IMG/VR virus record: IMGVR_UViG_3300030372_000414 | Coordinates: 1-36,443 of that record | Length of the DNA: 36,443 bases | Source of the DNA: a virus | Lineage: Duplodnaviria; Caudoviricetes | Reading direction: 5' to 3' (one strand) | Part shown: positions 1 through 36,443 of the stretch, one piece after another | Position numbering within the stretch: position 1 is the stretch's first letter | Layout: each line of letters starts with the position of its first letter | The notes under the pieces: model-generated | Database searches by the model: none | The model's input: only the letters and a program-made list of their open reading frames with translations | What the model was told of the DNA's origin: nothing | Position numbers and translations under genes: made by a program

Positions 1-390
1 AAAACGCAACGGAAAGTGAAGTACAGGTAACAGTCAATCGACACTTCGAGTACTCTCGTTTGATCGAAGACATTACTGAAGTACAGGCTTTGGCTTCGTT
101 GCGTCAGTTTTACACTGAAGATGCTGGGTACGCTTTGGCTACTCAGGTTGACTCAGATCTCTCAGCTTTAGGGCCGGGTCTGGGAACTTCAGGTACGACT
201 AGCACGACTTACCTCAACAACGCAGGTACTTTCTTTGTAGACGCTTCAAACGGTCTTTCAACTTATACTGCTGACACGGTAGTTTCCGCTGACGTATTTA
301 CTGACGCTGGTTTCCGTGGCATCATTCAAAAGCTGGATGACCAAGACGTGCCTATGGACAATCGCTTCTTTGTAGTCCCACCTATTGTCC
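1..390. repeat. Terminal overlap, copy 1 (circular assembly redundancy)
   Basis: 1-390 matches 36054-36443 except A380 vs G36433 (CCA/CCG, Pro, synonymous); lies inside the capsid ORF. Confidence 0.97.
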
Positions 391-734
391 GTAACACGAT
401 CATGGGGATTGACCGATACGTAAGCTCAGACTTCGTTAACAGCGGTCAGGTTCCCGGTGGTCAAATTGGTCAGTTATACGGTATTGACGTCTTTGTCAGC
501 ACCAACTGTCCAACTGTTGAGGCCGCTGGAGACAACGGAGCTAGCTCAGTAGACTCTCTAGGTGCTATGCTCCTACACAGAGATGCTATTGTTCTAGTAG
601 AGCAAATGGGTGTTAGATCTCAAACAACTTACAAGCAAGAGTTCCTTGCTAACTTGTTTACCTCAGATATGCTGTACGGCAAAGCTGTACTGCGTCCTGA
701 GTCTGGTCTAACGCTGGTTGTTCCTGCTGGCTAA
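1..734 (+). CDS. Major capsid protein, C-terminal part (gene starts at 35819 and wraps; 322 aa total)
   Basis: In frame with ATG 35819 across the overlap; capsid-like segments FEYSRLIED, RFFVVPP, GQIGQLYGIDVFVS, DMLYGKAVLRPE; follows scaffold gene. Confidence 0.92.
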   Translation, partial: NATESEVQVTVNRHFEYSRLIEDITEVQALASLRQFYTEDAGYALATQVDSDLSALGPGLGTSGTTSTTYLNNAGTFFVDASNGLSTYTADTVVSADVFTDAGFRGIIQKLDDQDVPMDNRFFVVPPIVRNTIMGIDRYVSSDFVNSGQVPGGQIGQLYGIDVFVSTNCPTVEAAGDNGASSVDSLGAMLLHRDAIVLVEQMGVRSQTTYKQEFLANLFTSDMLYGKAVLRPESGLTLVVPAG

Positions 735-742
735 CACCAACT

Positions 743-781
743 AAGCTGATGGGGTTACTTTCGGGTAGCCCCTAAGCTTTT
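743..781 (+). terminator. Rho-independent terminator after capsid gene
   Basis: GGGGTTACT-TTCG-GGTAGCCCC hairpin (751-772), flanking AAGCT/AGCTT extension, then TTTT. Confidence 0.8.
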
Positions 782-796
782 ACACAGAGGAGATGA

Positions 797-1144
797 ATGC
801 TACAGTCTTTGATAGGGCCAATAACCAATCTAGTCGGTTCTTATTTTCAAAATAAAGCTAACGAGAAAAAGGCTGTACATGAGTCGAAGATGAGGCGTAT
901 AGAGACTGACGCTGATTGGGAAACCATGCAAGCTCAGGGATCTCAGTCCTCATGGAAAGATGAGTGGTTTGCTGTTATACTCAGCTTGCCACTCATTTGT
1001 GCTTTTATACCTAGCATGGTTCCTTACGTGCAGGAAGGTTTTAACGTGCTGGCTACCATGCCTGACTACTACAAAGTATTCCTAGGTGGTGCAATATCAG
1101 CTAGCTTTGGCATCAAGACTTTATCTACATGGGGTAAAAAGTAG
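797..1144 (+). CDS. Putative holin (3TM holin-like membrane protein)
   Basis: SSWKDEW motif followed by two hydrophobic segments and a basic C-terminus; SD GAGGAG. Confidence 0.6.
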   Translation: MLQSLIGPITNLVGSYFQNKANEKKAVHESKMRRIETDADWETMQAQGSQSSWKDEWFAVILSLPLICAFIPSMVPYVQEGFNVLATMPDYYKVFLGGAISASFGIKTLSTWGKK

Positions 1145-3876
1145 TGGCTAACGGCTTCTCATCTTTCGCTTACAGTGACCCTTTTGCAGACGAGGCTTCC
1201 CTAAGTCTTTTAGGAGGGAGGATACTTGACGATTCTGAAGATGACACTGAGCAGGAAGAGGGTGGCCCACCTAAGCTAACTACAGCACAACTAGCTAGAC
1301 TACGAGAGCTAGTAAAGAATATGCCTCGCTTCTATGGGGCAGACGAGTCAGGAATGACTGCCACAGGATCTACTGATCCTAGTGGTATGGAAGGTGCTGA
1401 TGTAGAAGCTGCCTACACTAATTACTTTGAGGAACTAAAAGCATACAATGCTGTAATCAATCAGTTCCTAGAAGATGAAGGTATACCTAGGTTTTACAAA
1501 GATGACAAAGGTAGGACTCTTTTTTTAAATATAGGTGATCCGGGCCAGCCTAGTTCCTTTACGGATATGTACCATTCAGGTGAGTATGATCCTCAGCAAA
1601 CTGCTGGTAACTATATGCAGGAGGGAGCAGTAGGTGAGTACGGGACTATATTTGATAAAACTGGGTCAGGTATTGAAGTTACCGATATAGCGTTAGGAAT
1701 AATAGCTGCAGGTCTTCCCATACCTATTCCGGGTGCAGGAGAACTTGCAGGTGGAAGTTTAATATATCAAACAGGAACCGATGAAGACCCTGCTGACGAT
1801 TACTTATCTGGTGAAGGAATAAACCCTTATCTTGCTTATTTAACAGGTAAAGGTTTATCTCAACAAGAAGAAGAAGAAGAGGAAGACACAACGACAGTAG
1901 ACGCTACTCAAGGTTTCTTAAATACTCTTAATACTGCTGAAGAAGCTTTACAAAACGCAGACGATGAAGTAACTACAGCTACTGAAGCTCTTAAAGAAAG
2001 TGATAAAAGCTATGATGAGACTATAGCTTCTTTTGAAGAGCTGATACAAAAAGAAAAAAATAGAAGAGGCGTTTTTTACAAAAACTCTGCTTACTACAAA
2101 TCTTTAAACAATAGGCTTGAAAAAGCTAAATTAGACAAACAAAACGAAGCTACTAAGCTACGACAAACTATAGCTGCTGCACAAACAGAACGTGATAATG
2201 CTAGAAAAGCAGCAAGAATAGCTCAGAAAGATTATGATGATTCTGTAAAGCTAAAGCAAGCAGCGGATCAAAGAAAAGCACAACAAGACGCTAGAGATAA
2301 AACTGTAGCTGAACAAGCTGCTCAATCATACATAGAGGAGTTAAGACAGGCTCAGATAACTGCAACTAACAATACTATTGAATCAAATTTACCCGGCTAT
2401 AACAGCCCTACAGAAGAAATAGTAGATAAACTTGGAGAAAGTCTTTATCAGCCGGGAATGTCTTTAGACCAGTTTATTGAAGCAGCTTATAATATTGCTT
2501 TTGCAGGGCTAAGGCCAGATCAAGTATCTGTTAAACAAAAGCTGAGACTTCAAGACATAGCTTCAAGTGCTTATGAAAGAGTTCCGAAAACAACAATAGT
2601 AAAACTAGGAGAAACTCAGGAAGATACTGTATCTGGAGTAGTAGCTGATGCTGATTCCAGTATTACAGAAGTAGAACCAACACCAGAAACTATATTAGAA
2701 AATACGACAGAACCTACTGAAACTACTGTTGAATTTGAAGATTTTGAGCCTGATGAGTTTGAATTAGATATTGAAGATCCTTTTATTACCGAACCTACTG
2801 AAAGTTTATTAGAGTCTACTGCTTCTAGTGATCCCTCAACTGAAGTTACGGAAGTTACAATAGACGAAGATCCTTTATTAGCTTCTACAGAAGAATTAGA
2901 AGTAAATCCTGTTGTAGTTTTCGGAGAAGTAGAGGAACCTGAACCAGTAGTTGTTGAACCGACTGCTTCTTCTATACCTACAGTTTTAGAAATTTTGTCT
3001 GGTACTTCAGGCTCAGTAGGAGGATTAGGAGGTTCTACCGGCGGTGCAGGAATGTTAGGAGGCAGTCCAGAAGAAGGGACTGTTGGCACTACTACAGAAG
3101 ATATTGTTTCTGGATTAGAAGATTCTTCAGTAGATTCTGTAGGAACAACCACGACAACTGGAGATACAGGTGTTGGGTCAGGAACAGAAACAATAGGAAC
3201 AGACGTAACTGAGGGTACAGGGACTACTACAGGAACAGGTGTTTCTGAAGTAGGTACTACTACAGGTACAGGAACAGGAGCAGGAGTAGGAGCAGGTGCA
3301 GGTGCTGGCACAGGAGTAGGAACTACGGCTGGTGTAGAAACAGGAGCCGGTGTTGGGACTGGAACAGGCGTTGCTACAGGCACAGGAGAAACTTCAGTTC
3401 CTATGGCTGAAACAGGTACAGGAACTACTGTTGAAACGACAGAAGAAACTGACTTTAGCGATATTGGAGAAGAAGCTGAAGAAAGTATTTTTGAGGATAC
3501 TACTGGAGAAACGGTAGAGGAAGTACTAGAAGAAGCTGAAGAAGTTTTAGAAAGAACAGAAGAAGAAGAAACAACTGAAGCAGAAGAAACTCAAGCTACA
3601 GGTGAGGAAGCAGCAGCTTCTGGTGAAGGTGAAGCAACAGGTGAAGGCACTGGAACAGGGCAAGGTTCTGGAGCAGGAGAAGGCGCAGGAGCAGGTTTAG
3701 GTGCTGGGTTGGGGTTAGGCCTAGGTATAGGCTTACTAAGGCCCGGAGGAGTCACACAGTCGCTATTTGAGAACTTTGAGTTTACACCTACATACCAAGC
3801 TCCAGAGTTACTAGACCCACTACCACAAGTAGAGACTCCTAACTTTTTACAAGGATTATTTAGGGACGTAGCATGA
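1144..3876 (+). CDS. Large acidic low-complexity protein (910 aa), probably virion-associated; function unknown
   Basis: Long ORF coupled to both neighbours; coiled-coil block, E/T-rich and G/T-rich tracts; between capsid and tail genes. Confidence 0.75.
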   Translation: MANGFSSFAYSDPFADEASLSLLGGRILDDSEDDTEQEEGGPPKLTTAQLARLRELVKNMPRFYGADESGMTATGSTDPSGMEGADVEAAYTNYFEELKAYNAVINQFLEDEGIPRFYKDDKGRTLFLNIGDPGQPSSFTDMYHSGEYDPQQTAGNYMQEGAVGEYGTIFDKTGSGIEVTDIALGIIAAGLPIPIPGAGELAGGSLIYQTGTDEDPADDYLSGEGINPYLAYLTGKGLSQQEEEEEEDTTTVDATQGFLNTLNTAEEALQNADDEVTTATEALKESDKSYDETIASFEELIQKEKNRRGVFYKNSAYYKSLNNRLEKAKLDKQNEATKLRQTIAAAQTERDNARKAARIAQKDYDDSVKLKQAADQRKAQQDARDKTVAEQAAQSYIEELRQAQITATNNTIESNLPGYNSPTEEIVDKLGESLYQPGMSLDQFIEAAYNIAFAGLRPDQVSVKQKLRLQDIASSAYERVPKTTIVKLGETQEDTVSGVVADADSSITEVEPTPETILENTTEPTETTVEFEDFEPDEFELDIEDPFITEPTESLLESTASSDPSTEVTEVTIDEDPLLASTEELEVNPVVVFGEVEEPEPVVVEPTASSIPTVLEILSGTSGSVGGLGGSTGGAGMLGGSPEEGTVGTTTEDIVSGLEDSSVDSVGTTTTTGDTGVGSGTETIGTDVTEGTGTTTGTGVSEVGTTTGTGTGAGVGAGAGAGTGVGTTAGVETGAGVGTGTGVATGTGETSVPMAETGTGTTVETTEETDFSDIGEEAEESIFEDTTGETVEEVLEEAEEVLERTEEEETTEAEETQATGEEAAASGEGEATGEGTGTGQGSGAGEGAGAGLGAGLGLGLGIGLLRPGGVTQSLFENFEFTPTYQAPELLDPLPQVETPNFLQGLFRDVA

Positions 3877-4526
3877 GCACAACATATTTAACTTTAGTAA
3901 ACAGTGCTCTAAGAAGACTTAGGGAAGACGAGGTATCCGGGGTAGCTAACACAGCTTACTCGAAGATGGTAGGAGACTTTGTAAATGATGCAAAGACTAC
4001 TGTAGAAAACTCACATGATTGGTCAGAGCTACGAAGCACTGTAGTAGTATCTACTTCCAGCGGTACTAACGAGTACACGATTACAGGAAGCGGAGACAGA
4101 ATCAAACTGTACAGTGTTCTTAACGACACCTCTAACTTTTTTGTACGGTACGAAAATCCTACATGGTTTGCTAACGCAGAGTACAACTCTGACACAGTTA
4201 GCGGATCTCCTGAAAAGTACACATTCTCAGGTGTAGATGGGTCTAACAACAGTAAAGTAAAGTTGTACCCTACTCCTGATGCTACTTACTCATTACGCTT
4301 TGATGTACTGATTAGACCGGGAGACTTGTCTGCTGACTCAGATACGATAGTAATACCTGAGAAACCGATAGTACATTTAGCCGTAGCTTTACTAGCTAGG
4401 GAACGTGGAGAAACAGGAGGTACGACAGCACAGGACTACTTTGCTTTAGCTGACACTGCTTTGTCAGATGCTATTGCACATGACGCATATAAAAATCCTG
4501 AAGAGTATATTTACAGACCTGTATAA
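3873..4526 (+). CDS. Tail adaptor / tail tubular protein A-like
   Basis: N-terminal YLTLVNSALRRLRE helix and LYPTPD motif typical of podovirus adaptors; size and position. Confidence 0.7.
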   Translation: MSTTYLTLVNSALRRLREDEVSGVANTAYSKMVGDFVNDAKTTVENSHDWSELRSTVVVSTSSGTNEYTITGSGDRIKLYSVLNDTSNFFVRYENPTWFANAEYNSDTVSGSPEKYTFSGVDGSNNSKVKLYPTPDATYSLRFDVLIRPGDLSADSDTIVIPEKPIVHLAVALLARERGETGGTTAQDYFALADTALSDAIAHDAYKNPEEYIYRPV

Positions 4527-6049
4527 TGGCACAGCAACGACAAGTAATATACATAGGTGCTCCGGGTTTCAGAGGACTGAATACTCAAGACTCACCTGTT
4601 AATCAGGATCCGTCCTTTGCATCCATAGCGGAAAATGCTATAATAGATAAGTTTGGTAGGATTGGTGCTAGGAAAGGTATAAACAAAGTAACTAGCTCTT
4701 TGACAGCCTTAGGGTCTAGCATAGGCACTGAAAGCGTAAAAGAGTTTATAGCTTTAGATGGCGGTAAGAAAGTATACTCCGCTGGTAACAATAAGATATT
4801 TAGTGGTACTACCTCGCTAACTGATGAAACTCCGGGTGGTTACACAATATCTGCAAACAACTGGAAGATGGTCAACTTTAATGACCATATGTATTTTTTC
4901 CAGACAGGCCATGCTCCGTTAATATATCAGGACGGAGGCACGTTAGAGACTATAGCTAGTCACTCAGGAGCGTCAGGTACACCACCAAACGCTAATGAAG
5001 CTATAGCAGGGTTTGGTAGAATATGGGCTGCTGATGTGAGTGGAGACAGGAATACACTGTTCTTCTCTGACACACTAGACGGCACTGATTGGAACTCAGG
5101 CACGTCAGGTAGCCTAGACGTTAAAACTGTATGGCCTACAGGTTTTGACGAGATTGTAGCACTAGCTACACACAATAACTTTTTAGTTATATTTGGTAAG
5201 AAGTCGATACTTTTGTACTCAGGTGCAAGTGCTCCAGCATCGATGACCCTAGCAGACAGCGTAACAAATATAGGCTGTATAGCTAGAGACAGTGTACAGA
5301 ACACAGGAACAGACGTAATCTTTTTGTCTGACTCAGGAGTTAGAAGTTTAGGTAGAACAATACAGGAAAAGTCAGCACCGATAGGAGACATATCTAAAAA
5401 CGTCAGGGACGAGTTGATGTCTGACGTAAATACTGAAACACTTAACATAAAATCAGTGTTTAGTCCAGAGGAGGCTTTCTATCTTTTGTTCTTACCTACT
5501 ACGTCTAAAGTGTACTGCTTTGATATGCGAGGTACACTGGAGGACGGTAGCCATAGGGTAACTACATGGCCTAACACTAAGATACTGTGTGCAGACAGGA
5601 TAGATGACGGTACATTACATTTTGGTTCTGCAAAGGGCATAGGTAAGTACAGCGACTTTTTAGATGACGCAACGCCTTATGTTATGAAGTACTACACAAA
5701 TCCGTTATCCTACGGAGATGCTTCAAGACTAAAGATGTTGAAGGAAATAGATTTTACAGTAATCGGAGGCCAGAATACTTCTGTAGTTGTTAACTGGGGT
5801 TATGATTATAAGGAAGCGTACACAAAACAGACAGCAACATTGTCTGACGCTAAGATAGCGGAGTACGGCGTTTCAGAATATAACGTAGCAGACTCAGAAT
5901 ACAGTGCATCAATTATTATTGACAGTGCACAAATCAAAGCAACAGGGACAGGTAAAGTAGCTACCATAGGTATAGACGCAACAATAAATGGGAAGTCTTT
6001 ATCAATACAGGAGTTAAAGACGGAAGCTTTAATAGGTAAGTTAATATGA
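4526..6049 (+). CDS. Tail nozzle / tail tubular protein B-like (P22 gp10-like)
   Basis: FRGLNT N-terminus, GCIARDSV and FLSDSGVRSL beta-propeller-like motifs; follows adaptor. Confidence 0.7.
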   Translation: MAQQRQVIYIGAPGFRGLNTQDSPVNQDPSFASIAENAIIDKFGRIGARKGINKVTSSLTALGSSIGTESVKEFIALDGGKKVYSAGNNKIFSGTTSLTDETPGGYTISANNWKMVNFNDHMYFFQTGHAPLIYQDGGTLETIASHSGASGTPPNANEAIAGFGRIWAADVSGDRNTLFFSDTLDGTDWNSGTSGSLDVKTVWPTGFDEIVALATHNNFLVIFGKKSILLYSGASAPASMTLADSVTNIGCIARDSVQNTGTDVIFLSDSGVRSLGRTIQEKSAPIGDISKNVRDELMSDVNTETLNIKSVFSPEEAFYLLFLPTTSKVYCFDMRGTLEDGSHRVTTWPNTKILCADRIDDGTLHFGSAKGIGKYSDFLDDATPYVMKYYTNPLSYGDASRLKMLKEIDFTVIGGQNTSVVVNWGYDYKEAYTKQTATLSDAKIAEYGVSEYNVADSEYSASIIIDSAQIKATGTGKVATIGIDATINGKSLSIQELKTEALIGKLI

Positions 6050-9000
6050 CAAACTATTCTAAAACCACTAACTTTACAGCTAAAGATTCTTTAGTCTCTG
6101 GAGACTCTAATAAAATAGTTAGAGGAGCAGAAATTGACACAGAGTTTGATAACATATCTACGGCGGTTGCTACGAAGTCTGACATCGCCAGCCCGACATT
6201 CACAGGAGTTGTTTCATTTCCTGACGGTTCTGCTGGGAATCCCTCTATTACTAATACTGGTGATACTAACAGTGGTTTATTCTTTAGCGCAGCCGATACT
6301 TTGGCTTTTACTGCTGCTGGCACAGCACAGTTCACAATGGCTGATGGAGTCATCGCACCTGTTACAGATAATGATGTAGACCTAGGTACAAGCTCACTTG
6401 AGTTTAAAGATGCTTACTTTGATGGTACAGTACACACTGACGCTATCAACTTAGACGGTACAGATATCACAGCTACGGCAGCTGAACTTAACATCATGGA
6501 CGGTGTGACTGCTACTGCTTCTGAGTTAAACATCCTAGACGGCGTAACGTCAACTGCAGCAGAGCTAAACATTTTAGATGGAGTTACTGCGACTACGGCA
6601 GAACTCAATATCATGGACGGTGTAACGTCTACAACTGCTGAACTCAACATCCTAGACGGTAAAGCGTTTCTCGATGAAGACGATATGTCTTCCAACAGTG
6701 CCACAGGTATCGCTTCCCAGCAGTCAATTAAAGCTTACGTAGACGCACAGATAACTGCAGAAGACTTAGACGTTACTTCAGACAGCGGTACGATTGCTAT
6801 TGACCTAGATAGCGAAACACTAACCATCGCTGGTGGTGAAGGTATTGATACGTCCGCTACAAGCAACACAGTTACCATTGCTGCTGAAGAGGCAACTACG
6901 TCAAACAAAGGTGTAGCTTCTTTTGATTCTAATGACTTTACAGTATCTAGTGGTGCAGTTAGCCTAGCTACGACTTCCACAGCAGCAGAACTAAATATCC
7001 TAGATGGTGCTACTTTAAGCACAGCAGAACTTAACATACTCGATGGAGTAACGAGCACTACTGCAGAGCTAAATATCCTAGATGGAGTTACGTCTACTGC
7101 AGCAGAACTAAATATTCTTGATGGTGTGACAAGCACAGCTGCTGAACTAAACATTCTTGATGGCGTTACGGCTACAACAGCAGAACTTAACATCCTTGAC
7201 GGTGTTACTTCTACAGCAGCAGAGTTAAATATATTAGATGGTAAAGCTTTTCTTGACGAAGACGATATGTCTTCAAATAGTGCTACAGGTATTGCCTCTC
7301 AACAATCTATTAAGGCTTATGTAGACGCACAGATCACCGCTGAAGACCTAGACTTCCAAGCAGACTCTGGTGGTGCATTAAGCATAGACTTAGACTCAGA
7401 GACCCTTACGTTTACTGGTGGTACTGGTATAGACACCAGTGGTTCGGGTAATGCTGTGACCTTTGCTATCGATAGCACTGTAGCAACTCTTACCGGCTCA
7501 CAAACGCTAACCAATAAATCACTAACTGCACCTACGCTTACAGGTACGGCTGTAGTGGCTTCTTTAGACATCTCAGGCGACATAGACGTAGACGGCACAA
7601 CCAACCTCGATGGATTAACGGTAGACGGTAATGCTCGTATTGAAGAATTAGGGGCTATAGCCAAAATAACACTTGAGCGTGGCGGTTCAGCTAACGCCGC
7701 TGATAGCGCGGCGGTGGATTTGCTAGAGACTAACGCTGGATCTGAGGGCGCAAATTTTGGTGATGCGGCTACAAACGGTTTTAGGCTAAAACTTGATGGA
7801 AGCGCAAACGACTTTTTAATTCAGTCGGGTGCTGCTGGAACAGTAGCTACTAGATTTGGAATTGATAGAGACTCTGGTGAAGTTACTATCAATGATCCCG
7901 GTAATTCTACTGCTGATTTTAGAGTGGAGTCAGACGGCAACGCTAATATGCTGTTTGTGGATGCTGGTAATGATCATGTAAACATCGGTACGTCCACAGA
8001 TTTAGGTGGCGTGTTAAATGTTTTTGGCACTGGCGCGGGTAACGCAAGGGTTGTCATTGAAGGTGAAAGCAGCGCGGACCCTTATATAAACTTCCTCGCT
8101 AATAACACCACTCACTTTTCTATAGGTATCGATGACAGCGACAGCGACTCATTTAAAATAAGTCAAAACTCTGCTCTTGGCACTAATGATTTTTTTACGC
8201 TCACTACTGACGGTGGTGTAATCCTTGATAGGTCTGATAACGGAGATAATCTTACCCTAAGAACTTCAGACACAGATGCGTCTACTGGCCCTATTCTTAA
8301 TCTAAATAGAAACTCAGCTAGTCCAGCAGATAACGATTATATTGGTGAGATCAAATTTGATGGGCGTAATGATGCCGGTCAAGCGGTAACTTATGCGGGT
8401 TTTGCTGGGCGGATACTAGACGCTTCAGATGGAACAGAAGATGGCCGTTTTGAGTTGTACACGAAGTTGGCTGGTGCTCAAATCTCAAGGTTTTTAGCCA
8501 GTGATGAAACCGTCATCAACGAAGACTCCGTAGATTTAAATTTTAGGGCAGAAAGCAACAACGAAGCATTTATGTTGTTTGTTGATGCGGGGAATGACCG
8601 GATTGGGATGGGGATTTCCACACCAGACTGCCGTTTACATGTGAGGGACGGAGACGCAGGAGGAGTAACCGCTGCAACAAATTCTGTTTTGTGTCTCGAA
8701 TCAAACGGTGATGCTCTTCTTCAGTTTTTAACTCCAAATGCTAACGGCCAACAAATACGTTTCGGTGATCCTCAAGACACTGGCGCAGGATTTATAAATT
8801 ACGATCATAATACAAGCGTCATGTCCTTCGGGGTTAACGGCCCCTCAAGAATGTCCATAAATAGCTCTGGCAGCGTATCAATGCCAAATCTTAGTTCGGG
8901 TGCTGGAAACGCTGATCTTAGATATAACACTGGAAACGGCGATATAACTTACGATACATCAAGCAGACTTGTAAAAGAAAACATAGAAGATATTCCTTAT

Positions 9001-9288
9001 GGGTTAGAAGCTGTTAAAAATCTTTCACCAAAAAAATATAAAAGAACAGACGGCGACAAAAATGTAGAGGTTGGTTTTATTGCTGATGAAGTTGTGGAAG
9101 TAGTTCCAGAGCTTGTTGGGATGATGGCTAAATCAGTATTTACCGAAGAAGAATCAGATACAGAGGAGATAGCAGGATCTGTTAATTATAGCAAACTTAC
9201 AGCGGTGTTAGTAAAAGCAATCCAAGAGCAGCAAGAGTTGATAGAAACATTGCAAACAAAAGTAGCTGCATTAGAAGGAGGTAGTTAA
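6046..9288 (+). CDS. Tail fibre with C-terminal intramolecular chaperone (peptidase S74-like)
   Basis: 13-aa repeats; C-terminal SSRLVKENI...GFIADEV...PELV...VNYSKL...LVKAIQE and coiled coil. Confidence 0.85.
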   Translation: MTNYSKTTNFTAKDSLVSGDSNKIVRGAEIDTEFDNISTAVATKSDIASPTFTGVVSFPDGSAGNPSITNTGDTNSGLFFSAADTLAFTAAGTAQFTMADGVIAPVTDNDVDLGTSSLEFKDAYFDGTVHTDAINLDGTDITATAAELNIMDGVTATASELNILDGVTSTAAELNILDGVTATTAELNIMDGVTSTTAELNILDGKAFLDEDDMSSNSATGIASQQSIKAYVDAQITAEDLDVTSDSGTIAIDLDSETLTIAGGEGIDTSATSNTVTIAAEEATTSNKGVASFDSNDFTVSSGAVSLATTSTAAELNILDGATLSTAELNILDGVTSTTAELNILDGVTSTAAELNILDGVTSTAAELNILDGVTATTAELNILDGVTSTAAELNILDGKAFLDEDDMSSNSATGIASQQSIKAYVDAQITAEDLDFQADSGGALSIDLDSETLTFTGGTGIDTSGSGNAVTFAIDSTVATLTGSQTLTNKSLTAPTLTGTAVVASLDISGDIDVDGTTNLDGLTVDGNARIEELGAIAKITLERGGSANAADSAAVDLLETNAGSEGANFGDAATNGFRLKLDGSANDFLIQSGAAGTVATRFGIDRDSGEVTINDPGNSTADFRVESDGNANMLFVDAGNDHVNIGTSTDLGGVLNVFGTGAGNARVVIEGESSADPYINFLANNTTHFSIGIDDSDSDSFKISQNSALGTNDFFTLTTDGGVILDRSDNGDNLTLRTSDTDASTGPILNLNRNSASPADNDYIGEIKFDGRNDAGQAVTYAGFAGRILDASDGTEDGRFELYTKLAGAQISRFLASDETVINEDSVDLNFRAESNNEAFMLFVDAGNDRIGMGISTPDCRLHVRDGDAGGVTAATNSVLCLESNGDALLQFLTPNANGQQIRFGDPQDTGAGFINYDHNTSVMSFGVNGPSRMSINSSGSVSMPNLSSGAGNADLRYNTGNGDITYDTSSRLVKENIEDIPYGLEAVKNLSPKKYKRTDGDKNVEVGFIADEVVEVVPELVGMMAKSVFTEEESDTEEIAGSVNYSKLTAVLVKAIQEQQELIETLQTKVAALEGGS
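6466..6660 (+). repeat. Five 39-bp/13-aa repeats (VTSTAAELNILDG-type)
   Basis: Read from translation. Confidence 0.9.
6970..7242 (+). repeat. Seven 39-bp/13-aa repeats (VTSTAAELNILDG-type)
   Basis: Read from translation. Confidence 0.9.
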
Positions 9289-9290
9289 AA

Positions 9291-9653
9291 ATGGCAATAA
9301 CAACAACATGGAGCGTCAACAACATGACGCACGTTGACGCAGATGGTGGGGTAATACTCGTGTACTGGCAACTTTTAGCAGCTAGTGATGCAGGGGGTGG
9401 TGAGTCAGCTACTGATGGTGGTAAAAATCGTTTTGAGTATGATGCGTCAAGCAGTGATTTTATCAGGTATGACGATCTAAAAGAGAGCGATGTTTTAGGT
9501 TGGGTCTATGATGCCAACAAAGGGGAAGGTTCTGGTGGTCCAGCAGACGAGACAGCAGACGAGTATAAAGCTAGAATTGAGGCTGAACGTACAGCTAAAG
9601 TTCAGGCACAGATTGATCGAAATACTGCACAATCAGAGGGAGTACCTTGGTAA
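9291..9653 (+). CDS. Tail-fibre-associated protein (possible fibre chaperone)
   Basis: Directly after fibre; FIRYDDLKESDVLGWV and terminal GVPW; SD AAGGAGG. Confidence 0.55.
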   Translation: MAITTTWSVNNMTHVDADGGVILVYWQLLAASDAGGGESATDGGKNRFEYDASSSDFIRYDDLKESDVLGWVYDANKGEGSGGPADETADEYKARIEAERTAKVQAQIDRNTAQSEGVPW

Positions 9654-9655
9654 CA

Positions 9656-9829
9656 ATGGACGCTGAACAAAAGCTACATTCCCATGAACGTGAGTGTGCT
9701 TTACGTTACGAGATGATAGAAAAACGTCTTGACGAGGGTTCACAAAAGATGCGTAGGTTAGAAATGATGATAATAGGTGTATATCCCTTTATCGTTGCTT
9801 CAGTGTTTTTAGCACACTTTTTAAATTAG
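9656..9829 (+). CDS. Small coiled-coil protein with C-terminal TM helix
   Basis: HERECALRY motif, coiled coil, then MIIGVYPFIVASVFLA; ATG 9656 preferred over TTG 9647. Confidence 0.6.
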   Translation: MDAEQKLHSHERECALRYEMIEKRLDEGSQKMRRLEMMIIGVYPFIVASVFLAHFLN

Positions 9830-9838
9830 GAGAAAACA

Positions 9839-10141
9839 ATGAGTGATGGTACTATCCGTATTCCACAGTGGGCCTTACCTCTAGGTGCTGGAGCATTTGC
9901 TATAGCAGTATCGTGGGGTGTACTTCAAGCTAATACGGCTCATGCTGCATCAGACAGAGAACGCATAGAATCTATAGCGGAGGAAGCTGCAAAAAAGGCA
10001 GTAGCCAATGGACAGCAAGTGGCTGTCAATACAACCAAACTGGAAGTAATCGTGCAGTCCCTCAGCGAACAGAAGGAAATTCAGAGCAAGACAAACGAAC
10101 AGATAGCCCAGCTTGTACAGGCTCTGTTGGCGAAGAACTGA
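9839..10141 (+). CDS. N-terminal TM plus coiled-coil protein (i-spanin-like topology)
   Basis: WALPLGAGAFAIAVSWGVL hydrophobic segment then heptad-rich region; SD AGGAG. Confidence 0.65.
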   Translation: MSDGTIRIPQWALPLGAGAFAIAVSWGVLQANTAHAASDRERIESIAEEAAKKAVANGQQVAVNTTKLEVIVQSLSEQKEIQSKTNEQIAQLVQALLAKN

Positions 10142-10422
10142 CATTTGATCCTAGAGTTACGGCTGAAGGTTACAAATGTGACCTAAGACGCTGGAGAAAC
10201 TTGCAGTTAATACATAATCCTTCTGAAAGACATAAAGCTGCTTTGCAGTTTTTAGCTAGGAATCAAAAGACTTGCCAGTATGGGCAGGTGGTGTACATAG
10301 ATAACACAATGCCTAGAATACTAGGTACAGCCCATACGAAAGAAACTGAGACACTAACATGGGGTTTATTAGAACCAAGAGCTATAGTAACACAAGCAGT
10401 TAAGCAGAAAAGAAATATATAA
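9991..10422 (+). CDS. -1 frame ORF, candidate frameshift extension of 9839 gene (ORF track calls only 10201-10422)
   Basis: Frame open from 9934 to TAA 10420-10422 with no ATG/GTG/TTG before 10201; in-phase A AAA AAG at 9991-9997. Confidence 0.5.
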   Translation, partial: KKGSSQWTASGCQYNQTGSNRAVPQRTEGNSEQDKRTDSPACTGSVGEELTFDPRVTAEGYKCDLRRWRNLQLIHNPSERHKAALQFLARNQKTCQYGQVVYIDNTMPRILGTAHTKETETLTWGLLEPRAIVTQAVKQKRNI

Positions 10423-10685
10423 TGGAAATGCTAGTTTACGTACTGTTGATGCTAAAGGCCGGGGAGCCAACCGGCTTCCAAATTTATTTCCAGACCTTAA
10501 CTAGCTGCTCAGAGCATCGGCTAGCTATACTCCATCAGAGTGCTGCTAAGTATGCTTTTGTTCTCCCTAGGACAAACAGGTTTGATATGATATGTGAGCC
10601 TAGGCTAATAGATAAAGCAGATGCAGGAAGTAAAATTATATTTCACGATCTTGAAATGACGAAGGACGATAGTAACAGAGAATAA
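10422..10685 (+). CDS. Small hypothetical protein with hydrophobic N-terminus and two Cys
   Basis: TAATG coupling to the upstream stop. Confidence 0.6.
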   Translation: MEMLVYVLLMLKAGEPTGFQIYFQTLTSCSEHRLAILHQSAAKYAFVLPRTNRFDMICEPRLIDKADAGSKIIFHDLEMTKDDSNRE

Positions 10686-10687
10686 TT

Positions 10688-11836
10688 ATGTCAAATGGAA
10701 CATTCAATACAGACTACTCTAATTTACCAATACCTACTGGTTTGGGACTAGAAGTTCCTCCATTAGATCCTAGTCTTTTAGCTCCTACAGGTATTGATAC
10801 AAGCGGTGGTTTTTTAAACTTTCTAAGTAATTTAAACTTAGGAGACTTAGCTGCCACAGGTTTGTCAGCAGCAGCCTTAAATGATACTATGAGGCGTTTG
10901 TCTTCCGTGGGTGAAGCAGCAGCCTTAGGAGCACAAAACATAGGCAGACAAGCGCAAACAGACGCAGCGTTTCAGCCTTTTACAGTTACTACAGGTTTTG
11001 GTCAGGTAGGTGCTACTCCTCAGGGTGGTTTTACTACTACAATGTCTCCACAGCAGCAAGCTAGACAAGAAGCCCTTTCAGGAATCACAGGAGGCCTTCT
11101 AGGGCAGTATACTCCTAGGGGTATGGGGGGTAGGTCAGGTATAGAACAACAGGCCTTACAAGGCACTACAGGCGCTCTAACAGCCCTTGGTGCTCCCATG
11201 GCTACCAGAGAGGCTGATGTATTTGAACGTATAAGAGCAGTACAAAGACCTGAGGAAGAAAGACAAAGGCTAGCATTACAAGATCGATTACTTAGTCAGG
11301 GTAGACTAGGATTACAGACAGCAGCGTACGGTGGTTCTCCAGAGCAGTTTGCATTAGCACAGGCACAGGAAGAAGCTAAAAACAGAGCATCCTTAATGGC
11401 TTTGCAACAGGCAGGTGCGGAAAGACAGCAAGACTTAGCATCTGCACAGGGACTCTTTGATTTAAGCACTAGGGCTGCTACAGTTCCTAGTGCGCTAACG
11501 GCTGCTGACTTAAGTAACATACAGCAGTCCTTAGCACTAGAGACTGTACCTGAGCAAACCCTCTTGTCTACTTTACAGCCAGCAATAAACTTAGCAGGTA
11601 TAGCTGACCTAGGTAGAAGACAGGGTGCTGGATTCGCTGCTGAAGGTGGTATGTCTGGACTAGAGCTAGCTGTACAAACAGACCTAGCTAGAGCAGACTT
11701 ACTTAAACAACTTTACGGTGGACTGTTAAGTGGTGCTGGTAGTGCAGCAGGGTCACAAGGGTTGTTCTCAAGTTTATTTGATACCGATAGTACCTTAGGT
11801 GGTCTATTGAGTGGTATAAGTGGTCTTTTTACATAG
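10688..11836 (+). CDS. Putative internal virion (ejection) protein
   Basis: G/A/Q/L-rich, FQPFTVTTGFG motif, Gly-rich hydrophobic C-terminus; position after tail genes. Confidence 0.6.
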   Translation: MSNGTFNTDYSNLPIPTGLGLEVPPLDPSLLAPTGIDTSGGFLNFLSNLNLGDLAATGLSAAALNDTMRRLSSVGEAAALGAQNIGRQAQTDAAFQPFTVTTGFGQVGATPQGGFTTTMSPQQQARQEALSGITGGLLGQYTPRGMGGRSGIEQQALQGTTGALTALGAPMATREADVFERIRAVQRPEEERQRLALQDRLLSQGRLGLQTAAYGGSPEQFALAQAQEEAKNRASLMALQQAGAERQQDLASAQGLFDLSTRAATVPSALTAADLSNIQQSLALETVPEQTLLSTLQPAINLAGIADLGRRQGAGFAAEGGMSGLELAVQTDLARADLLKQLYGGLLSGAGSAAGSQGLFSSLFDTDSTLGGLLSGISGLFT

Positions 11837-11846
11837 GAGGTAGCTA

Positions 11847-13178
11847 GTGGCTAGCTTAAGATTTAGTCCAGAAACATTACGAGGCATTAGAAACTTTGGT
11901 GCTGATTTAGCTTCTCCCTCTGCACGAGCAGGAGGTATGCTAACTGGTGCTCCACAACAACAAAGCTTACCTAACATTTTTACTAGAAATCTAGGCACGT
12001 TGTTAGGTAGGGACATGAGGACACCTCAGGAGAAACTAGGTGCTTTAGTAGCTCAAGGAACACAAACACCTGAACAACGTATGGCTATAGCTGCTGAATT
12101 TGCTAAATATGACCCAATACGTGGAATGCAGTTAATGGAAGCTGAAAGAAAAACACAAAATCAGCTAGCTCTTGAAAAACAAGCAAGGGAAAGAACTCAA
12201 AGATTTAGAGAAAGTTTAATAGCTAGAAACGAAGCTATAGGTGGCAGCGAAGAAAGAGGTAACACAATTCTTGAAGCTACAGATCCTATGTTATTAGACA
12301 TTCGTAAAGAAATACTTGCTGAAGAACAAGCTGCTCTTGCTAAAAATGCCGGGTCAAAAGGTAGAATAGCAATAGGTAAACAAGCAGGTTTAACAGAAGA
12401 ACAAGTGAAAGAATTAAGTTCTCTTACTGACGATCAGTTTGGAGAAGTTATTTCAGGAGTTGAATCAACACCCAAAGCTTACAAAAATACAGAAACAGGA
12501 AGCACTGATATTTATAGAGTTAACCGTTTTAGTATGGTAGGAATAGAAAAACCAAACGGTGCTACTGAGTGGGAAGACCCTAAGAATCTTAAACTTGTAC
12601 CGGCTGTTCAGGAAACTAAAGACATTGGTAGAGCTAATGAATTAACAAAACAACTTGCTGCTCAAGGCACGAAAGATTTTGGGGCTGTTACGGAAGCTGC
12701 TAGACAAGCTTACAGAGCTTTAGACGTAAACGCTAGAAGACTCCAAATATTAGACGATAATCCTGATATAATTACAGGAGGTAAATTATCTCAGTTAACT
12801 GTAGATACTTTAATAACTTTAGGTGCTAGTTTAGGAGTAGAAATACCTGCAACAGCTTCAGCAGGAGAAGCACAACGGCTTATGGCTTTAGGTGTAGAAG
12901 CTGTGGGTCAAACAATTAAAGCGTTTGGTGCTGGAACAGGTTTGTCTGACGCTGACAGAGAGTTTGCTAAAATTGGAGCAGGTGCTACATTAGACCTTAC
13001 AGCAGCAAACATAAGAGAAATGGTTGAACTAGCTAATCAAGCAGCAGAGGACGCTATTAACCTACATCAAGGAATATTGGATACTCTTCGAGAAGAAAAC
13101 GCATCAGAGGCTTCTTTAGCTCTTTTCAGAGCAGCACCTTCAATGCCAACTGACTTATCACAATACTATAGTCAATAA
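11847..13178 (+). CDS. Putative internal virion (ejection) protein
   Basis: Helical protein with FGAGTGLSDADREFA motif; SD AGGAGG. Confidence 0.55.
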   Translation: MASLRFSPETLRGIRNFGADLASPSARAGGMLTGAPQQQSLPNIFTRNLGTLLGRDMRTPQEKLGALVAQGTQTPEQRMAIAAEFAKYDPIRGMQLMEAERKTQNQLALEKQARERTQRFRESLIARNEAIGGSEERGNTILEATDPMLLDIRKEILAEEQAALAKNAGSKGRIAIGKQAGLTEEQVKELSSLTDDQFGEVISGVESTPKAYKNTETGSTDIYRVNRFSMVGIEKPNGATEWEDPKNLKLVPAVQETKDIGRANELTKQLAAQGTKDFGAVTEAARQAYRALDVNARRLQILDDNPDIITGGKLSQLTVDTLITLGASLGVEIPATASAGEAQRLMALGVEAVGQTIKAFGAGTGLSDADREFAKIGAGATLDLTAANIREMVELANQAAEDAINLHQGILDTLREENASEASLALFRAAPSMPTDLSQYYSQ

Positions 13179-13179
13179 T

Positions 13180-14835
13180 ATGCCTACATTAGAAGAACAT
13201 CAAAAAGCTTACGAAAACGCCTTGGCTGATGGGAATACTTTAGCAGCTGTTAAAATAAAGAATATTTATGAGAATCAGCTTAAAGCTCAACGCCAACAGG
13301 TTTCGAGTAAAGAAAAAGTAGAGTTTAAGGAAGACTCAGGTAAACCTGAAGCATCTTTTTTTGATAGGTCTTTAACGACTTTTGAAAAAAGACAGCAAAG
13401 TATTGAAGATACTTTTAGTAGACCCAGTTTTGATTTAATGAACACGCCTGAAGGTTTAACTTTATCTGAAAGAGCTGTTAGGACGGCAGGGGATATTGCT
13501 GGAGGTTTTGGAGAAATAGCTGGAGATGCCATCTTAACAGGACTATCTGAAATTACTCCTGATTTTGTTTTAGAAGGCGTTGAGGATGCTTTTAAATACA
13601 TAGCCAACACAGAAGTAGGTAGAGAGGGTTTAAGATTAGCTACTTTATCCGCAGACCAGTATAAAGAATGGGCTTCAGAAAATAGAGATCAAGCAAAACT
13701 TCTTGAGTCTTATTTCAACATAGGTGCTTTAATAACTCCTGCTACTAAAGTAAAACCAACTATTTTAAAAGTAGGGGATACTTTAGAAGAAACAGGAGGA
13801 AATCTTGTAAAGAAAGGAAGAGAAGGAATTAGAGGAGACAGACGAGAAGCGATTACTGCAATGTTAGAGCCTGAGTCTACTGCTAAAGTTACTGGAGAAG
13901 ATTACGAAATAGGGCGTTTTCAAAAAATAACATATAATCCTAAAAGCCGTTACACTCAAGAAAATATAGATATTCTTACGGATGGAGATATTATAGATCC
14001 TAAAAAAACGTACACTGCAAACTCTAACAAACTTTATGAAGCTGCTGGAACAGAGGGTGATTCTTTAAGAAGAAAACTACAAGCAGAAAACGTAACTATA
14101 AATAAAAACGCAGTTATAAAAGAAATAAACGAAAAAGCTCAAGTTTATTTAGATCAAAATAGAAGTTTAGTTGATACAACTATTTTAAACAATGCAAATA
14201 AAATTTTTGCTGAAGCGGTTAGACAGATAAAAGAAGGTGATGGTAGTTTATTAAGTTTTTTAAAAGCAAGACAGGCGGTAGATGATTTTGTAACTAGCGC
14301 AGGTAAGAAAGTAAATTTTGAAACTTCTAATACTCTTTCGGATGCGTCTAGAGCTGTCAGAACTACCATGAACGAAATTTTAGAAAGAGAAGCTAAAAAC
14401 ACAGAAGTTTCAAGAAGTTTACGAAAACAGTCTGCATATCTAAACGCTGCTGAAATTTTAAATACTAAAATGAGTAAAGATGCTCGTAGTGTGCTTTCTA
14501 GACACGCTAAATCCGTAGGGCGATATCTACCTAAAACTCCTTTAGCTTTAGCAGCAACAGCCCAGATAGGAGCAGGGTTATTATTTTCTACTGCACTTTG
14601 GCCTCTTTTAGCGACAGGAGTAGTTACTAGTTTAGTAATATTTAAAGGAGGCAAACTTGTTTTATCCCCAAAATCTACTGAGTTACTAGGTAAAATAATT
14701 AAAGACACAGGAACAGCAATTAAAAAAGCTGATGAACTAGGACACTTAGATGTTGTGGAACAAATGAAAGCAGATAGATTAGTGTTAATTTCTTTACTGA
14801 ACGAAGCTCCTAAAGAGAAAGAAGAAAAAGAGTGA
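13180..14835 (+). CDS. Putative internal virion (ejection) protein
   Basis: Helical, hydrophobic segment near C-terminus; N-terminal AYENALADGNTLAAVKI motif. Confidence 0.55.
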   Translation: MPTLEEHQKAYENALADGNTLAAVKIKNIYENQLKAQRQQVSSKEKVEFKEDSGKPEASFFDRSLTTFEKRQQSIEDTFSRPSFDLMNTPEGLTLSERAVRTAGDIAGGFGEIAGDAILTGLSEITPDFVLEGVEDAFKYIANTEVGREGLRLATLSADQYKEWASENRDQAKLLESYFNIGALITPATKVKPTILKVGDTLEETGGNLVKKGREGIRGDRREAITAMLEPESTAKVTGEDYEIGRFQKITYNPKSRYTQENIDILTDGDIIDPKKTYTANSNKLYEAAGTEGDSLRRKLQAENVTINKNAVIKEINEKAQVYLDQNRSLVDTTILNNANKIFAEAVRQIKEGDGSLLSFLKARQAVDDFVTSAGKKVNFETSNTLSDASRAVRTTMNEILEREAKNTEVSRSLRKQSAYLNAAEILNTKMSKDARSVLSRHAKSVGRYLPKTPLALAATAQIGAGLLFSTALWPLLATGVVTSLVIFKGGKLVLSPKSTELLGKIIKDTGTAIKKADELGHLDVVEQMKADRLVLISLLNEAPKEKEEKE

Positions 14836-16580
14836 GTTTTTTTCAAGATACCGAATGGTATAAAGATCGTATGGAAACCCAGCGTAGATTCGAGGCTGGG
14901 GAGATAAGCGATACTAGGAGGGGTCTACTTAACGTAGCAGGTTCGGTAGAGGCTTTATATACACCTGTCGAACTGGCAATGCAGGGTATGTTTGGGATGC
15001 TCCCAGACAAAGCACAAGACGTTATAAGAGAAACTGCTTCTGAAGCTGGAGACTACATAGCCAGCACAGATTTATTCCAAAGTGCAGCACAGCTAGCAGC
15101 TGAAAACCCAAATGCAGCTGAAGTGCTAGGAGCCTTAGGGACAATAACAAGTGTTCTTCCCGGTTTCCAAGTCCTTAAAAAAGCAACAGACCCTTCTACT
15201 TTACAGCGTATTGTAGAGAACGCCCCTAATGAACTACCTACGTTTTACAAAGGTGGACCTTTGGGTGCAGCAATGGAGATGGCAGCAGCGGTTCCCGGAA
15301 CAATAAAAAGGGCTGCAAAAGAGGCTGTGTCTCCTAGGGCTAGGGCATCTGCCAGAGCAGGTGTAAACCAAAGGCTAAGAGATGTCGTACAAAAAAACGA
15401 TGAAATATCTGAGTTGTATGCTAAAAAAGCTTCAGGAGATACTCTTACAAAAACAGAGCAAGCTAAAATAAAATTTTTAGAAGCTAGGCATCAAGCAGAC
15501 TTAGAAAAGATAGCGAAGACTAGAGGTAGTTTCCTCGAAGGACAACTAGAGCAAAGCTCTTTGTTTCAAATACAAAAAACAGGAGAGATTCCTGACGCAC
15601 TAAAAACTTTTCACTCTAATTACTCTTTCTCTGATTTTGGTAAACTAGACAAAAACACCATGGAAATAGGCTTTGCTAACAGGCCTGATGTTGCATGGGT
15701 AGGCGAAGGCACTAAAAATCTTATAATGGGTAAGATTAAGGAAGTATACAAAGCTAAAAACCCAGATGACTTCCAGTTTGTAATAAAGAAAAACAACGCT
15801 TTTACCGATCTTACTCAGGAAGCCAGAATGAAAACTGCTTCTACCACAGGTAAGCTAATGTTTAAGGCTAAACAAGAGTTAGCCAAAGTTATGCCTGATA
15901 AAAAAGAGTTTAGGTCTGTAGAGGAGCTAAAAGATTTTGTGGCTTTACGCTTTGTAAAAGATAGAGACAGAATCAACAAATATCTAACGTACAATAAAAA
16001 ATTAAAGAAAGGCGAAAAGCTTACTAAGTCTCAACTAAAGGTATTCAAAGAAGTTACGGAGACGATCAAAGAAAACAGGGATAAGGTTGCATTCGTAGAT
16101 AAGAAAACAGGGCAAATAGGAGTAACCAGCAGTCACGTATCACAGGCTAAGGCTGCTGGTGGAGTCATGGACATTTTTGTGTTCGATACTAAAGGTAACG
16201 TAATGCACAGCATGACTGATAAGAACGACTTAGCTGCTATACCCAAAACAGATATAGAGCTAGAGTTTCCTAAGGGTAAGAAAATGATTACCATGACAGA
16301 GCCGTACACCTACAATCTGTTTGGTAAACAAATGCCTAAAGCTGACTATAAGCCTGACCCAATAGCAATGAGACAAGGAATCCAAGAAAAGACAGGCGTT
16401 CCTTTCCAGCTGAGTGGGCCGGGGAGGGCTAAACAAGACTTACTGAGGCAGGTATCAAGAGGTATCAGAGCTTTCCGGCCTGAGCCGACTAGACAAGACT
16501 ATATCGACGCAGCTGCAGCGGTAGCAGCCCCCACTGGTTTATTAGCAGCAGGGGCTGTGGCTGCACAGGATGACTCCTAA
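14832..16580 (+). CDS. Large hypothetical protein, possibly internal virion protein
   Basis: 582-aa ORF, GTGA overlap with upstream gene; last gene of the structural arm. Confidence 0.55.
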   Translation: MSFFQDTEWYKDRMETQRRFEAGEISDTRRGLLNVAGSVEALYTPVELAMQGMFGMLPDKAQDVIRETASEAGDYIASTDLFQSAAQLAAENPNAAEVLGALGTITSVLPGFQVLKKATDPSTLQRIVENAPNELPTFYKGGPLGAAMEMAAAVPGTIKRAAKEAVSPRARASARAGVNQRLRDVVQKNDEISELYAKKASGDTLTKTEQAKIKFLEARHQADLEKIAKTRGSFLEGQLEQSSLFQIQKTGEIPDALKTFHSNYSFSDFGKLDKNTMEIGFANRPDVAWVGEGTKNLIMGKIKEVYKAKNPDDFQFVIKKNNAFTDLTQEARMKTASTTGKLMFKAKQELAKVMPDKKEFRSVEELKDFVALRFVKDRDRINKYLTYNKKLKKGEKLTKSQLKVFKEVTETIKENRDKVAFVDKKTGQIGVTSSHVSQAKAAGGVMDIFVFDTKGNVMHSMTDKNDLAAIPKTDIELEFPKGKKMITMTEPYTYNLFGKQMPKADYKPDPIAMRQGIQEKTGVPFQLSGPGRAKQDLLRQVSRGIRAFRPEPTRQDYIDAAAAVAAPTGLLAAGAVAAQDDS

Positions 16581-17551
16581 GCTGCTATCTCAGCAAACCC
16601 TACCTTACCTATATCCCCACGTAAACCGGCCTTCATATAGGCTGTGGCTCGTCCCTCGAAGAAGTTTTGATGCTCGACACCAAGCACTTCATCTAACCAC
16701 AATAATGGATTGTCTTTGACACCATAGTTAGGCTTCAGTCCTAGCTGTAGTAATCTCCTGTCGGCTATGTACCTGATGTACTTCAGCACCTCTTCCTTAG
16801 TCAGCCCTTCGATGTCACCCATCTCGAACACTAGGTCTAGGAATCTGTCCTCCAGCTCCACCATGTCCCTACAGGCCTGATAGATTTCCTTCTTGAAGTC
16901 ATCAGTCCATATCTCTATGTTCTCTTTGATAAACTCCCGGAATAGTTTTGTCATAGCTTCTACGTGTAGCGACTCGTCACGTATGCTATAGGTAATGATC
17001 TGGCCCATGCCTTTCATCTTACCAAACCTAGGGAAGTTCAGCAGCACAATAAAACTAGAGAATAACTGCAGCCCCTCAGTAAAACCAGAGTACACAGCCA
17101 GAGCCTTGGCTATAGACCGCTTGTCACCCTTGGTAACTTTTACATTGTCTATGTACTCGTGCTTGTCTGCCATGGCTTCGTACTCAGCAAAAGCTTTGTA
17201 TTCGATCTCTGGCATACCTACCGTGTCCAGAAGTAAACTGTAGGCGTGTTGGTGTATGCTTTCCATGTTGTTGAAAGCACCCATCATCATACGAGCCTCA
17301 GGCTTCTTGAAGATCCTCATGTATCGATCTACGTACCCTGAGCTTACGTCTACGTCAGACTGTGTAAACAACCTGAATATCTGCGTTAGTAGGTTTTTTT
17401 CGTTATCGTCTAACGACTGCCAATCTTTGACATCATTGTGCAAAGGCACGTCCTCAGGAAACCAGTGCATCTGATTCTGCTGAGAGTAGTAGTCAAACAT
17501 CCATGGGTAGTCAAATGGCTTGTAGTAATCTCTAGTCGCTAATAAACTCAC
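16577..17551 (-). CDS. nrdB: Class Ia ribonucleotide reductase beta subunit
   Basis: YKPFDYPW, HWFPED, FTQSDVDV, MESIHQHAY (radical Tyr), TEGLQLFSSF, RDESLH, NFFE. Confidence 0.96.
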   Translation of the reverse strand: MSLLATRDYYKPFDYPWMFDYYSQQNQMHWFPEDVPLHNDVKDWQSLDDNEKNLLTQIFRLFTQSDVDVSSGYVDRYMRIFKKPEARMMMGAFNNMESIHQHAYSLLLDTVGMPEIEYKAFAEYEAMADKHEYIDNVKVTKGDKRSIAKALAVYSGFTEGLQLFSSFIVLLNFPRFGKMKGMGQIITYSIRDESLHVEAMTKLFREFIKENIEIWTDDFKKEIYQACRDMVELEDRFLDLVFEMGDIEGLTKEEVLKYIRYIADRRLLQLGLKPNYGVKDNPLLWLDEVLGVEHQNFFEGRATAYMKAGLRGDIGKVGFAEIAA

Positions 17552-17735
17552 TAAGTGCCTCCAGCTTGTCTTTGTATTGTGCTATAATTTCTAGTTCTGT
17601 CTCTATTGTCCGCAGTAAGTCAGGATGTTCTGGGACACCTACGCTGTTGGACATCATTATTGAGACATTTACTTTGTGTCTATCTATCGATGCCTCGAAC
17701 GAGTTCTTCAATGCTTGTATAATGTTTTCCTGCAC
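17532..17735 (-). CDS. Small helical hypothetical phage protein
   Basis: NSVGVPEHPDL motif; overlaps neighbours in operon. Confidence 0.6.
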   Translation of the reverse strand: MQENIIQALKNSFEASIDRHKVNVSIMMSNSVGVPEHPDLLRTIETELEIIAQYKDKLEALSEFISD

Positions 17736-17934
17736 GTCTTTGTTCCTTCTCTTGTTTCTTGTAGTACGATATCCACTCTTCGTAAGTAGTCATTCTGTTC
17801 TCTTCCCATATGTAAAACCTACAGTCATATATGGGATGCCTAGGTAGCTGGGGGATAAAATGACCCTCCGAAGAGGGCCACTTTACACTAAGAATCTTAT
17901 CCAGCATACGCTCTATAAAACTCTTCTTAGCCAT
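17680..17934 (-). CDS. Hypothetical protein
   Basis: ORF in operon with SD-like GAGG upstream. Confidence 0.5.
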   Translation of the reverse strand: MAKKSFIERMLDKILSVKWPSSEGHFIPQLPRHPIYDCRFYIWEENRMTTYEEWISYYKKQEKEQRRAGKHYTSIEELVRGIDR

Positions 17935-18130
17935 AGTCTCTATAACCTCTCTTAAAAGCTAAAAGCTCTTTCTCTAAATGACGGTTATTGTCAACTATGG
18001 CACAGACTTGCCTAGTTCCTAGTTCCTGACACAGCACTAGCTGGTGGTCAGGTATTCCACGTAAGTTTGATGTGGTGCTTGTTGCACATCCAGTAGACAA
18101 ACAAAACAACATCAAAAATCCTACGCTCAT
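17927..18130 (-). CDS. Putative lipoprotein
   Basis: MSVGFLMLFCLSTG-C signal II/lipobox-like; start uncertain (track start 18184). Confidence 0.55.
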   Translation of the reverse strand: MSVGFLMLFCLSTGCATSTTSNLRGIPDHQLVLCQELGTRQVCAIVDNNRHLEKELLAFKRGYRDYG

Positions 18131-18173
18131 AAACGCACTCACTACTTTTACTTCTGCCCCTCCGGGGTCTTCT

Positions 18174-20069
18174 TTAGCCCTCACAGCTTATACACTCCTG
18201 TTCTTCTAAGTTTATTTTTGGAATTTTTACATTAACATTCTCTGAGTTCCTAGCAGCAGCAGACCGAAGATAATACATAGACTTTAGCTTGTTAGCACCA
18301 GCCCAATGAACACTGTTCACATAGTTCAAGTATTCATCGTGTACTTCCTGAGGCTCCTCCGACTTTGGTGGTACAAAGAAAAGGTTAACACTCTGGCTTT
18401 GGCAGATATACTTCTGCCTTTGGTGTGCATGATCCACCACCCACATTTGGTTTATCTCTGGGGCTGTTTTGAAGATTGCCTTCTCTTCTTCAGATAGTTC
18501 TTCAATGCCCTCAACAGAACCTTCAGCAGCTGAAATATCACGCCACGTCTTTTCATTGTTGAGATTTTTACTCTCCAGTAACTGTTCTAAATATTTGTTC
18601 TTTACCTTAAATGATCCCGAAAGAGTTTTGTGCGTGTATACGTTAGCCCTAGATGGCTCGATACTAGGACTTGTTCCACCACATATAATACTGCTGCTAG
18701 CATTAGGAGCAATAGCGAGAAGGTGGGAATTACGCAGACCAGTACCAAGCATATCAGGAGCTTCTCCACGTTTCTTACCCAAGTCCAAAGAAGCGAGAAA
18801 AGCTGCTTCCTTGATGTACTTGAATGCTCTGTTGTTGAAGCTTGCAGCATAAACGCTTTCGTAAGGTATATCGTTACGCTGTAGGTAGCTGTGAAAACCC
18901 ATCGCACCAATTCCAAGCGCACGTTCTCTAAACGCTGAATAAGCGGCTTTCGCAAACCCTTCTTGTTCTTTTTTGACATATGTTTTGAATTCCTCCAAAC
19001 TGTTAGGCATTAGAAAGTAAGGATCAGGGAGTTCGATAGCAGCATTGTCTATAAAATGTTGTATGATATTATCCAACATTATAACCAAGTCAGGTATAAA
19101 CGATGTGATCTGTCTCCATTCATCCATATACTCTAAATTTACACTGGACAAACAACATACAGCAGTACGCTCCTCGTCAGTGGCTAGTGTTATCTCTGAG
19201 CACAGGTTACTTTGATGTACCTTTAGGCCCATGTTTTTCTGTGTAGCAGGGAGAGACTCATTACACCTGTCTATGTTTACTATGTACGGTTCGCCTGTCT
19301 CCGCTCTGGTGTGGATCAAAGACCACCATAAATCCCTAGCAGATACAACTTTTATTGCTGCATTTGTCTTAGGGTCTATCAGTCTCCACTCTTCATCTTT
19401 TCTGACAGCCTCTAGGAAAGCGTCAGTTATGTTGATACCGTTGTGCAGGTTGAGACACTTGCGGTTCAAGTCGCCACCTGTGGTCTTACGCATGGCGATA
19501 AACTCTTCTACCTCAGGGTGAGATATGTCCATGTAGGCAGCGTAAGCTCCCCTTCTGGTTACACCCTGATTGAATGCTAGCATCTGGCTATCGACAACGT
19601 GCATGAAAGGTATGCTACCAGTTGACTGAGAGCCGTTAGAAGTAGCCACACCGTTACTCCTAACACTGCCCCAATAACCACCCAATCCTCCCCCGGATGA
19701 AGTAAGCCAGATATTTTCATCATAGTGAGAAGATAAGCCAACTCTGGAATCAGGAACAAAATTAAGAAAGCAAGAAATAGGTAGTCCACGAGTAGTCCCT
19801 CCATTACTCAGTATGGGAGTGCTAAACATAAACCAGAGATTACTAGAGTAGTCGTAAAGCCTCTGAGCTAGCTTGTAGTCCACTGTACCTTTATAGGTAG
19901 CTGCGTACACAGAAGCCCTAGCAAAAGCCTCCTGAGCGTGTGTCTCGTCGTTCCAGAGGTATCTGTCCTTCAAAGTGCTCAGGGAGAAATCATTTAGATA
20001 CTCCTCCCGGTCATAGTTTATGCTGATGCCCAAGTAATCTTGGACACCAGTTTTAGTTTCGCTTAACAC
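18174..20069 (-). CDS. nrdA: Class I ribonucleotide reductase alpha subunit, no obvious ATP cone
   Basis: PISCFL, SNLCSEI, VCCLSS, IAPNASSS, SMYY, C-terminal CISCEG. Confidence 0.96.
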   Translation of the reverse strand: MLSETKTGVQDYLGISINYDREEYLNDFSLSTLKDRYLWNDETHAQEAFARASVYAATYKGTVDYKLAQRLYDYSSNLWFMFSTPILSNGGTTRGLPISCFLNFVPDSRVGLSSHYDENIWLTSSGGGLGGYWGSVRSNGVATSNGSQSTGSIPFMHVVDSQMLAFNQGVTRRGAYAAYMDISHPEVEEFIAMRKTTGGDLNRKCLNLHNGINITDAFLEAVRKDEEWRLIDPKTNAAIKVVSARDLWWSLIHTRAETGEPYIVNIDRCNESLPATQKNMGLKVHQSNLCSEITLATDEERTAVCCLSSVNLEYMDEWRQITSFIPDLVIMLDNIIQHFIDNAAIELPDPYFLMPNSLEEFKTYVKKEQEGFAKAAYSAFRERALGIGAMGFHSYLQRNDIPYESVYAASFNNRAFKYIKEAAFLASLDLGKKRGEAPDMLGTGLRNSHLLAIAPNASSSIICGGTSPSIEPSRANVYTHKTLSGSFKVKNKYLEQLLESKNLNNEKTWRDISAAEGSVEGIEELSEEEKAIFKTAPEINQMWVVDHAHQRQKYICQSQSVNLFFVPPKSEEPQEVHDEYLNYVNSVHWAGANKLKSMYYLRSAAARNSENVNVKIPKINLEEQECISCEG

Positions 20070-20072
20070 TTG

Positions 20073-20354
20073 TTATCTGTCTCCTCGTTGCACTTCCTGT
20101 TCTATCTCTTCATCGATAAGCTTGTCGAGATAGAACCTAGCTTTACGTAAATCCTCTACAGGCTTTTTCTTGTACTTGTACCTGTGGATATATTTTAGCA
20201 CAGATCCCTCACAATACGCAACAAATTTATCACCTAATTGCTGTCGAATGTAGTCGATAGCTTCGATACCACCCTTGTTGTAATGCTCTGGTCTGTTCAC
20301 TGCGTCCCATTCCTGTGGGCCAGCTTCATCAATACTCCTCATTGTACGTGTCAT
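20073..20354 (-). CDS. DUF3310 (SaV-like) protein
   Basis: DAVNRPEHY, IEAIDYI, KYIHRYKYK, EDLRKARFYL. Confidence 0.85.
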   Translation of the reverse strand: MTRTMRSIDEAGPQEWDAVNRPEHYNKGGIEAIDYIRQQLGDKFVAYCEGSVLKYIHRYKYKKKPVEDLRKARFYLDKLIDEEIEQEVQRGDR

Positions 20355-20520
20355 CCTGTAGTTCCTCCTCGAAAGATTCCAAGCGATTGATTAGTTTATC
20401 CTCGAACCTGTCTAACAACTCTGTGCTGGACAGGTCCAAAGCCTCTACGAGATCTTCTGGATCATATCGCTGTAGCAATCTTTCCTTGATCTCCTCCATT
20501 GTAAGATTAGGCTGACACAT
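20329..20520 (-). CDS. Small acidic hypothetical protein
   Basis: Operonic ORF; ELLDRFEDKL helix. Confidence 0.6.
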   Translation of the reverse strand: MCQPNLTMEEIKERLLQRYDPEDLVEALDLSSTELLDRFEDKLINRLESFEEELQDDTYNEEY

Positions 20521-20899
20521 ACTGCACCAACTCGTCTATCTGTCCTATTGTAAAAAACCTAAAGTTTTCTTTTTCGCACCATTGTCCCATTGTCATCTTT
20601 GCACCTTTCCTTATCTTTTTGTTGGGATCAGACAAAAGAAAAATTAACTCCTTGTCGATGCTGTCCCGGATAGCTTTGTACTTCATCGTATCACCGGCTC
20701 GAAAGAACCCCTTACATTCTATCATAATACCAGTAGCTTTGTGAACAAAATCTGGCTTGTATTTACGATACATTGTGTACGGCACATCAAACGGTTCATA
20801 CGAAAACTTTCTCTTAGGCAGTATCTTAGCAAAAGTAGCCTCTAAGCCTGACCTGTACCGGCTCTTATAGCCCTTGGATTTCAGCGACTTTCGGCTCAT
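20507..20899 (-). CDS. T7 endonuclease I-like Holliday junction resolvase
   Basis: YRSGLE, YKPDF, IECKG, WCEK motifs. Confidence 0.88.
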   Translation of the reverse strand: MSRKSLKSKGYKSRYRSGLEATFAKILPKRKFSYEPFDVPYTMYRKYKPDFVHKATGIMIECKGFFRAGDTMKYKAIRDSIDKELIFLLSDPNKKIRKGAKMTMGQWCEKENFRFFTIGQIDELVQYVSA

Positions 20900-21734
20900 T
20901 TTTTACCTCTACTAAGAATTTTGGACCGTAAGCGTAAGAGAATACGCGCAGCTGGGGATAGCACGAAAACTTGAAATGACAGTAAGAACATCCTACGTCT
21001 AGTTTTTGGTTCCCACTCTTTCCATCTGGTACAGGCTCGTAGCAATGCTCTGGAGGTGCTGGAGCCTTTACGAGCTTTTTTATGTAGCGTATCCTTTCTA
21101 CTATGTCTTCCTTCAAAACTTCGTATACAGGAGCTTGTGTGTCTTCCAAGTCGTACTGTAGGTACGTTAAGTGACCATTCTGTTTATCCATGGCTAGCCA
21201 GCCAAACTTAGTCTCGCCCTCAGAATGAGCGTAGGCTTTTATTTGATCTATATAACCAAAAGGATCATCAAAAGCCAGCGTTGCGTTTTTAAACTTCTTA
21301 AATCCATAACTACTAGCTGATTTTACGTCAGTCACTACTCCGTCTATTTTACAGTCCATATGTCCCTTAATACCTTCGATCTCACATTCTTTCTGTTCAT
21401 CCGTAACGGAATGACCAGAGAGTCTAGTGAGAAACAAAAGCATCTCCTCTATCAAGTGTCCGTACAGAAACTTGACTAAGGTATGGGGTTGCATAGGCTC
21501 TTTCGGGCCTACGTTGTTGTAATGATTCCAGAGGTATCTATCGTCTTTACCTATGTTGGACATACGTAGTTTACGTCCATCAAAGGAGCCCCGATTGACA
21601 AACTCTTTTCTCATTAGATCTTTGACAGCCTCACCGAATTTTTCGATCTCAGCATTAGTGTCTACTGCCTTGTCTACCTTTTTGGTTTTGACTAAGGCGT
21701 ATATGTCTTTAACTAAGGTATTAACTGTTTTCAT
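20865..21734 (-). CDS. PD-(D/E)XK (Cas4/RecB-like) exonuclease
   Basis: LRMSNIG, FLYGHLIE, GHMDC...DVKS, C-terminal C...CSYCHFKFSC; start reassigned to Met19 of track ORF. Confidence 0.8.
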   Translation of the reverse strand: MKTVNTLVKDIYALVKTKKVDKAVDTNAEIEKFGEAVKDLMRKEFVNRGSFDGRKLRMSNIGKDDRYLWNHYNNVGPKEPMQPHTLVKFLYGHLIEEMLLFLTRLSGHSVTDEQKECEIEGIKGHMDCKIDGVVTDVKSASSYGFKKFKNATLAFDDPFGYIDQIKAYAHSEGETKFGWLAMDKQNGHLTYLQYDLEDTQAPVYEVLKEDIVERIRYIKKLVKAPAPPEHCYEPVPDGKSGNQKLDVGCSYCHFKFSCYPQLRVFSYAYGPKFLVEVKNEPKVAEIQGL

Positions 21735-22053
21735 TATCAGAGCCTTTGTAATGGTTGACAAACCTACATTTTCTAGTTCTAGGATCAAAAGCTAAAAACA
21801 CTACTCCTGCTTCTTTTTGCGCTTGCGTCCTCCAACCAGAGTTTTCTTTGTGGGGTTTATTAACTTTGTCCGTTTTAACGTCTATAAGTGTTATTTCTCC
21901 ATCTCTGATAGCTATTAAATCTATCATTCCTGTGCTGCCTGAGTTTTTAAACACTTCATATCCGTTATCCCACAGCCAAGTGACTGCGTAGTACTCAGCA
22001 AAGTCTCCTTTTCGACTCGTATCACTAATGAGTTTCGGCCCAGCTTTTTCCAT
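21721..22053 (-). CDS. Small PD-(D/E)XK endonuclease (Hjc-like)
   Basis: KGDFAE...GYEVF...IDLIA...IDVKT; start uncertain. Confidence 0.7.
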   Translation of the reverse strand: MEKAGPKLISDTSRKGDFAEYYAVTWLWDNGYEVFKNSGSTGMIDLIAIRDGEITLIDVKTDKVNKPHKENSGWRTQAQKEAGVVFLAFDPRTRKCRFVNHYKGSDNENS

Positions 22054-23749
22054 AGCTATATTCTCCAGTTAACGGGCAACGAAGATTGAAGGCGAGACCA
22101 GCAGCTTCCAAACAAGAAACTGCCAGCCTACCAAACTTCTCCTCCTGCCCCTGTTTAACTTCAGTCTGCACTTCATCGTGGACATTACCTACAAAGTGGT
22201 AGTCAAGCTTCCAGCGTTGTGCATAGTCATCTAGGATGACCAACGCTTTCTTCATAACTATTGCCCCAGCACCCTGCAACAATGTGTTGAGGGCAGAGTG
22301 TTCACTACGGATATGCAGTAGTCTACCGTCCAAACCTTTTAGCTGTCCTCTTCGAGCTTTTGACGATACTCTGAGTTTAAGATCTGCAAATGATGGGAGA
22401 TTAGACATAAATCGTTGTCTAAGTTCCGCACCATCTCCAGCATCTCCTCCAACCACTGTCCCAAGCTTACCATCTCCTGCCCCATAGAGGAGGGCATAGA
22501 TGAAAGTCTTAGCCTGATCTCTTCGTTCAAGCCCTGCAAGCTTTTGATTAGCGGTGTGAATGTCTCCGTTGAGTATCTCATTTGTGTAGTCCTTATCGTC
22601 CATGTAATGCGCTAGCATACGTAACTCAAGACCACTAGCGTCGAATCCAACTAAAGATTTACCTTCAGGCACTGTCCAACACTCTCTACATTCTTTACCG
22701 TACGTAGAGTATGTGGAGGGAGTCTGGGCCAAATTTGGTTTGGAATGTGTCATTCTCCCGGTCACGGCACCATTGCTGTTTACGTAACCATGAACACGTC
22801 CGTCCTCATCGTCCACAGAATCCAACCAACTGTAGACCTGTGCCATGCGCTTTTGGACTAGTAAGTATTCCGATATCAGTTTGGCCTCAGGGATGTCCGT
22901 TATCTTAGATAAGACAGACTCATCCACTACAGGTTGTCCAGTGTCGGTAAACTTTCTAGGTTTCCATCCGCACATCTTCAAGCGTTGTCCTATCTGCTGC
23001 CGGGAACCCGGATTGAAGCAAGTGTATTCCACCATGCTAAACGTCCCGGAAACTTCAGCCCAATGCTCACCAAATGGTCTTAATCCTATCTTAGATAAAG
23101 ACCCATCTTTCTTAGTCCTAGGCGTAACCTCTTCAATAAAGGTTGGTATAGGCTGAAAGCTTTTCTGTAAAGCCTGTTCAATTTCATATTTTTTTTCCTT
23201 TAGCAGAGCTAATAAATTGTGTGTTTTCTTGAGGTCCAGTAACCATCCGTATTTTATCTGTCTATCGATAATACGTTGTACCTCATGTTCTAGTTCGACG
23301 GACTCCATGTCAAAGTCTTCCATCGATTCTCTTAGATAGTAGAAAGCCTGTTCCGTTACCTCCACGTCACGTATGCAGTACTCCTCCATCTCAGGTGATA
23401 GTTTAGTCCAATCTGTGTGATCACCCTTAGGAAACCCTAGGATATTACCCCAGTTTCTGAGGCTGTGGCCCTTGTCTCTTTGTGGGTTGTCAAGTCTTGA
23501 CATGACTAAAGTATCTACAATCCTACTTTTGTCTATGTCTATGTCCCATAATCTTCTCAAAACTGGAGCATCGTAGCCAATCATATTGTGGCCTACCACA
23601 CTCTCGTCATTGTCAAGTGTTTTCTTCAGGGACTCAGCATCGTAGTGCTTCAATACAACACCGCTTTGCTTAGTTACAGCTAGCCAAATCACGTCAGGAT
23701 TGAGACCATTTGTCTCTATATCTAGGAATATAGGATCTTTAGAAATCAC
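22025..23749 (-). CDS. T7-like family A DNA polymerase with 3'-5' exonuclease
   Basis: DIETNGL, HNMIGYD, YCIRDV, TGRMTH, DASGLELR, RDQAKTFIYALLYG, VHDE. Confidence 0.96.
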   Translation of the reverse strand: MISKDPIFLDIETNGLNPDVIWLAVTKQSGVVLKHYDAESLKKTLDNDESVVGHNMIGYDAPVLRRLWDIDIDKSRIVDTLVMSRLDNPQRDKGHSLRNWGNILGFPKGDHTDWTKLSPEMEEYCIRDVEVTEQAFYYLRESMEDFDMESVELEHEVQRIIDRQIKYGWLLDLKKTHNLLALLKEKKYEIEQALQKSFQPIPTFIEEVTPRTKKDGSLSKIGLRPFGEHWAEVSGTFSMVEYTCFNPGSRQQIGQRLKMCGWKPRKFTDTGQPVVDESVLSKITDIPEAKLISEYLLVQKRMAQVYSWLDSVDDEDGRVHGYVNSNGAVTGRMTHSKPNLAQTPSTYSTYGKECRECWTVPEGKSLVGFDASGLELRMLAHYMDDKDYTNEILNGDIHTANQKLAGLERRDQAKTFIYALLYGAGDGKLGTVVGGDAGDGAELRQRFMSNLPSFADLKLRVSSKARRGQLKGLDGRLLHIRSEHSALNTLLQGAGAIVMKKALVILDDYAQRWKLDYHFVGNVHDEVQTEVKQGQEEKFGRLAVSCLEAAGLAFNLRCPLTGEYSYGKSWAETH

Positions 23750-25358
23750 TATCTAAATCCTTAGGCGGTGCTACTTCACCCATCCTGCCAGTAAATTTAT
23801 CGTACTTCAGGTAACAGGCTGGACCTGTAAGACCAGCGTAACGATTCTTGAGTACACGCACTGTCGTTGTGTTGCGTCTATCTTCATCCTCGTCTTGCTG
23901 GTTACGTTCCAAGCCTATAACCATGTCGGACAGCTGTGCAATGGCCTGTGATCCTCGTAGCTCACTCAGACTAATCTTACCTCCGTCCTCGTGTGGTTTA
24001 CCTGTGGTACGCTTTAGGTGAGACACTAGGAACAGGCCAATACCCAACTCCTGCACCAGTGTTCTCAGGTTAGTCATAATAGCGTCTATGGCTTTACGCT
24101 CGTCGTTGTTCTCCTGTGCAGACACAACGATACTCAAGTGGTCCAGTATGATCCACTTACAGTCCAGAGCCTTAGCCATATGTCGGACTCTCGCTAGGAG
24201 CTTGTCTTCACTGGTGCTGCCCCAATGGTCAAACATGAAGTATCGACCTGTGCCTAGCGTCTTCTCCCAGTAAGGGAAAGCAGAATCCGGGTCAAGATCT
24301 TCCTCCAAGTGCAATGGGCAGTCAGCAGCTATCGACATTACTCCTAGCGCAGTCCTAGCTATATCCTCCTCCAGAGCTAGAATACCTATGTTGTCCTCAG
24401 TGGCATTTAGTAGGTAGTACTCTAGCTCTCTAACGATTTGGCTTTTACCCATCCCGGAGCCACTCGTAATGGTTACTAGCTCGTATGGTCTAAAGCCTTT
24501 CGTTATCTCTGTTAGTCCGTTCCATGGATACGGAATAGACTTCACACTCATTTTGTTGATTATGGAATCCCAAGTGTCTGCACCTGCAATGATACCGTCA
24601 GGCTGGTACACTTTAGAATCCCACCAAGTGCTTTGAAACTCTCTCTGTCTGTTGGCTAACAACATCTCGTTAGCATCTTTTAGAGGCAGTCTACATATAC
24701 GCACTTTGTTAGGACTAAACACGTCCTTCACTGCATCTATGGCAGTCTCACCGGCTTTGTCGTTATCAAAACACAGAACAATGTTGTCATAGCCCTCTAG
24801 GAATTCTAGCTGCTCTTTTACCTCCTTAGCTGCTGCGCTAGCTCCACTACGTAGACTTACAACGTCCCACTTTCTGTCAAACATCTCACTGATCGAGAGT
24901 GCATCTATTTCACCCTCACACACTGTTATATATTTGCCTCGACCTCTACAAGTATTCTGTCCAAAAAGGCCAGCACCCTCAAACGTGCCAGTGACTAGAA
25001 AGTTTTTATTGTCCACTAGCCGTACCTTACTACCTAGCAACGAATCGCTGTCGGTAGCGTAGTACGGATAGTGATGTTTCGATACCTTACCGTCAGTGCC
25101 AAACTCTACAGTTACGCCAAACTTCTCACAGGTTTGTTTAGATATTCTTCTGTCGGGTATGTCTGCACACACTCCTCGCATATCTGTTTTCCTCCTAGTT
25201 GATAGTTGCACAACTTCTCCTGTGGCTTTCTCAAAGTGATTGCACCCAGCAGCGAAACAATACGCTGACCCGTCATCGTAACGGGCCAACGCATCACTAG
25301 AGCTACACGAGGGGCAAGGCTCGTGTTTAACGAACTTAGCTTTACTAAAGCTCGTCAT
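23739..25358 (-). CDS. T7 gp4-like primase-helicase
   Basis: Zn finger CPSC...CFAAGC, TOPRIM EGEID and FDND, KDAN, Walker A GSGMGKS, LDH, LRGS, KNRY. Confidence 0.96.
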   Translation of the reverse strand: MTSFSKAKFVKHEPCPSCSSSDALARYDDGSAYCFAAGCNHFEKATGEVVQLSTRRKTDMRGVCADIPDRRISKQTCEKFGVTVEFGTDGKVSKHHYPYYATDSDSLLGSKVRLVDNKNFLVTGTFEGAGLFGQNTCRGRGKYITVCEGEIDALSISEMFDRKWDVVSLRSGASAAAKEVKEQLEFLEGYDNIVLCFDNDKAGETAIDAVKDVFSPNKVRICRLPLKDANEMLLANRQREFQSTWWDSKVYQPDGIIAGADTWDSIINKMSVKSIPYPWNGLTEITKGFRPYELVTITSGSGMGKSQIVRELEYYLLNATEDNIGILALEEDIARTALGVMSIAADCPLHLEEDLDPDSAFPYWEKTLGTGRYFMFDHWGSTSEDKLLARVRHMAKALDCKWIILDHLSIVVSAQENNDERKAIDAIMTNLRTLVQELGIGLFLVSHLKRTTGKPHEDGGKISLSELRGSQAIAQLSDMVIGLERNQQDEDEDRRNTTTVRVLKNRYAGLTGPACYLKYDKFTGRMGEVAPPKDLDSDF

Positions 25359-25713
25359 CTACGTTTGAGTCTTCAGCTACTTCTAGGACTCGAATCGCGT
25401 TCAGGTACGTAGGTGTACCGTGTACAGGATGGGCATCCCCAGTTTTGTAGCTCAGTTTTATCTTAGAGCCTCTAGGAATCTCACCTATAAACGGATTACC
25501 GTCCTTGTCTATGACCTTTACACGAAACTTACTAGCAAACTTTCTTTGTGACACGCCCTCGTAGTCTCTGAGCTTTACACCCTGCCCGGCTAGCATCTCA
25601 GCGTTTTCGTCGTCCAGCGTACCCACTACACTGTAACGTCCCGTATCCTGCCCCATGTAGGACTCAGTGGTTTCCAAATTAGAAAACGCAACCTGCATAT
25701 AAGCAATCGACAT
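25345..25713 (-). CDS. Single-stranded DNA-binding protein (gp2.5-like)
   Basis: GRYSV, EIPRGSKIK, YLNAIRVLE, acidic tail EDSNVDDEL; directly upstream of primase. Confidence 0.75.
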   Translation of the reverse strand: MSIAYMQVAFSNLETTESYMGQDTGRYSVVGTLDDENAEMLAGQGVKLRDYEGVSQRKFASKFRVKVIDKDGNPFIGEIPRGSKIKLSYKTGDAHPVHGTPTYLNAIRVLEVAEDSNVDDEL

Positions 25714-25773
25714 AATGTCTTACCTCTTTCAGTTAGTTAAAAATAAAATAGAAAGCTTTCTCTCTATATGTAT

Positions 25774-25801
25774 ATTATACACGATTCAGCGAAAAGCACA
25801 A
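25774..25801 (-). promoter_or_regulatory. Sigma70-type promoter for replication genes
   Basis: TTGTGC-N16-TATAAT in the intergenic gap upstream of ssb. Confidence 0.55.
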
Positions 25802-25802
25802 C

Positions 25803-25988
25803 CTATAAAATATAGGCTGGCTCCATCGCGTAATCTGTGTATGCCTGTAGTGTGTCGTCATCGCTGTACTTCGCCATGTTACTCTGGTGAAAACAATGAC
25901 TACACAAGTCTATAAAGTCTCCTGTGGCCTTTTCTTTTCGTGCTAGTTCAAAATCTTCGAGTATCGTGTTACATGCTTTACATCGCAT
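25803..25988 (-). CDS. Small zinc-finger protein
   Basis: CKAC...CSHC; SD AGGAGG. Confidence 0.75.
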   Translation of the reverse strand: MRCKACNTILEDFELARKEKATGDFIDLCSHCFHQSNMAKYSDDDTLQAYTDYAMEPAYIL

Positions 25989-25999
25989 CTTATAGCCTC

Positions 26000-26209
26000 C
26001 TAATGCTTTTCTTTTGATGGCGGTGTTTTGAATATTGACAGATATAACTCCATCAACTCGTCGTCTGTTTGATTCTCCAGTGAGTTATTTATAGAGGATG
26101 ATATCATCCCTAGTGCTTCACTGAGTGTTACAGCGTTTAGCTCGTGGTCGTGAATCTCTGTGATCATTGTTTCACGTAATGAGTCTCTGATTAGTTTTAG
26201 ATTGTCCAC
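26000..26209 (-). CDS. Hypothetical protein
   Basis: GTG 26209 with GGAGG SD; track start 26242. Confidence 0.55.
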   Translation of the reverse strand: MDNLKLIRDSLRETMITEIHDHELNAVTLSEALGMISSSINNSLENQTDDELMELYLSIFKTPPSKEKH

Positions 26210-26406
26210 TATATATATTCCTCCGCATAATCCCATATGCATCTATCGGCTTGTTCCTCGTTGAATGCATCACATTCTTTGCAATAGTAGCCTTTGTAAA
26301 TCGGCGGTAGATCTCTGTCAGACTTGTCTGCTACTGACTCGTGCCAGTGTTCAGAGAATCCCTCACACTCTCTACAGTAGAGCTCTGTGTATTTTTCTAC
26401 ATCCAT
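26209..26406 (-). CDS. Small zinc-ribbon protein
   Basis: CREC...CKEC; ATG 26406 preceded by GGAGG. Confidence 0.65.
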   Translation of the reverse strand: MDVEKYTELYCRECEGFSEHWHESVADKSDRDLPPIYKGYYCKECDAFNEEQADRCIWDYAEEYI

Positions 26407-26486
26407 TTGATTAATACCTCCGTTGCATACATTACAGCACATAGTGTACTGAGTGTGGCGTAGAATACAAGCGTTTCTTTTATCAC
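26397..26486 (-). CDS. 29-aa hydrophobic peptide (not in track)
   Basis: MIKETLVFYATLSTLCAVMYATEVLIKWM; GGAGG SD, GTGA coupling. Confidence 0.45.
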   Translation of the reverse strand: MIKETLVFYATLSTLCAVMYATEVLIKWM

Positions 26487-26578
26487 AGCAACGCCTCCAT
26501 AATTGGTTCCGCGAATAGCACCAGAGTAAACCCTAGTGCTACGTAAAAGTAGTGTATCTTTTTTATTTCTTCGTTCAT
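26483..26578 (-). CDS. 31-aa single-TM peptide (not in track)
   Basis: MNEEIKKIHYFYVALGFTLVLFAEPIMEALL; GGAGG SD, ATGA coupling. Confidence 0.5.
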   Translation of the reverse strand: MNEEIKKIHYFYVALGFTLVLFAEPIMEALL

Positions 26579-26805
26579 ATTGCTATTACCTCCAATTCGG
26601 TTTCAATCCAAACTTTAGCCCCACAGGGTAGTGGTTTATCTGGCGAGTATACCACTTTCACCAGTGCTTTACCATCCGCATCTACTACAGCAGCATGGTT
26701 AGCTTTTCTGTTTTGTTTGTAGTCTTTAACTGTCAACACAGGTAACTCAGAGCCTTTACTGTTGGCTTTTATGTTGTGCTGGTTAACGTGAATTACTGTC
26801 TTCAT
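26575..26805 (-). CDS. Hypothetical phage protein
   Basis: IHVNQHNIK...YSPDKPLPCGAKVWIET. Confidence 0.75.
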   Translation of the reverse strand: MKTVIHVNQHNIKANSKGSELPVLTVKDYKQNRKANHAAVVDADGKALVKVVYSPDKPLPCGAKVWIETELEVIAI

Positions 26806-26975
26806 AGTTTCACTCTCTCCACTTTGTCGAACATCTCAATTATATCATCTAGGCTTGAAGCATAGGTAACATTCCCCAGAGTGTAAAGCATTTTGTCACC
26901 CTTTACACTAAATTTGATAGCGTTCTGTGCTTTGTTCAGCATTGTTGCCGCTGCCTGTAGTTTTACGCTCTCCAT
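26802..26975 (-). CDS. Hypothetical protein
   Basis: ATG 26975 with AGGAG SD; track start 27065. Confidence 0.55.
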   Translation of the reverse strand: MESVKLQAAATMLNKAQNAIKFSVKGDKMLYTLGNVTYASSLDDIIEMFDKVERVKL

Positions 26976-26986
26976 AGTTTTATCTC

Positions 26987-27199
26987 CTAACACGCTGTCA
27001 TCTCCACTAAATTTACACCAATTCGTTTTGTGTACGCTGTCATTCTCTCGACGGCCTCCTCCCACGTCTTCGCGCCGTCCACAAAATAGCCGTCTTCACC
27101 TCCCTCGTCAGTCTCCCACACACAGACTGCATTACTGTCCCATTCCCATATCCCGTAACAGTCTACCGATTGTCCGTTCCGTGTAATTGTTCTTTTCAT
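26987..27199 (-). CDS. Hypothetical protein
   Basis: SD AGGAGG; Trp-rich 70 aa. Confidence 0.65.
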   Translation of the reverse strand: MKRTITRNGQSVDCYGIWEWDSNAVCVWETDEGGEDGYFVDGAKTWEEAVERMTAYTKRIGVNLVEMTAC

Positions 27200-27211
27200 A
27201 TGTACAGCCTC

Positions 27212-27850
27212 CTATGCTGCTAGATTGATTACTTTGATCATTTCTCGACCATGCGCCGGGTATGCTATCACAGTTACATCTTTATCCCAACACTTTCTAC
27301 ATGGTCCGCATTTACCGTCACGACTGTACGCTTCGCATACTGTCATCTCTGCAGTAGCTTTTTCTGGCGTAGGGATAATCGTAGACGTGTTAGCTCCCGG
27401 AATAGTCTCCCCAATGACGCTATCGGACGATAGTCTGACAACAACATTAGGCAAATTATTCATCTCCTGAATCACTGGTGCAAACTTAGCAAACTTGTGC
27501 ATCCTAGTAGGTAGCCAGTGGCGAACCCATGGCGTGCGTTTCATTACTTCCAGCATTTTACGTGCTAGCTTTATGTGGTACATATCACCAGAGTCGAACC
27601 AACGGAAGTATCTATCGTTGTCCAGCTCTGCGACCATATCATCTACCCAGCTGTCACGCTGCCAGTCTTCTTTATTGTGTTCTCTGGGCTTCTTTACGTT
27701 AGGGAACCTATAGTTACCCGTAGTGGCATAACAGCCCTTACAGGCATCCACAAGCTCCCCATCGGAACCTATGGACGCTGGACACGTATCGATTGCCTGT
27801 AGTGACCATGATCGGCATGGCATCTTTCCAGCTTTAGATAGTTTAATCAT
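27212..27850 (-). CDS. GP88-like Cys-rich (putative Fe-S) protein
   Basis: KLSKAGKMP..WSL, CP-x12-CKGCYA, FRWFDSGD, HWLPTR, PNVVVRLS, C-x8-CGPCRKCW. Confidence 0.8.
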   Translation of the reverse strand: MIKLSKAGKMPCRSWSLQAIDTCPASIGSDGELVDACKGCYATTGNYRFPNVKKPREHNKEDWQRDSWVDDMVAELDNDRYFRWFDSGDMYHIKLARKMLEVMKRTPWVRHWLPTRMHKFAKFAPVIQEMNNLPNVVVRLSSDSVIGETIPGANTSTIIPTPEKATAEMTVCEAYSRDGKCGPCRKCWDKDVTVIAYPAHGREMIKVINLAA

Positions 27851-27851
27851 T

Positions 27852-28229
27852 TTATTCCCCCGCTCCAGTTTCTATAGTAATCCCAGCTGATATGACATGA
27901 TGGTAATTCCTACGCACAAGCTTGTCAAACTTTTCAACATCGTCCATCCAGAGATCGTATTCCTTTTTAGTCTCTGGGTAATAGTGAGATATAGTCGTCT
28001 TTCTACCTATTATTTTATTGATAAGCGTTTCAGCTCTGTTAACGATACTGTAGAAACCTAGGACTAGATCCATATGCTGTTCTGAGTATAGATCCCTAGC
28101 ATAGTCTCCAGACTCCCTACGTATCCATTGTAACGTACCTAGCTTATCGATTTTATCATCCATAATAATATCCATAAGTAGTAGGTTAAAATCTGTCAGT
28201 GTTTTGACTGCTACTTTTGTTTTTGTCAT
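27852..28229 (-). CDS. Hypothetical early protein
   Basis: 125-aa ORF, SD GAGG. Confidence 0.65.
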   Translation of the reverse strand: MTKTKVAVKTLTDFNLLLMDIIMDDKIDKLGTLQWIRRESGDYARDLYSEQHMDLVLGFYSIVNRAETLINKIIGRKTTISHYYPETKKEYDLWMDDVEKFDKLVRRNYHHVISAGITIETGAGE

Positions 28230-28239
28230 TTTTAGTCCC

Positions 28240-28431
28240 TCAGTTTGTTTCCACTAGTCGGTTATAGATTGCTCTGGCGTTGTCTGTCATCTCACTACCT
28301 TCCCTATGGTTAGGGCGATAATAACTTTTAATCTTACTTAATCGCAAGTATTCATTTGAGGATATGCCTGTGTGGTAATCCTTAAAATAATGATAATATG
28401 CGTTTACAATATCGAATCTGTCAAAGTACAT
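28240..28431 (-). CDS. Hypothetical early protein (first gene of minus arm)
   Basis: MYFDRFDI...YH.G...Y.RLS motif; SD AGGAGG. Confidence 0.7.
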   Translation of the reverse strand: MYFDRFDIVNAYYHYFKDYHTGISSNEYLRLSKIKSYYRPNHREGSEMTDNARAIYNRLVETN

Positions 28432-28509
28432 GAAACCTCCTAATATTTTTTATCTCTTTAATCCAGATCACTCTCTTTCTACTGTTTCGCTCTGCCGTTC
28501 AACATGGGT

Positions 28510-28540
28510 ATTATAATACTGATAAAAAACACTAATACAA
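28510..28540 (-). promoter_or_regulatory. Candidate early leftward promoter
   Basis: TATAAT at 28515-28510; TTGTAT at 28540-28535 (spacer 19, or 16 to TATTAT). Confidence 0.45.
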
Positions 28541-28542
28541 TA

Positions 28543-28771
28543 TTGACATTTAGCTGTATATACTGTAGGGGAGCTTAAGGGCTGCCACAGGCTCACACAC
28601 TTGTCAACTCTTGACACACAAGTTTTCATATGGTAGGCCAGCGGAGCCCTTAGCATACTTTGGTGTCCGTGTCAAGTTGACAACTCCAGTAAACTATGGT
28701 AGGCCTGAGGATCCTCTAGCATAATTTAGTTGCAATGTCAAGTTGACAAATGGACCGGGGTATGCTAGAGG
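28543..28771. repeat. Periodic array of seven alternating TTGACA-N12-TRTGS-TA promoter-like motifs
   Basis: Plus-strand TTGACA at 28543, 28611, 28677, 28743; minus-strand TTGACA starting 28607, 28675, 28741; period 66-68 bp. Confidence 0.9.
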
Positions 28772-28883
28772 GTACCGGGGGAGGGCTAGCGGTGGCGTAA
28801 AGTTTGTGGTTACTGTACACATACAAAATAGGGTAAAATTAGGAATAAATGCAGCCTCTAGTATTCCTTAGATTCCTCAAGTA

Positions 28884-28896
28884 AATCAAAGCCTTA
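28884..28896 (+). promoter_or_regulatory. IHF consensus site
   Basis: AATCAA-AGCC-TTA matches WATCAANNNNTTR. Confidence 0.5.
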
Positions 28897-28936
28897 CAAA
28901 AAACACACAAAACTAGTAATTAACACTACAAAAGGG

Positions 28937-28965
28937 TTGACATTTGCTTAAAAATATGCTATACT
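28937..28965 (+). promoter_or_regulatory. Sigma70 promoter for packaging operon
   Basis: TTGACA-N17-TATACT with extended -10 TG. Confidence 0.85.
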
Positions 28966-29002
28966 AAAAAAGTATTCTTTAGGGGTTAAAGGTAAATACA
29001 AA

Positions 29003-29401
29003 ATGGAAATAAAACGGAAGAGAGGTAGACCTAGAAAATCTGACATAGCAGAAAAAACCACAGGTAACAGAAGATCCGTTGGCAGACCTAAGGGTGATGC
29101 TAGTATCATAAACGAATACAAAGCTAGAATGTTAGCTTCCCCTAAATCTAAAAAAGTATTAGATAGTATATTCAATGCAGCTTTAGATGATGACCATAAG
29201 AATCAAGCAGCAGCATGGAAGCTCGTAATGGATAGAATGCTTCCACTTAGTTATTTTGAAAAGGAAGCCACAGGTGGCCGTCAGTCTGTACAAATCACTA
29301 TATCAGGAGTTAATGGAGTTAATACCACCATCGGCCCACAGGATACTAACGACTCTACCATGCCAGCTATTGAAGGAGAATACAGCGAAAGTGACGTATA
29401 A
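29003..29401 (+). CDS. Putative terminase small subunit with AT-hook-like motifs
   Basis: KRKRGRPRK and VGRPKG; helical core; first gene of arm, upstream of TerL. Confidence 0.65.
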   Translation: MEIKRKRGRPRKSDIAEKTTGNRRSVGRPKGDASIINEYKARMLASPKSKKVLDSIFNAALDDDHKNQAAAWKLVMDRMLPLSYFEKEATGGRQSVQITISGVNGVNTTIGPQDTNDSTMPAIEGEYSESDV

Positions 29402-29738
29402 GTATTTTAAAGTAGAGGACTTTGCTTGTTCTGAGACAGGTGAGAATGAAATACAGGATGTGTTTGTAAAAAAGCTGGATGAGCTTAGAGAAGCCTGTGG
29501 TTTTCCTTTCATAGTCACAAGTGGCTACAGATCACCTAATCACCCTATAGAAGCCAAAAAGTCTAGTCCGGGTCTTCATGCACAAGGTATAGCAGCTGAC
29601 ATAGCTGTCAATGGTGGTGTACAGCGTAGAAAGATTGTACATTCAGCAATCATATTAGGATTCAAAGGAATAGGTGTAGCTAAGTCTTTTGTCCATGTGG
29701 ACACTAGAGAAAGCACGCCAGTTATGTGGACATACTAA
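29391..29738 (+). CDS. Endolysin, peptidase M15A family
   Basis: YFKVEDFAC, TSGYRS, HAQGIAADI, FVHVDTR; GTG 29391 with AAGGAG SD preferred over 29256. Confidence 0.88.
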   Translation: MTYKYFKVEDFACSETGENEIQDVFVKKLDELREACGFPFIVTSGYRSPNHPIEAKKSSPGLHAQGIAADIAVNGGVQRRKIVHSAIILGFKGIGVAKSFVHVDTRESTPVMWTY

Positions 29739-29830
29739 TGGAACCTGAAGAAAACAAAGAACCAGTAGAAAACGAAGAACACGAAGACTGTGGCACAGAA
29801 GGGTGCTGTGGTGAGTGTGTAGATGACTGA
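29738..29830 (+). CDS. 30-aa acidic Cys-rich peptide (not in track)
   Basis: MEPEENKEPVENEEHEDCGTEGCCGECVDD; TAATG coupling; fills gap to TerL. Confidence 0.6.
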   Translation: MEPEENKEPVENEEHEDCGTEGCCGECVDD

Positions 29831-31076
29831 TCTTAATATACAACTGTTGCCGTGGCAGCAGGACGTATGGAATGATAAGACTAGGTTTAAGATAGTTGCA
29901 GCTGGTAGACGTACAGGTAAATCAAGACTTGCAGCATGGATGTTGATTATCAACGCTTTAGAGTCGGAACGAGGACACGTCTTCTACGTTGCGCCCACAC
30001 AGGGACAAGCAAGAGACATTATGTGGCAGACACTTTTAGAGCTAGGCCACCCTGTGATAACGAGCAGCCACATAAACAACTTACAAATAAAACTAATCAA
30101 CGGAGCCACCATATCTCTAAAAGGGTCTGATAGACCTGAAACAATGAGGGGTGTGTCGTTGAAGTTTTTGGTGATGGACGAGTACGCAGACATGAAGCCT
30201 GAGGTATTCGAGCAGATTCTCAGGCCAGCCCTAGCTGACCAAAAGGGTACAGCGTTATTCATCGGTACACCTATGGGTAGAAACCACTTCTACGAGTTGT
30301 ACAAGTATGCGGAGCTAGATGATGATCCTACTTATAAATCATGGCACTTTACTAGCTATGACAATCCTCTGCTAGACCCTGAAGAGATAGACGTAGCTAA
30401 AAAGTCAATGTCCAGCTACGCTTTCCGACAGGAGTTCATGGCCTCCTTTGAAGCCAGAGGATCAGAAATGTTTAAGGAGGAGTGGGTGCAGTTCACTGAG
30501 TCTCCTGAAGAGGGTGACTACTACGTATCCATTGACTTAGCTGGCTTTGAGGAAGTAAACAAAAAGAAAACCAAAAACTCTAAACTTGACGAAACGGCAA
30601 TAGCGGTAGTCAAAGTATGCCAATCAGGACAGTGGCACGTAGAGAATATAATACATGGCAGGTGGGAGCTAGCTGAGACTGCCAGAAAGATCTTTGAGGT
30701 TGTGCGAGACTACAGGCCTATAGCTACCGGGATAGAGAAAGGTATCGCTAGACAGGCTGTAGTGTCTCCTTTGACTGACTTGATGAAACGCTATGGAATG
30801 TTCTTTAGGATAGACGAGCTAACCCATGGAAACAAAAAGAAAACAGACCGTGTGATGTGGGCATTGCAGGGTAGATTTGAGAATGGTTTCATAACTTTAA
30901 ACAAAGGTAACTGGAACAGTAGATTCCTAGATCAGTTATTTCAGTTCCCTGATCCACTGACCCACGATGACTTGGTGGATGCCCTAGCCTACACAGATCA
31001 GCTGGCTAAGGTGGCTTACAGCTATGACTTTGAAGTAGATGACCATGAAGTTTTGGACGCAGTAACAGGGTATTAA
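29823..31076 (+). CDS. terL: Terminase large subunit
   Basis: AAGRRTGKS Walker A, VAPT, MRG, VMDE Walker B, IGTP, SIDLA, HDDLVDALAY. Confidence 0.95.
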   Translation: MTDLNIQLLPWQQDVWNDKTRFKIVAAGRRTGKSRLAAWMLIINALESERGHVFYVAPTQGQARDIMWQTLLELGHPVITSSHINNLQIKLINGATISLKGSDRPETMRGVSLKFLVMDEYADMKPEVFEQILRPALADQKGTALFIGTPMGRNHFYELYKYAELDDDPTYKSWHFTSYDNPLLDPEEIDVAKKSMSSYAFRQEFMASFEARGSEMFKEEWVQFTESPEEGDYYVSIDLAGFEEVNKKKTKNSKLDETAIAVVKVCQSGQWHVENIIHGRWELAETARKIFEVVRDYRPIATGIEKGIARQAVVSPLTDLMKRYGMFFRIDELTHGNKKKTDRVMWALQGRFENGFITLNKGNWNSRFLDQLFQFPDPLTHDDLVDALAYTDQLAKVAYSYDFEVDDHEVLDAVTGY

Positions 31077-31077
31077 T

Positions 31078-31260
31078 ATGGCAGTAAAGAAAAAATCTAG
31101 GGTAAACGAAGCTGGTAATTACACTAAGCCGGGAATGCGTAAAAGAATGTTTGAATCAATCAAAGCAAGCAGTAAAGGCGGTAAGCCGGGGCAGTGGTCA
31201 GCTAGAAAGGCTCAGATGCTAGCTAAAAGATACAAAGCTGGAGGAGGAGGATACAAGTAA
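31078..31260 (+). CDS. Small basic protein (DUF5872-like N-terminal half)
   Basis: YTKP..RKR..IKA.SKGGKPGQWSARKAQMLA..YK..GGGY; family recalled, unverified. Confidence 0.75.
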   Translation: MAVKKKSRVNEAGNYTKPGMRKRMFESIKASSKGGKPGQWSARKAQMLAKRYKAGGGGYK

Positions 31261-31376
31261 TGCCGGGATCAAAGTACAGTCCTAAGCAAAAGAAACTAGC
31301 TAGAGTTGCAGCACCAAGAAATAAAATTACTGGTGCAGACTTTAGAAAACTTCAAAAAAATAAAAAGAGAAAGTAA
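31260..31376 (+). CDS. 38-aa basic peptide (not in track)
   Basis: MPGSKYSPKQKKLARVAAPRNKITGADFRKLQKNKKRK; TAATG coupling at both ends. Confidence 0.7.
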   Translation: MPGSKYSPKQKKLARVAAPRNKITGADFRKLQKNKKRK

Positions 31377-31555
31377 TGGCTAAAGGTGTAAAACATTATA
31401 CTAAGGACGGTACACCGCATAAAGGTGGTTCTCACAAAATGGCTGACGGTACTTTGCACAGTGGAGCAAAGCATACTAAAAGCAGTCAGAAACTTTTTCA
31501 CTATGGAGCACTGTCTAAGGCTGCACAAGCTAAGGCACGTAAGACATGGCGTTAA
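31376..31555 (+). CDS. 59-aa His/Lys-rich protein (not in track)
   Basis: MAKGVKHYTKDGTPHKGGSHKMADGTLHSGAKHTKSSQKLFH...; TAATG coupling. Confidence 0.7.
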   Translation: MAKGVKHYTKDGTPHKGGSHKMADGTLHSGAKHTKSSQKLFHYGALSKAAQAKARKTWR

Positions 31556-31812
31556 AAAAGTCTCAACGGTCTTTAAAAAACTGGACAAAGCAGAAGTGGC
31601 GTACCAAATCAGGTAAGCCTAGTGCTAAAACAGGTGAGCGTTATCTTCCTTCGGCAGCAATAAAAGCGTTGTCTCCACAGGAATATGCAGCTACGACTAG
31701 AAAAAAACGTAAAGACACGGCAGCAGGTAAGCAACATAGTAAGCAACCTAAGAAAATTGCAAAGAAAACTAGAAGTTATCGCCGTGGAACCACAGGAAGG
31801 TACAAAAAATGA
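31546..31812 (+). CDS. Small basic protein (DUF5872-like C-terminal half)
   Basis: SLKNWTKQKWRTK..RYLP..AIKALS; family recalled, unverified. Confidence 0.75.
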   Translation: MALKKSQRSLKNWTKQKWRTKSGKPSAKTGERYLPSAAIKALSPQEYAATTRKKRKDTAAGKQHSKQPKKIAKKTRSYRRGTTGRYKK

Positions 31813-33788
31813 TGCAATATGGCGATAACGACACCTTAGACAGCGAACAAAGCCTTGAAAACTGGGTAATGTACAAGTGTGACACTTGGAGAAACCACTT
31901 TGAGGCTAATTATCAGGAAAAATTCAACGAATACTACCGTTTGTGGCGAGGTATTTGGAGTCCTGCTGACTCTGAGCGCAAAAGTGAGCGTTCTAGGATC
32001 ATCAGCCCTGCCTTACAGCAAGCAGTAGAGTCCAGTGTAGCAGAAATCGAGGAAGCTACCTTCGGAAGAGGTAGATACTTTGACATCTCCGACGATATGG
32101 ACGACCCTGAGAGCCGTGACATTGCGTATTTACGCACAAAACTACATACAGACCTTGACAAAGCAAAGATACGTCAAAGCGTAGGAGAATGTCTTATAAA
32201 CTCCGCTGTATTCGGCACAGGAGTAGGTGAAATCGTTTTGGAGGAAGTCAAAGAGATGGCTCCTGCCACTCAGCCCATCATGGGTGGTGAGTTGACAGCA
32301 GTAGGTGTAAATGTGCAAGAGCGCACAATGGTCAAACTGCGACCCATCCTTCCTCAAAACTTTTTGATAGACCCTGTGGCTACCAATGTAGATGAAGCCT
32401 TGGGTGTAGCTATCGACGAGTTTGTATCACGACACCTTGTAGAACAACTACAGGAGCAGGGTGTATACAAGCAGGTTTTCGTAGGCAGTGCAGCTTCAGA
32501 CTCAGACCTAGAGCCTGATTATGACTTGACCTCCTACGAGACTGACAAAGTACGGCTTACAAAGTACTATGGGCTAGTCCCTAGAAGTCTTCTTGACTCT
32601 AGTGTAAAAGCATTAGAGCAAGATGAAGATGAGGATATAGCTGAAGTAGAACAGCCTGAAGAGCAGGAAGATAACAACGAAGAGTCCCACTATGTAGAAG
32701 CTATTGTTGTTATTGCTAACGGCACAATACTTTTGAAGGCTGAAGAAAACCCCTACATGATGAATGATCGTCCTGTAGTGGCATTCCCTTGGGACGTAGT
32801 ACCGGGACGTTTCTGGGGCCGTGGAGTGTGCGAGAAGGGCTATAACAGTCAGAAGGCACTGGATACAGAGCTAAGGGCTAGAATCGATGCTCTGAGCCTT
32901 ACAGTGCATCCTATGATGGCTATGGACGCTAGTAGACTACCCAGAGGTGCTAGACCTGAAGTCAGACCCGGAAAGATAATATTAACCAATGGTGATCCTA
33001 GACAAGTTTTACAACCTTTTAATTTTGGTCAAGTCAGCCAGATTACATTTGAACAGGCCAACGCCCTACAGCGTATGGTGCAAATGTCTACAGGGGCTAT
33101 CGACTCTGCTGGTATACCGGGGTCTATTAACGGCGAAGCTACTGCTGCTGGTATCAGTATGTCTCTTGGGGCTATTATTAAGCGTCACAAGCGCACACTG
33201 ATAAACTTCCAAGATTGTTTCCTGATACCCTTTGTAAAGAAAGCTGCGTGTAGATATATGCAGTTTGATCCTGAAAGCTATCCTGTTAAGGACTTTAAGT
33301 TCAACGCTACGTCTAGCCTAGGCATCATTGCTAGAGAGTACGAAGTAACACAGCTTGTACAGCTTCTACAAACGATGTCACAGGACTCACCTTTGTACAG
33401 CACACTGATTGAGTCGATCATAGACAACATGAACTTGGCTAACAGAGAAGAGCTAGCTGCAAGACTACAGGAAGCAGCACAGCAATCTCAACCTACTCCA
33501 GAACAACAAGAAATGGCTATGGCTGCACAACAAGCACAGCTACAGTTCCAGCAATCGCAGACCCAAGCATTGCAGGGACAAGCTGCTGAATCTCAGGCTA
33601 GAGCACAGAAGATTGTTGTAGAGACTCAGATAGCACCTCAAGAGCTTGAGATAGACAGAATAAAAGCTGTAACTACAAACTTACAGAAAGGTGATCAGGA
33701 CGATAAAGAATTTGAACGTAGGCTGAAGATTGCACAGACTATGCTCAAAGAAAAGGAACTAGACCTAAAGGCTAACAACCAAGGATAA
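31809..33788 (+). CDS. Portal protein (P22-like, C-terminal Q-rich coiled coil)
   Basis: 659 aa after TerL; FGTGVG, NFLIDP, NPY...PGRFWGRGV, TAAGISM. Confidence 0.9.
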   Translation: MMQYGDNDTLDSEQSLENWVMYKCDTWRNHFEANYQEKFNEYYRLWRGIWSPADSERKSERSRIISPALQQAVESSVAEIEEATFGRGRYFDISDDMDDPESRDIAYLRTKLHTDLDKAKIRQSVGECLINSAVFGTGVGEIVLEEVKEMAPATQPIMGGELTAVGVNVQERTMVKLRPILPQNFLIDPVATNVDEALGVAIDEFVSRHLVEQLQEQGVYKQVFVGSAASDSDLEPDYDLTSYETDKVRLTKYYGLVPRSLLDSSVKALEQDEDEDIAEVEQPEEQEDNNEESHYVEAIVVIANGTILLKAEENPYMMNDRPVVAFPWDVVPGRFWGRGVCEKGYNSQKALDTELRARIDALSLTVHPMMAMDASRLPRGARPEVRPGKIILTNGDPRQVLQPFNFGQVSQITFEQANALQRMVQMSTGAIDSAGIPGSINGEATAAGISMSLGAIIKRHKRTLINFQDCFLIPFVKKAACRYMQFDPESYPVKDFKFNATSSLGIIAREYEVTQLVQLLQTMSQDSPLYSTLIESIIDNMNLANREELAARLQEAAQQSQPTPEQQEMAMAAQQAQLQFQQSQTQALQGQAAESQARAQKIVVETQIAPQELEIDRIKAVTTNLQKGDQDDKEFERRLKIAQTMLKEKELDLKANNQG

Positions 33789-33791
33789 TCT

Positions 33792-33932
33792 ATGGTAGTC
33801 ACAAGAACAGAACTTCAAGAAGTAGTCGAACAAGTAAACAGAAAGTTTGAAGAGCTTGAAAATAGAATCAAAGAGCTAGAAGCAGCTGAAAAAAAGAAAC
33901 CAGCTAAGAAAACTACATCCAAGGCAGCATAA
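33792..33932 (+). CDS. 46-aa coiled-coil peptide with Lys-rich tail (not in track)
   Basis: MVVTRTELQEVVEQVNRKFEELENRIKELEAAEKKKPAKKTTSKAA; AAGGA SD; TAATG coupling. Confidence 0.7.
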   Translation: MVVTRTELQEVVEQVNRKFEELENRIKELEAAEKKKPAKKTTSKAA

Positions 33933-34237
33933 TGACAGAAAGAGCAGGAACTAGAGCAAGAGCTATAAAACGCACTACAGGCAAAGGCGGTAACTATCGT
34001 CCTACTAAGTCTGGTGCAGGGATGACTGAGAAAGGTGTAAAAGCCTACAGAGCAGCCAATCCCGGCTCTAAGCTTAAAACTGCTGTTACTGGGAAAGTAA
34101 AAGCCGGTAGTAAAGCTGCTAAAAGACGTAAATCATACTGTGCTAGATCTCTAGGACAGTTAAAGAGAAGTTCTGCTAAAACACGGAACGATCCGAATTC
34201 TAGGATTAGGCAAGCTAGAAGACGGTGGAAATGTTAA
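33932..34237 (+). CDS. Basic protein (DUF6321-like)
   Basis: GMTEKGVKAYRAANPGSKLKTAVT...RRKSYCARS...DPNSRIRQARRRWKC; family recalled, unverified. Confidence 0.75.
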   Translation: MTERAGTRARAIKRTTGKGGNYRPTKSGAGMTEKGVKAYRAANPGSKLKTAVTGKVKAGSKAAKRRKSYCARSLGQLKRSSAKTRNDPNSRIRQARRRWKC

Positions 34238-34255
34238 CTGCCTAAGGAGAAAATT

Positions 34256-34363
34256 ATGCCCGGAGGAAAAGGAACTTACGGAACTAAAAGAGGAAGACCC
34301 CCAATGAACGGCAAAAAGAAAAAGAAGCCAATGGGAGGTAAAAGAAGAGGTATGGGATACTAG
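34256..34363 (+). CDS. 35-aa AT-hook-like basic peptide (not in track)
   Basis: MPGGKGTYGTKRGRPPMNGKKKKKPMGGKRRGMGY; SD AAGGAG. Confidence 0.7.
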   Translation: MPGGKGTYGTKRGRPPMNGKKKKKPMGGKRRGMGY

Positions 34364-34370
34364 AAAAAGC

Positions 34371-34399
34371 TTGACTTTTACTTAAAAGTATGCTATACT
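34371..34399 (+). promoter_or_regulatory. Sigma70 promoter for scaffold/capsid operon
   Basis: TTGACT-N17-TATACT with extended -10 TG; near-copy of the 28937 promoter. Confidence 0.85.
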
Positions 34400-34435
34400 A
34401 AAAATTGTATCTTAGACACTAAGGGAATACAAAAG

Positions 34436-34720
34436 ATGACTAAAGAACTAGAGGAATACTTTGCTAACTACAACGAATTGTTTAACTCTGTTGGTTGGAA
34501 ACAATTACTAGGGGATCTACAACAAAACGTAGCGCAAATAAACTCAGTCGAAGCGACAACAGACGTAGAGAATCTACACTTCCGTAAAGGACAACTGGCG
34601 ATTCTTGCAACTCTGTTTAACTTACCAGCTCAAATGGAAAATGCTGAAAAAGACGCACAGGAATCTGATGAGGAAGAAAAAGCTGAGGCAGAAGCAGCGA
34701 CCTCTTCCCAAGAAATCTGA
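34436..34720 (+). CDS. Hypothetical head-module protein
   Basis: LFNSVGWKQL...LHFRKGQL motif; between portal and scaffold. Confidence 0.7.
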   Translation: MTKELEEYFANYNELFNSVGWKQLLGDLQQNVAQINSVEATTDVENLHFRKGQLAILATLFNLPAQMENAEKDAQESDEEEKAEAEAATSSQEI

Positions 34721-34950
34721 TGCTGAAACTGTATGATTTCAAGTGTCTTGACGGACACGTTTTTGAGCAACTAGTAGACGAAAACAAGCGCACTGTTAGG
34801 TGTAATAAATGCGGTTATAGTGCTACTAGGATTATCTCACCTGTTAGGTCTTCTTTAGATCCTATCAGTGGTCACTTTCCCGATGCTACACGGCGTTGGG
34901 CTAGGGCTAGAGATAGTCACATAAAATACGAAAGAAAGCAAAGTTCATAG
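34720..34950 (+). CDS. FmdB-like zinc-ribbon protein
   Basis: LYDFKC..GHVFE...CNKCG..ATRIIS. Confidence 0.75.
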   Translation: MLKLYDFKCLDGHVFEQLVDENKRTVRCNKCGYSATRIISPVRSSLDPISGHFPDATRRWARARDSHIKYERKQSS

Positions 34951-34998
34951 CTAGAACCCTTTCTACTTTCTCCACAATACTATAGGGTACGGAGTTTA

Positions 34999-35796
34999 AT
35001 GATGGCTAAAATATTAGAGCGTGAGGATGCTGCATCGCCAGTTCAGGAACAGGAAGAAGCACCGCAGCAAGATCAACTTTTCGATACGGAACAGGAAGAA
35101 CCAGAGGCAACTCCTGAGGAACCTCAACTACCTGACAAGTATCAAAACAAATCTGTTCAGGATTTAGTACAAATGCACCAAGAGGCTGAAAAGCTTCTGG
35201 GCAGACAAAGTTCTGAAGTAGGTGAGCTTAGAAAAGTTGTAGACAACTACATCCAAACACAACTCACACCAAACGAACCTGAACAAACAGTCCAAGAAGA
35301 AGTAGATTTCTTTACGGAACCAGACAAAGCTATAGATCAACGGATTGCAAATCATCCTAAGATCAAAGAAGCTGAAACGCTGAGTGCTCAGTACAAACAA
35401 GCTACGGCTTTAAACGTGCTGAAAACAAAGCATCCAGATATGGAAACTATACTAAAAGATAGTAAGTTTGCAGAATGGATACAGGCTTCTCCAGTTAGGA
35501 CAAAGTTGTTTGTAGCTGCTGACCAACAGTACGACCATGAGTCTGCTGACGAGCTTTTCACTTTGTGGAAGGAACGCCAACAGATAGTAACGCAAACTGC
35601 TGAAGCTGAAAAACAAAGTAGGAAACAAACAGCTAGAGCAGCTAGTACTGGTGGTGCAAGCGGTAGCACTGAAAGGTCTCCAAAGAAAATCTACCGAAGG
35701 GCAGACATTATTAAACTTATGAAAACTGACCCTGATAGATATGCTTCGCTTTCTGATGAAATACTCAGGGCTTATGCAGAGAACAGGGTCAAATAA
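34999..35796 (+). CDS. Capsid scaffolding protein
   Basis: Acidic N-terminus, LPDKYQNKS...MHQEAEK, helical, C-terminal AYAENRVK; immediately before capsid gene. Confidence 0.85.
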   Translation: MMAKILEREDAASPVQEQEEAPQQDQLFDTEQEEPEATPEEPQLPDKYQNKSVQDLVQMHQEAEKLLGRQSSEVGELRKVVDNYIQTQLTPNEPEQTVQEEVDFFTEPDKAIDQRIANHPKIKEAETLSAQYKQATALNVLKTKHPDMETILKDSKFAEWIQASPVRTKLFVAADQQYDHESADELFTLWKERQQIVTQTAEAEKQSRKQTARAASTGGASGSTERSPKKIYRRADIIKLMKTDPDRYASLSDEILRAYAENRVK

Positions 35797-35818
35797 TTAT
35801 CCATTAAGGGGAAATTAG

Positions 35819-36443
35819 ATGGCTACTTCAACATATCCTGCCACTGGTGGGTTTGTAGACAACACTAGCGCAGCTACTTTCATCCCAGAAATCTGGTCTG
35901 ATGAAATTATAGCTTCGTATCAAAAAAACTTGGTTTTTGCTAACCTCGTTAAGAGGATGTCCATGGAAGGCAAGAAAGGTGATGTGCTTCACATTCCTAA
36001 GCCTACTCGTGGATCAGCAAACGCTAAAGCTGAAAACACTGCCGTTACGGTTCAAAACGCAACGGAAAGTGAAGTACAGGTAACAGTCAATCGACACTTC
36101 GAGTACTCTCGTTTGATCGAAGACATTACTGAAGTACAGGCTTTGGCTTCGTTGCGTCAGTTTTACACTGAAGATGCTGGGTACGCTTTGGCTACTCAGG
36201 TTGACTCAGATCTCTCAGCTTTAGGGCCGGGTCTGGGAACTTCAGGTACGACTAGCACGACTTACCTCAACAACGCAGGTACTTTCTTTGTAGACGCTTC
36301 AAACGGTCTTTCAACTTATACTGCTGACACGGTAGTTTCCGCTGACGTATTTACTGACGCTGGTTTCCGTGGCATCATTCAAAAGCTGGATGACCAAGAC
36401 GTGCCTATGGACAATCGCTTCTTTGTAGTCCCGCCTATTGTCC
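35819..36443 (+). CDS. Major capsid protein, N-terminal part (runs off the end into the overlap)
   Basis: ATG 35819 with AAGGGG SD; MATSTYPATGGFVDNTSAATFIPEIWSDEII...GKKGDVLHIP. Confidence 0.92.
   Translation, partial: MATSTYPATGGFVDNTSAATFIPEIWSDEIIASYQKNLVFANLVKRMSMEGKKGDVLHIPKPTRGSANAKAENTAVTVQNATESEVQVTVNRHFEYSRLIEDITEVQALASLRQFYTEDAGYALATQVDSDLSALGPGLGTSGTTSTTYLNNAGTFFVDASNGLSTYTADTVVSADVFTDAGFRGIIQKLDDQDVPMDNRFFVVPPIV
36054..36443. repeat. Terminal overlap, copy 2
   Basis: Matches 1-390 with one mismatch. Confidence 0.97.

What the first reader, a model, noticed from the sequence alone, without database searches (positions are those of the whole stretch)
9979..10422. Candidate dnaX-type -1 programmed frameshift giving two membrane-anchored proteins from one gene
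Seen: in ORF 9839 the codons GCA AAA AAG place A AAA AAG (9991-9997) in the correct phase. An internal SD-like GGAGG lies at 9979-9983, and a hairpin GACAGC-AAGTG-GCTGTC (10011-10027; alternative GTAGCCA/TGGCTGT stem 10001-10026) follows. The -1 frame has no stop from 9934 to 10422 and no ATG/GTG/TTG until 10201. Across the ~50-codon overlap no T-ending codon precedes AA/AG/GA, although this genome favours T-ending codons. The shifted product would be ~194 aa: TM anchor, polar linker, then ...YKCDLRRWRNLQLIHNPSERH...KTCQY..., whose first Cys lies upstream of the 10201 TTG. Established: SD + A AAA AAG + hairpin is the E. coli dnaX/IS3-family signal. Inference: fixed-ratio production of a coiled-coil (spanin-like) and a Cys-containing exported isoform, in a podovirus where a tail-chaperone frameshift is not expected. 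Caveats: the SD is slightly closer than in dnaX and the main hairpin starts 13 nt downstream.
Basis: partly seen in the sequence, partly recalled or inferred. Interest (0 to 1): 0.7.

Follow-up and report, generated by a model that had tools for sequence, protein, structure and literature searches.

The report
Frameshift lends export signal to domain
A small gene of uncultured marine phages carries a ribosome slip signal that its relatives keep, or rebuild with other letters at other positions, so it likely makes two exported proteins from one start: a short helical one and a longer one ending in a cysteine domain that has no export signal of its own, a likely new use of frameshifting near phage lysis genes.

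Summary
The coordinates are confirmed, and comparative evidence strongly supports a programmed -1 frameshift; nothing was measured. In 118 distinct loci found with ORF 9839, 95 carry a two-cysteine domain right after the stop, always in the -1 frame; 93 of the 95 are stop-free from the slip site to the domain. All 17 loci without the domain lack both the heptamer and the open frame. In 142 loci with the domain, 86 have A_AAA_AAR, 24 have G_GGA_AAR six codons further on, and 32 have only an A_AAR tetramer. 117 of 142 have no start codon between site and first cysteine. Seven distant homologues of the domain begin with their own signal-peptide-like segment, so the shift likely supplies the export signal. 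An invariant A-x-A suggests a cleaved signal peptide rather than an anchor, and no lipoprotein partner supports a spanin. Function is inferred only: most likely a periplasmic lysis accessory. Verdict: new variant of a known kind.

The parts
9828..9832 (+). AGGAG ribosome-binding site of ORF 9839
   Evidence: sequence
9839..10141 (+). ORF1, 100 aa: hydrophobic N-terminal segment plus amphipathic helical region (short, zero-frame product)
   Evidence: 75 homologues at 48-98% identity; no curated Pfam hit
9869..9946 (+). Export signal: hydrophobic residues 11-29 (mean Kyte-Doolittle 1.62) and invariant A34-x-A36, a likely signal peptidase I site
   Evidence: A34 and A36 in 55 of 55; cleavage inferred
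9979..9983 (+). [quoted passage not shown]
   Evidence: GGAGG in 49 of 95 loci, GGAG or GAGG in 70 of 95, 0 of 17 in loci without the domain
9991..9997 (+). Slippery heptamer A_AAA_AAG, codons 51-53
10011..10027 (+).
9997..10137 (+). -1 frame polar linker, 47 codons overlapping ORF1, rich in S/G/Q/T, no hydrophobic stretch
   Evidence: highest 12-residue hydropathy 0.62 in 88 loci
10138..10422 (+). -1 frame two-cysteine all-helical domain (Cys at 10177 and 10273) with a basic C-terminal tail; no own start or signal upstream of the first Cys
   Evidence: alignment A2, AlphaFold2 model pLDDT 81, five helices
9647..9829 (+). Upstream neighbour: 60-aa coiled-coil with C-terminal hydrophobic segment, also seen upstream in many relatives
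   Evidence: no family hit at curated cut-off
10422..10685 (+). Downstream neighbour: 87-aa protein with hydrophobic N-terminus and two Cys, start overlapping the -1 frame stop
   Evidence: no family hit

Best explanation
ORF 9839 likely uses a programmed -1 ribosomal frameshift at A_AAA_AAG (9991-9997) so that one start codon and one predicted export signal would yield a 100-aa helical protein and a 194-aa protein that carries a start-less two-cysteine domain, both likely acting in the host periplasm as lysis accessories. Shown by sequence comparison: the phase, the open -1 frame, the conservation and turnover of the motif, the joint loss of motif, open frame and domain, and own signal-like N-termini in free-standing homologues. 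Inferred: tandem slippage of Lys (or Gly-Lys) tRNAs; modest, lineage-tuned efficiency, since no stimulator is family-wide (SD in some lineages, a 9-10 bp stem in the GCA_AAG lineage), making the long form the minor product; Sec export with probable cleavage after Ala36; an intramolecular disulfide; a role in lysis (about 0.45), from gene neighbourhood only.
For: Domain in the -1 frame in 95 of 95 loci that have it; frame open from K52 in 93 of 95; 0 of 17 domain-less loci have the heptamer or an open frame. -1 stops occur up to 4 codons before the site and none after it. In 30 clusters at 90% identity codon 51 ends in A in 27, and the other 3 are GCG GCA AAG; K52-K53 is AAA AAG 21, AAA AAA 5, while Lys elsewhere is 66 AAG to 65 AAA. 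Loci picked by the domain alone: 54 of 54 have a shifty motif 3-27 codons after the last -1 stop, 24 of them G_GGA_AAR, six codons downstream of the window's site; there Thr is ACG in 24 of 24 and Gly GGA in 24 of 24, against 15 of 104 and 9 of 70 elsewhere in the same genes (related sequences, not independent). A_AAA_AAG and G_GGA_AAG are two of the three most efficient heptamers in E. coli and A_AAG the best tetramer (PMC4066793, passages). 117 of 142 loci have no ATG/GTG/TTG between site and first Cys; the other 25 have only a TTG two codons before it. Seven distant homologues and MW202825 have hydrophobic N-termini directly before the first Cys. Free-standing homologues sit directly before holin-like and lysozyme-like genes; marine loci often lie by an M15 peptidase, lysozyme or holin-like gene.
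Against: No measurement of shifting or of either protein. No family-wide 3' structure and SD only partly conserved, so efficiency could be low. 32 of 142 loci have only a tetramer, and NNA_AAR hexamers also occur in 6 of 17 domain-less loci, so these sites are weakly pinned; tetramers without a stimulator barely shift in E. coli (PMC4066793), and 14 GTA_AAG loci show no consensus structure. L048 and L014 keep the domain but lost the site and have a -1 stop 4 codons after it; their only candidate is ACA_AAG further down. The first locus set was searched with a pattern containing KKA, which enriches for the motif. The cassette also occurs away from lysis genes (for example L094, L106, after the portal gene), and in the window the holin-like and peptidase genes lie far away (797-1144, 29256-29738).
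Confidence: 0.88

Rival explanations
1. The domain is a separate small gene started at CTG 10138, TTG 10201 or by re-initiation at the ORF1 stop; the open overlap is incidental.
For: Gene callers list 59-79 aa products from internal starts. 25 of 142 loci have a TTG two codons before the first Cys. L048 and L014 lack the site.
Against: The codon overlapping the ORF1 stop is NTG in only 3 of 95 loci. Internal starts drop the invariant Cys16-Asp17 and the conserved YDP stretch and give no export signal. It does not explain 47 stop-free codons, the heptamers, or their joint loss with the domain.
Confidence: 0.05
2. RNA polymerase slips on the A run and standard translation of the altered mRNA gives the fusion (as in Thermus dnaX).
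For: The window has six A in a row and 11 of 142 loci have seven. Both mechanisms are known for dnaX (PMC5009743, passages).
Against: 24 loci use G_GGA_AAR and 31 use NNA_AAG, with runs of only three or four A; the motifs follow tRNA re-pairing rules in codon phase. One low-depth RNA-library contig over the site shows no indel (weak).
Confidence: 0.04
3. The frameshift is real, but the N-terminus is an uncleaved anchor and the short form is an i-spanin-like protein, with the long form as its partner.
For: One hydrophobic segment followed by about 65 helical residues, as in i-spanins (PMC6139136, passages); neighbourhood of lysis genes.
Against: Invariant A-x-A after the hydrophobic segment; free-standing homologues of the domain have ordinary signal-peptide-like N-termini; no lipobox-bearing ORF on the late-gene strand near it; no spanin family hit.
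Confidence: 0.2
4. The frameshift is real and the domain is an antiholin-like periplasmic regulator in the manner of T4 RI.
For: In freshwater phages the free-standing domain gene directly follows a membrane protein whose Atlas look-alikes include a cluster with PF11031 Phage_holin_T in 12% of members (score 0.98; a lead only), and precedes holin-like and lysozyme-like genes. RI is a small periplasmic protein with a cleavable signal peptide (PMC8385771, passages).
Against: A profile of that neighbour hits 7 freshwater loci and none of the marine loci or the window, so the marine long form has no recognised T-like target. The neighbour has no Pfam hit itself.
Confidence: 0.2
5. The frameshift is real but the products have nothing to do with lysis, for example periplasmic superinfection exclusion or host-envelope modification.
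For: The cassette is mobile and lies in several contexts, some without lysis genes close by; it is followed by other small exported two-Cys proteins of unknown function.
Against: Repeated adjacency to endolysins and holin-like genes in both marine and freshwater phages.
Confidence: 0.3

Closest known systems
E. coli dnaX and IS1/IS3-family -1 programmed frameshifts (PMC4066793, PMC5009743; passages read)
   Same: A_AAA_AAG, G_GGA_AAG and A_AAG motifs in phase; SD-like sequence at a stimulatory distance in the window; mid-gene site.
   Different: No conserved 3' structure; SD only in part of the family; the shift lengthens the product (dnaX shortens it); the site has moved between at least three positions; the products are predicted to be exported.
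Lambda gpG/gpGT tail assembly chaperone frameshift (PMC5009743, passages)
   Same: Phage late gene; -1 shift; minor long form shares the N-terminus and adds a start-less domain.
   Different: Shift is mid-gene, so the long form loses half of the short form; N-terminal export signal; no major-tail or tape-measure neighbours recognised; podovirus-like genome.
T3/T7 gene 10, Lactobacillus A2 and Listeria phage capsid or tail extensions (PMC5009743, passages)
   Same: A domain that can exist on its own is appended by frameshifting.
   Different: Those are virion proteins extended at their C-terminus; here the shared part is an export signal and the appended domain is helical with two Cys.
Embedded or overlapped two-component spanins (PMC6139136, passages)
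   Same: Two envelope proteins from overlapping frames; o-spanin lies in the -1 frame in 116 cases.
   Different: O-spanins have their own start and lipobox; this -1 frame has neither and needs a shift.
T4 antiholin RI (PMC8385771, passages)
   Same: Small protein with a cleavable signal peptide; free-standing homologues of the domain lie beside a T-like membrane protein.
   Different: No sequence match; no T-like gene found in the marine loci; no frameshift in the passages read.

Membership tests
Bacterial -1 programmed ribosomal frameshift | Slippery X_XXY_YYZ heptamer or Z_ZZN tetramer in phase with the zero frame | tested here: met
   110 of 142 heptamer, 32 of 142 tetramer
Bacterial -1 programmed ribosomal frameshift | Conserved open -1 frame from the site to a conserved coding region without its own start | tested here: met
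   93 of 95 open; 117 of 142 without start
Bacterial -1 programmed ribosomal frameshift | Measured shift or trans-frame peptide | not testable with these tools
   needs reporter, proteomics or ribosome profiling
dnaX-type cassette (SD + heptamer + hairpin) | [quoted passage not shown] | tested here: inconclusive
   met in the window (8 nt); GGAGG 49 of 95, 11 of 30 clusters; GGAG/GAGG 70 of 95, 21 of 30
dnaX-type cassette (SD + heptamer + hairpin) | Conserved stem-loop starting 4-10 nt after the motif | tested here: not met
   window hairpin starts after 13 nt, z -1.25; no consensus in 30 clusters; present only in the GCA_AAG group, 12 of 12 with 9-10 of 10 pairs
Tail assembly chaperone G/GT | Shift near the 3' end of a cytoplasmic chaperone gene in the tail gene cluster | tested here: not met
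   site at codon 53 of 100, hydrophobic N-terminus, neighbours are small membrane or exported proteins
Two-component spanin | Type II inner-membrane protein with periplasmic helices | tested here: inconclusive
   one hydrophobic segment, but invariant A-x-A; no topology predictor available
Two-component spanin | Outer-membrane lipoprotein partner with a lipobox | tested here: not met
   pattern scan of all six frames: 7 hits, none in 9000-11000 and none in the frame of a likely gene; unusual lipoboxes could be missed
T4 RI-type antiholin | T-type holin partner in the same genome | tested here: inconclusive
   lead in freshwater phages; profile of 4 sequences finds none in marine loci or window
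T4 RI-type antiholin | RI-like fold | tested here: inconclusive

The most novel reading that the evidence does not exclude
A widespread marine phage family uses ribosomal frameshifting as a signal-peptide-sharing device: one export signal delivers both a coiled-coil protein and, at a tuned low ratio, a tethered disulfide domain that controls or completes lysis in phages lacking spanins. The slip site is evolutionarily interchangeable (A_AAA_AAG, G_GGA_AAG, A_AAG plus stem) and has moved along the gene, with stimulators traded against motif strength.
Probability: 0.35. Interest if true: 0.8.

Novelty: new variant of a known kind. Interest (0 to 1): 0.7.

Why it matters
The phage frameshifts in the passages I read concern tail chaperones, capsid or tail extensions, Cro and the RNA phage MS2. 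This one lies mid-gene in a predicted exported protein and would share an export signal with a domain that elsewhere has its own. The family gives a natural series for testing bacterial frameshift rules: two optimal heptamers at different positions, tetramer variants with and without a stem, and lineages that lost everything together. It also shows a systematic annotation error: databases hold the domain as truncated 59-79 aa 'genes' without the first cysteine, and the 194-aa product is absent. If lysis-related, it points to an undescribed envelope step in abundant uncultured marine phages.

Tried and rejected
A long-range stem (offsets 5-14 with 59-68) is the top diagonal in domain-bearing clusters but equally in domain-less ones (2.66 against 2.87), so it is not a family-wide signal; kept only for the GCA_AAG group, where it rests on close relatives without shown covariation. 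No consensus structure for G_GGA (18 distinct regions) or GTA_AAG loci (14). Search for an in-frame fused form: none among longer proteins (weak); P0099 (236 aa) joins the upstream gene, ORF1 and the domain but looks like an error-rich read and was not counted. Family scans gave no named hit for ORF1 or the domain; Atlas hits for the domain had a recognition value under the mark and were rejected. Fold searches: no PDB match at E 0.001, best Z 5.5 for a helical model, no solved relative by sequence; the viral library gave three uncharacterised uncultured-phage proteins (E 0.005-0.024). The model of the freshwater T-like neighbour failed (pLDDT 32). The complex prediction of that neighbour with the free-standing domain gave no answer. 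ORF1 has no match in cultured phages. Host not assigned: one hit in a Sphingobacteriales bin contig (L243) may be a binned phage. The RNA-library run X18 holds two 151-nt contigs at depth 2: no evidence of expression. mis-parsed loci with double stops and was replaced. Literature searches found no description of this gene family; the library lacks most subscription journals and I opened no supplements (candidate lists in those of PMC4066793 could bear on novelty, though that survey covered enterobacteria).

Full report
Context. The window reads as the genome of an uncultured marine phage (portal, terminase, family A polymerase, primase-helicase, ribonucleotide reductase; names from my reading of the translations). 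Its polymerase is 48% identical to pelagiphages HTVC115P/103P and its portal 21-25% to HMO-2011-type phages; 'podovirus-like' is an inference. Near-identical DNA is held by marine metagenome runs. ORF 9839 lies after a long tail-fibre-like gene in a row of small membrane or exported proteins.

Observation. All coordinates hold. The overlap avoids T-ending codons before AA/AG/GA (0 of 14 junctions). The chance of an open overlap under synonymous resampling is 0.006 (window usage) or 0.042 (uniform). Eight in-phase X_XXA_AAR heptamers occur in 31 genes of the window; only this one leads into 100 or more open codons. Four runs laid on the stretch show no indel.

Relatives found with ORF1. Searches returned 5 loci, 1, the best 80 of 238 and the best 80 of 170; with the window, 162 sequences collapsed to 118 distinct. 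Classified by the presence of the C-D-[LMIV]-R domain after the ORF1 stop: 95 with, 17 without, 4 too short, 2 truncated. The domain is in the -1 frame in 95 of 95, and the frame is open from K52 in 93. Site sequences: A_AAA_AAG 68, A_AAA_AAA 10, GCA_AAG 12, GTA_AAG_AAA 3, none 2. In the 17 without the domain, none has the heptamer and none is open. On a tree of 42 ORF1 proteins the domain-less state needs 2 changes, though one origin is not excluded by the best-supported branches alone. -1 stops occur down to 4 codons before the site, which rules out an upstream start for the frame. This set was searched with a pattern containing KKA, so it is biased towards the motif.

Relatives found with the domain. 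This set is free of that bias: best 80 of 170; 17 were too near a contig end, 1 lacked the motif; 53 distinct plus L243 gave 54. All 54 have a shifty motif 3-27 codons after the last -1 stop: G_GGA_AAG 19, G_GGA_AAA 5, A_AAA_AAG 15, A_AAA_AAA 2, tetramer only 13. The G_GGA site aligns six codons downstream of the window's site, and another group has A_AAA_AAG or GTA_AAG about four codons upstream. Combined, 142 distinct loci: 86 A_AAA_AAR, 24 G_GGA_AAR, 32 tetramer only; 117 have no ATG/GTG/TTG between site and first Cys, 25 have a TTG two codons before it. A_AAA_AAG and G_GGA_AAG are two of the three best heptamers in E. coli, and A_AAG the best tetramer (PMC4066793, passages). Replacement of one optimal motif by another at a different position is the strongest argument, because it is not explained by protein conservation or by polymerase slippage. 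Against: tetramer calls are permissive (6 of 17 domain-less loci have one in codons 46-62), and L048 and L014 keep the domain without the site.

Stimulators. The SD-like GGAGG is at a usable distance in the window but is in 49 of 95 loci (GGAG or GAGG in 70 of 95; 0 of 17 domain-less). The hairpin is not significant and no consensus structure exists in 30 clusters; mean folding z against synonymous shuffles is -0.63 with the domain and +0.47 without, a weak trend. The 12 GCA_AAG loci, which lack GGAGG, all have 9-10 of 10 pairs in a stem starting 5 nt after the motif, as if a weak motif were compensated; they are close relatives and covariation is not shown. The efficiency is therefore unknown and probably differs between lineages.

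Products. Short form 100 aa, long form 194 aa. Residues 11-29 are hydrophobic and A34-x-A36 is invariant in 55 of 55, so a cleaved signal peptide is at least as likely as an anchor. The -1 linker is polar in 88 of 88 loci and variable; the domain has two invariant Cys and a confident five-helix model (pLDDT 81), with a conserved basic tail. A disulfide is inferred, not measured on the model. The profile search of 1.84 billion representatives gave 23 hits: fragments of the marine family, one repeat-protein false hit, and seven distant proteins (E 2e-5 to 7e-4) whose domain directly follows a hydrophobic, signal-peptide-like N-terminus; MW202825 has the same form. The domain is thus normally exported, and in the marine family the shift is the only evident way to give it a signal.

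Function. In the four freshwater loci listed and in MW202825 the free-standing gene lies between a membrane protein with a T4-holin-T-like Atlas lead (PF11031 in 12% of one cluster) and holin-like and lysozyme-like genes. Marine loci often lie near an M15 peptidase, lysozyme or holin-like gene, but not always. No T-like gene was found in the marine loci or window and no lipoprotein partner near the gene. I commit to a periplasmic lysis accessory at about 0.45; spanin-like, antiholin-like and non-lysis readings remain open. An earlier unreviewed note of this scan (e1-10221115) reports a -1 shift in a holin-like gene of another marine phage; it is a different gene, I did not test it, and it is not support.

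Novelty. The mechanism is known; the gene family, the sharing of an export signal and the site turnover were not found in eight literature searches or in passages of PMC5009743, PMC4066793, PMC10885494, PMC6139136 and PMC8385771 (passages only, no supplements). Verdict: new variant of a known kind; frameshift 0.88; interest 0.7.

Noticed in passing
window 10422-10685 and relatives (for example L140, L146, L088): A family of 60-100 aa proteins with a hydrophobic N-terminus and two Cys follows the cassette, often in two copies, also where the frameshift domain is lost; no Pfam or PHROG hit.
   Followed up: partly
L244:1866-2504, L162:1797-2441: Freshwater phage membrane protein (PHROG 31287) with an Atlas lead to T4 holin T, directly upstream of the free-standing domain and a second holin-like gene.
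   Followed up: partly
L048 and L014, ORF1: Slip site lost and -1 stop 4 codons after it, yet the domain is intact; ACA_AAG 14 codons further on may be a relocated site.
   Followed up: partly
L087, L092, L106, L111 and others, just after the domain gene: A 74-76 aa gene starting IPPFPNSV is often inserted between the domain and the two-Cys gene; absent from the window.
   Followed up: no
window 20865-21788 (- strand), codon 238: Another in-phase A_AAA_AAG followed by 60 open -1 codons in the exonuclease-like gene.
   Followed up: no
window 6046-9288: Long tail-fibre-like protein with many TAAELNILDGV repeats, a duplicated block and a C-terminal chaperone-like region.
   Followed up: no
window 29256-29738: Peptidase M15 (likely endolysin) lies before the terminase, about 19 kb from the cassette; the holin-like gene (PHROG 2524) is at 797-1144, so lysis genes are dispersed here.
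   Followed up: partly
L243 (JAAXIF010000071.1): The only hit in species genomes is a phage-like 44.8 kb contig in a Sphingobacteriales bin; host link untested.
   Followed up: no

Follow-up and report, generated by a model that had tools for sequence, protein, structure and literature searches.

Why a phage should keep a dense row of sites resembling host sigma70 promoters, each lacking the T at position -7 (T-7), is the question raised by the gap between the two genome arms considered here. The window, meaning the whole 36,443-nt stretch that was analysed, represents a single phage genome of 36,053 bp whose ends overlap by 390 nt through assembly, and its source is an uncultured T7-like marine podophage. 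The minus-strand arm carries early and replication genes (primase-helicase, family A polymerase, Cas4-like exonuclease, and RNR), and the plus-strand arm carries late genes (putative terS, lysin, terL, portal, capsid, and tail). No RNA polymerase gene was found among the 49 ORFs in the ORF family scan on which this absence rests, and a six-frame search of the genome found no sigma region 4.

29003..29401, plus strand: putative small terminase subunit (terS), probable from its position before lysin and terL and an AT-hook-like motif
29823..31076, plus strand: large terminase subunit (terL), with PHROG and Pfam Terminase_6N matches

Best identities to cultured phages were below 60% for terL, portal, capsid, polymerase, and RNR, so the phage has no close cultured relative; the nearest cultured matches of the polymerase (48%) and RNR (58%) are Pelagibacter phages. 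The putative TerS matched no cultured phage protein and no PHROG or Pfam family, and among its Atlas neighbours AT_hook occurs in 15% to 34% of members. A terS relative is encoded in 588 of 600 scanned stretches, and the family is estimated at ~1,600 stored stretches. Assigning a host from MAGs was rejected, the 4 terL matches there sitting in four unrelated taxa and being likely misbinned. Elsewhere in the window, 27212-27850 (minus strand) is a conserved early gene of the GP88/DUF7227 family found in ~790 stored stretches, 1144-3876 (plus strand) encodes a 910-aa Gly/Thr-repeat protein without a family match, and 6046-9288 (plus strand) encodes a tail fibre with duplicated 39-nt repeat blocks.

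Phased units between the genome arms

An earlier reading of the DNA from its letters alone (hereafter the sequence-only reading) had described seven crippled sigma70 promoter mimics in the gap, and all seven were recovered; they are listed here together with two promoter candidates nearby:

28395..28424, minus strand: candidate early promoter TTGACA-18-CATATT, outside the repeat
28543..28571, plus strand: F1 unit, sigma70-like, without TRTG (TACTG) and without T-7, just outside the inferred repeat
28579..28607, minus strand: R1 unit, C at -12, without T-7
28611..28639, plus strand: F2 unit, sigma70-like, without T-7
28647..28675, minus strand: R2 unit, sigma70-like, without T-7
28677..28705, plus strand: F3 unit, sigma70-like, without T-7
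28713..28741, minus strand: R3 unit, sigma70-like, without T-7
28743..28771, plus strand: F4 unit, adjoining the G tract and oriented towards the inferred right end
28937..28965, plus strand: late promoter candidate of unit-like architecture in which T-7 is present (TATACT)

Of the features looked for in an active promoter, TTGACA, a 17-bp spacer, and A-11 occur in all seven units and T-7 in none; six also have TRTG, the exception being F1. Within 240 bp the pattern TTGACA + 17 + A-11 matches 7 times, whereas 300 dinucleotide shuffles of the genome gave 2 matches at most, and the stricter TTGACA-N12-TRTG-N-YA matches 6 times in the array against a shuffle maximum of 1. A second late promoter candidate, at 34371, likewise combines the unit architecture with TATACT. 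The candidate early promoter is weakly supported, with a leftward TTGACW..TAnnnT in only 21 of 112 relatives, and a 62-aa ORF across F1-F2 has no family match.

The geometry is largely as first described. In each of the three facing pairs 7 bp separate the hexamers, and the period, given as 66-68 bp, measures 68, 66, and 66 bp. The 1-bp gap between back-to-back -35 boxes holds for R2/F3 and R3/F4 but not for R1/F2, where it is 3 bp, and the downstream DNA, described as GC-rich, is so only in part (5 to 8 G+C in the 10 bases after units). The spacers do differ, sharing 1 to 6 of 12 bases, a feature that had been taken to set the array apart from a recent tandem duplication, but the array does gain and lose whole periods. 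In one relative (L267) it has one extra period, and 70 bases at 28613-28684 are missing from contigs of runs X3 and X6.

A probable terminal repeat and its boundaries

The sequence-only reading had also proposed that the array lies near a physical end of the genome, and the contig ends of relatives make this likely. Boundary motifs shared with those relatives place the following features:

28584..28811, no strand: inferred direct terminal repeat of ~228 bp, by boundary-motif homology, ends +/- ~5 nt (right 28810-28816)
28579..28601, plus strand: left boundary element GGGCT^GCC ... CACAC, with the inferred cut at 28583/28584, between -12 and -11 of R1
28770..28786, plus strand: conserved G tract, ~31 nt inside the inferred right cut
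28810..28828, plus strand: right boundary, with the inferred cut (GT^ACCC in relatives) and a conserved TACAAAA 11 nt beyond

The family scaffold consists of the left motif GG(G/C)T^(A/G/C)C..CACAC, a variable array, the G tract, ~31 variable bases, GT^ACCC, TACAAAA, and a late promoter, and the left and right boundary motifs are inverted copies of each other. By a strict pattern the G tract is present in 123 of 149 distinct loci; the left motif occurs in 58 of 123 loci, across all array types, with implied repeats of 144-333 bp (median 233). A strict right-boundary pattern matched only 2 loci and was set aside.

One relative of 37,296 bp (G001, the same contig as L243) opens on the left motif and, at its other end, reaches 251 nt into a further copy of this repeat, its two end copies being identical over 222 nt and different over the last 29 of the 251, in this one contig. 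The ends of G002 show no repeat pair. Contig ends fall up to 900 nt beyond the G tract in 19 cases. In 4 of these (L215, L239, L243, and L548) the contig stops 29-31 nt past it, twice exactly at GT^ACCC, a clustering with P 0.0003 in a uniform simulation, and the remaining 15 ends are scattered. The clustered ends come from sigma70-type and DnaA-type phages alike. On the left side, G001 starts at the homologous base, L060 1 nt before it, and L377 3 nt before it. The family thus appears to have fixed cut sites, with 4 of 19 right ends within 3 nt and three left starts within 3 nt. In the 37 early-side contigs examined, two more ends lie beyond a G tract, by 25 nt in L304 and by 22 nt in L336. 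Such contig ends could be an assembly artefact of G runs that vary in length, but this would not account for the 222-nt match and motif start of G001. Contig depth over 28584-29140 in run X3 is 283 against 178 and 164 in the flanks, but this segment starts one word length before a branch, and depth is here unreliable as copy number; runs X1 and X2 have flat depth across the region.

It is therefore most likely that the array fills a direct terminal repeat, and hence both physical ends, the ends being placed by homology to relatives. With the boundaries so placed, F1 falls outside the repeat and R1 is cut between -12 and -11. Comparable repeats are described for the Zobellviridae (cobaviruses), which likewise have two arms, an ORF-free gap with a repeat of 120-170 bp, and a G+C-rich early-side end (PMC6775973). 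Gene traits of that family found here are the two arms, a T7-like polymerase, a primase-helicase, and the lack of a detected RNA polymerase; its members are absent among the best listed matches for terL, portal, capsid, and polymerase, and its repeats hold no sigma70, sigma-54, or DnaA arrays by the patterns used.

One slot, exchangeable cargo

The search for arrays upstream of terS in related contigs that the sequence-only reading had called for returned units conserved with variable spacers. Of 350 loci, 202 had terS and 149 were distinct with 450 nt upstream; 26 without the strict G tract and 1 short locus were removed, leaving 122. In the 85 loci found by protein homology alone, T-7 was present in 0 of 42 slot units and in 43 of 43 late promoters, and in a wider set it was present in 0 of 92 distinct slot units with Y-12 and A-11 and in 59 of 59 late promoters. 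At neighbouring positions of slot units T was found in 3 to 12 of 42, the loci being related, and since T is scarce there too, the loss of T-7 is partly a matter of general G+C richness. These counts support the earlier suggestion that the binding contacts are kept (-35, TRTG, and A-11) while T-7 is purged, i.e., that slot units appear selected not to fire. T-7 is reported to act after the first 5-nt bubble and to stabilise the open complex (PMC7703639). Because it acts after this first partial opening, sigma70 complexes on the units would be expected to be closed or barely open and rarely to initiate.

The same split was encountered, in a motif scan, in two Bacillus Wphviruses that are close kin. 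In Belinda, T-7 is present in 0 of 6 units inside the 2,974-bp repeat and in 10 of 12 outside (Fisher P 0.0015), and in SBP8a (L487), whose repeat is annotated in its record, in 0 of 6 inside and 9 of 11 outside (Fisher P 0.0023). Each long terminal repeat thus holds six T-7-less sigmaA-type units (in Belinda, L572:529-2949). A Wphvirus facing pair lies ~25 nt from the recorded right end, and this end region matches 54 records.

In most relatives the slot is filled by something else. The 85 protein-found loci comprise sigma-54 arrays (22), sigma-54 with DnaA (11), DnaA alone (8), sigma70-type arrays (15) or single sigma70-type units (4), and a CTAAC-N-GTTRG-like repeat (16), and in 9 of the 85 slots no one of the four motifs occurs more than once. 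Over 21,200 nt these slots contain 155 sigma-54, 68 DnaA, 52 sigma70-type, and 83 CTAAC-type sites, while 18,121 nt of control sequence further upstream contain no site of any of the four kinds. Single slots reach 9 sigma-54 sites (L312) and 10 DnaA boxes (L068). The sigma-54 sites were counted with a consensus pattern, and the consensus for DnaA was taken from 10.1101/866236. Patterns for matS, CRP, FNR, and NtrC had 0 matches in slots.

On a FastTree tree of terS + lysin, which 94 of the 122 loci entered, array type undergoes 29 changes, with 5 as the minimum and 53.6 after shuffling, and identical terS/lysin proteins carry different array types; the array thus does not follow terS. Since the slot is refilled with sigma-54 or DnaA sites, the retained property would be occupancy by an abundant host protein, whatever its identity. 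Sigma-54 holoenzyme sits on DNA in a transcriptionally inactive form (PMC4591121), and loss of T-7 would give sigma70 the inactive bound state of sigma-54. Silent sigma-54 sites, where holoenzyme is bound without transcription, are in this respect similar; those described are scattered over a bacterial chromosome (PMC4591121), whereas here the sites are of sigma70 type, have lost T-7, and stand in tandem at phage ends.

A proposed docking of host proteins at the DNA ends

The reading we prefer, with a probability of roughly 0.4, is that the array docks host sigma70 RNA polymerase without efficient firing and would coat both DNA ends from injection onward. Cutting by the terminase at both boundary motifs would put the array at both physical ends, where sigma70 holoenzyme would dock on the units and rarely initiate. 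Docked proteins would slow end-loading nucleases and end sensors (RecBCD/AddAB, SbcCD, Shedu, and Lamassu) and possibly also hold the entering DNA as a ratchet. In favour of this, free DNA ends are described as targets of repair and defence enzymes (PMC13685816). A job at DNA entry is suggested by what the cargoes share, an abundant host binder that is present before phage expression and stays put; host rather than phage proteins would be used since the job precedes phage gene expression. Slightly less probable is that this large marine family builds borrowed telomeres, a swappable docking cassette (T-7-less sigma70, sigma-54 holoenzyme, DnaA, ParB, and others) that caps the ends against end-sensing nucleases and immunity, with the Wphviruses having independently reached the same sigma-factor trick.

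Several points count against capping. The 9 of 85 slots without a repeated motif are one of them. Closed complexes do not last long, RecBCD is able to displace proteins from DNA, and with units 1-3 bp apart back to back, simultaneous occupancy of all may fail. No such array is present in the repeats of six cultured short-repeat podophages (ICBM1, ICBM2, RIO-1, VpV262, LUZ24, and phiEco32, the repeat length of the last being presumed), so it is not required for this life style. Bacterial Mre11-Rad50, described as processing protein-blocked ends (PMC13685816), also weighs against capping.

The main rival, which we consider less likely, moves the job to packaging or repeat duplication. Parked host proteins would slow the motor or the repeat-copying polymerase, so that the terminase can locate the G tract and make its cut 31 nt further on; they would stand in for the paused phage polymerase of T7, which at the junction is described as engaging the terminase (PMC3276506). 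The array does lie exactly between the two inferred cuts, a unit in the F4 position adjoins the G tract in 47 of 122 slots of relatives, the distance from G tract to cut is fixed over variable sequence, and the 49 ORFs include no phage RNA polymerase. However, late in infection a phage protein could do the job, a conserved terminase cannot make one specific contact with three unrelated host proteins, and VpV262 and RIO-1 have similar sites just inside the left repeat, not within it. Improbable in our view is a replication origin or helper, in which the T7-like primase-helicase and polymerase would work at a junction organised or opened by host proteins. DnaA boxes do form arrays in 19 of 85 loci and cumulative GC skew has its minimum at this region, but the skew tracks gene direction and the contig ends point to termini here. 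The window itself lacks a DnaA array, with 1 box genome-wide, and idle sigma70 or sigma-54 complexes neither prime nor unwind.

The remaining readings are more doubtful still. Gammaproteobacterial-type LexA-, parS-, and SlmA-like boxes (motifs as we presume them) in some relatives stand against an alphaproteobacterial host in which the units would be working, CarD-activated promoters, their alternate orientation providing an inward promoter at either end. That idea draws on the Pelagibacter phages as nearest cultured polymerase and RNR matches, on an internal late promoter where facing pairs share this geometry, and on the presence of T-7 in only 30-43% of alphaproteobacterial promoters (PMC7703639). 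The slot units, however, have it in 0 of 42 while the phage's own late promoters all keep it, the same split recurs in Bacillus phages, every second unit is directed off the DNA end, and sigma-54 and DnaA arrays replace them, which leaves little room for it. Slightly less room is left for a sponge titrating host RNA polymerase (or DnaA, or sigma-54) as genome copies accumulate, one of the roles the sequence-only reading had offered: six to seven sites per repeat with high-affinity contacts kept would suit it, yet the same holoenzyme is needed for the phage late promoters, close relatives replace the array by sites for other targets, and a location between the cuts is unnecessary. A second of those roles, an RNA polymerase-specific loading device, is likewise unlikely with cargo replaced in close relatives and the phage's own late promoters host-type. 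A third, sites for a phage protein that also reads the late promoters, fares no better, the genome having no detected sigma region 4 and array type being independent of terS/lysin. Least probable of all is that the promoter likeness is accidental and that the sites are bound by TerS or an early phage protein, or form a hairpin in single-stranded DNA. The array strand folds better than shuffles (DNA z -4.2) and the CTAAC-type repeat has no nameable host protein, but array type differs among near-identical terS/lysin sequences and three separate host consensus motifs would not come about accidentally. A structured RNA or ssDNA hairpin was rejected, as pairing is not kept across relatives; spacers of facing units resemble each other no better than shuffled partners do (4.3 vs 4.0 of 12, P 0.14, 23 pairs), many relatives have same-strand tandem arrays unable to fold back, and the array has no Rfam match.

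The T-7-less sigma70 array at a probable phage terminal repeat is a real, conserved element, and the closest known system is the DnaA array of T5, where DnaA boxes lie at the injection stop in the left terminal repeat (Davison, 10.1101/866236). Both, on that account, consist of phased host-protein sites in non-coding terminal-repeat DNA with a proposed role at DNA entry. The T5 case, as described there, has a ~10-kb repeat with genes, two-step injection, and DnaA alone, fixed across T5-likes, whereas here the array makes up the whole probable 230-bp repeat, sigma70 holoenzyme would be the ligand, and relatives exchange the cargo. The window's array has no T5-type paired inverted DnaA boxes, those of relatives being tandem and not in the T5 layout; T5 A1/A2 genes have no match among the 49 ORFs, and the repeat of ~230 bp is gene-free. 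T7, whose A1-A3 are entry promoters, uses active transcription, whereas here the units appear selected not to fire and no phage polymerase was found. The likeness to T7 and T3 lies in an RNA polymerase at the genome end, linked there to packaging or entry (PMC3276506). Bacterial bidirectional promoters also have facing -10 elements, with start sites that would cross, but their usual spacing is given as 18 bp with T-7/A-11 paired, against ~6 bp and no T-7 here (PMC10268837). A strict pattern found no sigma70-type array in SPO1, HMO-2011, HTVC103P, or phiEco32, and no sigma-54 array was found in 5 cultured genomes. The literature searched, including few subscription papers, yielded no paper on T-7-less sigma70 or sigma-54 site arrays in terminal repeats. 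Just inside their left repeats, VpV262 has one strict and several loose sigma-54-like sites (L486:190-350) and RIO-1 has one T-7-less unit.

The docking reading addresses how phages with bare linear ends and short repeats survive their first minutes among end-loading nucleases and what the interior of a repeat is for, and it offers a sequence rule, binding contacts kept and T-7 dropped. Sigma70, sigma-54, and DnaA in one slot amount to natural swap experiments, and a Wphvirus on Bacillus thuringiensis is a cultured test case. Cargo may help infer the hosts of an abundant uncultured family, and with the boundary motifs its genomes can be opened where the true ends likely lie.

Some slots have other contents. 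A CCTAAGT-CTAACNGTTRG repeat is present in 3-6 copies in L004, L048, L063, and 13 more; TCTCAGG recurs at ~11-bp steps in L013/L014; and L047 and L303 have alternating purine-pyrimidine runs in place of recognisable sites. What we take to be parS-like and gamma-type LexA-like boxes lie in or beside the slot (L074 and L352 in the slot; L297 and L352). Presumed SlmA-box-like 12-mers, e.g., GTAAGTACTTAC, stand between the G tract and terS, before the late promoter, in 25 of 122 loci (e.g., L030 and L004) and are absent from the window. Most matches of a facing-pair scan were rejected as terminal arrays and correspond to the internal late promoter upstream of the 34436-34720 homologue. The window's own promoter there, at 34371, has no facing partner by the strict pattern; in relatives (L084, L085, L113, and many of L081-L160) that promoter often has a facing antisense promoter-like unit in a 62-67 bp geometry, the sense unit keeping T-7 and the antisense unit varying.
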